Assembly: GCA_964597995.1 (NCBI GenBank)
Contig: CAZRAC010000002.1
Location: 51-64,050, forward strand
From: an uncultured Syntrophaceae bacterium
GTDB taxonomy: Bacteria > Desulfobacterota > Syntrophia > Syntrophales > UBA4778
Direction of reading: 5' to 3'
Length of the DNA stretch: 64,000 nucleotides
How positions within the stretch are numbered: position 1 is the stretch's first letter; each line of letters opens with the position of its first letter. The notes below the pieces were generated by a model that saw nothing but the letters and a program-made list of their open reading frames with translations, was not told the DNA's origin and ran no database searches. This document shows positions 1 through 64,000 of the stretch, in pieces. The position numbers and the translations under genes were made by a program.

Positions 1-40
1 TTTATTTATTGAGGGCTGAAGGCTAAACTTTACTACGGTC

Positions 41-1246
41 TCAGATTCCGGAGGCCATCTGGAAGATGGGCAGGTACATCGCTATGATCATCCCGCCCAC
101 GACGCCGCCCAGAAAGACCATCATGACCGGCTCGAGGAGGGACGTCATGGCCGACACGGCGGCATCCACCTCATCGTCATAAAAGTCGGCGATCTTGGCC
201 AACATGGTATCCAGGGCGCCGGTGTTCTCCCCCACGCTTATCATCTGCACGACCATCGGGGGGAATATCCCCGTATCCTTCAAGGGCTCCGCGATCGTCT
301 TGCCCTCACTGATGCTCCTCTTCGTAGTCTGGAGGGCTTCCTCGATGATGACGTTTCCCGCCGTCCGGCTGACGATGTCGAGACCCTCGACGATGGGCAC
401 GCCGCTCGCCATCATCGTGGAGAGGGTCCGCGAGAATTTGGCGACGGCAACCTTCTTGAGCAGGGGTCCGAAGATCGGGGCCTTGAGGATCATCCGGTCT
501 ACGAGGGTCCTTCCCCCCTTCGTCCGGTAAAATCGGCTGAAGGCGACCACAAGAAGCACCACGCCGCCGAGCATGTACAGAAAATAGTCCTGGGTGAACT
601 GGCTGGCATTGACGAGAAACTGGGTAGGCGCGGGTAGTGCCTTACCCATGCCTTCGAACATCTTCTGGAACACCGGGATGACCTTGAGGAGAAGCAGTGC
701 CACGACCGCAATGGAGATCAAAAGTACGCTGGCGGGATAGGTCATAGCGCCCTTGACGCGGCTCTTGAGCTTCATCGACTTTTCCATATATGTGGAGAGG
801 CGCTGGAGGATGGTGTCCAGGATGCCGCCAGCCTCCCCGGCAGCGATAAGGTTGACGAAGAGGTCGTCGAATATCTTCGGGTATTTTCTCATGGCGTCCG
901 TCAGTGTTGTGCCGCCTTCGATGTCTTCCTTGATCTTCTGGATCACCTTGGCAAAGGCCTTGTTCTTTTCCTGAGAGGCGAGCATCTCCAGACACTGGAT
1001 GATAGGGAGGCCGGCGTTGATCATCGTGGAAAACTGACGGGCGAAAACGACGACTTCCTTTTCCTTAACCCGCTGCTGGAAAAATGGTATGTACTCGAGG
1101 AGGTCTTTCGGTTTCTTCTTGACCTTGATGTCTCTGTAACCCCGCCTGCGGAGCTGGTTTCGCAGGGCGGCCTCGTCAGGGGCCTCCTGCTCCCCCTTTT
1201 TGACCTCGCCCTTCATAGTCCGCACTTCCCATAGATAAACCGGCAT
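41..1246 (-). CDS. pilC: Type IV pilus assembly platform protein (GspF/PilC family)
   Basis: 401-aa ORF with two GspF-type repeats (FARQFSTMINAGLPI and FSRTLSTMMASGVPI) and three hydrophobic TM stretches, the typical PilC layout. Confidence 0.85.
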   Translation of the reverse strand: MPVYLWEVRTMKGEVKKGEQEAPDEAALRNQLRRRGYRDIKVKKKPKDLLEYIPFFQQRVKEKEVVVFARQFSTMINAGLPIIQCLEMLASQEKNKAFAKVIQKIKEDIEGGTTLTDAMRKYPKIFDDLFVNLIAAGEAGGILDTILQRLSTYMEKSMKLKSRVKGAMTYPASVLLISIAVVALLLLKVIPVFQKMFEGMGKALPAPTQFLVNASQFTQDYFLYMLGGVVLLVVAFSRFYRTKGGRTLVDRMILKAPIFGPLLKKVAVAKFSRTLSTMMASGVPIVEGLDIVSRTAGNVIIEEALQTTKRSISEGKTIAEPLKDTGIFPPMVVQMISVGENTGALDTMLAKIADFYDDEVDAAVSAMTSLLEPVMMVFLGGVVGGMIIAMYLPIFQMASGI

Positions 1247-1271
1247 GGGACACTCCTATTCGGTAGTTTAG

Positions 1272-2081
1272 TCAAATGTTCTTGTCTGTCGAACGTGGGG
1301 TCACTCTATCGCGTTTTCTATAGATGTCAAAGAGGATGATCCCCGCTGCAACCGATACATTCAGCGAGTCGACGCCGCTTCCCATCGGTATGGAGACCAG
1401 GAAATCACACTTTTCCCTGATGAGCGGCCTGATCCCCTTTCCTTCGCTCCCCATGACGAGGCCGATGTTGCCGCGAAAGTTCACCTCGCGGATGTCCTCA
1501 CCGGACCCTGCCACAGCACCGTACACCCAGAAACCCTGTTCCTTGAGGAATTCGATGGTTTGAGCCAGATTTGTGACCCGGGCGATCGGTGTCCGCCGTG
1601 CCAAACCAGCGGAGGCCTTGACGACGGCCGATGTCACGGAAACCGCCCTCTTTTCCGGTATGATCAACCCGTTTACGTCAAAGCAATGAGCCGTCCTTAT
1701 CAGTGAGCCGAGATTCTGGGGGTCCGTGACGGAATCGAGGAGGAGGATCAGATTGTCTTTGTAGGAATCGGCTCGACGGCGAATGATGTCGTCAACGGCG
1801 ACGTAGGAAAATTCCGGGCAGAAACAGAGGACACCCTGGTGTACCGCCTTGCCCGTCAGACGGTCGAGATAACCTTTTTCCCGGAAAATGACCTCGATGC
1901 CCTTATCTTCGGCAAGCTTGAGCAACCTCTTGAGGGGTGCCCCGCCCCTGCCTTCAGCGATGACGAGGCCCTCCACCGTTCCGCTCTTCAATGCCTCGAG
2001 TACGGGATTGACGCCGTAAACAACTGCCATTTGTAAAACGACCCGATATCCATAGGATGAACGGCGACGGGCAGAGGACAC
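1272..2081 (-). CDS. rlmB: 23S rRNA 2'-O-ribose methyltransferase, SpoU/TrmH family (RlmB-like)
   Basis: 269-aa ORF with SpoU/TrmH motifs (LLLDSVTDPQNLGSLIRTA, GLVMGSEGKGIR, IPMGSGVDSLNVSVAAGIILF). Start is uncertain: GTG at 2081 or ATG at 2030 (MAVVYGVNPVLEAL). Confidence 0.8.
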   Translation of the reverse strand: MSSARRRSSYGYRVVLQMAVVYGVNPVLEALKSGTVEGLVIAEGRGGAPLKRLLKLAEDKGIEVIFREKGYLDRLTGKAVHQGVLCFCPEFSYVAVDDIIRRRADSYKDNLILLLDSVTDPQNLGSLIRTAHCFDVNGLIIPEKRAVSVTSAVVKASAGLARRTPIARVTNLAQTIEFLKEQGFWVYGAVAGSGEDIREVNFRGNIGLVMGSEGKGIRPLIREKCDFLVSIPMGSGVDSLNVSVAAGIILFDIYRKRDRVTPRSTDKNI

Positions 2082-2090
2082 CCTACTGTC

Positions 2091-2846
2091 TTATTTTTTT
2101 CCTCTGCTGGCCATGCCCGCGGCGATGGCTTCGACGATGCCGTCCGCCGCTGCAACGGGGTCCGGGGCCTCGAGGATCGGCCTGCCGACGACCAGGTAAT
2201 CGGCTCCTCTCCGTACGGCCTCCTCCGGTGTGACCACCCTTTTCTGGTCGTCCCTTTGCGTCGTCCCGCTCGTCCTGATGCCGGGGGTGACGATTACGAA
2301 GTCGCGGCCGCAGGCGTCACGGATGCTTTCTGCCTCCTGCGCCGACGCAACGACCCCGGAGACGCCGGCCTCTTTCGCCAATCGCGCGAGACGGACGACT
2401 AACTGTTGCGGCGAGGCCTTGTGAAAACCCAATTCTTCCATGTCCCCTTCGTTCAGGCTGGTCAGGACGGTCACCGCCAGGACCACGGGCATCGGAGAGC
2501 CCATCCGCTCGGAAACAGCCTTCGCGGCGCGGACGGCCTCTTCCATCATCTTGCGGCCCCCCAGGGCATGGAGGTTGAACATAGCGACGCCGAGCTTCGT
2601 CGCCGCCTCCGCGGCCCCCGCCACCGTGTTGGGGATGTCGTGAAATTTGAGGTCGAGAAAGACCTTGCCGCCCCTCTCCTGCACGCTCTTGACTATTGCC
2701 GGCCCGAAGGATGTGAAGGCCTCTTTCCCGACCTTGAACATCCCCACGTGGCCCTTCAATCGACCAACCCACGACAATGCATCCTCGACATCACCGCCCA
2801 CATCCAGGGCGAGGATCAGCCGGCTCCGGGCAGCTTCGCTACTCAA
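2091..2846 (-). CDS. pyrF: Orotidine 5'-phosphate decarboxylase
   Basis: The ORF track gives 2091-2912. OMP decarboxylase motifs are present ([27 protein letters not shown]). The first 22 codons overlap rpoZ, so I place the start at the in-frame TTG at 2846, which overlaps the rpoZ stop. The start is an inference. Confidence 0.8.
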
Positions 2847-3108
2847 TCTCCTCTTCCTCGCCGACAAATTCGGTGTAATCTTCGATCGCCAGTCGTTCTT
2901 CCTGCACGGCAATCAGGTATTCGGGGTGAGCGTACCTGACCTTACCCGCGGCGATCTCCCGGAGTGCGGTGACGACCTCGCGGTTGTCCGTCTTGACCAG
3001 CGGCTTGGCCCCCTTGAGTAACTGCCTTGTCCTCTGGGCCGCCAGTATAACAAGGGCGAACCTATTCTTTGCCTCCCTGAGGCAATCTTCTACGGTAATC
3101 CTCGCCAT
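2839..3108 (-). CDS. rpoZ: DNA-directed RNA polymerase subunit omega
   Basis: 89 aa. The N-terminus [30 protein letters not shown] is the RpoZ signature. The conserved gmk-rpoZ order is present. Confidence 0.9.
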
Positions 3109-3140
3109 ATTTTTTGAAACCTCCGATATCCTTCGTATAT

Positions 3141-3761
3141 TTAATCATTCTGCCCGATGAACGGGGTGATTTCCTTCACCAATCTTTCTCGCCTGCTCTT
3201 TTCCGCCAGATAGACGGCCCTCAGGCGGTCGACGGATTCTTCTATCTTCCGGTTGAAGATAACATAATCATACCAGAAAACTTCCTTGATCTCTGCCGTC
3301 GCCTTCTCGAGACGCCTCTTCAATGCCTCCGGTGACTCGGAGCCCCTGCCCCTCAGGCGTCTTTTCAGAACCTCCAGGGACGGCGGCAGCACAAACACGA
3401 AGACTCCCCCAGGGTATCTCTCCTTCAGGGCCTTCGCGCCCCGGGAGTCTACGTCAAATATGATATCATAGCCTCTACGAAGATAATTCTCCACCTCTTT
3501 TCGGGGGGTCCCGTAGAGATGACCGTAATTCTCCGCCCATTCGATGAAGGCCTCTTTTTTTATCATCCTGCGAAAGGTTTTCTCGTCGACGAATACGTAG
3601 TCCCGGCCGTTGACCTCACCGGGTCTGGGCGGTCGCGTCGTGTAGGAAACAGAATAACGTAGGCAGGGAAACATCTTCAGCACCTCCTTGCATATCGAGG
3701 TCTTCCCGGCCCCGGACGGCGCCGACACGGCGATATAGATGGGTTCGTTCTTCTTCGGCAT
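3141..3761 (-). CDS. gmk: Guanylate kinase
   Basis: 206 aa with P-loop [10 protein letters not shown] and the guanylate kinase signature [22 protein letters not shown]. Confidence 0.92.
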
Positions 3762-3765
3762 CCCT

Positions 3766-4647
3766 CTACTCTATGTTCTGAACCTGTTCCCTCAGCCGGG
3801 AGAGTTCGCTCTTGATCTCCACGACCTGTCGGGAGATCTCGGCGTCGTTGCTCTTCGAACCAATGGTGTTCACCTCACGGTTCATCTCCTGGAGGAGGAA
3901 GTCCAACTTCCGTCCCACGGCCTCGCCGCTCTTCAGCATCTCTGCGAACTGATCCATGTGGCTCTTGAAGCGGACGATCTCTTCCGTGATGTCCATCCGG
4001 TCCGCCATGATTGCCACCTCCTGGCTCACCCTCGATTCGTCGATTTCCGCCGAGCATAGGAGTTCCTTCACCCGGTCGGAGAGCTTCTTGTGGTACTCCG
4101 TCACTACCTGGGGTACCCGGGAAGCGATGACGTCGAGACTCCGCCCAATGGCATCCATCCGCCGGTCGAAGTCCCTGCAGATGACCTCCCCTTCCTTTTC
4201 CCGCATGGCCGTCAGTGCGTCCAGCGCCCCGTCGAGGACTCCTTCCAGCGCTGCCCACGCAGCCTCGAGGTTAACTTCGACCTCCGGGTAGATGAAGGCG
4301 TCTTTGAAACCGGTGAGCATACCTATGGTGATCTCATCCCTCAAGCCCAACGCCTCTTTCATCCGACTCAAGAGAGAATGGTAATGCCTGATCATCGGCA
4401 TATTGAGGTCGATCATGGCGCCCACCTGGTCGGCGTCGGAGTCCGCTTTCACCCCGACCTCTATCCTCCCCCTGGATAACTTCTCGCCTACCTTCTTCTT
4501 CACTTCCCCCTCGAGGGGCTGGAGTGAAGCCGGTAGTCGAACAAATATCTCCAAGAACCGGTGGTTGAGAGACTTGACCTCGACCACCCACTTCTTGCCG
4601 TCCTGGACCGCCTCCGCCCTTCCGTACCCGGTCATGCTCTTGATCAT
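3766..4647 (-). CDS. yicC: YicC family stress-induced protein
   Basis: 293 aa. N-terminal MTGYGRAE and C-terminal DFLLQEMNREVNTIGSKS are the YicC_N / DUF1732 hallmarks. Confidence 0.85.
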   Translation of the reverse strand: MIKSMTGYGRAEAVQDGKKWVVEVKSLNHRFLEIFVRLPASLQPLEGEVKKKVGEKLSRGRIEVGVKADSDADQVGAMIDLNMPMIRHYHSLLSRMKEALGLRDEITIGMLTGFKDAFIYPEVEVNLEAAWAALEGVLDGALDALTAMREKEGEVICRDFDRRMDAIGRSLDVIASRVPQVVTEYHKKLSDRVKELLCSAEIDESRVSQEVAIMADRMDITEEIVRFKSHMDQFAEMLKSGEAVGRKLDFLLQEMNREVNTIGSKSNDAEISRQVVEIKSELSRLREQVQNIE

Positions 4648-4654
4648 GGTCGTC

Positions 4655-5185
4655 TCATCGTCTCTCTTTCAGTTGGAAGACATACTTTCTTCTTAGTTTC
4701 GTTAAGATGTCGATCGTTTCCTTGCTCCTGTAGTCCGGGTACGTCCACTCCAGGGGACGGAATTCCTTGTCCCGGTAGATCAACGTCAGGTCCGCGTAGA
4801 CACCGTCGCGAAGGTAGGGTCGGTGGGCGTAACCCTTCCCCGTCGCAAGAATCAGGTGGAACTCGGAGAGGTAACCCGGGTCTACATTCACGCCCCGCCT
4901 TCCCGCGGAGGCAAAGTGGCCCTCGAGACCGTTGGTAAAAAGCTTGACCTCGGGAAGAAACGAGGGGTCGATTAGCCCTTCGAAGGAGACGAACCTCCTC
5001 ACAAGGGGCCAGCCCATCTCCTCCCGGTAATAATCCGTGTAATCGAAGGGGATGAACCGGCTGAGGTAGTCGGTCGACCCGAATTCCTCGGACATAAGCC
5101 TCAGGGCTTCACCGATGAGTTCCTTCCTGGGGGAGAAGATGCTTGCCACCAGTTTGACGGGCCTTGGCTCTTTCGGCTGACTCAC
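4655..5185 (-). CDS. DUF4416 family protein
   Basis: 176 aa. The pattern YYREEMGWPL ... VNVDPGYL ... LILATGKGYAHRPYL ... WTYPDYRS matches my memory of DUF4416. No function is known. Confidence 0.55.
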   Translation of the reverse strand: MSQPKEPRPVKLVASIFSPRKELIGEALRLMSEEFGSTDYLSRFIPFDYTDYYREEMGWPLVRRFVSFEGLIDPSFLPEVKLFTNGLEGHFASAGRRGVNVDPGYLSEFHLILATGKGYAHRPYLRDGVYADLTLIYRDKEFRPLEWTYPDYRSKETIDILTKLRRKYVFQLKERR

Positions 5186-6183
5186 AAAGACCCCACGAGC
5201 TCTTCCCGCGTCACCGTTGCCGTCCCCACCTTTCCGACCGCGATCCCCGCCGCCTGGTTGGCCAGCACTGCTGCCTCCCTGAACGAAGCTCCCGCGGCGA
5301 TGGAAAGGGCAAAAACGCCTATCGCCGTGTCTCCTGCCCCGGTCACGTCGAACACTTCTCTGGCAACGGTGGGGATGTGGGTGATACCACCGTTTCTCTC
5401 GTACAGACTCATCCCCTCCTCACCCCGGGTGATGAGGATCGCTTTCAACTGGAGTCGGTCCATGAGGTGTTCGGCGGCCCGGCTGACCTCGGCTTCCTTC
5501 AAGGCGAATTCACCGTTGATGTCTTCGACCCCGAGGGCCGACTCGGCCTCGTGGTGATTGGGCGTGATCACATCGAACCCGCGATAGAGAGAGAAGTCGC
5601 TGTGCTTCGGGTCGACACAGGTCACTACGCCGCTTCCCTGCATGATTTTCCGGATACCGTCGAGGAGCGGGCCGGATACCATTCCCTTGTTGTAGTCCGA
5701 TATCACAACGGCCCCCAGTTCGTCGCGTTTCTTTTGTATGTACTCGAGGACTCTCTCTACACTCGCCTGCCGGACGGGCTGTCTGCTCTCCCGGTCGAAC
5801 CGAACCACCTGCTGACTGTGGGCGACGATCCTTGTCTTTATCGTCGTGGGCCGGTCGTCCTCGACGACGATACCGTCGGTGTCCACCTTCAACCTTCCCA
5901 GTTCATCCAAAAGCCAGCGTCCCATCCCGTCGTCGCCGATCACGCCGCAGACAAAGACCTTCCCGCCCAGGGCGATGACATTGTTCATGACATTCGCGGA
6001 ACCCCCCAGCAGGTGGCTTTCCCGTCCGACCTCCACGACGGGCACGGGCGCCTCGGGCGATATCCGGGAGACCTTGCCCCATATGAAGTGGTCAACCATG
6101 ACATCGCCGACGACCAAGACCGTGGCGTGCGAAAAATCGTCCACGATCTGCCTCGCCTTCCTGGCGTTCAGGATCTTCATCAT
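5182..6183 (-). CDS. hldA: D-glycero-beta-D-manno-heptose-7-phosphate kinase (RfaE domain I / HldA type, PfkB family)
   Basis: PfkB ribokinase-like motifs (VLVVGDVMVDHFIWG, DVTGAGDT, GTATVT). The ORF track starts at 6219. I prefer ATG at 6183, which forms an ATGA overlap with the galE stop. Confidence 0.8.
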   Translation of the reverse strand: MMKILNARKARQIVDDFSHATVLVVGDVMVDHFIWGKVSRISPEAPVPVVEVGRESHLLGGSANVMNNVIALGGKVFVCGVIGDDGMGRWLLDELGRLKVDTDGIVVEDDRPTTIKTRIVAHSQQVVRFDRESRQPVRQASVERVLEYIQKKRDELGAVVISDYNKGMVSGPLLDGIRKIMQGSGVVTCVDPKHSDFSLYRGFDVITPNHHEAESALGVEDINGEFALKEAEVSRAAEHLMDRLQLKAILITRGEEGMSLYERNGGITHIPTVAREVFDVTGAGDTAIGVFALSIAAGASFREAAVLANQAAGIAVGKVGTATVTREELVGSL

Positions 6184-7160
6184 GATCTTCCCCCGAACCT
6201 CCTCCGATGCCATTCCCACGCCGTCTCGACGATAACGTCTAGGTCACCGAAACGGGGCCTCCATCCCAGGTCCCTCGATATCCTCTCGGAACTTGCGACA
6301 AGCCTCGCCGGGTCGCCCCGCCTCCGGCCGCTGTCTCTCGCCCTGATTTTCTTCCCCGTCACCCGCTCGGCAGCCCTGATGACCTCGCGAACCGAGCAAC
6401 CCTTTCCGTTTCCGAGGTTGTAGATACCGGACTTTCCGCCTCTTTCGAGGTGTTCCAAGGCCAGGATGTGTGCCTCTGCCAGGTCCGTCACGTGGATGTA
6501 ATCCCGGACGCAGGTGCCGTCGGGTGTGTCGTAGTCGGTGCCGAAGATCGTCACCTCTTCTCGTCTACCCAGGGCAGCGTCAAGTATCAACGGGATAAGG
6601 TGGGTTTCCGGGTCATGGTCCTCCCCAATAAGGCCGTCCGGGTCGGCCCCCGCCGCATTGAAGTACCGGAGGGATAAGTACTCGAGGCCGTAAGTAGGCG
6701 CATATTTCGACAGGATGTTCTCCATGATCAGTTTCGTCTGACCGTATACGTTGACCGGTTCCACAGGATGGCCTTCGTCTATGGGCAACCGCAACGGTTC
6801 TCCGTAGACCGCGGCGCTCGAGGAGAAGACGATCTTTCGGACCCCCGCAGCGAGCATGGCGTCGAGCATACGGATGCCGTTGACGACGTTATTCATGTAA
6901 TAACGGCGGGGGTCTTCTTCCGACTCGCCCACGAGACTATGGGCGGCAAAATGAAGGACCGCCTTGACGCCGTAATTCCTGAAAATTTCGGCGAGGAGAC
7001 CCGTATCCGAGAGGTCCCCCTCGATGAACTTTCCCCACTTAACCGCTTCCCGGTGGCCCCTGGAGAGGTTGTCGAAGGTGACGGTGTCGTAACCCCGTTC
7101 GTGGAGCACCTTCACCGTGTGGGAACCGATGTATCCCGCACCGCCGGTAACAAGTATCAT
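6180..7160 (-). CDS. galE: UDP-glucose 4-epimerase
   Basis: 326 aa with Rossmann motif [14 protein letters not shown] and the SDR YxxxK motif (YGQTKLIME), GalE-like throughout. ATGA overlap with the upstream gene. Confidence 0.85.
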
Positions 7161-8149
7161 GAAGCCCTTTCCTTGAAGTAGGCGAACACCCTCCTGAGAC
7201 CCTCGTCCAATGGCACCTTAGGCTCCCACCCGAGGACGCGTCTTGCCTTAGAGATGTCGGGTTGTCTTACTTTCGGGTCGTCCACGGGGAGGTCCTTGAA
7301 GACGATCTTCTTCCCGCCCCCGCAGAACCCGGAGACCTTTTCCGCAAGCAAAAGGATAGTCATTTCCTGGGGGTTGCCCAGGTTGACGGGTTCGACTTCA
7401 CCGGAGTTCAGGAGGCGCCAGAGGCCCTCCACCAGGTCATCGACGTAGCAGAAACTGCGGGTCTGCCGTCCGTCTCCGAAAACGGTCAGGTCCTCTCCCC
7501 TGAGGGCCTGCCTCATGAAGGTCGGGAGGGCGCGGCCGTCGTCGAGCCGCATCCTTGTACCATAAGTATTGAATATCCTGGCAATCCTCGTATCGAGGCC
7601 ATGGTAACGGTGATAGGCCATGGTCATTGCTTCCGCGAAGCGCTTTGCTTCGTCGTAGACCCCCCGCGGCCCGATGGGGTTGACGTTTCCCCAGTAATCC
7701 TCGGACTGGGGGTGCACAAGCGGGTCTCCGTAACACTCCGACGTGGAGGCAAGGAGAAACTTCGCCCCTTTTGCCTTCGCCAGGCCCAAGGCCTTGTGGG
7801 TTCCGAGAGAGCCAACCTTCAGCGTCTGGATCGGCAGCCTGAGGTAGTCGATCGGGCTTGCCGGCGATGCGAAATGAAGGATGTTGTCGACCCTGCCCTC
7901 CACGTAGATATACTCGGTAACGTCATGCTTGATAAAAGAGAACCTTTCGTTTCCGAAGAGATGGGCGACGTTGTCGATGTTGCCCGTGATCAGGTTGTCC
8001 ATGCAGATGACGGCGTGCCCCTTTTCGAGGAAAAAATCGCAGAGGTGGCTTCCGAGGAAACCAGCCCCTCCGGTAATCAGTGTCCGCTCGACTTCGGGCG
8101 GAAGATGCCGGGTGCTATTTCCTCGGGATGTTCTATCGTTTTCCTTCAT
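7157..8149 (-). CDS. UDP-glucuronate decarboxylase (UDP-xylose synthase-like extended SDR)
   Basis: 330 aa with [20 protein letters not shown] (YxxxK), and UXS-like segments ([32 protein letters not shown]). Confidence 0.75.
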
Positions 8150-8348
8150 GTCCGGTAATCTGACCTATGCTGAAAGCCGGGCTCAGACCTTCCTTTGGCA
8201 CTCTATGTCTCTGAAACAGGATAACGAATGCTATTATCAGGGCCTTTCTTTGTCAACGACTTTCTCCCTAAAAAACAAGTTCTTTCTTGACTTAATCCTA
8301 AAAACGATATAGCCATATTAACTTTACTTAAAGCTGTAAGGTGCCAAG

Positions 8349-9881
8349 GTGCTGATGAAAGAAAAGGAAAGCGACTTTCTCAGGTCACGACGGGAAAAGA
8401 TAGAGAGCCTCAAGGCCGAGGGCATCGAGCTCTACCCGAACGACGTCAAGGTTTCCGATACCGCCGCCGGTATCCTGGCCAGACTCGGCGGCCTGGACAA
8501 CGACGCCCTGAGCAGAATATCCGACCGTTTCTCGCTTGCCGGCCGTATGATGGCGATCAGAGACTTCGGAAAGGGGGCATTTGTCAGCCTCCAGGACCGG
8601 ACAGGCCGGATACAGGTCTTCTTGCGGAAGGACCGCCTCGGCGAAAAGACCTTTTCCCTCTTCAAGAAACTGGATGTCGGGGACATCGTCTACGTCGCCG
8701 GTAAGGCCTTCCGGACCAGGACAAACGAGTTGACGATCGACGCGGATGAGTTCAGGCTTCTTTCCAAGGCGGTAAGGGCGTTGCCCGAGAAGTGGCATGG
8801 ACTGACGGACACGGAGGTGAGATACCGGCAGCGTTATCTCGACCTGATAGTCAACCCGAAGGTTGCCGACGTCTTCAAGAAGCGAAGCCGCATCATCGAG
8901 ATAATCCGCCAGTTCATGAAAGAGCGCGATTTTCTTGAAGTAGAGACGCCTATGATGCAGTACATGGCCGGTGGGGCGGCCGCCCGTCCTTTCAAGACCT
9001 ACCACAACACCCTCGACATGGAGTTTTATCTGCGGATAGCCCCGGAACTTTACCTGAAACGTCTTCTTGTCGGCGGGATGGAGCGGGTTTACGAAATCAA
9101 CCGCAATTTCCGCAATGAAGGGGTTTCTTCCTCCCATAACCCCGAGTTCACGATGATGGAATTCTACCTGGCCTACGCCACTTACGAAGACCTCATGGTT
9201 ATGACGGAAGAGTTGATAACGCGCATCTGCCTTGAGCTTTTCGGTTCCCTCAAGATCACATACCAGGGGCAGGAGCTGGACTTCAGCCGTCCCTGGAGAC
9301 GGTTTACAGTCAAGGAGGCCCTCGTGGAGTTCGGCGGCGTCGAGCCTACCGTCCTCGAAGACCGGAACAAGGCCGTGGCTTACGCTAAGAGCCTGAAACT
9401 GGACGTCGATGACATGCCCCTCGGGAAAGTCATCATGGCCCTTTTCGACGAAACCGTCGAACCCAACCTCGTGCAGCCGACCTTCATCACCGGTTACCCC
9501 GTAGAGGTTTCTCCCCTGGCGAGGAGAAACGCCTCGGACCCTTCCCTCGTCGACCGCTTCGAGCTTTACATCGCCGGGAAGGAGATCGCCAACGCCTTCT
9601 CTGAACTCAACGACCCCGTAGATCAGCGGGAACGTTTTCTGATGCAACTGAAAGAGCGCGAGGCGGGGGATGAAGAGGCCCATGGGATGGACTACGATTA
9701 CATCCGCGCCCTCGAGTACGGGATGCCGCCCGCGGCGGGAGAGGGAATCGGGATCGACCGGCTGGTGATGATCCTGACCGACTCGGCCTCGATCAGAGAC
9801 GTGATCCTCTTCCCCCACATGAGGGTTAAGGACGAGGCAAGAAAGGAGGAAGACGACGAACCCGGAGTGATCGAGGGTTGA
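8349..9881 (+). CDS. lysS: Lysine--tRNA ligase (class II)
   Basis: 510 aa with an N-terminal OB-fold region and class II motifs (YEINRNFRNEG, GIGIDRLVMILT). GTG at 8349 or ATG at 8355. Confidence 0.93.
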   Translation: MLMKEKESDFLRSRREKIESLKAEGIELYPNDVKVSDTAAGILARLGGLDNDALSRISDRFSLAGRMMAIRDFGKGAFVSLQDRTGRIQVFLRKDRLGEKTFSLFKKLDVGDIVYVAGKAFRTRTNELTIDADEFRLLSKAVRALPEKWHGLTDTEVRYRQRYLDLIVNPKVADVFKKRSRIIEIIRQFMKERDFLEVETPMMQYMAGGAAARPFKTYHNTLDMEFYLRIAPELYLKRLLVGGMERVYEINRNFRNEGVSSSHNPEFTMMEFYLAYATYEDLMVMTEELITRICLELFGSLKITYQGQELDFSRPWRRFTVKEALVEFGGVEPTVLEDRNKAVAYAKSLKLDVDDMPLGKVIMALFDETVEPNLVQPTFITGYPVEVSPLARRNASDPSLVDRFELYIAGKEIANAFSELNDPVDQRERFLMQLKEREAGDEEAHGMDYDYIRALEYGMPPAAGEGIGIDRLVMILTDSASIRDVILFPHMRVKDEARKEEDDEPGVIEG

Positions 9882-11140
9882 CCGGAAGCCGTATGGGATA
9901 CGAACTATTCATCAGCCTCAGGTATCTCCGCGCCAAAAGGAAGCAGATATTTCTCTCGATCATCACCGTCATCTCGATTTGCGGTATATTCCTGGGGGTG
10001 GCGGCGCTGATCATCGTGCTCGCCGTCATGAACGGCTTCGAGACGGAGCTGCGGGACAAGATCCTCGGCATGAACTCCCACGTCGTCGTGATGGGGTACA
10101 CCGGGCCGGTCAAGGACTTCGAAAGGGTCAGGGAAAAGGTCGATTCGGTCAAAGGGGTGGTCGCCTCCACGCCTTTCATCTACAGCCAGGTGATGCTGAA
10201 GAGCGGAAGCCATGTCAGCGGTGTGGTGCTGAGGGGACTGGAACCGGAGGACGCCCTCAAGGTGATAAACGTGGGGAAGATGGTCGAAGGCAGCCTCAGC
10301 CGCCTTTCGGAGAGAGGGCGGACCGGACCCGGTATCGTCGTCGGGAAGGAGTTGGCAAAAAACCTCGGGCTTTCACTCGGTGACCCTGTGGACATCGTCG
10401 CCCCGATGGGGATCACGACACCCATGGGCATGGTACCCAAGATGAGACGTTTCGAGGTAGTCGGTATCTTCGATTCGGGCTTTTACGAGTACGACTCTTC
10501 CCTTGCCTGCATCTCCCTCAAGGAAAGTCAGGACTTTCTCGGGATGCAAGGCATGGTGACAGGGTTGGAAGTCAAGGTGGACGACATCTTCAGGGCTAAG
10601 GAGATTGCCCGGGCGATCGAGCTCGAGCTCGGCTTTCCCTTCTGGGTGCGGGACTGGATGCAGATGAACAAGAACCTTTTCTCGGCGCTCAAACTCGAGA
10701 AACGGGTGATGTTCATCATCTTGACGTTGATCGTCCTCGTCGCCGCCTTCAACATAGTCACCGCGCTGATCATGCTCGTCATGGAGAAGACGAGGGACAT
10801 CGCTATCCTGAAATCCATGGGAGCGACGTCCAAAAGCATCATGAAGATATTCATCTTTCAGGGGGTTGTTATCGGCACCATCGGGACGATCTTGGGTTGC
10901 GCCGGCGGACTGGCCGTTGCCCTTAATCTGGAGAGAATATCCCTGTTCGTCGAGAAGACCTTCGGGTTCAAGATCCTTCCCGGGGACGTCTATTATCTCA
11001 ATGCCTTGCCCTCGCAGGTGAACTACGGAGACGTCGCCGTGATCGTCGTTGGAACGATGGTGATCAGCTTCCTGGCAACGATCTACCCCTCCAGGCGGGC
11101 AGCCCGGCTCGACCCGGCCGAGGCGCTGAGATACGAATAA
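9878..11140 (+). CDS. lolC: Lipoprotein-releasing ABC transporter permease (LolC/LolE family)
   Basis: 420 aa with the N-terminus [14 protein letters not shown], a large periplasmic loop, and a C-terminal FtsX-type TM bundle. Start is TTG at 9878 (overlapping the lysS stop) or ATG at 9893. Confidence 0.85.
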
Positions 11141-11151
11141 GAAAGCTCGTC

Positions 11152-11820
11152 GTGATCAAAGTCAGCAAGCTGAACAAGACATTCATCAAAGACGGCAAGA
11201 GGATAGAGGTCCTCAAAGACCTAGATCTGGATGTACAAAGGGGAGAGTCCCTGTCCATCGTCGGTGCCTCAGGGGCCGGCAAGAGCACCCTCATCCATAT
11301 CCTGGGGACACTGGACCATCCTACATCGGGAGAGGTGATAATCGGGGGGAGCGATGTTTTCCGATGGGACGGCGGAAAGTTGGCGGCCTTCCGAAACAGG
11401 ATGATAGGCTTCGTTTTCCAGTTTCATCACCTGCTCCCGGAGTTCAGCAGTCTGGAGAACACAATGATGCCGGCCTTGATAGGCGGTATGGCCGGCCGAA
11501 AAGCGAAGGAAAAAGCAGAAACAGTACTCAAAGAAGTAGGTCTGGGCGACAGGTTGGCGCACAAACCCGGGGAACTGTCTGGGGGCGAGCAGCAGAGGGT
11601 AGCGGTGGCTAGGGCGCTTGTCATGGAACCGGAGATCATCCTGGCCGATGAGCCCACGGGGAACCTCGACACGGAAACGGGGAGAAGAATAGAGGATATG
11701 TTGATCTCCCTGAACAGGGAAAGAGGGATCACACTGGTTGTGGTAACTCATAACGCATCCTTAGCTCAACGTATGTCACGCAGCATCGGGCTGCAGGACG
11801 GAAAGATTCGAAACCAGTGA
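11152..11820 (+). CDS. lolD: Lipoprotein-releasing system ATP-binding protein
   Basis: 222 aa with Walker [13 protein letters not shown] signature [10 protein letters not shown], and Walker [12 protein letters not shown]. It follows lolC. Confidence 0.88.
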
Positions 11821-14468
11821 AAAAGAACGGCTTCCTCACCGCGACGATTTGTTTCTTTTCGGTCCTCCTTATTTGCTCTATGCCGGCAGCTCATGGGGAT
11901 GAGCTGAAAAAGGTCGCCCTCTTCCCCTTCGATGTGTATGCCGAAAAAGATCGCGCCTCCTTGCAGAAGCAGGTGGGTGAGTCGATCCAGAACAACCTGC
12001 TCAGAAGTAGGGCGATCCAGATAATCCCCCAGGATGTACTCATGAAGTCGCTGAACGGAAGGCAGATTGACGAAAAAACGGCCCTGCAGGTCGGACGGGA
12101 GGTCGGGGCCGACGTCGCGATCATCGGAAGCGTGTCGCAACTCGGGAAAGTCGTCAGCATAGACGCCAAGTTGATCGACGTAACGTCCGGCCAGGCACCC
12201 CAGGGGGTGTTCGTTCAGGGCACCTTGGCGGAAGGCATCGGCAACCTCTCGGCCCGACTGACAGACGACCTCATCCTGAAGATCGCCGCGGAAAAGCGCA
12301 TCGCCTCGATCGTCGTCATGGGAAACCGCAAGATCGAAACGAGTGCCATCATGAACGTTCTCAAGGAATCCCCGGGGAAACTCTTTTCCCCCGCCGACCT
12401 CTCCGCCGACATCAAGGCCATCTACAAGACAGGCTACTTCAGCGACGTAAAGGCGGACGTCAAAGACACCCCGGGAGGGAAGGTGATCACGTTCACGGTC
12501 CAGGAAAGACCCATGATCTCCAATGTGGTCGTAAAGGGAAACGATGCTATAGAGACCAAAGAAATCGAGGCCGTGCTCACCGTCAGGCTGCGGCAGTTCC
12601 TGGATGTAGACAAGATCAAAGAGGACGTGGAGAAAATCAGGACCCTTTACCACAACAAGGGCTACTTCAACGTCGAGATCAAATACGACATAGAAATGAA
12701 GTCGGAGAAAGAGGCCATCCTGACTTATACGATCGTCGAAGGACGCAGGCTGTACATAAAGAGCATCTCCTTCACGGGTGTGCAGGCCTTCAGCCCCAAA
12801 GAGCTGAAGAATATGATGGATACCAGCGAATACGGCCTTTTCCATTTCTTCACCGACTCGGGAATCCTGAAAGAAGACAAACTCAAAGAAGATGTGAAGA
12901 AGTTGAACGCCTTTTACCTGAATAACGGTTACATCAACGCTAAGGTCGGGGACCCGGAAATCACCCACGACAAGCGATGGATCTACATCACGATCCCGGT
13001 CATAGAAGGGAAACGGTTCAAGGTAGGTAATGTGACCATCTCGGGGGATACAATCTCCGTTCCCCGGGAGAAACTTCTGTCGGAGCTCCAGATCAAGAAG
13101 AAAGAATTCTATGATCGTGAAGCGATCATGAGGGATATCGATTACCTGACCCAGGCGTACAACGACGAGGGTTATGCCTATGCCGACGTCACGCCCATTA
13201 CCGTCCCGGACGAGAAAGAGCAGAAAGTCAACATAGAATATCAAGTGGTCAAGGGGGAAAAGGTCCATTTCAACCGCATTTCCATAGCGGGAAACACCAA
13301 GACGCGGGACAAGGTCATCCGTCGGCAACTGGCGGTAGTGGAAGGCGACCTATTCAGTCGGCAGAAGATGAAAGAGAGTTACGCGAACCTTGCCCAGTTG
13401 CGGTACTTCGAGGAAGTGGACATCCAGACGGAAAAAGGACCCGACAAGAACCTCATGGACGTGAACATCCGTGTCAAAGAAAAACCCACGGGGATGGTGA
13501 GCTTTGGGGCCGGGTACAGCGCCCTCGATTCCATGGTCATGTCGGGTCAGATCGTACAGCGCAATCTTTTCGGCAAGGGCCAGAGCCTGGGACTCACGGC
13601 GGCGATAGGCGGCAGGTCGAGAAACTACGACCTCTACTTCATCGAGCCCTGGTTGTTCGACATGCCTCTGTGGAGCAAAACCAACCTTTGGAATTGGGAG
13701 CGAAGTTACGATACTTTCAACGTGGAGTCATTCGGTTTCGGCCAGATGTTAGGTTACACTATATTTCCCAAGTGGCGTACAACAGGCTACTTAGGATACC
13801 GGCTGTCGAACGACAAGATAAAGGACGTTCTGCCGACGGCGGCACACATCATCAAAACGCAGGAGGGCACGACCCTGTTGAGCGGCGTCGAGGCCATGCT
13901 TGTTAGGGATACGACGAATGACAATCTGTTCCCGACGAAGGGCTCGAAAAATGCGGTTTCCGTCGAGTACACTGGCGGTCTTATGCAGGGGGACGTGGAC
14001 TACACTAAATACCAGGCAAGTTCCGCCTGGTTTATCCCGCTCCCCGGTGAGACTGTCTTCAGCGCCCGCGGTCGGATCGGGTACATACAGGAGCGCGGGG
14101 ACAAAGAAATACCGGTCTTTTACCGCTTCTGGCTGGGAGGTATCGATTCGCTCAGGGGGCTCCGCGACGTCGGACCGCGTGATCCGGAGACCGGCGACTT
14201 CATCGGAGGGTTGACCTTCTTGAACTTCAACGTCGAATACATCTTCAATCTCGTCAAGAACGCGGGGATGAAAGGCGTTGTCTTCTTCGACACAGGCAAC
14301 ACGTGGAACAGCGGTTATCATTTCGACGACATGAGGATGACGGCGGGCGGCGGTATCCGCTGGTTTTCTCCGATCGGGCCCATCCGCATCGAATACGGCT
14401 TCGTCCTCGACAGGAAGACGGGCGAACCCACGGGCAGGTGGGAATTCACGATCGGAACTTCTATGTAA
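11817..14468 (+). CDS. bamA: Outer membrane protein assembly factor BamA (Omp85)
   Basis: 883 aa with a signal peptide, repeated POTRA-like modules, and a C-terminal Omp85 barrel ([18 protein letters not shown] ... FTIGTSM). GTGA overlap with lolD. Confidence 0.92.
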
Positions 14469-14570
14469 GGGCGACCGTGGGGCTCCCGGGATCGGGTAAA
14501 AGGAAAATACGGGGTTGAAGGCGAGGCTGTTGTCCTCTCTCCACCCTGACAAATTAAAGGACGGATCATC

Positions 14571-15137
14571 ATGAAAAGGTTTTATCTATCGGCAGTAGGG
14601 CTTGTGATCTTGCTGTCTCTCCTCGTACCGGCGACTGTCAGGGCCGAAAAAATCGGTTTCGTCGACATCCGGGAGGTAATCGCCCGTTCTGAGGCGGGAA
14701 AGAAGGCGCAGGCGGAGTTCAAGAAAGCCGTAGAGAAAAAGAGTCAGCTTGTCAAGCAGAAGGAAGCCGACCTCAAGAAAGATAAAAGCGAGTACGACAA
14801 AGTGCGACCCACTCTTTCGGATACCGCGGCGAAAGAAAGAGAAATGGAGCTGCAGAAGAAATACCGCGATTATCAACGCCTCGTTAACGACGCCGGCGAA
14901 GCGATGAAGCGCAAAGACCAAGAACTTTCCCGTAGGCTGCTCCCCGAAATCTACAAGGTCATAACCGCCGTCGGTGCCAGGGGAGGCTATACCGCGATCC
15001 TCGACATCAGCAATCCCGTCGTGGTTTACTCCTCGGGAGAGAATAACTTGACCGACCAGGTGATCAGCGAATTCAACAAGGTCCCCATCAAGGCCCAGGG
15101 AAAGAAGAAAACCTCTGAGAAGGGCAAGACAAAGTAA
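14571..15137 (+). CDS. skp: OmpH/Skp family periplasmic chaperone
   Basis: 188 aa with a signal peptide and a Lys/Glu-rich coiled-coil core. It sits in the conserved bamA-skp-lpxD position. Confidence 0.85.
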   Translation: MKRFYLSAVGLVILLSLLVPATVRAEKIGFVDIREVIARSEAGKKAQAEFKKAVEKKSQLVKQKEADLKKDKSEYDKVRPTLSDTAAKEREMELQKKYRDYQRLVNDAGEAMKRKDQELSRRLLPEIYKVITAVGARGGYTAILDISNPVVVYSSGENNLTDQVISEFNKVPIKAQGKKKTSEKGKTK

Positions 15138-15140
15138 AGG

Positions 15141-16193
15141 TTGCGTCCCATGGAAAAAAGTGTCTCTGAGATAGCGGAAATCCTGAACGGGACGGTCATC
15201 GGGGACGGAAGGTTGACGATCCGCGACGTCAAGGGGATAGACGAAGCGGGGGAGGGCGATTTGACGTTCATCGCCAACCAGAAGTACCGCAAACATCTGG
15301 AGGATACAGGCGCCTCCGCCGTTCTCGTCTCGCCGGATGTCAAGCAATCAAAGAAAACGCTGATCGTCGTGAGGGATCCCTATGCTTCTATGGCGAGGGT
15401 CCTCTCGGTCTTCTACCCCCCCGATAGGGAAGTGGCCGGAATAAGTCCACTTGCGTTCGTAGCAAAGGACGCGTTCGTCTCGGAGGATGCGGTGGTATAC
15501 CCCTACGTTTACGTGGGTGGGGGTGCCCGGGTTGAAAGCAGGGTCGTCCTGCACCCGGGAGTAGTCATAGGCGCGGGGGCCGTGGTCGGTGAGGAAAGCA
15601 TCCTTTACCCCAATGTGACGGTCTACCGCCGCTGCCGGGTAGGCAAGCGGGTAATCCTTCATGCGGGTGTTGTGGTGGGCAGTGACGGCTTCGGCTACGC
15701 CGACCCCGGACGGGAGAACATCAAGGTGCCCCAAATCGGCATCGTTCAGATAGACGACGACGTTGAGGTGGGGGCCAATTCGACGATAGACCGGGGAACC
15801 CTGGGCAGGACCTGGATCCAGAGAGGAGTCAAGATAGACAACCTCGTCCAGGTCGCCCACAACGTCGTCGTCGGGGAAAATTCGGTCATCGTTTCCCAGG
15901 TCGGTATTTCAGGCAGCACAAAGTTGGGTAAGAGCGTAGTTGTCGGCGGTCAGGCGGGCCTCGTGGGCCACATCACCGTGGGGGACCGCGTGATGATCGC
16001 GGCAAGGTCGGGCGTCACAAAGGACGTCGCACCGAACAGCGTCATCGCGGGGGCACCCGGCGCTCCACATAGCAGGTGGCTGAAAATTCAGGGCGCCGTC
16101 GCCCGATTGCCCGAGATGCGGAGCGCGGTCAAGGGCATGCTGAAAAGAATCGAAAAACTCGAAGAAAGGATAAAAGCAAGGGAGTTTAAATGA
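15141..16193 (+). CDS. lpxD: UDP-3-O-acylglucosamine N-acyltransferase
   Basis: 350 aa with a left-handed beta-helix hexapeptide repeat region and an LpxD N-terminal domain ([13 protein letters not shown]). TTG at 15141 or ATG at 15150. Confidence 0.9.
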
Positions 16194-16963
16194 ACATCCA
16201 TCCAACGGCCGTTGTATCTCCCGAAGCACAACTGGGGGAGGGCGTTCAAATCGGCCCTTACGCAATCATCGGTCCCGACGTAAGCATCGGGTCGAATACG
16301 TTCATCGGTCCGCACGCCGTCATCGAAAGGCATACGGATATAGGTGATAACTGTCGTATCCTTCAGTTCGCCTCCATCGGAGGCGACCCCCAGGACCTCA
16401 AGTATAGAGGCGAAGACACGAGGGTCGTCATCGGGAATAACAATGTGATCCGCGAGTTCGTGACCATCAACCGCGCTACTTCGGCGGACATCGGTGTGAC
16501 GAAGATCGGCGACAACAACCTCCTCATGGCTTACTGCCATGTGGCTCACAACTGCAAGTTGGGCAACTTCGTCGTGATGGCCAATTCGGCGAACCTGGCC
16601 GGTCACATCCACATCGATGATTATGCCATCATCGGCGGTCTGACGGGGATCCACCAATTCACACGCATCGGCAGACACGCCTTCGTCGGGGGTGCTTCGG
16701 CCATCGCCCGCGATGTGCCGCCTTTCACGACCGTCGCCGGAAACCACGCGAAACCCTACGGCCTGAATATCGTAGGACTCCGGCGAAGGGGTTTTGACGA
16801 AGAGACGCTCAAGGCGTTGAAGCAGGCCTACAAACTCGTTTACCGCTCATCCCTCCTCCTCGCCGACGCCCTCCGGAGGATACGGGCTGAGGTGCCAGAC
16901 ATCCCGGAGGTAAGGCAGTTCGTCGAATTTATCGAGAAGTCGGAGCGGGGAATATGCAGATAG
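16190..16963 (+). CDS. lpxA: Acyl-ACP--UDP-N-acetylglucosamine O-acyltransferase
   Basis: 257 aa. It begins [28 protein letters not shown] (hexapeptide repeats) and has the LpxA C-terminal helical domain. ATGA overlap with lpxD. Confidence 0.9.
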
Positions 16964-17009
16964 GGCGGGCGAAAGGTCAGGGACGGAAGGCATAGGGTAA
17001 AGAAAAAAC

Positions 17010-18002
17010 ATGAAGCGGGACGGAGTCGTCAGGGTCGGAGTGGTCGGAATAGGGCGTCTGGGCAACTACCACCTCCAGAAGTACAGTATGATGCCCGAAT
17101 GCGTCATCGTCGGCGTCGCCGACATCGTCGAGGAGCGTGCCTCGAAGGCGGCCGACACTTACCGGTGCGAGGCATTCACAGATCACAGGGAACTTATCGG
17201 CAAGGTGGATGCAGTGAGCGTCACCGTCCCCACGAAGGACCATTTCGTCGTCGCCAGGGACTTCCTGGCTGCCGGGGCGGACGTCCTCCTGGAGAAGCCG
17301 ATCACGACAACGCTCGAAGAGGCGGACGAACTGATCGCTACCGCCGAGCAGAAGAAGGCCGTCTTTCAAGTCGGTTTTGTCGAAAGGTTCAACCCCGCCA
17401 TCGTCGCCCTCGAAAAGGTCATCGGCCGGCCCCTTTTTATCGAGACGCACCGCCTCCATCCATTTTTCACCCGCGGGACAGACGTGGACGTAGTCCTTGA
17501 CCTGATGATCCATGACCTCGACATAATCCTCCACTTCGTGAGGACCCCAGTAGAAAACGTGGACGCCGTCGGCGTATCCATCCTTTCCGACAAGGTCGAC
17601 ATCGCCAACGCCCGGGTGACGTTTCATGACGGTTGCGTGGCCAACATCACAGCGAGCAGAGTCACCAACAAGAATATGCAGAAGATACGATTTTTCGGTT
17701 TCGAGGGTTATCACTCCATCGACTACGGAAAACGGGAGATCGTCTCCCTCGGCGCGAGGAGCGGTGCGAACGGCAGGCTGGAGATCGGCGTCAACGACGT
17801 CGAGGTGAAGATGCAGGACCCGTTGGAAGAAGAGATCCGGTCTTTCCTCCGTTGTGTCATCACCCGGACTGCGCCCCCGGTATCCGGGAGAGAGGCGAGG
17901 AATTCGTTGGAGCTTGCGCTCCGCATCACGGAAAAAATAAACTCGGGAAGGGAAAGAATCCTCCATGCTGCCGATGGTAGACTTGCAGAGACAGTATCTT
18001 GA
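17010..18002 (+). CDS. gnnA: Gfo/Idh/MocA-family NAD-dependent oxidoreductase, GnnA-like (UDP-GlcNAc 3-dehydrogenase candidate)
   Basis: 330 aa with N-terminal Rossmann VGVVGIGRLGNYH and a Gfo/Idh/MocA fold. It lies between lpxA and lpxB, followed by a DegT aminotransferase. Confidence 0.65.
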   Translation: MKRDGVVRVGVVGIGRLGNYHLQKYSMMPECVIVGVADIVEERASKAADTYRCEAFTDHRELIGKVDAVSVTVPTKDHFVVARDFLAAGADVLLEKPITTTLEEADELIATAEQKKAVFQVGFVERFNPAIVALEKVIGRPLFIETHRLHPFFTRGTDVDVVLDLMIHDLDIILHFVRTPVENVDAVGVSILSDKVDIANARVTFHDGCVANITASRVTNKNMQKIRFFGFEGYHSIDYGKREIVSLGARSGANGRLEIGVNDVEVKMQDPLEEEIRSFLRCVITRTAPPVSGREARNSLELALRITEKINSGRERILHAADGRLAETVS

Positions 18003-19059
18003 CCTCAAGGCTGAGGTCGATGAGGCCATCGGGCAGGTCTTGAAAGAGGCGCGGTTCATCCTTGGCCCGAACGTCGCAAGGCTGGAAGAAGAGATCGCCG
18101 CTTATCTCGGGTCGTCTTCCGCCATCGGCGTCGCCAGCGGTACGGACGCCCTGCTCCTTGCCCTCCGGGCGTGCGGGGTCGGCGAGGGCGACGAGGTGAT
18201 CACGACGCCCTTCACCTTCATCGCCACCGCGGAGGTCATCGCCCTGTTGGGGGCCGTTCCCGTCTTCGCGGACATCGCGCCGGACACCTTCAACATCGAC
18301 CCCGACAGGATAGAGGAGAAGGTCACCGCCCGGACGAAGGCGATCATTCCCGTCCATCTTTTCGGCCTCCCGGCAGATATGGACGGCATCCTCGGCATAG
18401 CCGGTAGACACGGCCTGGCGGTCGTCGAAGACTGCGCCCAGGCCTTCGGCGCCGAATACAAGGGAAAGAAGGTCGGGACCTTCGGCAACTACGGCTGCTT
18501 CAGTTTCTTCCCCAGCAAGAACCTCGCTTGTTACGGCGATGGAGGAATAGTCGTGACAGGAAACGAGGATTCGGCCGGCACGATAAGACTCCTGAGAAAC
18601 CATGGGAGCAGAAAGAGGTACTACCACGAGGAACTCGGCTACAACAGCCGCCTCGACGAGATACAGGCGGCTGTCCTGCGTGTAAAGTTGAAGAGGATCG
18701 ACGAATTCAACGCCGCCCGGAGAAAAAACGCAGACCTGTACCGCAAGTACATACGAAACGCCAGTGTGGCGCTTCCCTCAGAAACGGCCGACGGCAGGCA
18801 CGTCTACCACCAGTTCACGGTTCTGTCGAAAAAGCGCGACCGGATAGCGGCTGCCTTGAACGAAAATGAAATAGCGTCGGCGGTTTACTACCCCGTCCCC
18901 CTCCATCTCCAGGAAGTCTTTGCCCACCTCGGTTACAGACCCGGCGATTTCCCCAACAGCGAACGTTGCGCCGCGGAAGCGATCTCCCTTCCCATGTTCC
19001 CGGAATTGACGGAAGAAGAAATCCGACGCGTCTGCGACGTCATAAACCATGTCTCCTGA
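17965..19059 (+). CDS. gnnB: DegT/DnrJ/EryC1/StrS-family PLP aminotransferase, GnnB-like
   Basis: 364 aa with DegT-family features (LEEEIAAYLG, FSFFPSKNL with the PLP Lys, NSRLDEIQAAVL). It lies between lpxA and lpxB. Confidence 0.7.
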   Translation: MLPMVDLQRQYLDLKAEVDEAIGQVLKEARFILGPNVARLEEEIAAYLGSSSAIGVASGTDALLLALRACGVGEGDEVITTPFTFIATAEVIALLGAVPVFADIAPDTFNIDPDRIEEKVTARTKAIIPVHLFGLPADMDGILGIAGRHGLAVVEDCAQAFGAEYKGKKVGTFGNYGCFSFFPSKNLACYGDGGIVVTGNEDSAGTIRLLRNHGSRKRYYHEELGYNSRLDEIQAAVLRVKLKRIDEFNAARRKNADLYRKYIRNASVALPSETADGRHVYHQFTVLSKKRDRIAAALNENEIASAVYYPVPLHLQEVFAHLGYRPGDFPNSERCAAEAISLPMFPELTEEEIRRVCDVINHVS

Positions 19060-20230
19060 AAGAGAAAACCGTGCCGTGCAGCCGGGACGCACAAAAAAGG
19101 TCCTGATCGTCGCCGGGGAAGCGTCGGGTGACCTCCACGGGGCCAACCTGGTGCGGGAGATGAAAGAGGTCGACCCCGGCATCCAGTTTTACGGAATCGG
19201 GGGGAAGAGGCTGCAAGAGGCCGGCGTTGATCTGGTCGCCCGTTCGTCGGAGATGGCCGTCGTCGGCTTGACGGAGGTCTTCGCGAAGTTCGGCTTCATC
19301 CTGAACGTCTTCTTTCGCCTGAAGAAATCGCTCGGCGCAGAGAAACCCGACCTCGCCGTCCTCATCGATTATCCGGACTTCAACATCCCTCTTGCCAGGG
19401 CCGCGAAGAAGAGCGGTGTCAAAGTTTTCTACTACATCAGCCCCCAGGTCTGGGCCTGGAGAAAAGGGCGTATCCGGAGCATAAAAAAGTACATCGACCG
19501 CATGGCGGTGATCTTTCCCTTCGAGAAGGACTTCTACGAAAAAGCGGGCGTCGCCGTGACCTTCGTCGGCCACCCCTTGCTCGACACGGCCCGGGCGACG
19601 GGTTCGCGGGAGGAAGTCCGTCTGAAGCTGGGGCTCGACCGGCGCGCAACCACAGTCGCACTCCTTCCCGGAAGCCGGGATAACGAAGTCACCCGTCTGC
19701 TCCCGTTGATGACGAAGGCGGCGGAAATCTTGAGTGAAGAATTCCCGGGCGTCCAATTCGTCCTCCCTCTCGCCGACACCCTTGATGAAGGTCTTGTGAC
19801 GAGTATAATACGGCGGTCCACGGCCAAGGTACTCGTCGTCGCCGACTCCATCTACGACGTACTCGCTGCGGCCGACGTAGCCGTCGTTACCTCCGGCACC
19901 GCGACGGTCGAGACGGCCCTCATGGAAACGCCCATGGTGGTCGTCTACCGGGTCTCGGGCCTCACTTACTACGTCGGCAGGTTGCTCGTCGACGTGCAGA
20001 ACATCGCCATGGCCAACATCATCGCCGGTAAGACGGTCGTCGTCGAACTGATCCAGGATGACGCAACTGCCGTGGCGATAGCAAAAGAAGTTGCCGAAAT
20101 TCTTCGAGATGATATAAAGAAAGGTGCGATCGTCGAAGAACTGAAGAAGGTAAGGGAAAGGCTCGGCAGTCCCGGCGCTGCGAAGAGGGCGGCCCGACTG
20201 GCGGTCGAGCTGTTGAATTCGAACGGTTGA
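19049..20230 (+). CDS. lpxB: Lipid-A-disaccharide synthase
   Basis: 393 aa with LpxB motifs (VAGEASGDLHGANLV, ISPQVWAWRKGR, GTATVETAL). Confidence 0.9.
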   Translation: MSPERENRAVQPGRTKKVLIVAGEASGDLHGANLVREMKEVDPGIQFYGIGGKRLQEAGVDLVARSSEMAVVGLTEVFAKFGFILNVFFRLKKSLGAEKPDLAVLIDYPDFNIPLARAAKKSGVKVFYYISPQVWAWRKGRIRSIKKYIDRMAVIFPFEKDFYEKAGVAVTFVGHPLLDTARATGSREEVRLKLGLDRRATTVALLPGSRDNEVTRLLPLMTKAAEILSEEFPGVQFVLPLADTLDEGLVTSIIRRSTAKVLVVADSIYDVLAAADVAVVTSGTATVETALMETPMVVVYRVSGLTYYVGRLLVDVQNIAMANIIAGKTVVVELIQDDATAVAIAKEVAEILRDDIKKGAIVEELKKVRERLGSPGAAKRAARLAVELLNSNG

Positions 20231-20242
20231 AACGATAAGGCT

Positions 20243-22015
20243 ATGGAATTATACAAGCGGCTTTTAAAACTCGCCCGGCCTCACTGGCTGCGTTTTATCT
20301 TCGCCATGCTCTGCATGGCCGTCGTGGGCGCGACGACGGGTGCGGCGGCCTTTCTCGTAAAGCCCGCCATGGACGACATCTTCCTCAACCGGGACGCAGC
20401 CGCCCTCAAGTGGATCCCCGTCGCCGTCGTCGTCATCTACCTGCTGAAGGGCCTCGGCAATTACGGCCAGACGATAATCATGAGCTACATAGGCCAGCGT
20501 GTGGTCACGGACCTCAGGAACCAGCTTTACAATCACATCTTAAGGCAGCCGCTCTCGTTCTTCACTAAATACCCCACGGGCAACCTGATGGCCCGTCTCA
20601 CGAGCGACGTGGGTCTGGTGCAGGGCGCCGTATCGGAGGCCGTAACGAGCATCCTCAAAGACTCCTTCAGCCTCATCGGACTCATCTTCGTCATCTTTTA
20701 CCGGGACTGGAAGCTCGCCATCGTCGCTTCCTTCATCTTCCCGCTGGCGATCTATCCTGTGCTGTCTTTCGGCCGGAAGATGAGGAAGATCTCCGGCTAC
20801 ACCCAGGTAACCGTAGGGAGTCTCACTTCTTTACTCCAGGAGACGATCTCGGGTAATCGTATCGTCAAGGCCTTCGGTATGGAGTCTTACGAGAACAAAC
20901 GTTTCGCTAAGGAAAACGAGCGCCTCTTCAAACTGACGATGAAGTCCGTGTCGGTGCGCGCCGTCTCGAGCCCGCTCATGGAGTTTTTCGGGGGTATCGG
21001 GATCGCCGCGATCATCATCTACGGGGGATACCAGGTCCTTCATGGCATCTCTACCCCCGGCACGTTCTTTTCTTTTCTGGCGGCGCTCATGATGCTCTAC
21101 GAACCGGCCAAGAGGTTGACGAACGTCAACAACACGATCCAACAAGGGCTGGCCGGCGCCGAGCGGATCTTCAGCGTCATCGACACGGTCCCCGAAATCA
21201 AAAACAAAGAAGGTGCCGTAGAACTACCGAGGATATCAAGGGAGATTTGCTTCGACGACGTCTCTTTCCGGTATGAAGAAACGCTCGTGCTGAAGCACAT
21301 CAACCTGAGGATCAAGGCCGGAGAATGCATAGCCCTCGTCGGTATGAGCGGCGGGGGAAAGACCACGCTCGTCAACCTGATTCCCCGTTTCTACGACGTG
21401 ACGGAAGGACGGATCCTGATCGACGGGTACGACATCCGTGACGTGACCATCGAATCCTTACGCGCCCAGGTCGGCATAGTCACCCAGCAGACCATACTTT
21501 TCAACGATACCGTGAGGAACAACATCGCTTACGGTGACATCCGAAAGTCCGACGAAGACATAGTTAAAGCCGCGAAGGCCGCTAATGCCCACGACTTCAT
21601 CATGAAACTGCCCCAGGGGTACGATACCATCATCGGCGAGCAGGGGGTAAAGTTGTCGGGCGGCGAAAGACAGAGGATATCGATCGCCAGGGCCCTTCTC
21701 AAGGATGCCCCCATACTGATCCTGGATGAAGCCACTTCATCCCTCGACACCGAGGCGGAGATCGAGGTCCAGGAGGCCCTCGACAAACTCATGGAAGGGC
21801 GGACCACCTTCGTAATCGCCCACCGGCTGTCGACGATCCGCAATGCCGACAGGATCGTCGTCCTCGTGGACGGGCGGATCGTCGAAGAGGGCACCCATGA
21901 GTCCCTGTTGCGGCGGAGAGGAGAGTATTACAAATTGTACAGTATGCAGTTCAGGGATAACGCAATTAACGGAGTGGAGGCGCAACACCTGACCGACGCC
22001 CAATGCCTGCCGTGA
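20243..22015 (+). CDS. msbA: Lipid A export ABC transporter permease/ATPase
   Basis: 590 aa with six N-terminal TM helices and an ABC domain (GMSGGGKTT, LSGGERQRISIARA, ILILDEATSSLD). It lies within the lipid A operon. Confidence 0.85.
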   Translation: MELYKRLLKLARPHWLRFIFAMLCMAVVGATTGAAAFLVKPAMDDIFLNRDAAALKWIPVAVVVIYLLKGLGNYGQTIIMSYIGQRVVTDLRNQLYNHILRQPLSFFTKYPTGNLMARLTSDVGLVQGAVSEAVTSILKDSFSLIGLIFVIFYRDWKLAIVASFIFPLAIYPVLSFGRKMRKISGYTQVTVGSLTSLLQETISGNRIVKAFGMESYENKRFAKENERLFKLTMKSVSVRAVSSPLMEFFGGIGIAAIIIYGGYQVLHGISTPGTFFSFLAALMMLYEPAKRLTNVNNTIQQGLAGAERIFSVIDTVPEIKNKEGAVELPRISREICFDDVSFRYEETLVLKHINLRIKAGECIALVGMSGGGKTTLVNLIPRFYDVTEGRILIDGYDIRDVTIESLRAQVGIVTQQTILFNDTVRNNIAYGDIRKSDEDIVKAAKAANAHDFIMKLPQGYDTIIGEQGVKLSGGERQRISIARALLKDAPILILDEATSSLDTEAEIEVQEALDKLMEGRTTFVIAHRLSTIRNADRIVVLVDGRIVEEGTHESLLRRRGEYYKLYSMQFRDNAINGVEAQHLTDAQCLP

Positions 22016-23160
22016 AACGAATCGTGACGAAAGCCTGGGACTTCGACGGGCAATCGGATTTCTCGAACCCCTTCCACTCCTTCCTCTACACCCTTTCTCT
22101 GGCTTACGGGGGCGCCGTGCGGTTGAGAAACGTCCTCTACGACGGCGGACTCCTGGGAGTGAAGAGGCTGCCCCGTCCTGTAGTGAGCGTCGGGAACATC
22201 ACGGCGGGGGGCACGGGGAAAACTCCGATGGTCATCTTTCTGACAAAACTGCTGCGAGAGAGGGGATACCGTCCCGCCGTACTGAGTCGTGGTTACAGGG
22301 GAAAAGGCGAAGGACGGGTAAACGTCGTCTCCGACGGCGATCACGTCACAGCCTCCCCCGCCGAGGCCGGCGACGAACCGTTCCTCATCGCCTCATCGAC
22401 CGGGGCGGCGGTCCTGACCGGAGCGGACCGATTTGCTACGGGAAGCCACGCTGTCGAAAGGCTGGGTGCGGACATCCTCGTACTCGACGATGCCTTCCAG
22501 CACCGAAGGCTCTTTCGGGACGTCGACATCCTGCTCCTCGACGCCGACAGGCCTTTCGGGAATCGATGTCTCTTGCCGCGGGGACCGTTGCGGGAACCCG
22601 TTAATGGTCTGAGACGGGCGGATATGATCGTCCTCACGAGGTCCGGCGAAGATAGCGGAGAATCGCCGGTCGAGGAGGAATTGCAGGCGAAGTATCCGGG
22701 GATACCGGTCTTCCGGGCCGTACGACAGCCGAAGGAAATCGTCCCCCTGTCCGCCGGGTCTTTCCCGCCCATACAGGCCGACCCGCTGGAGTCTTCCCCT
22801 TCTTCACCCCAAAAGAGGGAACATGATTCCCCCCCCGAATCCCTCCAAGGCAGGCGGGTCTGCGCCTTCGCTGGGATCGCCAACCCCGATTCCTTCAGAA
22901 AAACCCTGGCCTCCCTGGGAGCTGAAACGGTCGCGTTCCTTACCTTTCCCGACCATCACCGTTACAGGGTCGAAGATATCGAAGCCGTCAGGAAGGCGGC
23001 GGAGAAAGGCAAGTGCGAAATCACCTTGACAACGGAAAAAGACGGGGTAAAACTACGCAGTTTTCCGACGGCGGGCATTCATGCCCTGAGGGTTGAGATG
23101 TCGGTCACGGGCGGGGCGGGCGAATTCGTCGAGGCCGTTCTTGAGAAGCTGGGGAGATGA
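22003..23160 (+). CDS. lpxK: Tetraacyldisaccharide 4'-kinase
   Basis: 385 aa with P-loop VGNITAGGTGKTP and SRGY/LLDDAFQH motifs typical of LpxK. Confidence 0.88.
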   Translation: MPAVKRIVTKAWDFDGQSDFSNPFHSFLYTLSLAYGGAVRLRNVLYDGGLLGVKRLPRPVVSVGNITAGGTGKTPMVIFLTKLLRERGYRPAVLSRGYRGKGEGRVNVVSDGDHVTASPAEAGDEPFLIASSTGAAVLTGADRFATGSHAVERLGADILVLDDAFQHRRLFRDVDILLLDADRPFGNRCLLPRGPLREPVNGLRRADMIVLTRSGEDSGESPVEEELQAKYPGIPVFRAVRQPKEIVPLSAGSFPPIQADPLESSPSSPQKREHDSPPESLQGRRVCAFAGIANPDSFRKTLASLGAETVAFLTFPDHHRYRVEDIEAVRKAAEKGKCEITLTTEKDGVKLRSFPTAGIHALRVEMSVTGGAGEFVEAVLEKLGR

Positions 23161-24035
23161 AACCGACAAAGGCAACACGGCGTATCATGTTTTTCTTCAG
23201 GCTTATCCCGCTTGGGTTGAGGAAGAAGATCTTTACGGCCGCGCTCCTTCTCTTCTACCACATGTCGCCGAAGCAGCGGCTGATCGCCCTCCACAACCTT
23301 AGCCGCGCCTACCCGGAAAAGGACATGGCGGAGATAGTCAAGATAGCCAAGGGCGTTTTCCGGCACGTCGGCATCGTCATAGCGGAATTTTTCGAACTCC
23401 CTTTCATAACGAAAGAGACCCTCCATCAGTGGGTGGAGTTCGACGGACTCGAAAACCTGCAAAAGGCGATCGCCCAAAATCAAGGTGTCCTCGCCGTTGG
23501 GTCCCATTTCGGCAACTGGGAACTGATGACGATTGCGTTACCCATGGCGGCTAAACCGATGCACATCATCCACCGTCCCCTGGACAATCCCATAATCGAA
23601 GACATGCTGGCCTGGGTCAGAACCCTGCATGGAAATTCGCTAATCCCGAAGGAAGGGGCCGCAAAGAAAATCCTGAGACTGCTGCGGAAAAGCGAGATCG
23701 CGGGCATTCTCAGCGACCAGAACATGGCAGCGCGAGAGGGGGTCTTCGTGGATTTCTTCGGCCGCCCGGCCTGCACAGCAGTGGGCACGGCAGTCCTGGC
23801 CATGAGGACGGAGGCGCCGGTCCTGCCGGCATTCATGCCCCGTATGCCGAATGGAAAGTACAAGTTCGTCATCAAGCCGCCGGTTAAGATCACCGTGACC
23901 GGCGACGACCAGGCCGACATCTTGGTCAACACCCAGCGTTTTACGAAGGTCGTTGAAGACATGGTGCGGCAGTATCCCGACCAGTGGTTCTGGGTCCACC
24001 AGCGATGGAAGACTAAGCCGTGCCAGATAGAGTAG
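23157..24035 (+). CDS. lpxL: Lipid A biosynthesis late acyltransferase (LpxL/HtrB family)
   Basis: 292 aa with an N-terminal TM segment, the family motif SHFGNWEL, and the C-terminal YPDQWFWVHQRWK. ATGA overlap with lpxK. Confidence 0.8.
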   Translation: MKPTKATRRIMFFFRLIPLGLRKKIFTAALLLFYHMSPKQRLIALHNLSRAYPEKDMAEIVKIAKGVFRHVGIVIAEFFELPFITKETLHQWVEFDGLENLQKAIAQNQGVLAVGSHFGNWELMTIALPMAAKPMHIIHRPLDNPIIEDMLAWVRTLHGNSLIPKEGAAKKILRLLRKSEIAGILSDQNMAAREGVFVDFFGRPACTAVGTAVLAMRTEAPVLPAFMPRMPNGKYKFVIKPPVKITVTGDDQADILVNTQRFTKVVEDMVRQYPDQWFWVHQRWKTKPCQIE

Positions 24036-25111
24036 AAGTTGAGATGCTGAAGGTCAGGGGCAGGGCGCCTTTCCCGTTCGGCAGGGTGCGGAACATCCTG
24101 GTGCGGAGCACAAACTGGATCGGCGATGTCGTCATGACCTTCCCGGCGATCGCCGCCATAAGGAAAACCCTGCCCGAGGCCAGGATTACGGTCCTGGCAA
24201 AGCCCTGGGTGGCCGAGCTCCTCTGCCTCTGCCCCGACGTGGATGAGGTCATGCTCTTTCAGAGTCCCGGTGTCCATGACGGCCTTTCGGGAAAACTCAG
24301 GCTCGCCGCCGAGCTTAAGGCAAGGCAATTCGACGCAGCGATCCTCCTGCAAAATGCGGTCGAGGCGGCGATCATCGCCCGCTTAGCCGGTATACCGGTA
24401 AGGGCGGGTTACGATTCCGACTGCAGGGGACTTCTCCTCACCCATTCCGTGGGGCGTACCCGGGAAATCCGCAGGGTGCACCAGGTCGATTACTACCTGG
24501 AGATGGTGAAGGCTCTCGGTTTTGCGTCGGCGGGCAGAGACGTGCGGCTCGGCCTCGGTGATGATTACCGGAAGGCCGGCGATGACTTCCTCCGGCATTA
24601 CGGAGTCGACACAGGCAGGTTCCTGGTGGGGCTGGCCCCCGGCGCTACCTATGGCCCGGCAAAGAGATGGTATCCCGACAGGTTCGCCCGGGTAGCCGAT
24701 CGGCTCCGCGAAGAATTCAACGGGGAAACTCTGTTGTTCGGGAGTAAAGCGGACCACGCCGTGGCGGAAGAGGTAAAGAAACACGCCGCTTACCCGGTCG
24801 TCAACGTTGCCGGGAAGACGTCGCTCAAAGAGGCGATCGCGCTTATCGCGCGGTGCCGCCTCTTCATCTCCAACGACTCGGGGTTGATGCACGTCGCCGG
24901 CGCGCTGGGCATACCCCTGATCGCCGTGTTCGGTTCCACCAACCCGGTGACGACCTCGCCGGTAGGGGAGAAGAGCCTTATCGTGACGAAAAGGGTCTCC
25001 TGCAGCCCCTGCCTGAAAGAAAAGTGCGATACCGACTTCCGGTGCATGGACCTCATAACGGCGGACGAAGTCTACGAAGCGGCAAAGGGGTTGTTGGCAT
25101 CCGTTTTGTGA
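24020..25111 (+). CDS. waaF: ADP-heptose:LPS heptosyltransferase (GT9, WaaF-like)
   Basis: 363 aa with ILVRSTNWIGDVVMTFPA, NDSGLMHVAGALGIPLIAVFGSTNP, and a C-terminal CSPC...C motif. Confidence 0.75.
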   Translation: MPDRVEVEMLKVRGRAPFPFGRVRNILVRSTNWIGDVVMTFPAIAAIRKTLPEARITVLAKPWVAELLCLCPDVDEVMLFQSPGVHDGLSGKLRLAAELKARQFDAAILLQNAVEAAIIARLAGIPVRAGYDSDCRGLLLTHSVGRTREIRRVHQVDYYLEMVKALGFASAGRDVRLGLGDDYRKAGDDFLRHYGVDTGRFLVGLAPGATYGPAKRWYPDRFARVADRLREEFNGETLLFGSKADHAVAEEVKKHAAYPVVNVAGKTSLKEAIALIARCRLFISNDSGLMHVAGALGIPLIAVFGSTNPVTTSPVGEKSLIVTKRVSCSPCLKEKCDTDFRCMDLITADEVYEAAKGLLASVL

Positions 25112-25183
25112 GGGTCATCTTTTTAGAAGCGGGAGCGCCGCAGCCGAAAACGACCGGCGGTAGTGGCCCCGGAAGGAAAGAGA

Positions 25184-25774
25184 ATGAAGAATAACGTCGC
25201 CGTATTCATGGACCGGGACGGGACGATCAACGAGGAGGTGGGTTATCTCGGTCGGGTCGAAGAACTCGTCTTGATTCCCGTTGCCGCGGAGGCCGTTCGC
25301 CTGGTCAACGAGGAGGGCATGAAGGCCGTCGTGGTCACCAATCAGTCCGGCGTCGCCAGAGGGTTCTTCACGGAGGAAGACGTTCGCCTGATAAACGGGC
25401 GACTCGCAGAGATGCTGCGTGACGAGGGGGCCGTCATCGACCGGTTCTACTACTGCCCGCATCACCCGACGGAAGGAAGAGAACCCTACCGGGTCGCCTG
25501 TGCCTGCCGGAAGCCGGAACCGGGGATGCTCCTCCAGGCCGCGGCCGAGCTCGACATCGACCTCGCCCGCTCATACTTGATCGGGGATATGCTGAAGGAC
25601 CTCGATGCGGCACACCGCGCCGGTGCAAAGGGCGTCCTTGTCAGGACCGGCTACGGGAAGAATGTCGGCGTCACGGACGGGCCGGATTACATCGCCGAGG
25701 ACATCCTCGATGCCGTCCGCTGGATTCTTGACGACAGGAAGAAGGCACGCCATCCTTCGCCAGGCCCGAGATAA
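25184..25774 (+). CDS. gmhB: D-glycero-beta-D-manno-heptose 1,7-bisphosphate 7-phosphatase
   Basis: HAD motif I (FMDRDGTIN), TNQSGVARG, and a zinc-binding CPHHP...CxCRKP. The ORF track starts at 25163; ATG at 25184 is preferred. Confidence 0.85.
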   Translation: MKNNVAVFMDRDGTINEEVGYLGRVEELVLIPVAAEAVRLVNEEGMKAVVVTNQSGVARGFFTEEDVRLINGRLAEMLRDEGAVIDRFYYCPHHPTEGREPYRVACACRKPEPGMLLQAAAELDIDLARSYLIGDMLKDLDAAHRAGAKGVLVRTGYGKNVGVTDGPDYIAEDILDAVRWILDDRKKARHPSPGPR

Positions 25775-25792
25775 CGTTATCGACGGAAGCCA

Positions 25793-26830
25793 ATGAACAT
25801 CCTGATCGTAAAACTGAGCGCCGTCGGCGATGTCGTCCACACCCTGCCGTCTCTGGCGGCGTTGAGAAAGCTCTACCCGGACGCCCATATCACGTGGGTT
25901 ATCGAGGAAGCCGCGGCCGACCTCGTTACCGGCCATCCAAGCCTCGACAGGGTGCTCGTTTCCCGCCGGAAAAGCTGGGCCAAAAGTCTCGGGAGTCCCC
26001 GGCGCGCCCTCCGGGCGGTTGATGAAGTAAGGTCGTTCCTGCGTACGCTCAGAGACCGCCCTTACGACCTCGTCATCGATTTTCACGGCCTTTTCAAGAG
26101 CGCCGTCATCGTCTTCCTCAGCCGGGGAAAACGCAAACTCGGTTACGACAGCCTCCAGGAACTGAGCGGCCTCTTTCTGAACGAGAAGATCCCCGAGGAC
26201 ATGGACAAACACGCCGTCGACCGTTATCTCGACTTCTTGCGTCATCTCGGGGCTCCCGAGGAAGAACCCGCCTTTTTGATCCCCGTCGGCGAGGAAAACA
26301 GGAGGCGGGTCAAAGGCTTCCTCGAAGAGTACGGCCTTGACAGGGGCGCGGGATTTGTGGCAGTAAGTCCCGTGGCTCTGTGGGAGACGAAACTGTGGGA
26401 GGAAAACAGATTCGCGGCCCTATGTGACAGGGTCGTCGGGGAACTCGGCCTGAAGGTCGTCCTGACTGGTGATAAAGCCGGAGGTGTTCTCGGTCGCATC
26501 GAAGCCCGGATGACGGAATCGGCAGTGAACCTGGGCGGAAAGACGACGCTGCGCGACCTGGCGGCCTTGTATAAAAGAGCGAGGGTCCTCGTCACCACCG
26601 ATTCCGGTCCGATGCACATCGCGGCCGCCGTCGGCACCCCGGTCATCGCCCTCTTCGGCCCCACTGCGCCGTGGAGAACCGGACCATACGGCCCGGGCCA
26701 CATCGTCATCCGGAAAGCGATAGCCTGCAGCCCCTGCTTTCTAAAACACTGCGCAACCGGGCAGTGCATGAAAGACATCACGGTGGAAGAGGTTTTCGAA
26801 GCTGTAAAAAAGGGCATCGCGGACGTATAA
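25793..26830 (+). CDS. waaC: ADP-heptose:LPS heptosyltransferase (GT9, WaaC-like)
   Basis: 345 aa with MNILIVKLSAVGDVVHTLP, TTDSGPMHIAAAVGTPVIALFGPT, and CSPCFLKHC. Confidence 0.75.
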   Translation: MNILIVKLSAVGDVVHTLPSLAALRKLYPDAHITWVIEEAAADLVTGHPSLDRVLVSRRKSWAKSLGSPRRALRAVDEVRSFLRTLRDRPYDLVIDFHGLFKSAVIVFLSRGKRKLGYDSLQELSGLFLNEKIPEDMDKHAVDRYLDFLRHLGAPEEEPAFLIPVGEENRRRVKGFLEEYGLDRGAGFVAVSPVALWETKLWEENRFAALCDRVVGELGLKVVLTGDKAGGVLGRIEARMTESAVNLGGKTTLRDLAALYKRARVLVTTDSGPMHIAAAVGTPVIALFGPTAPWRTGPYGPGHIVIRKAIACSPCFLKHCATGQCMKDITVEEVFEAVKKGIADV

Positions 26831-26852
26831 AGCCCATGAATAAGGACCTCAC

Positions 26853-27467
26853 ATGAAACCACGCATCGGCTTTACTTTGTCGTTCTTCGTTGTCGTTTTC
26901 CTGAACCTCATAGTCTTCATACCCTTTGTATTCGCTGAGGATCGCGTCAGCACAGCCGCGGCGAACCCAGAGACTCGCTTCTGGAAAGAGTCCGGTGTCG
27001 TCATAGGTTACGGAACAAGCGAGATTCACGAGGGCCATTATGAACCGATGCTGTTCATCTGGCACCTTGCCTACGACCTCAGGAATTATATCCCGGCACT
27101 GAAGAACCATAAGGGAATCCTGGCCGGCGTCTGCGAGCCCCAGGTCAACCCGGCCTTCCGGCCGAGCTCGGACTTTGAATTCGGCGTGGGGGTGGGGCTG
27201 AAGTACTTATACCCCGTGACCGACAGGCTCTACCCATACATCCAATTGACCGTCGGGCCGCATTATATCTCCCTGCAAACAGAAGACCAGGCGAGTGGGT
27301 TTATCTTCTCCAACACTGTCGGCGTGGGAATTTACTACTTTGTCACCAAAAACTCGGCTGCCATGGTCGGGTATCGTGCTCGTCACATATCCAACGCCGG
27401 GACAAGGGAACCGAACGACGGGATCAACACCCATTTCGGCACCATAGGGTACTCTTTCTTCTTCTGA
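26853..27467 (+). CDS. pagL: Lipid A 3-O-deacylase / acyloxyacyl hydrolase (PagL family)
   Basis: 204 aa with a signal peptide and beta-barrel-like alternation. The C-terminal catalytic motif is RHISNAGTREPNDGINTHFGTIGYSFFF (HxSN[GA] ... PNxG). Confidence 0.72.
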   Translation: MKPRIGFTLSFFVVVFLNLIVFIPFVFAEDRVSTAAANPETRFWKESGVVIGYGTSEIHEGHYEPMLFIWHLAYDLRNYIPALKNHKGILAGVCEPQVNPAFRPSSDFEFGVGVGLKYLYPVTDRLYPYIQLTVGPHYISLQTEDQASGFIFSNTVGVGIYYFVTKNSAAMVGYRARHISNAGTREPNDGINTHFGTIGYSFFF

Positions 27468-27489
27468 GGATTACGGCACGGAGGCGAAA

Positions 27490-27660
27490 ATGGTGATCAG
27501 CAAAGAGCTGCTCGACATCCTGGCCTGCCCGAACTGTAAGGGCGACATCCGTCTTAATGAGGCCGGCGACGGCCTGGTCTGCGATCATTGTAAGTTGCTG
27601 TACGAGATCAAAGACGGCATCCCGATCATGCTCGTCGAGGAGGCGAAAAAAATCGAATGA
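27490..27660 (+). CDS. Trm112/YcaR (UPF0434) family small zinc-ribbon protein
   Basis: 56-aa ORF, below the ORF-track cutoff and read directly from the sequence: MVISKELLDILACPNCKGDIRLNEAGDGLVCDHCKLLYEIKDGIPIMLVEEAKKIE. It has two CxxC pairs and the family ending DGIPIML. Confidence 0.8.
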   Translation: MVISKELLDILACPNCKGDIRLNEAGDGLVCDHCKLLYEIKDGIPIMLVEEAKKIE

Positions 27661-27661
27661 T

Positions 27662-28576
27662 TCACGGGCACCCTCGCAGATGCCAGAGGATGAGTCGCGA
27701 GTAGACGGACAACTTAGTCCTGATTCTTCTGTTCGCCCCGAGCAGGAAGAGATTCGCCGCCGCCATCGAAACCCAATCGACGGTCAGCCGGCAAAGAATC
27801 AATAATCGGGCAAGAATATATTGGGGTCGTTTGTACCATTTGCGAAAGTAAGCGTACCGAGACCGATAGAAAGCGATCCTCGACTCGACGCCGTGGCCGA
27901 TACTCCGGCCTTGAAAGTGGTAGATCGCGGCCGAAGGAATAAAATAAACCTTCCAACCGGCCTTCTTCATCCGGAAGGCCCAATCCGTCTCTTCCAGAAA
28001 GAAGAAAAACCGCTCATCGAACAGCCCTACTTCGTCGATTGCCTTCTTTCTCACCATCAGGCAGGCGCCGATACATGATTCTACCTCAACGGGTTCCTTA
28101 TAATCCTTTCGTTTACTCGGGTATCTTTTAGGAAAAAGGTATTCCAGGATAGAGGTGTTGAAGAGGAGGGTTAAAAGGCTGGGGAAGGCGGCGATGGAAT
28201 TCTGCCTGCTCCCGTCTTCGTTCAACAACTGCCCGCAGGCCATGGCGGTGTCGGGGTGCTGCTCTAAAAAGAAAAACAGTTGACGCACCGCGCCGTCCGT
28301 GAGGACGGTGTCCGTGTTGAGGAGGAGGGCGTAGCGTCCCTGCATCACCTCCAGGGCCTGGTTGTTTGCCGCCCCGAAACCCCTGTTCGTCTCGTTCTCG
28401 ATGATTTTGACGTCGGGGAAATCCTCTTTCAGCATGGCGACGCTCCCGTCTTGCGACGCGTTGTCCACCACGATGACCTCGAAGTGGATGTCCTTCAAGG
28501 TTCGATAGACGGACTGGAGGCAGCCGCGCAGGAGGTCTTTCGTGTTCCAGTTGACGATGACAACCGAGAGGTCCAT
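27662..28576 (-). CDS. Glycosyltransferase family 2
   Basis: 304 aa with MDLSVVIVNWNTKDLL, VDNASQDGS, and a DxD-like LLNTDTV motif. This is the typical GT2 fold. Confidence 0.8.
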   Translation of the reverse strand: MDLSVVIVNWNTKDLLRGCLQSVYRTLKDIHFEVIVVDNASQDGSVAMLKEDFPDVKIIENETNRGFGAANNQALEVMQGRYALLLNTDTVLTDGAVRQLFFFLEQHPDTAMACGQLLNEDGSRQNSIAAFPSLLTLLFNTSILEYLFPKRYPSKRKDYKEPVEVESCIGACLMVRKKAIDEVGLFDERFFFFLEETDWAFRMKKAGWKVYFIPSAAIYHFQGRSIGHGVESRIAFYRSRYAYFRKWYKRPQYILARLLILCRLTVDWVSMAAANLFLLGANRRIRTKLSVYSRLILWHLRGCP

Positions 28577-29347
28577 TCAAACCTTTTTCGCCCCGCGACT
28601 GAGTTCGCTCAGTTTTGCGTACTTGAAGAATTTGTTTACCGAGTCGGTGACGGAGAGGATGAAACCCTGTCTCCCGTCAAGGAAACCGAGCCTCAGGATG
28701 TAGTTCTGAAGGAAGGCCAACTCCGCCCGCAGTACCGCCTCCCCTATCGAGGCCCTCCGGCCCTCGGCAAACGCCTCCTGTGCGCCCAGGGTGGAGTAAC
28801 GGTCGATCTTCATCAAGATTTTGCTGAAACGTCCCTCGGTGAAATGCTCGATGGGTACGTCGAGGGCTGCGACCGGGCCGTCCACCTGCACCGACTCATG
28901 GACGGTGGCCTCACTCATCCGGCCGACCCCTCTTCGGAAGAGCCTGACGATCCGGTCCGGCCACCAGCCCATGTGTCTGACCCAGCGGCCCTGAAAATAA
29001 TTTTTCCTCGGGAAGCTGTAACCCGCCGCACCCTTATCTTGTCCCGTGACAATGCCTTTGATGGCCTCTGCCGTCTCGGCGGGGATGCGTTCATCGGCGT
29101 CGAGGACCAGGATCCAGGGATGCCGACACCGGTCGACGGCCGACTGCTTCTGGGGGCCGAAACCCCTCCAGGGTACCTCGAACACCTCGCAACCGAGGTC
29201 GGAAGCCAGTTGAACGGTGCCGTCGGTGCTCCCCGAATCGACGACAACGATCTGTCCGGCGAAAGAAACACTCCTCAGGCAGTCGGGAAGGTTTTCGGCC
29301 TCGTCTTTCGTTATGATCGCGACGGAAAGGGGGATCTTATCTGTCAT
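28577..29347 (-). CDS. Glycosyltransferase family 2 (LPS-core type)
   Basis: The ORF track gives 28577-29407. I prefer the ATG at 29347 (MTDKIPLSVAIITKDEAENL). VVVDSGSTDGT and LVLDADE are GT2 motifs. Confidence 0.78.
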   Translation of the reverse strand: MTDKIPLSVAIITKDEAENLPDCLRSVSFAGQIVVVDSGSTDGTVQLASDLGCEVFEVPWRGFGPQKQSAVDRCRHPWILVLDADERIPAETAEAIKGIVTGQDKGAAGYSFPRKNYFQGRWVRHMGWWPDRIVRLFRRGVGRMSEATVHESVQVDGPVAALDVPIEHFTEGRFSKILMKIDRYSTLGAQEAFAEGRRASIGEAVLRAELAFLQNYILRLGFLDGRQGFILSVTDSVNKFFKYAKLSELSRGAKKV

Positions 29348-29635
29348 AGGAAGAATTTCTCGTGCCAAAGTACACCCGCTCGCCCTTGATTCGTCTCCTA
29401 TCATCACAGGGCGAAAGGATTATCAGATTAGTGGGATCAATGCAATGTCGTGAAAGTCCGCGGGCAGTGCATCCCGTCGCCCCTTCTTCTGTCGCATCTT
29501 TCCTAATTCCTTGCGAATCCTCCTGCTTGTTGGTATCCTCACCGCGCTCGGCCGCCTTATCTTGTCGTGTCGGTTTGTCCCTCCGGGCAGGCATCACATC
29601 TCAGTGCAGGCCGCTTACTTTTTTACGGGGTTTCT

Positions 29636-30877
29636 ATGACATCGGCATTCAAAACAGCGAAGACGGCCGAAATCGATCGGACGAAGTTGGCTGAATATTC
29701 CGTGCCGGTTTTGTTGGCCGTCTATATTTTTGCCCAGCCGTTCCATTACCTGACCGCTGTAGAGGAAGTGGGGATTTATCTCGCCTTTTTAATATCGGTT
29801 TATTTGGTCCTTACCAAGAAAGTCGAGTTTACCTTCGATACGCCTTTGTCTTTGCCGTTCGTGCTCTTCGCCCTGTGGGCGCTGATAGGGATTGCCTTCG
29901 CAATAAACAAGCCAAATTCCATCCACGACTTCTATGCCCATCTGTTGAAATACTATGTGTTGTTCTTTTTGGTGTTCAATTTTTTCAGGACTCGAGATAA
30001 GTTTTTGGCCCTGGCCCTGATCATAACCGTTTCCTTCACCATTTTTTCTTTGTGGGGGATGGTATGTGTATATGGCGTAGAAGGCAAAAAGCTCTTCGTG
30101 GACAGGTTCACCAGCCCCGCCTTTCTCCCTTATCGAACGTACATCCATGTCTTCGGAGCGATTACCGCTATGAGTTTCTTTTACTCCGAAACGGCTGTCT
30201 CGAGGAAATCGTTTTTTGCCCTCTGCATATTTGTCGATGTCTTGGCGACTTTCTTATCCCAGACAAGGAGCGCAATCATAGCCTTGACGGCCGCACTGTA
30301 CCTGTTGCTCATCGTCAAGAGGAAGTACAAACAGATAGTACTTATTACGGTGCTCTTGTTGGCCGTAGTCTATTTCTCACCGGTCAAGGATCGGTTTCTG
30401 GACGAAAGGGAATACACTGTCAGAATAGCCAATTATTACCTGTACTCTGCAATCATCAGGGACTATCCCATAAAAGGTATCGGTTTCGGTATGCAGACCT
30501 ACCAGGACCCCGGGTTGAATATCGATTCGTACAACAAGTATGTGCCTGAGAAGATACGGGTATCCCCTCCGAATCTGATCCCGCACAACACATTTTTTGA
30601 CATAGCCGTGAGGTTGGGGTTGATCGGCTTGGGGCTTTATGTGTTGATAATTTTCATGTCCTTGAAGATGTTGTTTGTCGTCATCAGGAATAGAGCGGAC
30701 CCGTTTCTCCGGGAATGGGGTTTTTGCCTCTGCGCCAATTTCTTGGCTTTCTTCATCCAGGCGATGTTTACAGAAACGTCGTTCGGAGTCCAAGCCCTTA
30801 CGCAGTACTTGCTGTTCGCGATGATCGCGATACTCTGGAAAATCGACAAGGAGGGCGTGGGGACAGTTGGTGAGTAA
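29636..30877 (+). CDS. O-antigen ligase (WaaL/Wzy_C) family membrane protein
   Basis: About 413 aa from the ATG at 29636, with about 10-12 TM helices and a Wzy_C-like periplasmic loop (SQTRSAIIAL ... PHNTFFDIAVRLGLIG). Confidence 0.75.
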   Translation: MTSAFKTAKTAEIDRTKLAEYSVPVLLAVYIFAQPFHYLTAVEEVGIYLAFLISVYLVLTKKVEFTFDTPLSLPFVLFALWALIGIAFAINKPNSIHDFYAHLLKYYVLFFLVFNFFRTRDKFLALALIITVSFTIFSLWGMVCVYGVEGKKLFVDRFTSPAFLPYRTYIHVFGAITAMSFFYSETAVSRKSFFALCIFVDVLATFLSQTRSAIIALTAALYLLLIVKRKYKQIVLITVLLLAVVYFSPVKDRFLDEREYTVRIANYYLYSAIIRDYPIKGIGFGMQTYQDPGLNIDSYNKYVPEKIRVSPPNLIPHNTFFDIAVRLGLIGLGLYVLIIFMSLKMLFVVIRNRADPFLREWGFCLCANFLAFFIQAMFTETSFGVQALTQYLLFAMIAILWKIDKEGVGTVGE

Positions 30878-31072
30878 GAAAGATGAAAAATTTCTCTTGA
30901 CTCAAAACACAGTTACTCTGTATTTCTGCACATCCTGCTACGGTCTCCAAGGATGCGATACGCCCATGCAGTGAGGGGCGATGATAATGATAAGCAGTTG
31001 CGGGGTCTTTCCCGCGAGCCGTTATCTTTCGGGTTATTCAGACCTGACGACTATTTTAATCGGGAGGCCAAA

Positions 31073-31642
31073 ATGATCAGAGACCTTGTCCTTAAGAACA
31101 GGAGTTACCGCAGATTTTACGAGGACTTTTCGGTCGACAGGGAAACCTTGCAGGAGCTTGTGGACCTCGCGCGGCTTACCCCATCGGCTGCCAACAAACA
31201 ACCTTTGAAGTACATCCTTTCCTGCGACCGCGAGAAGAACGCCGTCATCTTCCCTAACCTGGCGTGGGCGGGATACCTCAAAGACTGGCCGGGACCCTCT
31301 GAAGGGGAGAGACCTTCGGCTTACATCATCGTGCTCGTGGACACGGAAATAAGTCGGTCCGCGGACATCGACTGCGGCATTGCCGCCCAGACCATCCTCT
31401 TGGGCGCCGTTTCGAAGGGGCTCGGAGGGTGCATGATCGCCTCAGTCCGGCGGGACAGTCTCCGGGAGGCCCTCAAAATACCGGCGCGGTACGAGATCAT
31501 CCTCGTCATCGCCCTCGGCAAACCCAAGGAGACCGTGATCATCGAGAAGATGGGTTCCGACGGTGACGTGAAGTACTGGCGGGACGGCGAAGGGAGGCAC
31601 CATGTCCCCAAACGGTCCCTCGAGGAGATCATTCTGCCCTGA
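31073..31642 (+). CDS. Nitroreductase family protein
   Basis: ATG at 31073 preceded by GGGAGG. RSYRRF, LTPSAANKQPLKY and IAAQTILLGA are nitroreductase signatures. Confidence 0.8.
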   Translation: MIRDLVLKNRSYRRFYEDFSVDRETLQELVDLARLTPSAANKQPLKYILSCDREKNAVIFPNLAWAGYLKDWPGPSEGERPSAYIIVLVDTEISRSADIDCGIAAQTILLGAVSKGLGGCMIASVRRDSLREALKIPARYEIILVIALGKPKETVIIEKMGSDGDVKYWRDGEGRHHVPKRSLEEIILP

Positions 31643-31680
31643 TCCGTTTCAGGGTGGGGGATGACCCCGGGCGACCTCGC

Positions 31681-32697
31681 TCACAGTCCCCTGGCAGCGA
31701 TGTAAGCGGCGAGGTCGGCCACGCGGCAGGAGTAACCCCATTCGTTGTCGTACCAGGCGACGCATTTGGCCAGGTTGCCTTTCCCGCGGAGTACCTGCGT
31801 GAACTCGACGTCCACCGTCGACGAATGCTCATCGCCCTTGAAGTCCGTCGAGACCAGCGGCTCCTCCTCGCAGGCCATGATCCCCTTCAGTCGTCCTTCG
31901 CAGGCCTCCTTCAAGACGGCCCTGAGTTCCTCCGTCGTTGCCCCTTTCTTTAGCTGGGCCGAGAAGTCGACGACGGAAACGGTCGGCGTGGGAACCCGGA
32001 GGGCGTAGCCGTCGAACCGACCCGCCAGGTCCGGGATCACGAGGGCGATCGCCCTGGCCGCCCCGGTGGTCGTCGGGATGATGTTCTGTGCGGCGGCCCT
32101 GGCCCGTCTCAGGTCCTTGTGGGGAAGGTCGAGGATGCGCTGGTCGTTAGTGTAAGAATGGACGGTGACCATCATCCCCTGCTCGACGCCGAAGGCCTGA
32201 TGGATGACGGATACCGGCGGCGCCAGGCAATTCGTCGTGCAAGAGGCGTTCGAGAGGATGTGGTGCTTGAGGGGGTCGTAGGCATCCTCGTTCACTCCCA
32301 TGACGACGGTCAGGTCTTCGCCCTTTGCCGGGGCGGTGATGATGACTTTTTTCACGCCCGCCGCCCGATGGACGGCCGCTCTCTCGGCCGAGGTGAAAAG
32401 GCCGGTGCTCTCCACTACTATGTCGACGCCGAACTCGTCCCAGGGTATCTCCCCGGGGTCGCGGCAGGCGAAGCTCTGCACGGGTTGGTCGTTGATGAGA
32501 AAGCGATCCCTCTCCGCGACGACGGTTCCGCCGAACCGTCCGTAGTTGGTGTCGTACTTAAGGAGATGGGCGTTCGTCTTTGTGTCGAAAAGGTCGTTGA
32601 CGGCTACGACCTGGAGGGTGGCGGCTTGCCTTTCCATGATCGCCTTCAGGACCTGCCGTCCGATCCTCCCGAAACCGTTTATTCCTATGCGGACCAT
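31681..32697 (-). CDS. gap: Glyceraldehyde-3-phosphate dehydrogenase (type I)
   Basis: 338 aa with [14 protein letters not shown], the active site [12 protein letters not shown], and the C-terminal WYDNEWGYS. Confidence 0.95.
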
Positions 32698-32757
32698 GTT
32701 TTCTGTGTCTCCCTGTTGGTTCAGTCAATCAGTAATTGCCGGCCTGAGGCAGGCTGT

Positions 32758-33321
32758 TCAGTTGTCGTCCAGACGGTACTTGGACTCCGCCATCAGGTCG
32801 CGCTCCCGTCGGAGATGCTGATGCATCCTGGCGTTGTCCAGGGCGATGGCGCTCAGGTTAGCCGCCGCCTCCATAAACCGGATTTCCTTCTCTTTGAACC
32901 TTTTCACGTCATCCGTGTAAACACGCAAAACCCCGACTGCCGTGGTCCCTACGACGAGAGGAACGACTAGGACAGACCGGATGCCTTCCGCGCGGGCCAT
33001 GTCGTTGTACTGGAATCGCGGGTCCGTCTGGGCGTCTTCGATCCAGATGACCTTCCCCTTGAGCGCTTCCTGGTCTATGCCGCTTTCCTCGACGAGGACG
33101 GGTCCTTTGTGGACGTAATCGCTCGAAAGGCCGTGGTAGGCCCCCAGGTTCAACCTTTTCTTCCGCTCGTCGAGTATCCGCAGTGAGCTGGCTTTGACCT
33201 TCATGGCCTCGGCAACGCTACGGACGATCTCCTCCAAGACGCGGGCCGGCTCCAGGGATGCGTTTATCACCTTCGCTACATCGTAGAGCGCGGTAAAGTA
33301 ATCCATCTCTTTTTCGGGCAT
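32758..33321 (-). CDS. GAF domain-containing protein
   Basis: 187 aa, a stand-alone GAF-like fold (ASSLRILDERKKRL ... SVLVVPLVVGTTAVGVLRVY). No output domain is present. Confidence 0.65.
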   Translation of the reverse strand: MPEKEMDYFTALYDVAKVINASLEPARVLEEIVRSVAEAMKVKASSLRILDERKKRLNLGAYHGLSSDYVHKGPVLVEESGIDQEALKGKVIWIEDAQTDPRFQYNDMARAEGIRSVLVVPLVVGTTAVGVLRVYTDDVKRFKEKEIRFMEAAANLSAIALDNARMHQHLRRERDLMAESKYRLDDN

Positions 33322-33402
33322 TTTGCCTCTCCTGTTTTTGGTGTCCCGATAACGATTGACAATCTTGTAAAAGGCAGCAAATCCACCTTAAACATCATGC
33401 CG

Positions 33403-33569
33403 GTGCGTCATCCCGATGAAAATCGGGGCGGCATCAAGGCGAATGGCCTTCAACGTCATACCGGCGACAGCCGGTATCCAGGGCTGTCAGCTGGTCACAA
33501 CATCGCTGGCCCCCGGCCTTCGCCGGGGTGACGACTTTATACGAGAACTTCACGATCGACGGGATCGTG
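33403..33569. repeat. Cluster of four short GC-rich hairpin (REP-like) units
   Basis: Perfect small palindromes: cccgat-gaaa-atcggg (33412-33427), taccggc-gaca-gccggta (about 33459-33476), ccccggc-cttc-gccgggg (about 33510-33527), cacgatc-gacgg-gatcgtg (33551-33569). The first unit recurs inverted at 47378-47396. Confidence 0.7.
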
Positions 33570-33617
33570 AAATGTAAAAATCGGTTTTTCGTCAAGCTTC
33601 GACAAGACTGCCATCCC

Positions 33618-34106
33618 TCACCGCACAGCCACTGTGACGGTTTGGGCGTCGAGGACCCGCAGTAACTCCGTCGGCGCCATTTCCGCAAGGAGCCCCTTTC
33701 TTCCCGCGTTGATGAGTATTTTCGGGAGGTCGAGGACCGTGGCTTCCACGTAAACGGGCAGGCGCTTGCGCGTCCCGAAGGGCGATGTCCCCCCGACCAT
33801 GTAGCCGGTGTGTTTTTCCGCGACCTTGGGGTCGCAGGCGCTCACCGACTTGACGCCCAGAAACCTCGCCATGTTTTTCGTCGAGACGTGCCTGTTGCCG
33901 TGCATGATGACGATGAAGGGTGACTTTCGCTCGTCGTCCTCCATGACGATCGTCTTCACGACCCGGTACTCATCGACTCTCAGTTCCCTGGCCGCCGTCT
34001 CGGTGCATCCCCTCTCCTCGTATTTGTATGGGTGGAGCGTGAAGGTAACCCCTTTTTCCTTCATCATCCTTATCGCCGGCGTCGCCGGGAAGTGATCTTT
34101 GGTCAA
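33618..34106 (-). CDS. ybaK: Cys-tRNA(Pro)/Cys-tRNA(Cys) deacylase YbaK
   Basis: 162 aa. TPAIRMMKEKGVTFTLHPY ... KTIVM ... GYMVGGTSPFG matches the YbaK/ProX editing domain. Confidence 0.82.
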   Translation of the reverse strand: MTKDHFPATPAIRMMKEKGVTFTLHPYKYEERGCTETAARELRVDEYRVVKTIVMEDDERKSPFIVIMHGNRHVSTKNMARFLGVKSVSACDPKVAEKHTGYMVGGTSPFGTRKRLPVYVEATVLDLPKILINAGRKGLLAEMAPTELLRVLDAQTVTVAVR

Positions 34107-34139
34107 TTCTACTCCTCAAAAAGGCCGGAAGGCAAAGGG

Positions 34140-35066
34140 CTAAAAAGACATGCCCGGCTTCCAGCTCTTCCCCTGCCATGTATTCCTTTCTTCCATAGCC
34201 TCGCGGATGGCCCGAAGGTTCGCCTGTTTTTCCAGGGCCCACTGCGGCGCGACCAGTTCCGCCGGGTGGGGGTCGCCGGTCAGACGATGGATGACTACGG
34301 AAGGCGGCAGCAGCGAAAGGAACTCGGCGACGATTCCCGCGTATTCCTCGCGGTCCAGACAGCGATAGGCCCCGGATTCATATAGTCTGTGGAGGACCGT
34401 ACCCTTTACGACGTATAGGAGGTGAATCTTGACTGCCTGGATGTCCATCCCGGCGAGGGCCTCGGCCGTTTCGAGCATCTCGCGTCTCCCCTCGCCGGGG
34501 AGCCCGAGGATGACGTGGACGCAGACGTCGACCCCTCTCCGGCGGGTTCTGTCGACGGCCTCTTGGAAGACCGAGAAGGTATGGCCCCTGTTTATGAGTT
34601 CGAGGGTACGGTCATGGGCGGACTGAAGGCCATACTCGACAGAGACAAAGGAACGCCGGTTCAGCTCGGCGAGGAGGTCCAAGACTTCGTCGTCGACGCA
34701 GTCCGGCCTCGTGCCGACGGCGAGGCCGACGACTTCCGGAACGCCAAGGGCCTCCTCGTAACGGCGGCGGAGCGTCTCCACGGGCCCATAAGTGTTCGAG
34801 AAGGACTGGAAGTAGGCGATGAATTTCTCCGCCTTATACCTTTTTTCCAGGGCGGCCTTTCCCCTCTCGAGCTGCTCCCGGACCGAGAGGGACGAGAAGG
34901 CGCCGGTCCCGGAACCGCGGGTGTTGCAGTAGATGCACCCGCCGGTGCCGACCTTTCCGTCGCGGTTGGGGCAGGTGAAACCGGCGTCAAGAGTGACCTT
35001 CTGTACGCGGCAGCCGAAACGCTCCCGCATTGCCCGGGCGAGGTCGTTGTATGGCAAACTTGACAT
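34140..35066 (-). CDS. Radical SAM protein, TIGR01212 family
   Basis: Family-specific cluster FTCPNRDGKVGTGGCIYCN. The ORF track extends to 35144; the ATG at 35066 (MSSLPYNDL) is preferred. Confidence 0.78.
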   Translation of the reverse strand: MSSLPYNDLARAMRERFGCRVQKVTLDAGFTCPNRDGKVGTGGCIYCNTRGSGTGAFSSLSVREQLERGKAALEKRYKAEKFIAYFQSFSNTYGPVETLRRRYEEALGVPEVVGLAVGTRPDCVDDEVLDLLAELNRRSFVSVEYGLQSAHDRTLELINRGHTFSVFQEAVDRTRRRGVDVCVHVILGLPGEGRREMLETAEALAGMDIQAVKIHLLYVVKGTVLHRLYESGAYRCLDREEYAGIVAEFLSLLPPSVVIHRLTGDPHPAELVAPQWALEKQANLRAIREAMEERNTWQGKSWKPGMSF

Positions 35067-35253
35067 GGCTCTTCGAGGATATATAATCAAAAACCCTTCG
35101 CTATCGAACGGATACATTCTGGCTTCATACCCTGGAATTGTCAACCCGGAAGTTCGATTTTGGAGGAATCAAACGTCTTTACGCCGGGACCTCTACACCG
35201 GAGATGGCCTTCGGGAGGGGTCCGCGGACTTTTTTTGGACCGTGAGCCTTGGA

Positions 35254-37128
35254 ATGTCTTCTCAGTATGACGTGATCGTCGTCGGTGCGGGCCATGCGGG
35301 CTGCGAGGCCGCCCTCGCGGCGGCCCGGATGGGGTGCCGGACGTTGCTCTTCTCGATCAATCTCGACACCGTGGCGCATATGCCCTGCTCGCCTTCGATC
35401 GGCGGCGTGGGAAAGGGACACTTGGTGAAGGAAGTGGACGCCCTGGGGGGCGAGATGGGGAAGGCGGCGGACCTCACGGCCCTTCAATACCGAACCCTGA
35501 ACACCCGGAAAGGCCCGGCCGTCCGGAGCACCCGCACGCAGAACGACAAGGCCCGTTACCGGATACTCATGAAGGGCGTGGTCGAGCGCCAACCCCTGAT
35601 CGACCTGAAGCAGACGCTCGTCGAGGAGATACTTGCCGAGGGCGGCAGGGTCGTGGGGGTCCGGGATCATATCGGCGCGGAGTTCTTCGCACCGACAGTG
35701 GTCCTGACGACAGGGACCTTCCTCCACGGGCTGGTCCATATCGGGAGGAAGCAGATCCCCTCGGGGAGGGCCGGGGAGTTTCCGGCCGATGGCCTGGCCG
35801 AGAGCCTGAGGAACCTCGGGTTCAGGATGGGGAGGATGAAGACGGGAACGCCCGCCCGTGTCCGCCGGGACACCATCGACTTTTGCCGTTTCGCTGAACT
35901 GCGGGGAGACGAAGAGCCGAATCCCTTCTCCCTCTTCACGGAAAAGACGGAAATCACCCAGATTCCCTGCTACATCGGGCGTACCGGTGAGCGGACGGGG
36001 GAGATAATCCGGCGCAACATCCATCTCTCGCCCCTTTACAACGGGACCATCCAAGGGGTGTCGGCCCGGTATTGCCCGTCCTTAGAGGACAAGATGATGA
36101 AGTTTCCTGAGAGGGAGCATCACCAGATAATCCTCGAACCGGAGGGGCTCGACACCGAAGAGATCTACGTGAGCGGCACGGGCAATTCCTTGCCTTACGA
36201 GGTACAGATCGACCTCGTGCGGTCCGTTCCCGGCCTTGAAGAGGCCCGCATCATGCGGCCTGCCTACGCCATCGAGTACGACTTTGTCTACCCTACCCAG
36301 TTGAAACCGACGCTGGAAACGAAGCTAGTCGAGGGTCTGTTTTTCGCGGGACAGATAAACGGAACCTCTGGTTACGAGGAGGCGGCCGCCCAGGGACTCT
36401 GGGCGGGCATAAACGCGGCCCTCAAGGTGCAGAAGCGGCGGCCCTTCATCCTCGACCGTTCCGAGGCTTACATGGGTGTCATGGTCGACGACCTCGTCAC
36501 GAGGGGGACCCGCGAGCCTTACCGGATGTTCACGTCCCGCGCCGAATACCGACTTCTGTTGAGAGAGGACAACGCCGCCTTTCGCCTGGTCGAGAAGGGT
36601 TTCGAGCTCGGCCTCCAGGACAGAGAGGCCTTGGAAAGGGTAGTGGAGAAGGAAAGGCGCGTCGAGCTGGAGACGAGACGGCTGGAGCAGAAGAGGGTGA
36701 GGTCGACGCCGGAAGCGAACCGCATCCTCGAGAAGGCCGGCTCGGTTCCCATCGACGAATCCGCTACGCTCAGCCAGATACTGAAGAGGCCCGAGGTGTC
36801 CTATGCCGATGTCGAGGCGATCGAGGGCGTCATTTCCGACCTGCCCGCGGACGTGAAGAGGCAGGTTGAGGTTCGTTGTAAGTACGACGGCTACATCAGA
36901 CGCCAGGAGGCGGAGGTGAAAAAGTTCAAACACCTCGAAAGGCTGGAGATACCGGGGGACTTCGATTACCGCGGGATACCGGGGCTTTCCAACGAACTCA
37001 AGCAGAAACTCGGCGAGATACGCCCCCTTTCCCTGGGGCAGGCCTCGCGTATCGAAGGCATGACACCCGCCGCCCTTTCCGTGCTCATGGTCTTTCTCAA
37101 ACGGCACCGGGAAGGAAAAGCATCTTGA
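35254..37128 (+). CDS. mnmG: tRNA uridine 5-carboxymethylaminomethyl modification enzyme MnmG (GidA)
   Basis: The true start is the ATG at 35254 (MSSQYDVIVVGAGHAGCEAALAAARMG). The ORF-track start at 34933 is an upstream extension overlapping the neighbouring gene. The protein is GidA-like over its full length. Confidence 0.93.
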   Translation: MSSQYDVIVVGAGHAGCEAALAAARMGCRTLLFSINLDTVAHMPCSPSIGGVGKGHLVKEVDALGGEMGKAADLTALQYRTLNTRKGPAVRSTRTQNDKARYRILMKGVVERQPLIDLKQTLVEEILAEGGRVVGVRDHIGAEFFAPTVVLTTGTFLHGLVHIGRKQIPSGRAGEFPADGLAESLRNLGFRMGRMKTGTPARVRRDTIDFCRFAELRGDEEPNPFSLFTEKTEITQIPCYIGRTGERTGEIIRRNIHLSPLYNGTIQGVSARYCPSLEDKMMKFPEREHHQIILEPEGLDTEEIYVSGTGNSLPYEVQIDLVRSVPGLEEARIMRPAYAIEYDFVYPTQLKPTLETKLVEGLFFAGQINGTSGYEEAAAQGLWAGINAALKVQKRRPFILDRSEAYMGVMVDDLVTRGTREPYRMFTSRAEYRLLLREDNAAFRLVEKGFELGLQDREALERVVEKERRVELETRRLEQKRVRSTPEANRILEKAGSVPIDESATLSQILKRPEVSYADVEAIEGVISDLPADVKRQVEVRCKYDGYIRRQEAEVKKFKHLERLEIPGDFDYRGIPGLSNELKQKLGEIRPLSLGQASRIEGMTPAALSVLMVFLKRHREGKAS

Positions 37129-37189
37129 CTGAACAGGTTTGCTGGTAAACCGCGTCGATGTATGTCCCTCGGCTCTTTTCCGTCCGGGG

Positions 37190-38203
37190 TCATTCGGCGC
37201 CGCTGCCGCCGTCGAGCCTTAATTCTTCCAGCGCCCTGAGGACGTCATCTTCACCGCTGTAATGCTTTTTTCCCGCCCTCCCGGCGATCACGACGGTGGG
37301 AGTGGACCGGACGCCGTCTTCCTTGATGTAGTCGTTGTACTTTCGGAAGAACGGGGCGGTGTCCCGCTGCACGACTTTTATCTTTTTCGCCTCAAGAAAA
37401 TTCCTCAACTCGCTTTCCGTTTTCAATCCCTTTTCCGCCGCCTCGAAGAGCGCACGCCGGACCTGGTTGGCGGATTCAAGGGTTTCTCCCCCCGCACCGG
37501 TAGCGTAGATGTAATACCTTGCGTAAAGGACCGTTTCGCGGTGCATCGGTGTATCGATAAAAAGAACCCGTCCCTTTCCGTCCCGGGCGATCTCTTCGGT
37601 CAGCTTCTCTATCTTCGGTTCCACGCGGCGACAGGGCGCACAGAAATAGTCCGAGTAAACCCGGACCTCCCTTTCCCCCTGCCCGTAAACGTACGGGCCC
37701 GTCTCGGCGGCATACGCAGGCAAGGCGCTCCCCGAAAAGGTCAAGACAAAGAAGGCGAACCCCGCCAGCACGAATAGTATGAGGGGATAATGTCTCGACG
37801 CCGGCGAGAACCGGACGCCTCCAAGGAGGTAGAGCAGCCGCCGCCATCCCCTTTCGGCGGGAGGTTCATAGTTGACCGCAAAGGCCAAAACCACGCAGGC
37901 GGCGAAGGCAAGGCAGTAGGGGCAATAAACACCTTCTTTCAACTGGAACCAGAGGAGGAACACCTCCCCTCCCATCCCCGCAGCGAGGGCAGCTCGCAAA
38001 AAATGGCTCCTCTCCGCCCAGGCAAGGACGGCAACTACGGCCATGAAGAGAATCCCGACCAACTTGAGGTCGATTCCGAGGACGTCGCCCTGGAGATAGG
38101 AGCACTCACCGTCGCAAAGGGTGTAGAAGGCCATCGTCCCTATGCCGACGAGCGCAAGCACGACAGTCGCCGTTTTCTTTGTCCGGGAAAGGCGCCTATC
38201 CAT
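37190..38203 (-). CDS. Membrane thiol:disulfide oxidoreductase: VKOR/DsbB-like TM domain fused to a thioredoxin/DsbA-like domain
   Basis: 337 aa. The N-terminal half has about 5 TM helices with a loop Cys pair (LCDGEC) and an intramembrane CPYC. The C-terminal half has a thioredoxin-like FCAPC motif. Confidence 0.6.
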   Translation of the reverse strand: MDRRLSRTKKTATVVLALVGIGTMAFYTLCDGECSYLQGDVLGIDLKLVGILFMAVVAVLAWAERSHFLRAALAAGMGGEVFLLWFQLKEGVYCPYCLAFAACVVLAFAVNYEPPAERGWRRLLYLLGGVRFSPASRHYPLILFVLAGFAFFVLTFSGSALPAYAAETGPYVYGQGEREVRVYSDYFCAPCRRVEPKIEKLTEEIARDGKGRVLFIDTPMHRETVLYARYYIYATGAGGETLESANQVRRALFEAAEKGLKTESELRNFLEAKKIKVVQRDTAPFFRKYNDYIKEDGVRSTPTVVIAGRAGKKHYSGEDDVLRALEELRLDGGSGAE

Positions 38204-38212
38204 CTTCGGCTC

Positions 38213-38809
38213 TCAAGATTTCCCGGCCGCTTTTTCTCTGTAACGGGCCATGATCTCCGACCGGGTGAGGATGGGGACTACAGGACGGACGTGCCGCTCG
38301 ATCAACTCCCGGCCGCCTTCTTCCCGGTCGATGAGGACGACGGCGAGCTCTACGGTCAGCCCTGCCTCCCGGGCGCTTTCGACCGCCGCGATGGTCGAGG
38401 CCCCGGTAGTCACCACGTCGTCGATGACGGCGACTTTATCGCCAGGCCTCACGTTTCCTTCTATCTTGCTCCGGGTCCCGTGGGCCTTGGCGTCCTTCCG
38501 GACGATGAATGACCGGATAGGGCGACCTTTCTCGAAGGAAATCAGGGCGAGGGCGTTGGCTATCGGGTCGGCGCCGAGGGTCAACCCCCCTGCCGCCTTC
38601 ACGTCCGTGTCCTTCAATATATCGAAGACGAGGTTGCCGATGAGGTACATCCCTTCCGGGTCGAGTGTCGTGGGTTTGCAATCGAAGTAGTAAGGGCTCT
38701 TCCTCCCCGAGGACAGCGTGAAGGGGTTATCCTCGTTGTACCGGAAAGACCGCTCGATGATGAGGTCGGCGAGCCTGTCCTTCATTTTTTCAAGGTCTTT
38801 GTTCGTCAT
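38213..38809 (-). CDS. pyrE: Orotate phosphoribosyltransferase
   Basis: 198 aa with the PRPP-binding loop KVAVIDDVVTTGAS and a type I PRTase fold. ATGA overlap with the metH stop. Confidence 0.88.
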   Translation of the reverse strand: MTNKDLEKMKDRLADLIIERSFRYNEDNPFTLSSGRKSPYYFDCKPTTLDPEGMYLIGNLVFDILKDTDVKAAGGLTLGADPIANALALISFEKGRPIRSFIVRKDAKAHGTRSKIEGNVRPGDKVAVIDDVVTTGASTIAAVESAREAGLTVELAVVLIDREEGGRELIERHVRPVVPILTRSEIMARYREKAAGKS

Positions 38810-41211
38810 GTCTTACCGAATATCTCCTCGAGTTTTCTGACCGCCTCGACGCCGTCTTTGGCGTATTCGGCGCCCAGGGATCGGGCGTAGGCCTTCGTCA
38901 CGACCGCGCCGCCGAGCAGGAATCGGCAGTCGGAACACTCCTTGGCGGCCAGCTCCATCACTTCCTTCATGCGTACCATGGTCGTCGTCATGAGGGCGGA
39001 CAACCCGACGACCGCTCCTCTGTGGGCCTTCGCTGCCTCGATGATTTTCCCTGCGGGCACGTCTTTCCCCAGGTCGATGACCCTGTAGCCGTGGTTTTTC
39101 ACCATCAGGGCGACGATGTTCTTCCCGATGTCGTGGATGTCCCCCTCGACCGTCGCGAGGATGACGGTCTTTCTGTCGTCGGCTGCAAGGTCTTCTTTGA
39201 GGTGGGGTTCGAGGTAATCCATGCCCTGCTTCATCGCCTCAGCGCTCGCGATGAGCTGGGGCAGGAAATACTCCCGCCTGTCGAACCTTCCCCCTACCTC
39301 GGTGATCGCCGGTATCATCACGTCCTCAACGAGGCCGAGGGGCGACGCCCCTGCGGCCAGGGCGGCGGCGAGCAACCTTCCTATGTCCTCCCGGTTGCCC
39401 TCCAGGATGGCCTGGTATACTTTTTCCTCCGGTGTCGTTGTTTCGGGGGTCTCTCGTTTCCCGGAGTTTGCGGCCTGTTCACTGAAACGGGCGATGAAAG
39501 CTGCCGCGTCCCCGTCCTTCTGGGTGAGGAGGTCGGAGGCGGCCTTGATGTTCATGAGCTCCGCCTGGCCGGGGTTGGCGATGGCGAGGGTCAGTCCCTT
39601 CCCGGCAGCCATGGCGAGGAAGGCGGCGTTTATCCACATTCTCCCCGGCATCCCGAAGGAGACGTTCGAGAGGCCGAGGACCGTTCTTGTGCCGAACCTG
39701 CGGGAGCACCACTCGACGGTTTCCAGCGTTTCCAGCGCCGCCCGGGGGTCCGCCGCGACGGTCATGACAAGCCCGTCGACGACCAGGTCCTCCTTCGTGA
39801 ACCCCCGCGCCCGTGCCCTCCGAAAGACATCCCGGATGACCTCCTTGCGTCTCGCCGCCGTCCGGGGGACCTCCCCCTTTGCGACGGGTAGGAGGATGAA
39901 CATGGCGCCGTATCTGGCCGCCGCCGCAAGCAACCTGTCGATTTTCTCTTCTTCGCCGGAGATTGAATTGAGCAAGGCCCGGCCCGGGTATCTCCTCAGA
40001 GCTGCTTCTATCGTCTCGACCTTCGGCGAGTCGATCACAAGGGGCAGGGCGGTGGCGACCGCGAGCACGTCGACGGCGCCAGTCATGGCCTTTACTTCGT
40101 CGATGCCGGGGACGCCGACATTGACGTCGAGGAGGTCTGCGCCTTCCCTCTCCTGGTCGCGGGCCATCTGGCGGACCAGGGTGAACCTTCCTTCCGTGAA
40201 TTCCTCCCGGAGGGCCTCCCTCAGGGCCTTTTTCCCCGTGGGGTTTATCCGCTCGCCGATGACCTTCAGGGCGCCTCCCCGGTCGAGAAAGACCGTCTTC
40301 CTCGGCGAGGTGAGGGCTGCGATCGACCTTTTCGCCGGCAGGATGGGTTTCTTGTTCTTCAAGTTCCTCTTCAGGGAACGGATGTGGTCGGGCGTCGTCC
40401 CGCAGCAGCCGCCCACTAGGGCGGCGCCGGCGGAGGCAAGCTCCTTTCCGAAGGCTCCGAACTCGGACGCGTCCATCGGGAAGACCGTCTCCCCTTCCTT
40501 GACGACCGGTATCCCGGCGTTCGGCTTCGCCGCGAGGGGGACGGTCGCGTGGGGCTTCATGGCGGAGATGAACCGCATCATGTCCTCGGGGCCGGTGGAG
40601 CAGTTGCAGCCCACGGCGTCGGCGCCGAGGCTCTGGAGGGTTACGAGGGCCGTCACCGGGTCCGTCCCGTTCAATGTCCGCCCGTCTTTCTCGAAGGTCA
40701 TCGTGACCACCGTGAAGAGGCCGGTGATCTCCCGCGCCGCGATCAAGGCGGCCCGCGCCTCCTGGATGTCCAACATGGTCTCGATGACCAGGAGGTCCAC
40801 GCCCCCTGCGATGAGCCCTTCTATCTGCTCCTTGAAGATGTCAACTGCTTCCTCGAAGTCGAGCGGACCGAAGGGCGAAACGAACCGACCCGTCGGGCCG
40901 ACGTCGCCGGCTACGAGGGCCTTCCCCTCCGCCGCTTCTTTTGCCAGTCGCGCGAGCTTCCGGTTTATCGCCTTCACGTCGGAGAGGCCGTATTCGGCGA
41001 GCTTCAGCCTGTTTGCCCCGAAGGTGGCCGTGTAGATGATGTCGGCCCCCGCCCGCCGATAGCCGGAGTGAACGGCCCGGATCGCTTCGGGATGGTCGAT
41101 ACACCAGGCCTCGGGGCAGACCCCCGACGGCATACCCATTCTGTGGAGCTCCGTCCCGGTGGCGCCGTCGAGGAGCAGGACCTTTTTCTTGAGGAGGCTC
41201 GGTATCTTCAT
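38806..41211 (-). CDS. metH: Methionine synthase core (Hcy-binding, pterin-binding and B12-binding modules, no AdoMet activation module)
   Basis: 801 aa with the Hcy S-methyltransferase N-terminus (LLDGATGTEL ... GGCCGTTP), a pterin-binding barrel, and the B12-binding DxHxxG motif (GDIHDIGKNIV). It ends right after the B12 Rossmann domain. Confidence 0.88.
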   Translation of the reverse strand: MKIPSLLKKKVLLLDGATGTELHRMGMPSGVCPEAWCIDHPEAIRAVHSGYRRAGADIIYTATFGANRLKLAEYGLSDVKAINRKLARLAKEAAEGKALVAGDVGPTGRFVSPFGPLDFEEAVDIFKEQIEGLIAGGVDLLVIETMLDIQEARAALIAAREITGLFTVVTMTFEKDGRTLNGTDPVTALVTLQSLGADAVGCNCSTGPEDMMRFISAMKPHATVPLAAKPNAGIPVVKEGETVFPMDASEFGAFGKELASAGAALVGGCCGTTPDHIRSLKRNLKNKKPILPAKRSIAALTSPRKTVFLDRGGALKVIGERINPTGKKALREALREEFTEGRFTLVRQMARDQEREGADLLDVNVGVPGIDEVKAMTGAVDVLAVATALPLVIDSPKVETIEAALRRYPGRALLNSISGEEEKIDRLLAAAARYGAMFILLPVAKGEVPRTAARRKEVIRDVFRRARARGFTKEDLVVDGLVMTVAADPRAALETLETVEWCSRRFGTRTVLGLSNVSFGMPGRMWINAAFLAMAAGKGLTLAIANPGQAELMNIKAASDLLTQKDGDAAAFIARFSEQAANSGKRETPETTTPEEKVYQAILEGNREDIGRLLAAALAAGASPLGLVEDVMIPAITEVGGRFDRREYFLPQLIASAEAMKQGMDYLEPHLKEDLAADDRKTVILATVEGDIHDIGKNIVALMVKNHGYRVIDLGKDVPAGKIIEAAKAHRGAVVGLSALMTTTMVRMKEVMELAAKECSDCRFLLGGAVVTKAYARSLGAEYAKDGVEAVRKLEEIFGKT

Positions 41212-41563
41212 CTTCCGGTGCGCAATCGTTGCAAAATCGAAAAACGGCGATTTACAGTAAACTTTGAAGGCGCCGATACTACCATCAACCCGATATGGGT
41301 GTCCAGTTTTTAGGGAGAGTTATAGAATCGCTTCTTCGATTAGAAGCCCATCCGGGTCCGCCACCAGCGTGAACAGGCGACCTTTGAGGTGAACTCGCGC
41401 AGAATCATAGCGCAGCCTGTTTCTGCGCGAGGCGATGAGGACTAAGGCGAGCGATTCATCTCTCTCGACCTTGCATTTGTTCGCTTATGGCTGCATGCAA
41501 GTTGTCAAGCGTACAATGCACAGTGTCCTCAACCACTTACCACTCTTGGTATCATAGAAAGAG

Positions 41564-44500
41564 TTACGATTTCCAATACGAGCCGCGACGATGCACGTGT
41601 TTATGGCTAGACCACAAGTTATGAAGACTCTCCCTCAACGCAAGGGTGTCCTGATGTTTTAGGTCGCGTTCTCCCCAAAGAAGCCACACTAAGGTTTGGT
41701 GGGTATGATTTAAATAACACTTCATCAAATCGGCGCGTAAGTACAGTAAGTGGGAGCGGAACGTGTCTTCATCGGCCTTGAACTTTCGATATATTGTGGC
41801 GACACGTCCGCCTTGATCGTATAAGTCCCATTCGCCTTGTCTATTAACTAAACTTAGTTGCTCACAAATTGCTGGGGCAGGAACCGTAATGCCGCTCACC
41901 TGATTGAGTGGACTGTGGTAGCCTTCCCAAGCAAAGCTGTAAACAGGCACTTCAACAGGAATCCCCGTACTGCTATGCCTCGAAAAAGCTTTCCGTATAT
42001 CGCGCTTTACTCTACCATCTTGTTCGCGGAGGTGTGATCCGAAACGGGGAGACCAAGGAATTTCGCCTGCGTATGTGTAGTAGTCTTCCGTTGGCTCCGG
42101 GATAGCCATATTGCCTGGGTACTCGACCGTCTTAAAAGCTGCCAATAGCTTTTTGACATGACCGCGTTCCACCAGCAAGCCCCGGAGAAAAGTAAATACA
42201 CACCTTGGGTCATCCTTTGAAGACTGCTCAATGTAACCGTCTAGAAGCACCCACGGGCCATCCTGACCATCCACTTCTTTAAGATGTAGCAGATGATTGT
42301 AATTTGGAATGGGGCCATCTGTGATCCATGCCCGAGGTTCTGCAGGAGTCTTGGTGAATAAATCGGGTAACGGGGGTTGCCAAGTCTTCGCAGGTTCAGG
42401 GAAGCTGGGATCAATGTCGGCGTCAGATGAGCGTTCGCCAGCTCGCCAATCCGGTAAAGTGCCCTCGTCGAACCTAATTCCATACATTTCAAAGAAAGCT
42501 ATCCAAGAATATTTCTTCCCGTATCTGTCTGTCTTTGGGACTCCACGGCTTTCAGCTCGCCATGATGAGCCGCGGATTCTCTTGTCTATCTCGGCAAACT
42601 GACTTGACCTGTATCCCAATTGCGCGATCCTGTATTCGATTTGATGCCTAACTTTTCGATATATTGAGTTATCAAAGTCGTAGTTTCTTCTATGCGGAAT
42701 CAGCCTGCCAATGGTATAGTTTCCGAAGTCCATAAGGATTGACCCCTTGGCTTCGGCTATATCAGAGTCGCTGATTTTATCCGGTTCCAAAAATGGTGAG
42801 GGAATTTGACTGAACGTAGGTTGTAAGTGCGTTCTCTGCTCATCTGGTATGCATCCGGGAGCCAACCGGGTTGCCAGATTGATTACACCCCGGGCATAGT
42901 CCCTCATCAAGACATGGCAGGTAGCGTGCGGAGCTTTAGGAACGAACATCTCCTCTACCAATTTGCGTGCAAAGTCAGGGAGTCCCTTACGTAGCTCTTC
43001 ACCCCGAGGATCGGCCCAAAGCGACATCACAACGCCGTAACACGCCGCAAGCATACGCTCAGGTACATAAGGGTCATTTATTTCCAGTGAGTTCAGTGTC
43101 AGATCAAATAGAGCCTTTGGATTGCTGCATCCAAACCAATACAACGCACGTGTGGCATGATCACGTAGCAGACGGACTGTGCTTGTGAGGGTCCACATCA
43201 TCCACCGTGCTTTCAACTGATCCCGGGGGCTTAGAGCCTGCACCGACCGCCAGCGTTGCTCTAACCACTTTATATCTTCAAGTATATCTTCTTGCCTGCT
43301 GCGAACCCATTCCGTCCATCGGCGATCGCGTTCCGCCATCGACATTGAGCGAAGAACTTCGTTCAAGAAATCCACATTCAGGGGATGGGCTTGAGCCGCA
43401 CGGGTGGTCCAGAGCCTATAGAATAGGTCACGGTGTCCTTGCGGCTGTTGAGCAGTAAGGGTGGCTAATTGTGATACTGTCTCACTATCCAAGAACTCCT
43501 TGTCCAACCATGCCGAGTTATAAAGAGCCTTTGTCCGGAGTGGTTCGTCCAACAGGGTCCAGAGTTGCTCTCTGTATCTGCGGCGAGGCGTCAGCCCCAC
43601 AAGAGCCGTAAAGATATCAGCTGCGAGTGGATGCTGCTCTCCTACATCACCCGCAATCATTTTTGTTGCTTCCGCTTGTAACCATCTCATAAACTCATCA
43701 GACCCTGCATACTTCTCAATCAGTGCATCGGCTACGAGATGACCGGCTAAGGCATCATAAACGACAGCTATCTGATTACCACCCAAACGGGGGTCGGATA
43801 CTCGGATGAGCACACGTTCCTGTTCCAGGGCTCGGATAATGCTCTGATCCCACGGACGAACATGATCGCCTAACCGTTCGCGTAATTCATCAAGATCAAG
43901 GCTGCGCGTTTTCGCTTCCCATAAACACAAGCCGATCTTGCTAAGCACGGTGCGAATGTCAGACTCAAAGTAACGCCAGGAACGAGGCGAGAGCTGTGCA
44001 ATGCGTTCTGCTACCTGTTCCAAGTATCGCTCAAACAATGAGGTCAGTGAGCCAGGCATCGCTTCAACACCTACGAGCCGCTCACGTTTAGGATTTGTCA
44101 CCTCGCAAAACATGCGCAACGTGAGTGGATGTTGGAGAAGTTCCAATGGTAGCGCTGCATCCGATGGGTCGATCTGGTAATATTTGAAATAACGGCGCAC
44201 TGCATCATAGATGTCGTGTCCAAAGCCTGGTATCTCCAATCGTTCAACCCCATCGGGCAGCGCCTCTTTAACAAAGTCTGAACGAAGAGTGCACACCACC
44301 ACGACATATGGATACCGGGCTAGCATCTCATTCAGTGATGCAAGTTGCTGCTTCCAGTCGCGAGGATCCTCTGCTTCGTTCAAGCCGTCAAGGACGATGG
44401 GTAAACGTCTGCCCGCACGCTGACCTGCAGCGTCTACGGCAGCGACTAACGCTGCGAAACTCTCTACAGGGCGGCCGTTGATAACAAATCTGCGAGCAAG

Positions 44501-45598
44501 ATCATCAAGGGTTCCTCGGGCTGCCAGGTCACGTCCGTGGATCAGGATACCGGCAGGACGGTTCTCTACCGGGGCAGTGAGTTGGGCTGATAGGTGAGTC
44601 TTACCATATCCTGCATCAGCAACAACCGCGATCAAGCGATCCTCCAGCGCCTTGCGAAAATCATCGAGGAGCCGATTAGCAGCGAAAATATCTGCCACCA
44701 CGTTAGTGGCCCGCAAAACGACAGGACGTCGCTCTCTCCTCAATCGGCGAAGCAAGACATTCCACCCAAGATCAGGACCGCCTCGGGCAGTAAGTGCTTG
44801 ATGCACGATTTCATAATCTCCACCTGCCAAAGCGGTATGCGTCTGACCTAAGGTGTCTGCAACGAGAGTTGCGGTCACGACTAACCTACTGACCTCTTCC
44901 ACGATGTCCTTAGGCAAACTTGCCAGCTCAGTGCTGACAGCAGCAACACCATCCCGAAGCCGGTTTGTCACCGCTGTCAGATCAGACCAAGCTTCCTCCT
45001 CACCCAATGTGCGACGAAGTGAACGCTCGGCATCCACAATTTGGTGTGCTTCAGGCAGCCATCTTCCTGAAATACGCGCAACCGATTCATTATGCTTGTC
45101 GCTCAGCAAGTCCGGCGTAAGAACGAGTTCGCCGAAATAGGTACCGCGAAGGATTTCTGCGGGCCCACTGAGATGTGTTTCAACATCAGCGGCCGTCCAA
45201 AGATGGAGCCTCATGTGTGTTTGCAAACCATAGAACCATTCCTGATCACCTTCCGTCAGAGTGTGTCTTGTCCAGAGAATCCAGTCGGTCAATTCGGGAA
45301 GAATTTCTTTTGTCTTCCTGATAGCCTCCTCAATTTGTCTTCTCCGTGTATTTCCGATGGCCCGTCCACTCTGAAGGTCATACCACCTGCATTGCCAGCC
45401 ATACCAGCGCCCAGGTTCTCCCAGAGGGCACCTTGCGTGTAGTTTTAAGTGGAACTCAACCCCTGGTTGATTAGCAAGGGCGCGAAAATCACCATATTGC
45501 CCATAGTGCAGGCGAATGATTGCACGGCACAGTTGCTCGAAGTTGCGGGTTTCATCCCCAGGCAATGTCGCAAATATTTTCCAGTTCAATGCAGGCAC
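41564..45598 (-). CDS. NACHT/STAND-family NTPase with a distinct N-terminal domain and an ~880-aa C-terminal region of unknown fold
   Basis: 1344 aa, GTG start preceded by GGGAGGGAGG. Walker A is ADAGYGKT (aa 327-334, nt 44597-44620) and Walker B is IVLDGLNE (aa 401-408, nt 44375-44398). VVVVCTLRSD and LEIPGFG...YF follow in NACHT order. Confidence 0.75.
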   Translation of the reverse strand: MPALNWKIFATLPGDETRNFEQLCRAIIRLHYGQYGDFRALANQPGVEFHLKLHARCPLGEPGRWYGWQCRWYDLQSGRAIGNTRRRQIEEAIRKTKEILPELTDWILWTRHTLTEGDQEWFYGLQTHMRLHLWTAADVETHLSGPAEILRGTYFGELVLTPDLLSDKHNESVARISGRWLPEAHQIVDAERSLRRTLGEEEAWSDLTAVTNRLRDGVAAVSTELASLPKDIVEEVSRLVVTATLVADTLGQTHTALAGGDYEIVHQALTARGGPDLGWNVLLRRLRRERRPVVLRATNVVADIFAANRLLDDFRKALEDRLIAVVADAGYGKTHLSAQLTAPVENRPAGILIHGRDLAARGTLDDLARRFVINGRPVESFAALVAAVDAAGQRAGRRLPIVLDGLNEAEDPRDWKQQLASLNEMLARYPYVVVVCTLRSDFVKEALPDGVERLEIPGFGHDIYDAVRRYFKYYQIDPSDAALPLELLQHPLTLRMFCEVTNPKRERLVGVEAMPGSLTSLFERYLEQVAERIAQLSPRSWRYFESDIRTVLSKIGLCLWEAKTRSLDLDELRERLGDHVRPWDQSIIRALEQERVLIRVSDPRLGGNQIAVVYDALAGHLVADALIEKYAGSDEFMRWLQAEATKMIAGDVGEQHPLAADIFTALVGLTPRRRYREQLWTLLDEPLRTKALYNSAWLDKEFLDSETVSQLATLTAQQPQGHRDLFYRLWTTRAAQAHPLNVDFLNEVLRSMSMAERDRRWTEWVRSRQEDILEDIKWLEQRWRSVQALSPRDQLKARWMMWTLTSTVRLLRDHATRALYWFGCSNPKALFDLTLNSLEINDPYVPERMLAACYGVVMSLWADPRGEELRKGLPDFARKLVEEMFVPKAPHATCHVLMRDYARGVINLATRLAPGCIPDEQRTHLQPTFSQIPSPFLEPDKISDSDIAEAKGSILMDFGNYTIGRLIPHRRNYDFDNSIYRKVRHQIEYRIAQLGYRSSQFAEIDKRIRGSSWRAESRGVPKTDRYGKKYSWIAFFEMYGIRFDEGTLPDWRAGERSSDADIDPSFPEPAKTWQPPLPDLFTKTPAEPRAWITDGPIPNYNHLLHLKEVDGQDGPWVLLDGYIEQSSKDDPRCVFTFLRGLLVERGHVKKLLAAFKTVEYPGNMAIPEPTEDYYTYAGEIPWSPRFGSHLREQDGRVKRDIRKAFSRHSSTGIPVEVPVYSFAWEGYHSPLNQVSGITVPAPAICEQLSLVNRQGEWDLYDQGGRVATIYRKFKADEDTFRSHLLYLRADLMKCYLNHTHQTLVWLLWGERDLKHQDTLALRESLHNLWSSHKHVHRRGSYWKS

Positions 45599-45616
45599 AA
45601 CGTCCTCCCTCCCATC

Positions 45617-46030
45617 TCAAGAAGACCTGCCACGCCCGTACCCTGTATTAGGATAGTTATGGGCCGAATACACTTCTACCTTAGCACCTTTATCTAAGAG
45701 AACCTTGAGGAATGCAGAAACATCCGCCTCCTCTGTAGTAATAACTACTTTGTTGCCATCGACATCAACCTGAACGTCATAAAGTAGTTGCTCCAATTCT
45801 GCCGGACCAAGAATGTACAGATTTGCTGCTCTCAAGAGTTCCAACATTCCGTCTGTGAACCGATCTTGGGGAACTGTATTACTCTGGTTCTTGTCCGCAT
45901 CATCCTTTACCTGACCAGCAAGCTGGCTAAGCAAGTCTTTGGCTTTTTCTGCATCGCTGACTTCTTTGAAGTGCCCGATCATAACAAGATTCATGGAGTG
46001 TTCAGAGCCATAGCCCTTCCAAATCTTCAT
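45617..46030 (-). CDS. Hypothetical 137-aa protein (no family recognised), translationally coupled between the radical SAM and NACHT genes
   Basis: The ORF track starts at 46045. The ATG at 46030 is preceded by GGGAGG at 7 nt and overlaps the upstream stop (ATGA). No TM segment or signal peptide is seen. The tail is Gly/Arg/Tyr-rich (YSAHNYPNTGYGRGRSS). Confidence 0.6.
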   Translation of the reverse strand: MKIWKGYGSEHSMNLVMIGHFKEVSDAEKAKDLLSQLAGQVKDDADKNQSNTVPQDRFTDGMLELLRAANLYILGPAELEQLLYDVQVDVDGNKVVITTEEADVSAFLKVLLDKGAKVEVYSAHNYPNTGYGRGRSS

Positions 46031-46965
46031 TTTGCAACCTCCCACATTGATTCAAGCATTCTTAGAGCTTCCATTACCCCTCCCGACGCAATGGGGATAC
46101 CATGTTTATCATACGATGATCTTTTGATTGTTCCTGATGCATCGATATGAGCATATGCACGAAGCTCAGTTTCTCTGGGCAAGGGGTCCGCAATGGGCAT
46201 ACTGTCCCGACCTACTTCGCTTACAGCTATACGAATGGGGCCAGCATAAGAGTGCACCCACCTGCGCAGTGCTTGCATTGTGCTATTGTCAATACCGCTT
46301 CCCTTGTTTGTAGGGAGCTGCGGAAGTAGGAGAAACTCAGATGCACCGACTTCTGCTGCCAGCGCGATAGCTGCGTCTATTTCGGGAAGAGTGAGGCAGT
46401 TTACCAGATAATTGATGCCAAAGGGAGCACACTCACGAATCACTTCAAGCTTTTGGAGTAGTGCTGAAAAAGACCGGTTACGTATCTTCTCATATGTGGC
46501 GCCGATGCCGTCCATGCTGACGCGGATGAAATGTACATTTCCCTTTAAGGTAGCGGCCAATCGGCCATCGATGTGGTGTCCATGTGTTGTGAATGTCGCA
46601 GCCATGCCGGTGTTTTGGGTAACATGGTTGCATATATGAAGCAGGTTTTTGTACAAAGTTGGTTCACCGCCTCCGAAACCGACACCAATACACCCATTTG
46701 CATCAAGCTCGTCTAACCAATCAATTAACCGGCCCATACTAAGCATGGCCGGATTTTTGGGCGCAAAACAATGAGGACAATCAAGATCACATGCATTCGC
46801 TAACGCAATCGAGACATGGCGTGGCGCAGTGGACCACAACTCCTGAGCCACTTTAGCGTCGTCGATAAGAAGGTTCAGTCCTGTCTCGCGACTAAAAAGG
46901 AGGATGCCATCGGGGCCTGTTCGCACTTTGAACCGATGGAGCATTTTAACTATACCAGGCCGCAT
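46027..46965 (-). CDS. Radical SAM enzyme (no SPASM/twitch auxiliary Cys cluster evident)
   Basis: 312 aa with CxxxCxxC at C59/C63/C66 (ANACDLDCPHCF, nt 46768-46791) and the SAM-binding GGGEP (aa 98-102). The C-terminal half has only two isolated Cys. Confidence 0.8.
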   Translation of the reverse strand: MRPGIVKMLHRFKVRTGPDGILLFSRETGLNLLIDDAKVAQELWSTAPRHVSIALANACDLDCPHCFAPKNPAMLSMGRLIDWLDELDANGCIGVGFGGGEPTLYKNLLHICNHVTQNTGMAATFTTHGHHIDGRLAATLKGNVHFIRVSMDGIGATYEKIRNRSFSALLQKLEVIRECAPFGINYLVNCLTLPEIDAAIALAAEVGASEFLLLPQLPTNKGSGIDNSTMQALRRWVHSYAGPIRIAVSEVGRDSMPIADPLPRETELRAYAHIDASGTIKRSSYDKHGIPIASGGVMEALRMLESMWEVAK

Positions 46966-46972
46966 ATTTGTA

Positions 46973-47001
46973 ATTTTATCAAGAGTAAATCACATCGTTA
47001 A
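46973..47001 (-). promoter_or_regulatory. Putative sigma70-type promoter of the cassette (TTAACG-N17-TAAAAT)
   Basis: Read on the minus strand, the -35 TTAACG is at 47001-46996 and the -10 TAAAAT at 46978-46973, ending 7 nt before the ATG at 46965. There is no SD before that ATG, so the mRNA may be leaderless or short-leader. Confidence 0.3.
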
Positions 47002-47018
47002 TTCTAATTCTCCCTCGG

Positions 47019-47291
47019 TCAGGTCAGTGCCCGGTCATACCACATAAGTAGCTTCGGGTCTTCCTGGAGGACGTTCTCGGGAATCTTGCGGGCCACGGTG
47101 ATGATGGTGGCGTAGTCGCGCTCCTGCCAGGCCTTCTTAAATCCGGCGCGGACGGCCTCGTACTTGTCGGAGACGTACTTGAAGAGCAGGGTGAGGATGT
47201 AGTCCTTGTACTGAGAGGCGTCCATGCCGCCCCGCAGTTCGTCACAGGATTGCCAGAGGGAGGAATAGAGCTGCGATTTTTTCAGGGCCAT
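47019..47291 (-). pseudogene. hsdM: Truncated type I R-M methyltransferase (HsdM-like) remnant
   Basis: 90-aa ORF. The first about 44 aa (MALKKSQLYSSLWQSCDELRGGMDASQYKDYILTLLFKYVSDKY) match the HsdM N-terminal domain. No AdoMet-binding or NPPY/F catalytic region follows, and the ORF is far shorter than any functional HsdM. Confidence 0.65.
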
Positions 47292-47329
47292 CGGTCAGTA
47301 CCTCATCGCATCCATTGTTCTTCTACCTT

Positions 47330-47405
47330 GCGCTTCCCCACCGCCGGGAAAACTCGAGATTGAATATACTGGATTCCGCCCCGATTTTCATCGGGCTGAC
47401 GCGCC
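47330..47405. repeat. REP-like hairpin units (inverted copy of the 33.4-kb unit)
   Basis: gccccgattttcatcgggc (47378-47396) is the reverse complement of the cccgatgaaaatcgggg unit at 33412-33428, and the flanks also match (gcgtca.cccgatgaaaatcggggcgg.atc). A second small palindrome, ttccc...gggaa, lies at about 47334-47350. Confidence 0.65.
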
Positions 47406-47453
47406 GGAATGGCAAAAATGGTGATCCTCGATTTTTTTGCGAGTCGATCAATG

Positions 47454-48083
47454 CTATGCCTTTATGGGCTCGATGCCGGCAAGGGCCGTAACGGATTTTT
47501 CGGGCACGAGCAGGCAGGCCTCCGTCAGTCGGACGCCGAGCTGGTCGAGGCCGAGGGTCCTGTATATCCACTCCTGGTTTTGCAGCGGAAAGTCGCCGTA
47601 GCCCGCGGAAAAACGCCTTTTCGTGAGTCTGCGGTTTTCCCGGCGGAGTTTCCCTTCGAGGTACGCCATCATCCAGTCCAGGGCAAGGTCCACCACTTCG
47701 CTCGCCGCCGCGTCCAGGACCACGGCGCGGGTCATTCTGCCCCGCTCTGTATCTTTTTTGATTTCCTCCATGATGGCGGCCCCGGCGGTTGCGCCCATCA
47801 GCATGACTTCGTCCGAATGCCTGAGCAGCCCGGCGAGGCTTCTGCTCGCCAGCGTCTCGCCGTTCGCGAGTTTGATTTCCGTGTCCTTTTCCCTGTCGAT
47901 GGCCAACCGGACGGCAACACCGGCAAGGCGGATGAGGGAGAGGGCGTCGTCGATCGCACGGTCTGTTTCCTCCGCCTCGTGGGGCTTGAGGCGGGTCGTC
48001 CCTTTCCGGTATCCCAGCCGTCTGTAGATCTTTTCTTTCGGTGCCGCGAGGGTTATGGTGTCAAAAAAAAATGAACGTGCCAT
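47454..48083 (-). CDS. Stand-alone methionine synthase reactivation (AdoMet-binding, Met_synt_B12) domain protein
   Basis: 209 aa. RFSAGYGDFPLQNQEWIYRTLGLDQLGVRLTEACLLVPEKSVTALAGI matches the MetH activation-domain signature (RxxxGYxxxP ... P.KS). Confidence 0.78.
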   Translation of the reverse strand: MARSFFFDTITLAAPKEKIYRRLGYRKGTTRLKPHEAEETDRAIDDALSLIRLAGVAVRLAIDREKDTEIKLANGETLASRSLAGLLRHSDEVMLMGATAGAAIMEEIKKDTERGRMTRAVVLDAAASEVVDLALDWMMAYLEGKLRRENRRLTKRRFSAGYGDFPLQNQEWIYRTLGLDQLGVRLTEACLLVPEKSVTALAGIEPIKA

Positions 48084-48221
48084 GAGGTTATCCGGCCCCG
48101 TCTTAGCTCCTTTCCCTCTTGTTTTGGGGACTTATCTCCATATAACACTTCCGGCCGTCAAACTAAAGGCCAAAGATTTTTAGCGAAGAGATCTCATCCT
48201 TGACAACGGTTCGAGGGCTGT

Positions 48222-48380
48222 GCTAAGGGTCACGCCAGATGGGACAAGGGAAGACGGTGGGAATCCGTCGCGGTCGCGCCGCTGTTACCGGGACGAAAGC
48301 CTTTGAAACCACTGCCCGCTTCAGGCGGGTGGGAAGGTCGGCGAGTAGGGGGAACCGGGAGCCAGAAGACCTACCCATCG
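48222..48380 (+). promoter_or_regulatory. Cobalamin (B12) riboswitch aptamer
   Basis: Conserved core agggaagacggtgggaatccgtcgcggtcgcgccgctgttaccggg, the B12 box aaccactgcccgcttcaggcgggtgggaaggtc, and the closing gccagaagacctaccc. It lies directly upstream of the cob operon. Confidence 0.85.
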
Positions 48381-48446
48381 ACGAAACCTGATACCGACCT
48401 TCGCGCCATAGGGTCGGTTTCGAGTCTGCGCCGGATGGAAAACGTC

Positions 48447-48481
48447 ATCCCTGGGCCTTGATGGGTCTGGGGATTTTTTTT
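48447..48481 (+). terminator. Intrinsic terminator (riboswitch expression platform)
   Basis: 11-bp stem AUCCCUGGGCC / GGUCUGGGGAU (three G-U pairs) with a 6-nt loop, followed by a T8 run at 48474-48481, immediately before the first cob gene. Confidence 0.65.
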
Positions 48482-48491
48482 GGTGAGGGCG

Positions 48492-51056
48492 ATGACGGCA
48501 GGGCACGGCGGTAATGTGAGACAACTAGCTCTACTGGCGGGGGTCCCGGAAGGCGAGCTGCTCGACTTTTCGGCGAACATAAACCCCCTCGGCCCCCCCG
48601 AATGGCTCCGCACCGTCGTCAGCTCTCGCCTCCATGAGCTCTCCCGCTACCCGGACCCCGATTGCCGGGCCTTGACCGAGACCGCCGCTCGCCGTTACGG
48701 CGTAAGGCCCGGGGAGGTCATCGCCGGGAACGGCTCTTCGGAGATCATCCGCTTCATCCCCCGTGTTTTCCCGGCGGAGTGCGCCCTCATCCCCGTCCCC
48801 GCCTATGCGGATTACGCCCTGGCCGCGCAACTGGCCGGCCTCCGGGTGGAAAAGTTCTTTGCGCGGGAGGAAGACGGGTTCATCCCGGACATTGACGCAT
48901 TCGGGAAGGCGGTCGGGGAGAGGGACATCGTCTTCCTCGGCCAGCCCAACAACCCGACGGGCGCCCTGTGCGACGCCGACCGTATCCGCCGGCTCGCCGG
49001 CGAGCATCCTTCCACCCTCTTTGTCGTCGATGAGGCCTTCGCCGACTTCGTCGAGGGTATGGAAAGACTGACGCAAAAAAGGCCGCCGAACGTCCTCGTC
49101 CTCTGCTCGCTCACGAAGTTCTATGCCTTGCCGGGCCTGAGGCTGGGCCTCGCCGTCGGGGACGAGGCGGTGGTCGGCCGGCTGCGCGACGCCCTGCCGC
49201 CCTGGTCGGTGAACGCCCTCGCGCAGGCCGTGGGTGAGGAGGCCTTGAGAGATGAGGACTACGCGCAACGGACGAGGGAACTCGTGCGGCGGGAGCGGGA
49301 GAGGCTTGCCGGTTGGCTGGCGGGGATTCCCGGCCTGACCGTTTACCCCGGACAGGCGAATTTTCTCCTCTTGCGGCTGGACCGGAAGGGGACGACCGCA
49401 CCCCGCCTTGCCGAGCAGCTTCTCAAGCGGGGGATCGCCGTGCGCGTTTGCGACAATTTCGACGGGCTCGACGAGCGGTTTCTCCGGGTCGCCGTGCGGA
49501 CGGAAGAGGAAAACGCCCGTTTGGTTGATGCAGTTGCGACGGTGCTCGGCAGACCGCGGAAGGCGGTGAAAAAGAGAACACCCGCCGTGATGTTTCAGGG
49601 GACGGCATCGAATGCGGGCAAGAGCGTACTCGCGGCGGCCTTCTGCCGGATCCTCCTCCAGGACGGTTACAGCCCCGCGCCTTTTAAGGCCCAGAACATG
49701 TCGCTCAATTCCTTCGTCACCGGGGAGGGGGGAGAAATGGGACGGGCGCAGGTCGTCCAGGCCCAGGCCTGCCGCATCACTCCGGACGTGCGGATGAACC
49801 CGATCCTCCTGAAACCGAACAGCGACACGGGCGCGCAGGTCATCGTCCTGGGGAGGCCGGTGGGGAACATGGATGTAGAGACCTATATCCGTTTCAAATC
49901 AAGGGCCTTCGACACGGTTAAGGATGCCTACGATTCCCTCGCCCAAAATCACGACGTGATGGTCCTCGAGGGGGCCGGCAGCCCCGCGGAGGTGAACCTC
50001 AAGCACCACGATATCGTGAACATGCAGATGGCCCGCCATGCGGGTGCCCCCGTCCTCATCGTGGGCGACATCGACCGGGGAGGCGTCTTCGCTTCCTTTG
50101 TGGGCACGATGGAGTTACTCGCGGAATGGGAAAGGGCGTTGGTCGCGGGCTTCGTCGTCAACCGTTTTCGCGGGGATGAAAGACTCTTGCAGGACGCCCT
50201 CGATTATACAATGCGTCACACCGGCAGGCCGACCTTCGGCATCGTCCCCTATCTCCAAGACCTCGGGCTGCCGGAGGAGGATTCGGTCGCCTTCAAGGCG
50301 GCCGCCGCCGAGGCGCCTCCCGGAGGCGAGGCCGTGGAGGTGGGGCTCGTGGACCTTCCCCATATATCGAACTTTACCGATTTCGACTCCCTGCGCCTGG
50401 AGCCCGACGTCCGTCTGCGGGTCATCCGGTCGTCCCGCGACATCGGGAACCCCGACGCACTCATCATCCCCGGCAGCAAGAACGTGATCGGCGACCTGGA
50501 TTATCTCTTCCAGAACGGGCTGGCGCGGAAGGTCATGGAGCTCGCCGCCTCCGGGAAAACGGAGGTGGTGGGGATATGCGGGGGTTTTCAGATCCTGGGC
50601 GAAGGGATCGCAGACCCCTACGGGGTCGAGTCCGACCGGCGCCGGGTGAGGGGACTGGGGATTTTGCCCGTCACGACGACGCTTGAGGAGGAAAAGACCC
50701 TGGCCTGCGTCAAGGGGAGGCACGTCGAGTCCGGCCTCACCGTGCAGGGTTACGAGATCCACCACGGCCGGACCGTGGGACCGGGCCTTGTTCCCGCCGT
50801 CGAGCGGGAAGACGGGGAGATCCTGGGCGTGCGGACGGCGGAGGGCCTGGCCTGGGGGACATATCTTCACGGGATATTCGACGCCGACGATTTCCGCCGG
50901 TGGTTCGTCGACAGGCTGCGGGTGCGGCGGGGGCTGGCGCCCGCGGGGAGAACCCTTTCCCGTTACGACCTGGAGCCCGCTTTCGACCGGCTGGCAGCGG
51001 TGGTGCGCCGGAGCCTGAGGATAGGAGAAATCTACCGGCTGATGGGCCTCCGATGA
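48492..51056 (+). CDS. cobQ: Fusion protein: L-threonine-O-3-phosphate decarboxylase (CobD, class I/II aminotransferase fold) + cobyric acid synthase (CobQ/CbiP)
   Basis: A single ORF. The N-terminal about 360 aa are CobD-like (GHGGN ... NPLGPP ... NPTG ... [14 protein letters not shown]). From about nt 49590 it is CobQ-like ([13 protein letters not shown] ... GATase domain [10 protein letters not shown]). The ATG at 48492 is preferred over the ORF-track start at 48480. Confidence 0.8.
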
Positions 51057-52006
51057 GACTGGAGTACCAGATCCTCGCGGCCTTCGTCCTGGACCTGCTG
51101 CTCGGCGACCCGCGGGGAATGCCCCACCCGGTGAAGATGATCGGGGGTTTCGCCCTCCGCATAGAAGGGCCCTGCCGTAGACTCGCGAGGCCCCGGACGG
51201 CCGGCGTCATCGCCGCCGCAGCGGTCATCGGCGTGACGGCGCTCGCGGCGGGAGCGGTGATATATGCAGCGGGCCTCATCCACCCGCTCGCCGCCGACGC
51301 GGTATCGACCGCTCTTCTTTACACGAGCTTCGCCGCGGGGGACCTTGCCGGCCACAGCAGGAGCGTCCTCCGGGCCCTGGAGGCGGGGGACCTCGGCGAA
51401 GCGAGGAGGCGTGTCTCCTGGATGGTCGGCCGTGATACGGAGGGTCTCGACGAGCGGGGGGTAACGCGGGCCGCCGTCGAGAGCGTGGCGGAGAACACCG
51501 TCGACGGCGTCATCGCCCCGTTATTCTACGCCGCGGTCGCGGGGCCGGTCGGCGCCCTGGTATACAAGGCCGTGAACACGCTCGACTCAACCTTCGGTTA
51601 CCGCAACGAGCGTTATGCCGAGTTCGGTTGGGCCTCGGCCCGGATCGACGATGTCGCCAATTATGTTCCGGCGCGGCTTGCCGTACCGCTCATCGCGCTG
51701 GCCGCTTTCATCGTCGGGATGGATAGCCGCAGGGCCTGGGAAGTGGCGCTCAGGGACGGGCGGAACCATCGGAGCCCAAACTCGGGCTGGGCGGAGGCAG
51801 CCTTTGCCGGTGCCCTGGGGGTGAGGCTCGGCGGACCGGTCGTTAGAGGCGGTAAACCGGAGACGATGCCGTCGCTCGGGGATCCGCGGCGGGAGCTTGA
51901 GTCGTCCCAGATCGGGAAGGCGAACGCTCTCATGTTCGCGGCGGCGACCCTCGCGACGCTTTTGTTCACGGGAACGAGGGCGGCGTTCGTTTGGCTGGTC
52001 GCATGA
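51053..52006 (+). CDS. cbiB: Adenosylcobinamide-phosphate synthase
   Basis: The ATG at 51053 forms an ATGA overlap with the previous stop. [21 protein letters not shown] is the CbiB N-terminal signature. The protein is a TM protein. Confidence 0.85.
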
Positions 52007-52557
52007 CGGAGATTCGTGACGGAGGCATGGTGACGGGGGCGGGGCGTGTGCTGCTTTTCACCGGCGACGGCAAGGGGAAGACGACCGCGGCCCTCGGTAT
52101 GGCCCTGAGAGCGGCGGGACACGGGATGAAGACACTGGTCGTCCAGTTCATAAAGGCCGACCAGGGGACGGGAGAGATCGCGGCCTGCCGGTTTATCCCC
52201 GAGATCGAGGTCGTCCAGACGGGGCGCGGCTTTCTGCCTGACCGGGAAAGTCCCGCTTTCGAGGAACACCGCCGGGCGGCCCGGGAGGGACTGGCGCTTG
52301 CCCTGAGGGCGCTCGCGGAGCGGCGCTGCGAAATCCTCGTCCTCGACGAGGTCTGCCCTGCCGTGGCGAAGGGGTTATTAGAGGAGAAGGACGTGCTCGA
52401 GGTAATCGAAAGAAGCGGCCCGGAGGTCTGCATGGTCCTGACGGGCCGGGGTGCAACGCCGGGCCTCATGGCTGCTGCCGATACGGTGACGGAGATGAAG
52501 GCCCTCCGGCATGGCCTGACGAAGGGCCTCACGGCAAGGAAGGGAGTGGAGTTTTAA
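52003..52557 (+). CDS. cobO: Cob(I)yrinic acid a,c-diamide adenosyltransferase (CobA/CobO/BtuR type)
   Basis: P-loop FTGDGKGKTTAALG and VVQFIKA. ATGA overlap at 52003. Confidence 0.85.
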   Translation: MTEIRDGGMVTGAGRVLLFTGDGKGKTTAALGMALRAAGHGMKTLVVQFIKADQGTGEIAACRFIPEIEVVQTGRGFLPDRESPAFEEHRRAAREGLALALRALAERRCEILVLDEVCPAVAKGLLEEKDVLEVIERSGPEVCMVLTGRGATPGLMAAADTVTEMKALRHGLTKGLTARKGVEF

Positions 52558-52558
52558 G

Positions 52559-53953
52559 ATGGCCTGTCCCAGGATCGTCATCGCGGGCGCCGAAAGCGGC
52601 GTGGGAAAGACGTCTCTCACGCTCGCGGCCGTGGCGGCCTTGCGCCGGCGGGGTCTGAAGGTCCAGGCCTTCAAGGTGGGGCCGGACTTTCTCGACCCGA
52701 CCCATCTTACCGTGGCGTCGGGGCGGCCTTGCTACAACCTCGACGGCTGGATGACGGGGAAGGACTACGTTCTTCGCCTCTTCGCCCGGACAACGGCCGA
52801 CGCCGACTTCGCCGTCGTCGAGGGCGTGATGGGCCTCTTCGACGGCGCCGATGCCGACTCGATCAAGGGGAGCACCGCCGAGATAGCGCGGTGGCTCAAG
52901 GCGCCCGTCGTCCTTGTGGTGAACGTCCACGGCATGGCCCGGAGCGTTGCCGCCCTTGTGGCGGGTTACAGCCGCTTCGAGAGGGGGGTGAACATCTGCG
53001 GCGTCATCGCCAACCACTGCGGGTCGGAGCGCCACGCCGTCGGGATTCGCGACGCCTTGAAGGCGCGCAACCTCCCGCCGCTCCTGGGGGCGATACCGAG
53101 AGGGGGGCTTCCCGTGCTGGAGAGCAGGCATCTCGGCCTGGTGACGGCGGACGGAGAGACCCTCTCGGAATCCGTCATCGGGGAATTGGCGGCGGCCTTT
53201 GCGCGTCATGTGAAAGTGGAGGAGTTTCTCCGGTCGGCGGGCAGGGAGGACGTTCGGGCGGCCGCGGCAAAGGAGCGGGGGTTACATGCAGCGCCACGGG
53301 GTGTACGCCTGGGGATCGCCCGCGACGGCGCCTTCCATTTCTACTACCGGGACCTCTTCGATGAGCTGGAGCGGCGCGGGGGCATCCTTCATTTCTTTTC
53401 CCCCCTCGCCGACCGGAGGCTCCCGGAGGGCATCCAGGGCCTGATCCTCGGCGGCGGATACCCGGAGGAATACGCGCAGGAACTCGCGGCGAACGAGGAA
53501 ATGCTCTCCGAGGTGAGGGAATTCGTCCGCTCCGGGCGGCCGGTCTATGCCGAATGCGGGGGCCTGATGTACCTTTCCCGGGGGATAGAGGGCACGGACG
53601 GAAGGCGGTATCCCCTGGCGGGGCTCTTGCCGGTCTGGACGAGGATGCTCGGCAGGCTGAAGAGACTGGGGTACGTGGAGGCCACCCTCAAGGGGGATTC
53701 CCTGTGGGGCCGGAAGGGCGAGACATTGAAGGGGCACGAATTCCATTATTCCGAGATAGTCCCTGTGGGTGGGCGGGCGCCGGAAGGCGCAAAGTGGCGG
53801 CCGCTCTACACCCTGAGGAATCGGATGGACGGGCGCCCGGCGAACGAGGGGTTTCGACTGGGCCGGACGGAGGCGAGCTACGTCCACCTTCACCTTGCCT
53901 CCCGGCCGTCCGCCGTCGATAGGTTCCTCAGTTGCTGTGGGGAGAGGCCATGA
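52559..53953 (+). CDS. cbiA: Cobyrinate a,c-diamide synthase
   Basis: 464 aa with IAGAESGVGKTSLTL, FKVGPDFLDP, and a C-terminal GATase domain (YAECGGLMYL). Confidence 0.88.
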   Translation: MACPRIVIAGAESGVGKTSLTLAAVAALRRRGLKVQAFKVGPDFLDPTHLTVASGRPCYNLDGWMTGKDYVLRLFARTTADADFAVVEGVMGLFDGADADSIKGSTAEIARWLKAPVVLVVNVHGMARSVAALVAGYSRFERGVNICGVIANHCGSERHAVGIRDALKARNLPPLLGAIPRGGLPVLESRHLGLVTADGETLSESVIGELAAAFARHVKVEEFLRSAGREDVRAAAAKERGLHAAPRGVRLGIARDGAFHFYYRDLFDELERRGGILHFFSPLADRRLPEGIQGLILGGGYPEEYAQELAANEEMLSEVREFVRSGRPVYAECGGLMYLSRGIEGTDGRRYPLAGLLPVWTRMLGRLKRLGYVEATLKGDSLWGRKGETLKGHEFHYSEIVPVGGRAPEGAKWRPLYTLRNRMDGRPANEGFRLGRTEASYVHLHLASRPSAVDRFLSCCGERP

Positions 53954-54654
53954 CCGGTAAAATGAAAGAAAAAATAAAGGGGCGGCCACTGATCCACGAC
54001 TTCTACGCCGATCCGCTGAGCGGCCCGGGGATCGAGAGAAGGTCCTTTGAGTTGATCGACGCGGAGGCGCCCCGCCACGCCTTTTCCCCCGAGGAGTGGG
54101 AGGTGGTGCGCCGGATGGTCCATACGACGGGTGATTTTCGCCTCTTAGATGACGTTCGGTTTTCCCGTGACGCAATCGCGGCGGGAAAGAGAGCACTGAA
54201 AAGAGGGGCCCCGATTTACACCGACTCCAGCATGATCCGCGCCGGGTTGTCGCTAGCGAGACTCCGGGCGGCCTGCGGGGATTACCGCCGCCGGAGCATC
54301 TTCTGCCATATCGCGGACCGCGACGTGGCGGCGGCGGCGCAGTCGTCGGGGCTGCCGAGGTCGATCCACGCCCTGCGGAAGGCGCGGCCGATCCTCGACG
54401 GCGGGATCATTGTCTTCGGCAACGCCCCGATCGCGCTACTAGAGCTGAACCGGATGGTAATGGAGGAGGGGGTGCGGCCGGCCCTGGTCATCGCGATGCC
54501 CGTCGGTTTTGTCCACGTCGTCGAGAGCAAGGAGGAGGTGCTCTCCCTCGCCGTCCCCGCGATCGCCCTCCTCGGCCGCAGGGGCGGCAGTCCCCTCGCC
54601 GTCAGCGTAGTCCACGCCCTCTGCGGCCTGGCGTCGCGGACGAAGACTGATTGA
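53950..54654 (+). CDS. cbiC: Cobalt-precorrin-8 methylmutase
   Basis: CbiC/CobH fold signatures (VVRRMVHTTGDF, FGNAPIAL). ATGA overlap at 53950. Confidence 0.85.
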   Translation: MTGKMKEKIKGRPLIHDFYADPLSGPGIERRSFELIDAEAPRHAFSPEEWEVVRRMVHTTGDFRLLDDVRFSRDAIAAGKRALKRGAPIYTDSSMIRAGLSLARLRAACGDYRRRSIFCHIADRDVAAAAQSSGLPRSIHALRKARPILDGGIIVFGNAPIALLELNRMVMEEGVRPALVIAMPVGFVHVVESKEEVLSLAVPAIALLGRRGGSPLAVSVVHALCGLASRTKTD

Positions 54655-54661
54655 AGGAGGC

Positions 54662-55111
54662 ATGGTGAAAGAAGAGTTTGAAGAGGCCGTCATCCTCCTC
54701 GGACACGGGAGCCGGGCCCCGGGGGCCGGGGAGAGCATGGAGAGGGTGGCCGCCGGCCTGCGGGAGAGGCTCCGAGGTGGCAACGTCGAGGTCTGCTACA
54801 TGGCGAACCAGGGGCCGGCATTTCGGGATGCCCTGGGAAGGTGTGCGACCCGGGGGGCCCGGAAGGTCGTCGTCATCCCCTATTTTCTTCATATAGGGAT
54901 GCACATCCTTCAGGACGTCCCCGAGCTGTTGAAGAGGGAGGCGGAGCGGTTCCCCGGCGTCGAGCTGGTGCTGGGCAAAAGCCTGGGGTTCGACGATTGT
55001 CTCGTGGACCTGGTGATGAAGCGCCTGGATGAGTCCAGGGCGTTACCCGATGTGCGCAGATTAGAGCCGGCGGTGCCGGAGGAGGTTTTCGATGAAGATA
55101 AAACTCGGTAG
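54662..55111 (+). CDS. cbiX: Sirohydrochlorin cobaltochelatase, small form (CbiX-S)
   Basis: 149 aa with LLGHGSR and VIPYFLHIGMHILQDVP, as expected for CbiX. Confidence 0.8.
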   Translation: MVKEEFEEAVILLGHGSRAPGAGESMERVAAGLRERLRGGNVEVCYMANQGPAFRDALGRCATRGARKVVVIPYFLHIGMHILQDVPELLKREAERFPGVELVLGKSLGFDDCLVDLVMKRLDESRALPDVRRLEPAVPEEVFDEDKTR

Positions 55112-55850
55112 GCCGGGAGCAGTCGTCCTCGTTGCCGGGGGCGCCTTTTTGCTGCCGGAGAACGCGGCGGCCATGCACATCGCGGAAGGGATATTACCCT
55201 TCGACTGGGCGGCGCTGTGGTCGGCCGTCGCCCTTCCCTTCGTAGCCTGGGGCCTTTACAATCTAAAGAAGCGGGCGGCCGAAGACCTCTCCTTCAAGCC
55301 CCTCGTCGGCCTGATGGCCGCCGTCGTGTTCATCATCTCCTGTATGCCCGTTCCAGTCCCCTTCGCCGGCACCTGTTCCCATCCATGCGGCACGGGGATT
55401 TCCGGAATCCTCGTCGGCCCGGCCGTCAGCGTCCTCATCACCGCCGTCGCCCTCCTCATCCAGGCCCTTTTTCTCGCCCACGGCGGGCTGAGCACCTGGG
55501 GCGCCGACATCGTCTCCATGGGGGTGATGGGCTCCTTTGCGGGATACCTCGTTTTCCGGGCCTTACGGTCGCTGAAGTTCAATCTCGCCGTCTCCGGCTT
55601 CATGGCGGGGCTCCTCGCCGACTGGGCCACCTACCTCATGACCTCGCTGGAACTGGCAGCCGGTATCAGGGGGACATCCGAGTTCGGCCCCCTCTTCTGG
55701 AAGATCGTCCTTGCCTTCATACCCACCCAGCTCCCCCTCGGGATTCTCGAGGGCGCCATGACGGCGGGGATGATCGTCCTTCTCTACCGGAAACGGCCCG
55801 ACATCCTGCTCAGGATGGGCGTCCTGAAGCAGAAGGAGGCGGCGTCATGA
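55092..55850 (+). CDS. cbiM: Cobalt ECF transporter substrate-capture component CbiM
   Basis: 252 aa. A signal-like leader is followed by MHIAEGILP (the N-terminal Met-His metal-binding motif after processing) and 6-7 TM helices. Confidence 0.88.
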   Translation: MKIKLGRPGAVVLVAGGAFLLPENAAAMHIAEGILPFDWAALWSAVALPFVAWGLYNLKKRAAEDLSFKPLVGLMAAVVFIISCMPVPVPFAGTCSHPCGTGISGILVGPAVSVLITAVALLIQALFLAHGGLSTWGADIVSMGVMGSFAGYLVFRALRSLKFNLAVSGFMAGLLADWATYLMTSLELAAGIRGTSEFGPLFWKIVLAFIPTQLPLGILEGAMTAGMIVLLYRKRPDILLRMGVLKQKEAAS

Positions 55851-56284
55851 GAAAAGGTGATTCATCACAAAGACGTCACCCCGGCCGCGGGGACGGAAAC
55901 ACAAGCTGTGGGCTGCGGAAGGCGCCTTTGCCCGGCGCCGGGCTGTTACTTCTCTTTGCCGTGGTTATGGGCCTTGCGCTGATATTCTTGCCGGCCTGTG
56001 CGGGGGCTGCCGAGCAGGGTAAGGGGGGCAAATGGGTCGGCGTGGATGAGGCGGTGATCGAGAAGATCGCGGGGGAGCACGGCCGCGAGGCGAAGGAGCC
56101 GCTGATCGGCGACGACCAGGGCGACATCCTGCTCTTCCTCTTTCTCCTCGCCGGAGCGGCAGGCGGTTTTGTCGCCGGTTATTACTGGCGGGTCCTCATC
56201 ACGGAGAAAAGGGAGAAAGAGGCTGTGGGTGGGGCCTCATCGGGGCTCTCGGCGGGAGGGGCTTCGGCGGAGAAGAGGGAATGA
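55847..56284 (+). CDS. cbiN: CbiN-like / PDGLE-like small membrane component of the cobalt ECF transporter
   Basis: 145 aa read from the ATG at 55847 (ATGA overlap with the cbiM stop). It has two TM segments flanking WVGVDEAVIEKIAGEHG...EPLIG. It sits between cbiM and cbiQ. The 355-aa ORF-track entry is an out-of-frame extension. Confidence 0.5.
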   Translation: MRKGDSSQRRHPGRGDGNTSCGLRKAPLPGAGLLLLFAVVMGLALIFLPACAGAAEQGKGGKWVGVDEAVIEKIAGEHGREAKEPLIGDDQGDILLFLFLLAGAAGGFVAGYYWRVLITEKREKEAVGGASSGLSAGGASAEKRE

Positions 56285-57030
56285 AGCTCTCGGAATACGT
56301 GAACAGCGAGCACCTTCTCTCGCGGGTCGACCCCCGGGTGAAGCTATTCGCCGTCTTCTGCGTCCTCGTCATGGTCCTCAGCTACCGCGGGTTTGCCTTT
56401 CAGATACTGGTAGCCGCCTCCTCTCTCCTCCTCTGCCGCTGGATGAAGGTCCCCTGGCGCGTCCTGGCGCTGCGCTTCACGGAGCCCCTGTTCATTGTTG
56501 CCGTCGTTGTAATCCTGAAACTGCTCTTTTCCGGCGAGGAGGTTCTCTTTCGCTTTTCCCTGTCGGGGATGGAGGTCGCCGGTTACCGGGACGGGCTCTT
56601 CGGCGGCCTTGCCATCGGGGTCAGGATCGTCGCGGCTATATCCGTCATGGCGGCCATGGTCTTTTCCACCTCGTTCACGGAATTGGTGGCGGCGCTCTCG
56701 TGGTACCGTGTCCCCCGGGGTTTCGTCGAGGTCCTCCTCTACGCGTACCGCTACATCTTCGTCCTGCTGGAGGATGCAGGGGTTATTTACGGCGCCCAGA
56801 AAAACCGCCTCGGCTATGCCTCTTTCAGGCGGGGGCTCAATTCCATCGGCGTCCTTGCCGGTTCTCTGGTCCTGAAGGCCTTCGAGCACAGCCAGAACGT
56901 CACGGTGGCCATGGTCCAGCGCGGCTATGACGGGCACATCCCGCTGATGAAACAAAAACCCTTCCGAAAGGCGGAGGTGGCGTTTACCTTGTTGCTGATC
57001 ACGGCCCTGGGGGTTGCATGGAAGATGTAG
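56281..57030 (+). CDS. cbiQ: ECF transporter transmembrane (T) component CbiQ
   Basis: 249 aa, a multi-TM protein with DPRVKL near the N-terminus and the conserved ARG-type coupling helix region (AQKNRLG). Confidence 0.82.
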   Translation: MKLSEYVNSEHLLSRVDPRVKLFAVFCVLVMVLSYRGFAFQILVAASSLLLCRWMKVPWRVLALRFTEPLFIVAVVVILKLLFSGEEVLFRFSLSGMEVAGYRDGLFGGLAIGVRIVAAISVMAAMVFSTSFTELVAALSWYRVPRGFVEVLLYAYRYIFVLLEDAGVIYGAQKNRLGYASFRRGLNSIGVLAGSLVLKAFEHSQNVTVAMVQRGYDGHIPLMKQKPFRKAEVAFTLLLITALGVAWKM

Positions 57031-57914
57031 TCCGTCTTGTCGTCGACGGCGTGAGCCAAACTTATCCGGACGGGACGCAGGCCCTGACCGACGTCAGCCT
57101 CGAGGTCAGAAAGGGGGAATTCGCCGGCATCCTGGGTTACAACGGCTCGGGGAAGACGACGCTCCTTAAGGTCATGGACGGGTTGATCCGGGATTTCCGG
57201 GGAAACGTTTTCCTCGACGGCCGGGAGATCAGGGACATCACGGCCCGGGAGATATACCGCAAGATGGGGATCGTCTTTCAGAACCCGAACGACCAGCTCT
57301 TCGCCTCAACTGTCTTCGAAGACGTGGCCTTCGGGCCGATAAACATGGGCTTCCGGGAGGAGGAAGTCGTCCGCCGGGTGGACCGGGCCTTGCGGGATGT
57401 GGATATGGAAGGGTTCGCCCGGAAGGCCATCCACCATCTGAGCTTCGGGGAGAAGAAACGGGTCTGCATCGCCGGGCTCCTCTCGATGGGCCACGAGATA
57501 CTGCTGCTCGACGAGCCGACGGCGGGGCTGGACCCCCTCGGGGAGTATCACCTGATGAACCTCCTTAGGCGTCTGAACAAAGAAAAAGGCGTGACGGTCG
57601 TGATGGCGACCCACAGCGTTGATATGGTGCCCCTTTTCCTTGACACCCTCTACATCCTGAACGGAGGCAGGGTCGTGAGCAGCGGCGCGCCGACGGAGGT
57701 CTTCCGGACGCCGGAGGGGATGGGGGAAGCGGGGCTGAGGCTCCCCCTGGTTTCGGAGTTGATCTACCGGTTGAAGCATGAGGACGGGATGCCCTTTGAA
57801 AAGGTTCCTCTCACTATCGGCGAGGCGAGGCGGGAGATAATCCGGGCGTTCGAGAAGGGACACTTCTTTTCCGAGGAAGCGGATGCTCGGCCCCCCAGGG
57901 AGGCGAAGGGATGA
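57018..57914 (+). CDS. cbiO: Cobalt ECF transporter ATPase CbiO
   Basis: 298 aa with Walker A GYNGSGKTT, signature LSFGEKKRVCIAG, and Walker B LLLDEPTAGLD. Confidence 0.88.
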   Translation: MEDVVRLVVDGVSQTYPDGTQALTDVSLEVRKGEFAGILGYNGSGKTTLLKVMDGLIRDFRGNVFLDGREIRDITAREIYRKMGIVFQNPNDQLFASTVFEDVAFGPINMGFREEEVVRRVDRALRDVDMEGFARKAIHHLSFGEKKRVCIAGLLSMGHEILLLDEPTAGLDPLGEYHLMNLLRRLNKEKGVTVVMATHSVDMVPLFLDTLYILNGGRVVSSGAPTEVFRTPEGMGEAGLRLPLVSELIYRLKHEDGMPFEKVPLTIGEARREIIRAFEKGHFFSEEADARPPREAKG

Positions 57915-58978
57915 AGGTGCTGCGGGAAGGTTTCACGACCGGGACCTGCGCCGCGGCGGCGGCAAAGGCGGCCGCCCTTCTCCTTGCCGGGAAGGGGAGG
58001 CCGGAGAGCGTTGATGTCTTTCTCCCCGACGGGGAACGAGTGACGCTTCCTGTCCTCTATGCGAGGAAGAAGGGGGCTGCGGCTGTGGCTGCGGTCCGCA
58101 AGGACGCCGGTGACGACCCAGATATCACCGACGGGTGCACTATCGTCGCTTCGGTGTCATGGGATGCAGGGGATGATGCGGGGGGCGTTGTCATCGAGGC
58201 GGGTGAGGGCGTGGGGGTGGTAACGAAGCCGGGGCTCTCGGTTGCGCCCGGGGAGGCCGCAGTGAACCCCGTCCCGCGCAGGATGATCGGGGAGGCCCTC
58301 CGCAGCGTCACAGACCGGGGCGTGCGGGTCACCCTCTCGATCCCCGGGGGAGAGACGCTCGCAGTGAAGACCTTCAACCCCCGGCTGGGAATCGCAGGCG
58401 GTCTCTCGATCCTCGGCACGTCGGGGCGCGTGCGTCCCTTCAGTTGTCCGGCGCTCCGGGCGTCTTTGCAGTGCCTCCTCGCGATGACGGCGGCGAGCGG
58501 CGTCACCGCCCCCGTCCTTGTGCCCGGGCGGATCGGAAAGCGGGCGGCGAAGAGGCACTTCCGGGTGGGATGCGGGCAGGTGGTGGAGGTAGGCAATGAG
58601 TGGGGCTTCGTCCTCGACCTCTTCCGGGAATATTCTTTCTACTCCCTGCTCGTTCTGGGCCATCCGGGCAAGCTGGCGAAGCTGGCCTTCGGCCGGTGGG
58701 ATACCCATTCGTCGCGCTCCGAGAGCGCCGCGGCGGGGGTCGCCGATGTCGCGGCGAGGACACTGAAACGGACGGTAGCGGATTCCAGGACGGTGGAGGG
58801 GGTCTTTTCCCTCCTCGAGCCCAGGGAGAGAGAACAAGTCGGGAACGTCCTTGCCGGGATGGTCCGCCGGGCCGTCGGGGAAAGGGTCGGCCGGGGAGTG
58901 GAGACGGCGGTCGTCCTTGTGGACATGAAGGGCGATATCATCGGGAGGGAGGGGGACCTGAAGCCATGGCAGCTGTGA
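57911..58978 (+). CDS. cbiD: Cobalt-precorrin-5B (C1)-methyltransferase
   Basis: 355 aa. The N-terminus LREGFTTGTCAAAAAKAA is the CbiD signature. Confidence 0.88.
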   Translation: MKVLREGFTTGTCAAAAAKAAALLLAGKGRPESVDVFLPDGERVTLPVLYARKKGAAAVAAVRKDAGDDPDITDGCTIVASVSWDAGDDAGGVVIEAGEGVGVVTKPGLSVAPGEAAVNPVPRRMIGEALRSVTDRGVRVTLSIPGGETLAVKTFNPRLGIAGGLSILGTSGRVRPFSCPALRASLQCLLAMTAASGVTAPVLVPGRIGKRAAKRHFRVGCGQVVEVGNEWGFVLDLFREYSFYSLLVLGHPGKLAKLAFGRWDTHSSRSESAAAGVADVAARTLKRTVADSRTVEGVFSLLEPREREQVGNVLAGMVRRAVGERVGRGVETAVVLVDMKGDIIGREGDLKPWQL

Positions 58979-59613
58979 AACAGCATCCGATAATCATTGC
59001 CGGCTGCGGTCCGGGCTCCCCCGATTTCCTCGCGCCGACGGTACGGAGGGCCGTCGAGGGGGCAGAGGTCCTCGTCGGGGCGAGGCGGCTTCTCGACCTC
59101 TTTCCCGAAAGCGCGGCCGAGAAGATCGCCGTGGGCGCCGACGTCGAGCAAGCCCTCCGGGCGATAGACGAGCGGAGGAGCGACAAGAAAATCGTTGTCC
59201 TCGTAACGGGCGACCCGGGCCTCTGCAGCTTGGCCCGGCCGGTCGTCGACCGTTTCGGCCGCGATGCCTGTCTGGTCATCCCTGGCGTCAGTTCCGTGCA
59301 GGCGGCCTTCGCCAGGCTGGGGCTCGACTGGACGGACGCGAGGATTATCGACGCCCACCGGGAAGACCCGGCCGCTGTGCCGGAGGGCCTCCGCGGGGTG
59401 GCGAAGATAGCGGTCCTTGCGGGGAGACAGGAGGCCTTTCGCTGGGTTGCCGGGCTTGCGGAGGCGGTCGGGGAAGGCTACCGGATTTACGCCTGCGAAG
59501 ACCTGACCCTGCCCGGCGAGAGGGTGAGGGAGGTCGGGAAGAAAGACTTAGACGTCCTTCGTTTTTCACCGCGGTGCGTCGTTCTCTTCCTGCGGGAGGA
59601 TGTCCTGAGATGA
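58966..59613 (+). CDS. cbiE: Cobalt-precorrin-7 (C5)-methyltransferase (CbiE only)
   Basis: Internal ATG at 58966 (MAAVKQHPIIIAGCGPGSPDFL). It has a tetrapyrrole methylase fold and is 215 aa with no CbiT module attached. Confidence 0.78.
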   Translation: MAAVKQHPIIIAGCGPGSPDFLAPTVRRAVEGAEVLVGARRLLDLFPESAAEKIAVGADVEQALRAIDERRSDKKIVVLVTGDPGLCSLARPVVDRFGRDACLVIPGVSSVQAAFARLGLDWTDARIIDAHREDPAAVPEGLRGVAKIAVLAGRQEAFRWVAGLAEAVGEGYRIYACEDLTLPGERVREVGKKDLDVLRFSPRCVVLFLREDVLR

Positions 59614-60335
59614 AGTCTGGGACCCTTTACGGAATCGGCGTCGGCCCCGGCGACCCCGAGCTCATCACCGTCAAGGGGGCGGCCATCCTGTCTCGTTGCC
59701 GCCGTATCTTCGTGCCCAGGGCGCGGTCGGCGGCGGAAAGCCTCGCCCTCGCCATCGCCGAGCAGTACGTGGACGGCGCCGCGGAGATAACGGAGCTCTT
59801 CTTCCCCATGACGGCAGACAAGGAAGAGCTGTCTCGGCGCTGGGGTGAGGCGGCCGAGGCGGTCGCCGCGGCCCTCAGTACGGGGGAGGACGCCTGTTTC
59901 CTGACCCTGGGCGACCCCCTGCTGTACTCCACGTACATCTACCTCCTGCGGGAAATCCGGGCGCGGATGCCTGATGCAACCGTCGTCACGGTGCCCGGTG
60001 TCACGTCTTTCAGCGCCGCCGCCGCCCTTTCCGGGTTCGCCGTCGGCGAAGGAAGGGCGCCCGTGACGGTCGTGCCCGCCGCGGACGACATGGACGGTAT
60101 CCGCCGTGCCCTCGCGAACGGGGGAACGGTCGTCATCATGAAGGTCGGGGCGCGTCTCCCGGAAATCCTCGACCTGCTGGAAGAGGCGGGCGTGGCGGAG
60201 GGGGCCGTTTTTGTCTCCCGCGCCGGACTCGAAGGGCAGAGGGTGGTGACGGATGTCCGCAGTCTGAGGGGAGAGGGAGAAGAGGCAGGCTATCTTTCGG
60301 TCATTCTCGTCCATGCGGAGGGCGGTAGGCGATGA
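59610..60335 (+). CDS. cbiL: Cobalt-factor II (precorrin-2) C20-methyltransferase
   Basis: The ATG at 59610 forms an ATGA overlap. LYGIGVGPGDPELITVKG is present and the protein is CbiL/CobI-like. Confidence 0.82.
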   Translation: MKSGTLYGIGVGPGDPELITVKGAAILSRCRRIFVPRARSAAESLALAIAEQYVDGAAEITELFFPMTADKEELSRRWGEAAEAVAAALSTGEDACFLTLGDPLLYSTYIYLLREIRARMPDATVVTVPGVTSFSAAAALSGFAVGEGRAPVTVVPAADDMDGIRRALANGGTVVIMKVGARLPEILDLLEEAGVAEGAVFVSRAGLEGQRVVTDVRSLRGEGEEAGYLSVILVHAEGGRR

Positions 60336-61093
60336 AGGTATACTTTATCGGGGCCGGTCCCGGCGACCCCGAGCTTTTGACACTGAAGGCGCGCCGACTC
60401 CTCGGCGATTGCCGGGTCTGCGTCTTTGCCGGGTCGCTGGTTAGTCCCGGTGTGATGGCCCTCGTCAACCCCGGGGCCGAGCTTCACGACTCGGCGAAGA
60501 TGTCGCTTGAGGAGATAACGGCCGTCTTCCGGGACGCTCAAGGAAGAGGCATCGACGTCGTCAGGCTGCACTCGGGCGACCCCTCGCTCTACGGCGCCAT
60601 CCGGGAGCAGATGAACCGGCTCGACCGCCTCGGGGTCGGTTACGAGGTCGTTCCGGGCGTGAGCGCCTTTCAGGCCGCCGCGGCGGCGTTGAAGACGGAG
60701 CTGACGGCGCCGGAGGTCGCCCAGACGGTCATCCTCACCCGCACCTCCGGCAGGACCCCCCTTCCCGCGAAGCAGCAACTGGAGAGGCTCGCCGAGACGG
60801 GGGCGACGCTTTGCATTTTTCTTTCCGGGACGAAGGTCGAGGAGACGGCGGCGACGCTCGTGCCGTACTACGGTCCGGATTGCCCCGCCGCCGTCGTCTA
60901 CCACGCCTCCTGGCCCGACGAGAAGCTCGTGGAGGGGACGCTCGCGGACATCGCCGATAAGGCGAGGCGGGCGGGGACGGGTCAGACCTCGATCATCATA
61001 GTGGGTCGTGCCCTTGCGCGCGACTTGCCCGACTCGCGGCTCTATGCCGCGACGTTCGGCCATCAGCACCGCAAGGCGCGGGAGGAACCATGA
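60332..61093 (+). CDS. cbiF: Cobalt-precorrin-4 C11-methyltransferase
   Basis: 253 aa. MKVYFIGAGPGDPELLTLKA ... VRLHSGDPSLYGA is CbiF/CobM-like. Confidence 0.85.
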   Translation: MKVYFIGAGPGDPELLTLKARRLLGDCRVCVFAGSLVSPGVMALVNPGAELHDSAKMSLEEITAVFRDAQGRGIDVVRLHSGDPSLYGAIREQMNRLDRLGVGYEVVPGVSAFQAAAAALKTELTAPEVAQTVILTRTSGRTPLPAKQQLERLAETGATLCIFLSGTKVEETAATLVPYYGPDCPAAVVYHASWPDEKLVEGTLADIADKARRAGTGQTSIIIVGRALARDLPDSRLYAATFGHQHRKAREEP

Positions 61094-61884
61094 GGACGGC
61101 CGTCATCACCCTCTCGCAAGAGGGCGCCCGTGTCGCGGCACGGCTGGCGCGTCGGCTGGAGGACGCCTGCCTCTACGTGCACGATAGCGCGGGTGCGCCG
61201 GAAGAAGGATTCCCCGGTGCCCGGATGTTCGGCGGTGTTATGGAACTTACGGCGGAGATCTTCCATCGCTGCGACGCCCTCGTCTACGTGGCGCCCTGCG
61301 GTGTCGCTGTCAGGGCGACAGCGGCGCACCTGAGAGACAAGAGAGAAGATCCCGCTGTCGTCGTCGTGGACGTCGGCGGCCGGTATGCCGTGAGCCTGGC
61401 CGGCGGTCATGAGGGCGGGGCGAACGAGTTGGCCCTCCGGGTGGCGAACATCATCGGGGCCGAGCCCGTCATAACCACGACGACGGAGGCCCTCAAGGAC
61501 CTTATCGTTGGGGTTGGCTGTCGGCGGGGCGTGAAGGCGGAAAAGGTGACGCGGGCGGTGGAAGAGGCCCTCGAGCTGGCGGGGGGGGCGCTGTCCCGGG
61601 TGCGGTGGCTCGCCTCGGCCGACATCAAAGCAGAGGAAGAGGGATTGATCGAGGCCGCCGCCCGTCTCGGAATTCCCCTTCGCTTCATAAGTTCTCAGGA
61701 GATAAGGTCGGCGGCCTTTTCCTTCACGAGGTCCGAATTTGTGGAAAAGCAAGTAAACCTGCCGGCGGTTGCGGAACCGGCAGCCCTGCTCGCAGGAAGG
61801 AGGACGAGATTAATACTTCCCAGGACAGTCCTGCACGGCGTTACGGTCGCCGTGGCAAGGGAAAGCTTTTTGTGGTCGGAATAG
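61090..61884 (+). CDS. cbiG: Cobalt-precorrin-5A hydrolase
   Basis: 264 aa with CbiG N- and C-domain patterns (VITLSQEGARVA ... IVGVGCRRG ... ASADIKAEEEGL). Confidence 0.8.
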   Translation: MRTAVITLSQEGARVAARLARRLEDACLYVHDSAGAPEEGFPGARMFGGVMELTAEIFHRCDALVYVAPCGVAVRATAAHLRDKREDPAVVVVDVGGRYAVSLAGGHEGGANELALRVANIIGAEPVITTTTEALKDLIVGVGCRRGVKAEKVTRAVEEALELAGGALSRVRWLASADIKAEEEGLIEAAARLGIPLRFISSQEIRSAAFSFTRSEFVEKQVNLPAVAEPAALLAGRRTRLILPRTVLHGVTVAVARESFLWSE

Positions 61885-62588
61885 GCCCGGGCGGGGTCTC
61901 TGACCGGACGCGGCGGGCCGAGGAAGCCATCGCCGAGAGCACCGTGGTCGTGGGCTACAGCCGTTACCTCGATCTCGTGGCGGACCTGACGGAGAGGAAA
62001 GAAGTCATCGCCACGGGGATGACGAAAGAGGTAGAGCGGTGTCGGGTCGCCCTTGAACGGGCCCGGCGCGGCGAGGTCGTCGCCCTCGTTTCCTCGGGAG
62101 ACCCGGGCATCTACGGGATGGCCGGTCTGGTGCTGGAGCTCGCCGAGAAAGAAGGAGCCTCGCCCGCCGTGGAAGTGGTACCCGGCGTGAGTTCCGTCAG
62201 CGCCGCCGCCGCGAGGCTCGGCGCCCCCCTCATGCTGGACTTTGCCTGCATCAGCCTGAGCGACCTTCTCGTCCCCTGGGAGGTGATCAGGGCGAGGCTG
62301 GAAGCGACGGCGGCGGCGGACCTCGTGGTGGCCCTCTTCAACCCCCGGAGCCGCAAGCGGGTGAAACAGGTCGAAGAGGCCGGCGCGATCTTCCTCAGGC
62401 ACAGGCCGGGGTCGACGCCGGTGGGGATCGCGACAGACCTGGGTGCGGCGGGGGAAAAGGTCGTCCTTTCCGACCTCGACCATTTTCTCGAATTCGAGAT
62501 CGGCATGCGGAGCGTCGTCATCATCGGGAATCGGTCGTCTAGGGTCATCCAGGGCCGGTTCGTCACGCCGCGGGGCTATCGGTTATGA
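61872..62588 (+). CDS. cbiH: Cobalt-precorrin-3B C17-methyltransferase
   Basis: CbiH-like (VVGIGPGG ... VVGYSRYLDL ... VSSGDPGIYGMA). The start is uncertain. The in-frame GTG at 61872 is chosen because the ORF-track ATG at 61605 would overlap cbiG by 280 nt. Confidence 0.78.
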   Translation: MVGIGPGGVSDRTRRAEEAIAESTVVVGYSRYLDLVADLTERKEVIATGMTKEVERCRVALERARRGEVVALVSSGDPGIYGMAGLVLELAEKEGASPAVEVVPGVSSVSAAAARLGAPLMLDFACISLSDLLVPWEVIRARLEATAAADLVVALFNPRSRKRVKQVEEAGAIFLRHRPGSTPVGIATDLGAAGEKVVLSDLDHFLEFEIGMRSVVIIGNRSSRVIQGRFVTPRGYRL

Positions 62589-63352
62589 TCCTTCTTCTCG
62601 GAGGCACCGCCGAAACGGGCGTCCTCGCCGGGGCCCTCACCGCAGCGGGCTACAGGGTCCTCGTCTCCACGGCGACGGAGATACCCCTGGAACTCGCCGA
62701 CATGGCAGGGGTGACCAGGCGGTCGGGGCCCCTCGACGAACAAGGCATGGCCCGGGTCATCATGGAATACGGGATCCGGGCCATCGTGGATTGCACCCAC
62801 CCCTACGCCGAGCGGGCGCGGGCGACGGCGAGGGAGGCCGCCGAGGCGGCGGGCATCCCCTACTTTACCCTGATCCGTCCGGCGGGCATCTCCGACGACG
62901 GGGACGTCGTTTTTGCGGATGACCACCGGGAGGCCGCCGCGAAGGCATTCTCTTTTGGCCGGCCGGTCTTGCTCACCACGGGTTCTCGAAACCTCGCGCC
63001 CTACGTGCATGCCTCAGGGGAGACGGGCGTCGCCCTCGTCGTTCGCGTGCTGCCCGAGGATGCGTCTCTGAAGGCCTGTGCCGCGGCCGGTATCTTGCCG
63101 CGGAACGTTGTGACCGGTCGCGGTCCCTTCTCGGTAGAAGAAAACCGGAGGGTCATCAGGGAGTTCGGGATAGGCGTCCTCGTCACCAAGGACGGCGGCG
63201 GGGCGGGAGGCATCCGGGAGAAGGTAGAGGCAGCTACGGCGGAAGGCTGCCGCATAGTGGCGCTCCGCCGTCCGCCGCGGCCGGCCCACGGTGTTTTCGA
63301 CAGTCCGCGGGAGCTCGTCGAGGCGGTCAAGGCGAAGGTTCCCCGGGAGTGA
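62585..63352 (+). CDS. cbiJ: Cobalt-precorrin-6A reductase
   Basis: 255 aa. MILLLGGTAETGVLAGAL ... VDCTHPYA ... LLTTGS is CbiJ/CobK-like. Confidence 0.82.
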   Translation: MILLLGGTAETGVLAGALTAAGYRVLVSTATEIPLELADMAGVTRRSGPLDEQGMARVIMEYGIRAIVDCTHPYAERARATAREAAEAAGIPYFTLIRPAGISDDGDVVFADDHREAAAKAFSFGRPVLLTTGSRNLAPYVHASGETGVALVVRVLPEDASLKACAAAGILPRNVVTGRGPFSVEENRRVIREFGIGVLVTKDGGGAGGIREKVEAATAEGCRIVALRRPPRPAHGVFDSPRELVEAVKAKVPRE

Positions 63353-63355
63353 GGT

Positions 63356-63961
63356 ATGGCGCGCAGGGTCTTACTTTTGCGGCACGGCGATGTCGGCGAA
63401 GAGAACCGTGGTCGCTACATCGGGAGCAGCGATGTCCCGCTGAGCGCTGCGGGTGTGCGCCGGGTTGAGGGCATGGCTGATCTTTTCCCCCGTGGGGATT
63501 CCCTCCTCTGCCTCTGCAGCCCGCTGCGACGCTGCCGGGAGACGGCCGGCGTCGTCTCTCGCGTAACCGGGCTCGATTTCGCGGTGGACCCGGACCTCCG
63601 GGAGGTCGATTTCGGTGACTGGGAGGGCAAGACCTTTGCCGAGATCAGCGAGTCCTTCCCCGCAGAGGTGGAGAAATGGAGCGCCTTCGACGGTTTTGCG
63701 TTCCCCGGGGGCGAATCGGTCGCCCATTTCCTCTCCCGGGTCCGCCGCGCCGCGGGACGGATGGCGAAGGCCCGGGAAGACACGGTCCTTGCCTGCACCC
63801 ACGGGGGCGTCATCAGGAGCCTCATCTGCCACTTTCTCGGGATACCGCCCCGGAATCACCTCCTCTTCGTCGTGGAACCGGCGTCGCTCACCACGGTCGA
63901 ACTGTACGATGGGGGTGGGGTGTTAGTGGGGCTGAACGAAACGGGACGGAGGAAGGGCTGA
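63356..63961 (+). CDS. cobC: Alpha-ribazole phosphatase / histidine phosphatase family
   Basis: 201 aa with the catalytic RHG motif (LLLRHGDV) and a second His (CTHGGVIR). It lies in a cob operon context. Confidence 0.72.
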   Translation: MARRVLLLRHGDVGEENRGRYIGSSDVPLSAAGVRRVEGMADLFPRGDSLLCLCSPLRRCRETAGVVSRVTGLDFAVDPDLREVDFGDWEGKTFAEISESFPAEVEKWSAFDGFAFPGGESVAHFLSRVRRAAGRMAKAREDTVLACTHGGVIRSLICHFLGIPPRNHLLFVVEPASLTTVELYDGGGVLVGLNETGRRKG

Positions 63962-64000
63962 TGGCAAAGGTCGTTGTCGTCACCGGTGGGAGCAGGAGCG
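63961..64000 (+). CDS. cobU: Start of adenosylcobinamide kinase/guanylyltransferase (partial, runs off the window)
   Basis: The ATG at 63961 overlaps the cobC stop (TGATG). MAKVVVVTGGSRS is the beginning of the CobU P-loop (TGG.RSGKS). Only 13 codons are visible. Confidence 0.5.
   Translation, partial: MAKVVVVTGGSRS

Follow-up and report, generated by a model that had tools for sequence, protein, structure and literature searches.

The radical SAM gene of the window (the whole 64,000-nucleotide stretch of contig DNA analyzed here) is, as judged by its sequence and gene context, a homologue of Avap1 from the published three-gene Avap1–Avap2–Avs2 anti-phage operon, and across genomes it is with the small DUF6375 protein Avap2 that Avap1 is constantly paired, rather than with the large sensor. 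With moderate confidence, we explain the locus as a whole by an Avap1 homologue in an Avs2 operon that would act on or through Avap2, the two belonging to a module recruited by an Avs2 clade. The operon pointed out in the first-pass annotation of this DNA has already been published as Avap1–Avap2–Avs2 (PMC11564622), and the window locus is a further example of the published Avs2 variant and nothing new in kind. What is new here is that distant relatives keep DUF6375, often without Avs2, that Avap1 was never seen apart from DUF6375, and that the conserved tail of Avap2 is modelled as disordered.

The published operon was described in Klebsiella pneumoniae S_15PV by Bechon et al. (Nat Commun 2024; PMC11564622). 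In that system, KpAvs2 senses phage proteins by its C-terminal domain, depends on its NTPase motif, and brings about the death of the infected cell through an Mrr-like nuclease; Avap2 (DUF6375) binds Avs2 constitutively and is required for full defence. Avap1 is required against T2 and dispensable against SECphi18, against which Avap2 and Avs2 gave full defence on their own. Expression of Avap1 alone in E. coli was tolerated and gave no defence, and the deletion of avap2 failed when avap1 and avs2 were present, suggesting toxicity. Avs2 with Avap2 and without Avap1 was also reported to occur. When pVip products were looked for with the KpAvs2 operon, none were detected, and the Avap1 model of these authors was devoid of an NTP pocket (PMC11564622). 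Our literature searches on Avap1, KpAvs2, and DUF6375 returned no later work resolving the function of Avap1.

The window gene lies at 46027–46965 on the minus strand and has an ATG start, a TGA stop, and a product of 312 aa. Its start is ambiguous, being either M1 (46965; 312 aa) or M8 (46944; 305 aa), and both lengths occur among public gene calls. On sequence comparison, the open reading frame is not a chance one, because its product had 2821 matches among database proteins at E ≤ 1e-5; of these, the top 120 were 55–100% identical over nearly the full length. Checking of the sequence bore out what the first-pass annotation had read from it, namely a single CX3CX2C motif at C59/C63/C66 (CDLDCPHC), GGGEP at aa 98–102, the length of 312 aa, a stop codon that overlaps the start of the next gene (TGA/ATG, as ATGA), and the position of the gene at the head of an operon that also encodes a small protein and an NTPase, here of the STAND type. 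The Radical_SAM domain PF04055 was found in Pfam with an E value of 2.3e-13 and a score of 51.1 bits, above the cut-off of 29.5. The CX3CX2C and GGEP motifs were kept in 144/144 full-length homologues from the fetched loci, and Avap1 is thus a predicted catalytically competent radical SAM enzyme, as shown by the conservation of its cluster and SAM motifs.

The remaining cysteines of the window protein are C92, C112, C179, and C190. The C-terminal half contains C179 and C190 as its two isolated cysteines, in line with the earlier reading; neither was conserved in the homologue alignment, and there is none beyond C190. A Pfam search for the SPASM domain PF13186 gave no match, and cysteines of the auxiliary-cluster type are lacking, which agrees with the earlier view that an auxiliary-cluster domain is unlikely. 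An auxiliary cluster formed from C92 and C112 was considered and rejected, since the two are invariant in close homologues and lost in distant family members. A PqqD/RRE recognition domain gave no Pfam match at E ≤ 0.1. Ahead of the radical SAM core stands a three-strand N-terminal element (aa 12–34), which ranks with the best-conserved regions of the family, distant members included (G20, G29, L33, and E36); in the structure model, aa 12–46 form three short strands and one helix with a pLDDT of about 60. The model is of moderate quality overall (pLDDT 69.8) and poor at the C-terminus.

The identity of the gene was assigned because its domains and gene order match those of the published operon and because it encodes a protein 63% identical, over aa 7–310, to the product of the radical SAM gene of Nitrospirae bacterium JdFR-85 (locus L003), homology to the published family being judged via this example-operon gene. 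The genome of JdFR-85 is an example genome in Fig. 1B of Bechon et al. 2024 (PMC11564622), and its locus has a three-gene layout equal to that of the window operon. Of the features that define Avap1 in PMC11564622, those of sequence and context are found here: PF04055, an Avs2 gene within two genes, and a PF19902/DUF6375 companion. Like the KpAvs2 operon, the window operon encodes a radical SAM enzyme, a DUF6375/PF19902 protein, and an Avs2 composed of an Mrr-like nuclease, a STAND NTPase, and a C-terminal sensor, in the same order, and the Avs2 proteins are of similar length (1344 aa in the window versus 1352 aa in KpAvs2). The two differ in host and sequence, and phage defence was assayed for the Klebsiella operon, whereas the window operon is known from its sequence. 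As with many homologues, its setting is that of a defence island, marked here by a methyltransferase remnant and elsewhere by BREX, restriction-modification, or AbiE genes.

The Avs2-type STAND NTPase (1344 aa; 41564–45598, minus strand) is the second gene downstream of Avap1 on the same strand and starts 18 nt past the Avap2 stop. It matched the PADLOC Avs2 model PDLC02164 over aa 2–966 with an E value of 1.4e-123, while the NCBIfam Avs2 equivalog scored 295 bits and thus stayed short of its cut-off of 1000. By its sequence, the protein is therefore placed in the Avs2 clade by the PADLOC models and not by the strict equivalog cut-off of NCBI. The earlier label of NACHT is a loose one and does not apply in the strict sense, as Pfam PF05729 gave 16.1 bits against a cut-off of 26.7 (E 0.01), in contrast with E values of 1e-123 for the PADLOC Avs2 models. 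The protein combines a nuclease region of the Mrr-like type at its N-terminus with the Walker A motif GYGKT (K333) and, at its C-terminus, a long region serving as the predicted sensor, and an NCBIfam model of the Avs4 nuclease N-terminus matched aa 5–118. In an alignment of 63 homologues, the Walker A motif and the Mrr-like residues E48, H50, and Q69 were conserved. R71 replaces the essential K71 of KpAvs2, and arginine at this position is common to 25/61 homologues.

Avap2 (137 aa; 45617–46030, minus strand) matched PF19902 with an E value of 4.9e-52. Its length of 137 aa, as given in the earlier note, is borne out by the ATG start at 46030 in the ATGA overlap with the Avap1 stop; a GTG-initiated frame of 142 aa is a mechanical extension. 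An invariant N-terminal tail, MKIWKGYGSEHS, precedes a ferredoxin-like core; the AlphaFold2 model is otherwise confident (pLDDT 83), but tail residues 1–11 come out as disordered (pLDDT 36). This MKIW..EHS tail is the most conserved segment of the protein. Residues M1, K2, W4, H11, S12, G19, and F21 were invariant across Avs2-linked and standalone pairs, and S122, H124, and Y126 were conserved in at least 90% of these sequences. The N-terminal tail, the C-terminal YSxHDYP end, or both are candidate contact or substrate sites.

Two other roles for Avap2 were considered and rejected. A flavodoxin-type electron donor had been prompted by the ‘MKIW.GYGS’ start, but the model displayed a four-strand ferredoxin-like fold. 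A glycyl-radical protein, with Avap1 as its activating enzyme, is not consistent with the finding that the C-terminal glycines are not conserved: the C-terminal TGYGRG was missing from many homologues and from all standalone pairs, and a conserved C-terminal RVxG[FWY] glycine loop, as in glycyl-radical proteins, was not present. A fold search with the Avap2 model against the PDB and viral folds returned nothing at E < 0.01.

The linkage of the two genes was then followed across genomes. DUF6375 was immediately downstream of the radical SAM gene in 80/80 genome loci, and Avs2 was also present in 76/80; among the four loci lacking it, three were cut by contig ends and one was decayed. A search led by Avap2 gave 80 loci, with Avap1 upstream in 78/78 of those with usable upstream DNA. 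The 4-nt ATGA overlap was found in 114/155 Avap1–Avap2 pairs, which implies coupled translation. Avap1 without DUF6375 was not seen in roughly 170 loci sampled, and the linkage is essentially obligate. Two findings would, according to the first-pass annotation, have spoken against its reading, namely a lack of conserved partners in other genomes and a clean fit to a housekeeping family, and neither was made. The partners were conserved in essentially every genome examined, every NCBIfam match was far below cut-off, and no housekeeping family fits, all of which is in keeping with a defence-linked radical SAM enzyme.

More distant radical SAM relatives, at 25–33% identity, had an adjacent DUF6375 gene in 10/10 distinct loci, and no Avs2 was nearby in six of these (L164, with the pair at 7992–9256; L243, with the pair at 7001–8257; L245; L249; L251; and L253). 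Pairs without Avs2 occupy a phage-like contig (L164), mobile elements (one of them conjugative), and defence islands; the L251 pair adjoins an integrase. At L249, the gene order is inverted with the overlap retained, and the neighbours are a TIR-like gene, a type ISP restriction-modification gene, and AbiE. The L247 pair is convergent to a different Avs2 subtype. It appears that the radical SAM–DUF6375 pair is a self-contained module of two genes, older than its recruitment by one Avs2 clade, and standalone pairs may represent an unrecognized defence or anti-defence module. A bolder form of this proposal, which we put forward tentatively as a possibility, is that the pair is an autonomous and widely mobile immune or counter-immune module, in which the ferredoxin-like partner would undergo radical chemistry by the enzyme at its flexible, invariant tail, and that it was captured by one Avs2 lineage. 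If this is true, Avap1 would represent a new class of protein-directed radical SAM enzymes without auxiliary clusters in immunity. Two possible fusions were also noted. The 447-aa protein P0199 might naturally join the radical SAM enzyme to a DUF6375-like domain, the latter matching at an hhalign E value of 0.009 with a probability of 4.5% and without a Pfam match. The 1144-aa ORF at L082 joins a methyltransferase fragment and a radical SAM domain in one open frame and was rejected as not being a real fusion.

Few radical SAM enzymes have been shown to be relevant to phage defence; Avap1 is one of them, and it belongs neither to the viperins nor to the classical SPASM maturases. It shares with viperins (pVip) the association with defence, a length of about 300 aa, the lack of an auxiliary cluster beside its one [4Fe-4S] site, and a similar partial TIM-barrel core (TM about 0.62). 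It differs from them in its obligate pairing with DUF6375, and the KpAvs2 operon gave no ddh-nucleotides (PMC11564622). The PADLOC pVip profiles matched the window Avap1 at E 1.7e-15, although over profile positions 3–109 of 257 and 9–121 of 262 only, and NCBIfam NF038283 scored 41.2 bits against a cut-off of 180; membership of the viperins was rejected on the basis of this score and the partial profile coverage.

The core sequence is nearest to the group of SkfB, SuiB, anSME, PqqE, and MftC, with common ISxDG...R and GINxVVN-type motifs. In a PDB sequence search, the best match was SkfB (2.8e-15; aa 39–210) and viperins followed at about 1e-6, which supports the earlier impression that the core is nearer to peptide- and protein-maturase enzymes than to viperins. 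The top NCBIfam matches were SPASM-group enzymes, every one of them below cut-off. In contrast to SPASM/twitch maturases, Avap1 lacks the SPASM/twitch cysteines and PF13186, and it has about 45 aa ahead of the core in place of a full PqqD-type recognition domain. Its partner is a folded 137-aa protein and not a repeat peptide. A small co-translated protein with invariant flexible ends could plausibly serve as a substrate. That proteins can be matured by radical SAM enzymes in phage defence is known from the HXS defence system, where HxsB/HxsC mature the protein effector HxsA (PMC13128918). Ophion OpnA is another non-viperin radical SAM enzyme acting in defence. The previous statement that viperins are the only radical SAM family known to have a defence role is therefore outdated by HxsB/HxsC, OpnA, and Avap1 itself.

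We infer that Avap1 acts on or through Avap2, and favour this over a viperin-like nucleotide maker and over the NTPase as the target, because distant relatives keep DUF6375 without Avs2, Avap1 was never found alone, and the Avap2 tail is conserved and disordered. The constant DUF6375 partner draws attention to the Avap1–Avap2 pair, and especially to the MKIW..EHS tail and the YSxHDYP end. As in KpAvs2, the window Avs2 would sense phage proteins with its C-terminal domain, need its NTPase motif, and kill the infected cell by its Mrr-like nuclease, and Avap2 would be constitutively bound to Avs2 and required for full defence. Avap1 would widen defence to some phages, such as T2 in the published system, most likely by radical-mediated modification of Avap2 or SAM-dependent docking with it. 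The target could be the invariant flexible N-terminal tail (M1, K2, W4 ... H11, S12), the C-terminal YSxHDYP end, or both, and the outcome could be that the output of the Avap2–Avs2 complex is tuned or extended.

Several observations count against the modification of Avap2 by Avap1. Avap2 and Avs2 fully defend against SECphi18 without Avap1 (PMC11564622); therefore, their basic function does not depend on any such modification. Peptide maturases typically have auxiliary clusters and a full RRE, both of which are missing from Avap1. A fold search with the Avap1 model, the C-terminus of which is unreliable, placed SkfB, BlsE, viperins, and SuiB all at a TM of about 0.6, so that maturases cannot be told apart from viperins or BlsE by their fold. 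The conserved disordered tail could equally bind Avs2 or serve oligomerization; since it is retained where Avs2 is missing, a role for Avs2 only is less likely, but other partners are not affected by this argument. Adjacent genes need not encode an enzyme and its substrate.

The proposal that Avap1 is a second, small-molecule effector, which converts a nucleotide or metabolite into an antiviral or signalling compound either constitutively or when triggered by Avs2, seems unlikely to us. Such an effector would matter for phages like T2, the modified DNA of which may resist the Avs2 nuclease, and Avap1 is indeed required against T2 and not against SECphi18 (PMC11564622). The proposal also draws on the structural similarity to viperins (TM 0.62, E about 1e-9), the pVip profile matches to the core (E 1.7e-15), the viperin-like size without an auxiliary cluster, and Ophion as a case of other non-viperin radical SAM enzymes in defence. 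However, the viperin matches cover the generic cluster-binding half only (NCBIfam 41 bits versus 180), pVip-type nucleotides were not detected by Bechon et al., whose model showed no NTP pocket (PMC11564622), and the constant DUF6375 pairing and coupled translation, even without Avs2, are left unexplained. We regard as improbable that the pair is a toxin/antidote-like abortive-infection module, in which Avap1 is toxic (for example, through uncontrolled SAM cleavage or radical damage), Avap2 gates it, and, in the Avs2 clade, Avap2 couples the gate to the sensor. The tight coupling of two overlapping genes, the occurrence of the pair alone on a phage-like contig, on a conjugative element, beside an integrase, and in defence islands, and the failure to delete avap2 with avap1 and avs2 present (PMC11564622) would fit such a module, but Avap1 alone was tolerated in E. 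coli, so that toxicity seemed to need Avs2, and Avap2 binds Avs2 and is also positively needed for its defence (PMC11564622).

An action of Avap1 on nucleic acid, by modifying or damaging phage or host DNA or RNA, is very unlikely. In one variant, Avap1 removes phage DNA modification and the Mrr-like nuclease thereby reaches hypermodified genomes, which would account for the dependence seen with T2 and its glucosyl-hydroxymethylcytosine DNA (PMC11564622) and for the association with a DNA-degrading effector. Against this, there is no nucleic-acid-binding domain and no above-threshold similarity to RNA- or DNA-modifying radical SAM families in Pfam, NCBIfam, or the PDB, and standalone pairs occur without any nuclease partner. 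Hardly any credence is left for a housekeeping enzyme of cofactor or tRNA modification that merely lies beside defence genes. The weak generic matches to NirJ, AhbC/D, MoaA, and PqqE models on which it relies are 10- to 15-fold below the curated cut-offs, the gene is part of an island of low GC content (0.51 versus 0.59–0.67 in the flanks), and DUF6375 linkage was complete in the roughly 170 loci; the genomic context refutes this reading.

A short way ahead of the Avap1 start, a sigma-70-like promoter match (TTAACG-17-TAAAAT with an upstream TG) was found at 46973–47001 on the minus strand; it is a consensus match only, and such sites are not in excess in the region (8 versus a shuffled expectation of 6.3). 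Further upstream, at 47019–47291 on the minus strand, lies the 90-aa DNA methyltransferase remnant, which is a neighbour and not a working part of the operon. In it, the N-terminus of HsdM is fused to what was the C-terminal end of another methyltransferase, type II/PglX-like, and the same 90-aa gene was found upstream of the operon in other metagenome contigs (L255–L257).

The results showed that the minus-strand ORF at 46027–46965 encodes a radical SAM protein of 312 aa with a single CX3CX2C motif (CDLDCPHC; C59, C63, and C66) and GGGEP at residues 98–102, as the first-pass annotation had read it. Pfam gave a radical SAM match (PF04055, E 2.3e-13), a sub-threshold Fer4_12 match, and no SPASM domain; the cysteines besides the cluster motif are C92, C112, C179, and C190. 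The ORF ends in a TGA that overlaps the downstream ATG (ATGA), so the gene that follows, whose overlap and 137-aa product had also been noted correctly, starts at 46030 on the same strand; it encodes a DUF6375 protein (PF19902, E 4.9e-52). The start codon of the radical SAM gene is ambiguous (M1 or M8, 46944–46965): starting at M8 gives 305 aa, and public gene calls exist for both lengths. A promoter-like -10 element ends 8 nt 5' of the first ATG, a clear ribosome-binding site is absent at either ATG, and conservation among the homologues starts at about residue 13.

The third gene (41564–45598, minus strand) begins 18 nt beyond the DUF6375 gene and encodes 1344 aa. PADLOC Avs2 models matched its residues 2–966 (E 1.4e-123), the NCBIfam Avs2 match was weaker (295 bits, with the cut-off at 1000), and its first 118 aa matched the Avs4 nuclease N-terminus. 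The protein had been labelled a NACHT NTPase, but the Pfam NACHT match is sub-threshold, and ‘Avs2-type STAND NTPase’ is therefore the accurate label. In an alignment of 63 homologues, the Mrr-like residues E48, H50, and Q69 and the Walker A motif GYGKT (K333) are conserved. Residue 71 of the window protein is arginine (QCR), equivalent to K71 of KpAvs2, where K71A abolishes defence (PMC11564622); the 61 homologues aligned at this position carry lysine (36) or arginine (25).

This three-gene system is already known and was named by Bechon et al. (Nat Commun 2024; PMC11564622), who described a Klebsiella pneumoniae operon of Avap1, a radical SAM protein, Avap2, a DUF6375/PF19902 protein, and KpAvs2, in which an Mrr nuclease and a STAND NTPase precede a sensor at the C-terminus (a mutant lacking residues 1066–1352 was used). 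According to that study, this operon protects by Avs2-mediated abortive infection. KpAvs2 by itself defends weakly; Avap2 is required against SECphi18 and binds Avs2, in uninfected and infected cells alike, at a bundle of helices that lies between its nuclease and its NTPase. Defence against certain phages also depends on Avap1, whose inactivation spares SECphi18 defence and reduces T2 defence. An avap2 deletion was not obtainable with avap1 and avs2 present, Avs2 and Avap2 also occur without Avap1, and the authors call the roles of Avap1 and Avap2 unclear (PMC11564622). Avap1 is not addressed in later literature mentioning KpAvs2. Operationally, Avap1 and Avap2 are defined as PF04055 and PF19902 matches no more than two genes away from an Avs2 homologue (PMC11564622), and all three were found in this arrangement in the window. 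Nitrospirae bacterium JdFR-85, an example genome in Fig. 1B of that paper, was recovered in our genome scan (locus L003) with the same layout, radical SAM, then DUF6375, then Avs2; over aa 7–310, its radical SAM protein and that of the window share 63% identity. Judged by domains, gene order, and sequence against the JdFR-85 protein, the radical SAM gene of the window is very probably Avap1 of the published system.

Genomes were scanned with the radical SAM family profile (A1), one genome per species, and the best 80 of 256 relatives were fetched. These best 80 are 48–73% identical and span Chloroflexota, Acidobacteriota, Planctomycetota, Cyanobacteria, Proteobacteria, Firmicutes, and a Methanotrichaceae archaeon. 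All 80 have the DUF6375 gene immediately downstream, followed by Avs2 in 76; the others are three loci at a contig edge and the decayed locus L051 (8891–9172), which has a truncated DUF6375 gene and no Avs2. In a reverse search of metagenomes anchored on Avap2, the radical SAM gene was upstream in each of the 78 loci (of 80) with usable upstream DNA. The 4-nt ATGA overlap is common to 114 of 155 pairs, and CX3CX2C and GGEP are kept in 144/144 full-length radical SAM homologues. The operon also occurs on plasmids, including a Vibrio plasmid where it adjoins BREX and has an IS3 insertion in its Avs2 gene. Avs2 is often damaged while the other two genes are intact: on Vibrio plasmids it is broken in two by IS3 (L162, 10329–15663), in the locus carrying the closest relative of the window Avap2 (L082, 3884–7928; 88% identical) it is frameshifted, and in L254 (7825–12377) a DDE transposase separates it from Avap2.

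To assign the window Avap1 to a family, we used NCBIfam, PADLOC, PDB sequences, and an AlphaFold2 model with Foldseek. All NCBIfam matches were far under cut-off, the best being of the SPASM group (GeoRSP, NirJ, AhbC/D, MftC, and PqqE), and the viperin model reached 41 bits against a cut-off of 180. PADLOC pVip profiles covered only the cluster-binding half (profile positions 3–109 of 257), and the best PDB sequence match was SkfB (2.8e-15, aa 39–210), with viperins at about 1e-6. The model had a mean pLDDT of 69.8, with the core (aa 80–210) at 80–93, both ends weak, and aa 243–271 below 35; Foldseek returned SkfB, BlsE, viperins, and SuiB together at TM ~0.6, a ranking that does not discriminate. 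The family comprises 105 clusters at 50% clustering (E<=1e-30) and grades down to ~28% identity over full length. A hidden auxiliary cluster formed by C92 and C112 was rejected, since both residues, invariant in close homologues, are replaced in distant full-length relatives; the earlier judgement that a SPASM/twitch domain is unlikely holds. Unlike viperins, Avap1 fails the viperin family cut-offs and has an obligate protein partner; unlike HxsB/HxsC and other SPASM maturases, it lacks an auxiliary cluster and a full recognition domain, and its partner is folded. The first-pass annotation was partly right, in proposing a defence-linked radical SAM enzyme without an auxiliary-cluster domain; the system had already been named, and the annotation's view of viperin as the only defence family is outdated, as in the HXS system maturation of the effector protein HxsA falls to HxsB/HxsC (PMC13128918), and Ophion has another such defence enzyme, OpnA.

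The AlphaFold2 model of Avap2 (pLDDT 83) has a ferredoxin-like core of four strands, interrupted by helices (aa 15–122), for which PDB and viral fold searches gave no significant match; residues 1–11 are at pLDDT 36. The N-terminal tail is nevertheless the most conserved part, with MKIW in 108/155 homologues (conservative variants in the remainder) and SEHS in 145/155. M1, K2, W4, H11, S12, G19, and F21 are invariant, and S122, H124, and Y126 nearly so, in Avs2-linked and standalone Avap2 alike. Flexible ends of this kind, conserved with or without Avs2, would be expected where Avap2 contacts the radical SAM enzyme. Other residues, such as those of the ELEQF..YD helix (78–85), are conserved in the Avs2-linked set alone and are candidates for an Avs2 contact.

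Distant full-length relatives, 25–33% identical to the window Avap1, keep the DUF6375 partner and often not Avs2. Three loci have the canonical operon (L252, L254, and L163). Avs2 is absent nearby in a Paludibacter MAG (L243/244), a metagenome contig (L245/246), a locus adjoining an integrase (L251), one amid many small unannotated genes (L253), and one with inverted gene order and retained overlap that adjoins a TIR-like gene, a type ISP restriction-modification enzyme, and AbiE (L249/250). On the IMG/VR contig UViG_3300028571_002227 (L164, 7992–9256), the radical SAM gene shares an overlap with one for a DUF6375-like protein of 121 aa, the gene after these lies on the opposite strand, and Avs2 is again absent; the phage-like surroundings, with tail-fibre-like, baseplate-like, and Mu B-like ATPase genes, make this a phage-borne standalone pair. 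On a conjugative element (L247/248; L247 7001–13867) carrying MobA/MobL, VirB8, TrbC, and ArdC, the pair and an Avs2 of a different subtype (1435 aa, Avs1b-like N-terminus) are convergent; this Avs2 is preceded by its own partner, a metallo-beta-lactamase-fold Avs1a/LmuA-like gene. The constant element is the pair, which appears to be a mobile module in its own right and, with the chemistry of Avap1, holds the remaining interest. Together with the published Avs2–Avap2 loci devoid of Avap1, this points to Avap2 as the apparent hub and to Avap1 as an enzyme apparently never found apart from it. A divergent member of 447 aa (P0199) has ~140 extra C-terminal residues whose pattern (…VRITTKSDLYPAFIYELVQHGALVSIRY) resembles the DUF6375 core (hhalign E 0.009 but probability 4.5%); if true, this would be a natural fusion of the two proteins.

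We infer that Avap1 is an active enzyme that works on or via Avap2, whose flexible ends would serve it as substrate or docking strand. The balance tips slightly towards this mechanism and the identity as Avap1 taken jointly; the Avap2-directed reading by itself is an even call. A simple maturase needed for function is argued against by the activity of Avap2 and Avs2 against SECphi18 without Avap1 (PMC11564622). A non-viperin small-molecule effector is attractive because the modified DNA of T2 may resist the nuclease, and we consider it unlikely; viperin-type nucleotides were not detected, and the published AlphaFold model of Avap1 showed no NTP pocket (PMC11564622).

That the pair is a toxin/antidote-like module, a reading to be set beside the failed avap2 deletion and the standalone pairs, seems less probable still, and modification of nucleic acid by Avap1 is improbable. 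A housekeeping role is barely credible: the NCBIfam scores and the conserved partners speak against both outcomes that the first-pass annotation had named as fatal to its proposal, a housekeeping family and a gene without conserved partners.

The three genes occupy a stretch of ~6 kb (about 41300–47400) with a GC content of ~0.51 against 0.59–0.67 in the flanks, between a metH-like gene (38806–41211) and a gene (47454–48083) whose 209-aa product weakly resembles a methionine synthase activation domain; they appear to have been inserted between two host genes of related function. Directly upstream of Avap1 lies a 90-aa DNA methyltransferase remnant (47019–47291, minus strand), which is chimeric: residues 1–62 correspond to the N-terminal end of type I HsdM, and residues 43–90 to the extreme C-terminus of type II/PglX-like methyltransferases. 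It looks like a large methyltransferase gene after internal deletion, and the same gene is upstream of the identical operon in three other metagenome contigs (L255–L257).

Follow-up and report, generated by a model that had tools for sequence, protein, structure and literature searches.

The window analysed here, a stretch of 64,000 nucleotides, carries three consecutive genes on its minus strand: avap1 (46027..46965), avap2 (45617..46030, stop codon included) and avs2 (41564..45598). Translation of the middle open reading frame confirmed a protein of 137 residues, which belongs to the DUF6375 family (PF19902). Its upstream neighbour encodes a radical SAM protein of 312 residues and its downstream neighbour a STAND NTPase of 1344 residues. 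The avap2 start codon is the ATG at 46030-46028, and a Shine-Dalgarno sequence, GGGAGG, can be read directly on the same strand 7 nt ahead of it (46038..46043, that is 46043-46038 in the direction of transcription). The avap1 gene ends in GCA AAA TGA, so that its stop codon and the avap2 start share the letters ATGA. Reading frame, ribosome-binding site and overlap with the radical SAM stop are thus as the preliminary description gave them. A longer form of avap2, opening with a GTG at 46045, appears in a mechanical list of open reading frames; since homologues begin with an invariant M1-K2-x-W4, we place the start at the ATG at 46030. The 1344-codon avs2 begins with a GTG 18 nt beyond the avap2 stop, preceded by another GGGAGG.

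A consensus scan returned a single promoter-like site on the minus strand between the upstream gene and avap1, TTAACG-17-TAAAAT at 46973..47001, just 5' of avap1, and no such site on that strand between avap1 and avs2. The site ahead of avap1 is weak evidence for a promoter, because the number of promoter-like sites in the region (8) does not exceed that given by chance (6.0 +/- 2.1).

The cassette is flanked by a methionine synthase gene on one side and by cobalamin-synthesis genes on the other, and sits in an islet of about 6.1 kb (41236..47358) that also holds a methyltransferase remnant and has a G+C content of 0.48-0.53, compared with 0.60-0.68 in its flanks. No Avap2 was found in the 30 relatives searched, 23 of which are at least 90% complete. 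In four metagenome studies (activated sludge, an oil facility, a biogas fermenter and one other), contigs over the cassette were letter-identical to the window, and metagenome depth was 4-8 over the cassette, compared with 35-100 in the flanking DNA. In two runs, contigs connect 41235 directly with 47359 and look like an empty-site allele; this junction is weak, as its shorter side comprises 20 letters only.

The avap2 product matched PF19902 with 176.7 bits (hmmscan, E 4.3e-52), residues 1-132 of 137 falling on profile positions 1-131 of 132; the match thus spans the domain in full and lies above the gathering cut-off (27.5 bits). A whole-genome search revealed one PF19902 protein in the source genome. 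Among 5.8 billion clustered proteins, 1070 relatives were retrieved, and the 120 listed are mostly 130-137 aa long and 57-97% identical. HMMER, run exhaustively over 1.84 billion representative sequences, returned 293 cluster representatives at 50% identity. Homologues span 42-97% identity and are distributed over many bacterial phyla and archaea. A PDB profile search gave no match between Avap2 and the sequences of solved proteins. The preliminary description had recognised no family and called the protein an orphan, a view refuted by the E value, the 1070 homologues and the 293 clusters; a reading from sequence only can mistake a well-populated family for an orphan. That the open reading frame is a functionless chance product or a lineage-specific orphan has next to no probability, being contradicted by a Pfam match at E 4e-52, by the same homologues and by the retained position in the operon.

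In the literature searched, DUF6375 is mentioned by one paper only, which describes the Klebsiella pneumoniae S_15PV operon of Avap1 (radical SAM), Avap2 (DUF6375) and KpAvs2 (Béchon et al. 2024, Nat Commun 15:9860; PMC11564622). In that study, a PF19902 protein counts as Avap2 if an Avs2 homologue is encoded no more than two genes away, and a PF04055 match counts as Avap1. In the window, the avs2 GTG stands 18 nt beyond a gene with a PF19902 product, and a PF04055 gene (E 2.3e-13) belongs to the same operon, its stop overlapping the avap2 start. Judged by its sequence, the gene is an ordinary further example of the published Avap2 family.

KpAvs2 comprises an Mrr-like nuclease, a STAND NTPase and a C-terminal sensor, and its operon protects E. 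coli via abortive infection; without its partners, KpAvs2 gave weak defence (PMC11564622). Avap2 proved essential against SECphi18, whereas Avap1 was dispensable against this phage and matters against T2. Deletion of avap2 with avap1 and avs2 present failed, which the authors read as toxicity. KpAvs2 alone or Avap1 alone was expressed, and no toxicity was reported in either case (PMC11564622). Co-immunoprecipitation and AlphaFold-Multimer placed Avap2 on a helical bundle of KpAvs2 between nuclease and NTPase, with binding present both before and after infection. Neither a viperin-type nucleotide product nor an NTP pocket was found for Avap1. Whether Avap1 and Avap2 interact is not among the tests reported, and the functional role of Avap2 is called "still unclear" (PMC11564622). 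In the literature searched, later papers citing KpAvs2 do not address the accessory proteins Avap1 and Avap2.

The window copy shares with the Avap2 of the KpAvs2 operon its PF19902 domain, its size and its gene order, having a radical SAM gene on one side and on the other an Avs2 with an N-terminal Mrr-like nuclease. It has the same invariant motifs as two enterobacterial homologues (L055 and L060), but is only about 49-50% identical to the enterobacterial copies, which lack its YGRGRSS tail. The binding of Avap2 to Avs2 and its part in defence are carried over by homology from the tested Klebsiella system, with about 50% identity between the Avap2 homologue there and the window copy. The closest locus in a genome is that of Nitrospirae bacterium JdFR-85, with 74% identity in Avap2, 63% in Avap1 and 70% in Avs2; this genome appears in Fig. 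1B of PMC11564622.

The avs2 product had been described as an NTPase of the NACHT kind. The NTPase part of this assignment stands, while the protein is better called Avs2 than a generic NACHT, given its match to PADLOC model PDLC02164 (411.6 bits, E 2e-123, residues 3-966). It consists of an Mrr-like nuclease at the N-terminus (Q69-C70-R71), a helical region at about 165-320, a Walker A motif (GYGKT, 330-334) and a long C-terminal sensor. The residue mutated in KpAvs2 is K71, and the window protein has R71 there, a variant common to 23 of 72 Avs2 homologues. The NCBIfam Avs2 model NF041813 matched residues 323-914 with 295 bits, which is under its equivalog cut-off of 1000 bits; because of this, and because PDLC02164 fits far better, we assign the window protein to the accessory-dependent clade and not to the equivalogs of EcAvs2. 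STAND NTPase and C-terminal sensor are homologous to those of the single-gene Avs2 over residues 323-914. The NF041813 alignment begins by pairing residue 323 with model position 168, so that about 155 extra residues precede the NTPase in the window protein, and these fit the added helical region. Canonical, single-gene Avs2 (EcAvs2 type) works alone, whereas members of the clade with the N-terminal extension would need Avap2. Residues 165-320 hold few conserved columns in an N-terminal alignment of the 72 homologues.

Avap1 possesses a single CxxxCxxC motif, formed by C59, C63 and C66; together with C112 these are its only invariant cysteines, and the protein thus has one Fe-S motif. Its AlphaFold2 model (pLDDT 93) has a small N-terminal sheet (13-17, 20-24 and 31-34) ahead of a barrel with strands at 50-53, 94-97, 122-127, 146-151, 210-215 and 245-248. 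Among solved structures, SkfB comes closest (profile E 3e-18; Foldseek E 1.3e-15 and TMq 0.74). SuiB is likewise among the nearest solved relatives in both sequence and fold, as is the SuiB complex with the precursor SuiA; viperins, MoaA, anSME and PqqE rank lower. SkfB and SuiB are peptide maturases. We considered whether Avap1 might be viperin-like, in view of its radical SAM domain in an anti-phage context, which it shares with the pVips, and of a PADLOC pVip match (E 1.7e-15). This match covers Avap1 residues 52-160 and is confined to the generic radical SAM core, the NCBIfam viperin model scores 41 bits against a cut-off of 180, and pVips have no DUF6375 partner. As only the generic core matches, the viperin-like reading was dropped.

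The wider distribution of the operon was assessed by scanning one genome per species (GTDB), which yielded 80 avap2 loci, neighbours being counted via tblastn with the three proteins of the window. Two search patterns were used, one of them the N-terminal motif of Avap2, and the sample therefore leans to motif-bearing members. The loci fall in Nitrospirota, Calditrichota, Bacillota, Planctomycetota, Acidobacteriota, Cyanobacteriota, Actinomycetota, Pseudomonadota, Chloroflexota, Deinococcota and Verrucomicrobiota, together with two Methanothrix-type archaea. A radical SAM gene stands directly 5' of avap2 in 79 of 80, the lone miss being at a contig edge, and Avs2 directly 3' in 77; one of the three misses is cut by a contig end and the other two (L077 and L080) are without Avs2. 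The 4-base overlap of avap1 stop and avap2 start (ATGA) recurs in 57 of 79 loci, and the gap between avap2 and avs2 ranges from -8 to 55 bases. When 401 genomes from the genus of locus L067 (a Pseudomonas putida record) were searched with an HMM, four Avap2 copies were returned, all full length. The preliminary description had proposed an obligatory, stoichiometric operon partner; the order radical SAM-DUF6375-Avs2 is indeed kept in nearly all 80 loci, and the published binding of Avap2 to Avs2 and its need in defence point the same way. In this sample, homologues do not occur mainly outside this gene context, and the reading frame is not disrupted in the relatives.

The two loci without Avs2 retain MK(I/M)WxGYGSEHS, TTEE and YSAH and share a change in helix 3, ELEQ to DPEQ. 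This pattern is a hint, drawn from two sequences, that fits an adaptor with separate faces for its two neighbours. In one genome, an avap1-avap2 pair without Avs2 was observed beside a Macro and ADP-ribosyltransferase pair.

An AlphaFold2 model of Avap2, built from an alignment of 94 sequences, had a pLDDT of 89.8 and a pTM of 0.82. Its elements follow the order b-a-a-a-b-b-a-b, in keeping with the mixed alpha/beta body without hydrophobic segment suggested before, with strands at 15-20, 86-91, 94-99 and 117-122 (86-91 and 94-99 forming a hairpin), a long helix at 24-48 and further helices at 60-68, 77-83 and 105-113. We read the model as a ferredoxin-like beta-alpha-beta-beta-alpha-beta fold with a predicted two-helix insert at 60-83. 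Comparison of the model with solved structures gave generic ferredoxin-like matches: Foldseek against the PDB had E values above 0.05, and VIA-align against 48,161 chains reached a best Z of 6.2, with all matches at Z 5-6.2. Designed proteins, CutA1, Pcc1, PII and ACT are the (generic) fold neighbours, and the ESM Atlas gave YajQ and pterin dehydratase, likewise generic and below useful scores. Because the matches are of this generic kind only, a functional relative of Avap2 cannot be named.

Conservation within Avap2 is markedly uneven. Residues 1-21 (MKIWxGYGSEHSxNLVMIGxF) are the most conserved part, with a mean top-residue frequency of 0.87-0.89, and all 72 operon-linked sequences have M1, W4, G8, S9, E10, H11 and S12. 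The motif MKIWxGYGSEHS is encoded by codons 1-12 (45995..46030, minus strand). Other strongly conserved sites are TT(D/E)E at 98-101, K109, G115-A116, E119 and S122-A-H124, while frequencies drop to 0.44-0.51 in the variable helices at 22-75. The Gly/Arg/Tyr tail, NTGYGRGRSS (codons 128-137, 45620..45649, minus strand; pLDDT about 73), exists as the preliminary description had it, but is the least conserved segment (0.27) and is missing or different in many homologues. Residues 1-10 had a pLDDT of only 54 in the monomer model though they are invariant, a combination that is the signature of a segment ordering on a partner.

The preliminary description had called for a complex prediction of the protein with its radical SAM neighbour. 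We predicted the Avap1-Avap2 complex in three runs using paired alignments of 72 rows, together with two unrelated control partners. The ipSAE was 0.75, 0.76 and 0.75 in the three runs and 0.00 for both controls (best control 0.00). In the benchmark for this score, 58 of 80 solved complexes attained the same mark, as did 2 of 110 mismatched pairs; these counts hold only roughly here because analysis-specific alignments were used. The runs share at least 41% of their contacts, with a partner pLDDT of at least 68. On Avap2, the confident interface is limited to residues 1-9; on Avap1 it comprises residues 26, 28-36, 49-50, 94, 122, 124, 145-146, 210, 245, 261 and 271. The tightest pairs (Avap1:Avap2 31:4, 33:2, 32:3 and 29:6) follow the register of antiparallel strand addition, and we therefore predict that residues 1-9 of Avap2 form a beta strand alongside Avap1 28-36, thereby extending the N-terminal sheet of Avap1. 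Conservation is higher at the Avap1 positions in contact than over the whole protein (0.83 against 0.62; resampling P ~0.0005), part of this excess being due to barrel-core residues that are conserved for other reasons. The disorder of the conserved N-terminus in the monomer model and the retention of its motif in the two loci without Avs2 point the same way, and taken together these results argue that Avap1 and Avap2 probably bind. New in this analysis are the predicted docking of the Avap2 nonapeptide on Avap1, the predicted ferredoxin-like body with its flexible yet invariant N-terminus, and the closeness of Avap1 to SkfB and SuiB; family and operon had been published already.

Solved complexes of radical SAM proteins with peptides exist, namely SuiB-SuiA, CteB and anSME, and for this reason the predicted strand docking could partly be a learned pattern. 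Furthermore, the barrel contacts at 50, 94, 122, 146, 210 and 245 are N-terminal strand ends on the face opposite the Fe-S loop, so nothing in the model puts the Avap2 peptide near the SAM site.

The open reading frame encodes the Avap2 of a KpAvs2-type Avap1-Avap2-Avs2 anti-phage operon, with a two-faced adaptor as the most likely mechanism, an explanation that we consider likely as a whole. By homology with Klebsiella, the body of Avap2 would sit permanently on the helical region of Avs2 between the Mrr-like nuclease and the STAND NTPase, would be needed for full abortive-infection defence (PMC11564622) and would probably keep the system harmless before infection. The variable Avap2 helices are perhaps the face for the equally variable helical region of Avs2. 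The flexible, invariant peptide MKIWxGYGS is predicted to add antiparallel to the N-terminal sheet of Avap1 (28-36) and to touch the barrel floor. With the body holding Avs2 and the N-terminal peptide holding Avap1, the radical SAM enzyme would be tethered to, or gated by, the phage sensor through Avap2. An adaptor linking enzyme to sensor, one of the possibilities raised in the preliminary description, is the best-supported reading, its Avs2 side being carried over from the published co-immunoprecipitation of a homologue and its Avap1 side coming from our complex prediction. Counting against an adaptor centred on Avap1 is the behaviour of the Klebsiella system towards SECphi18, where Avap2 is essential but Avap1 dispensable (PMC11564622), from which it follows that the main job of Avap2 does not require Avap1.

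The invariant N-terminus has also to be weighed in the light of other proposals. Avap2 might be the protein substrate of Avap1, modified at an N-terminal residue (K2, W4, Y7, G8, S9, H11 or S12) in a way that alters Avs2 firing against some phages. The C-terminal tail, which had been suggested earlier as the modified part, is poorly conserved and was set aside as the modification site on these grounds; if Avap2 is a substrate, the candidate segment is the N-terminus, which is invariant across phyla and unstructured alone. In support of such a role, the nearest solved relatives of Avap1, SkfB and SuiB, modify peptides, and the predicted docking resembles the binding of leader peptides such as those of SkfA and SuiA, which add as a beta strand; as in SkfA/SkfB and SuiA/SuiB, the two genes adjoin, here with translational coupling. 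The likeness is incomplete. RiPP precursors are short, whereas Avap2 is a folded protein of 137 residues in which the docked strand is only about five residues away from the folded body, leaving little for a 'core peptide'. Most peptide cross-linking maturases have an auxiliary Fe-S cluster, whereas Avap1 lacks the SPASM/twitch auxiliary-cluster cysteines, C59, C63, C66 and C112 being its only invariant ones. RiPP systems are, moreover, natural-product clusters, whereas Avap1-Avap2 belongs to an immune operon, and Avap2 is not known to be modified. The published lack of a viperin product and of an NTP pocket in Avap1, together with its importance against some phages such as T2, also speaks for the substrate reading, but Avap2 functions without Avap1 against SECphi18 (PMC11564622). 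It is because the docking is a prediction, its contacts at the barrel floor lie opposite the cluster loop and SECphi18 defence is independent of Avap1 that we rate binding as probable and the modification of Avap2 by Avap1 as doubtful.

We are similarly tentative about a reading in which Avap2 is chiefly an antitoxin-like brake that would keep Avs2, Avap1 or both inactive up to the binding of a phage protein, its N-terminal peptide plugging Avap1. An antitoxin-like regulator, also raised in the preliminary description, is compatible with the failed avap2 deletion, and it accords with the binding of Avap2 to KpAvs2 before and after infection, with a tight translational coupling that ensures co-production, and with a peptide predicted on a conserved Avap1 surface. 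Yet KpAvs2 alone and Avap1 alone were expressed with no toxicity reported, and Avap2 remains bound after infection, unlike a released antitoxin (PMC11564622). Since KpAvs2 alone defends weakly, Avap2 acts positively on defence and not just as a brake. We regard as improbable a metal-binding or catalytic function of the small Avap2 protein itself, for which H11, S12, N14, T99, E101, S122 and H124 would cluster at one pole of the sheet. All seven are invariant or close to it in 94 diverse members, the ferredoxin-like topology would bring the start of strand 1 to the same edge as the ends of strands 3 and 4, and CutA1 and UreE, both metal-related, are among the weak fold neighbours (Z 5-6, generic). 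On the other side, no fold match is outstanding (best Z 6.2; Foldseek E above 0.05), no solved protein matches in sequence, and the conserved cluster could just as well serve to bind Avap1 or Avs2.

Returning to the two-faced adaptor, a more elaborate version would have an NLR-bound Avap2 whose N-terminal peptide is captured, and possibly modified, by a maturase-like radical SAM enzyme, tuning or arming Avs2. We think this rather unlikely. If true, radical chemistry on a protein subunit would be a layer of post-translational control undescribed for prokaryotic STAND/NLR immunity. Binding of the nonapeptide by Avap1, and its modification, would explain why the two small genes travel together and translationally coupled, how an avap1-avap2 pair can occur without Avs2 beside Macro and ADP-ribosyltransferase genes, and how a radical SAM protein has input into a bacterial NLR-like receptor. 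The interest of the window copy lies in mechanism only, and the predicted N-terminal docking gives a direct experiment.

Additionally, longer forms of the protein were examined. In a search for fusion forms, no protein turned up in which DUF6375 is naturally fused to a radical SAM protein or to Avs2. One candidate, P0267 (450 aa), appeared to join a radical SAM part to DUF6375; this part aligns patchily and with out-of-frame-looking stretches, and the sequence is therefore probably a frameshifted read-through. A second, P0276, combines DUF6375 with AAA_5 on a contig of 1.4 kb and looks chimeric, and the extension of a third, P0194, is acidic and of low complexity, unrelated to Avs2. The search for longer Avap2 forms returned only four, all of them tandem duplicates of 241-246 aa, and in these four the N-terminal motif is kept in the first repeat only.

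The radical SAM protein Avap1 and the DUF6375 (PF19902) protein Avap2 were also found together without Avs2, at two loci from species-representative genomes: L080 (6082-8756), from an Ignavibacteriaceae MAG, and L077 (6078-7411), from Ensifer aridi. Downstream of the pair, L080 encodes a 295-aa protein with a Macro domain (ThsA_Macro, E 1.6e-7) and then an ADP-ribosyltransferase of 127 aa (Tox-ART-HYD1, E 4.8e-9); L077 has no recognisable partner there. Because the pair occurs in the absence of Avs2 at both loci, it may represent a module serving further effectors besides Avs2. The DUF6375 family additionally includes a small subgroup of proteins of 237-246 aa (P0071, P0081, P0124 and P0273-P0275) that possess an internal tandem duplication, with the N-terminal MKIWxxYGSEHS motif retained solely in the first repeat and the TDE...SAH motif solely in the last.

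Mutation of K71 of the Klebsiella pneumoniae protein KpAvs2 abolishes defence (PMC11564622). The Avs2 of the window instead carries an arginine at this position (R71, window 45386-45388), within the Q69-C70-R71 motif of its Mrr-like nuclease. Since arginine occupies position 71 in 23 of 72 Avs2 homologues, with lysine in the remaining 49, R71 is a common natural variant.

Adjoining the cassette on the minus strand is a 90-aa ORF (window 47019-47291) in which a segment from the N-terminus of HsdM (PF12161, E 3.7e-10) runs straight into the C-terminal ~48 residues of a methyltransferase of the PglX / type IIG kind. The methyltransferase part matched the PADLOC models MTase_II (E 4.5e-25) and PglX (E 9e-23). 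This ORF is the remnant of a large methyltransferase following internal deletion. Across 47019-47291, metagenome contigs reach very high depth (up to ~100) and variants are numerous.

Metagenome contigs from two studies join position 41235 to 47359, skipping the 6123 bases of the low-G+C islet that carries the cassette and the remnant, the shorter side of the junction being 20 letters. One contig from a third run leads from position 47411 back to 41256, the two being separated by 28 other letters. These contigs, together with a flank depth 5-10x that of the cassette, weakly suggest the existence of related strains lacking the islet.

A minus-strand ORF of 209 aa (window 47454-48083) separates the islet from the cobalamin genes; a Pfam search returned no family for it at E <= 0.001. 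Beyond it, a single plus-strand frame of 858 aa (window 48480-51056) combines a CobD-like aminotransferase class I/II domain with CobQ-type CbiA and GATase_3 domains, so that two enzymes of the cobalamin pathway are fused in it.
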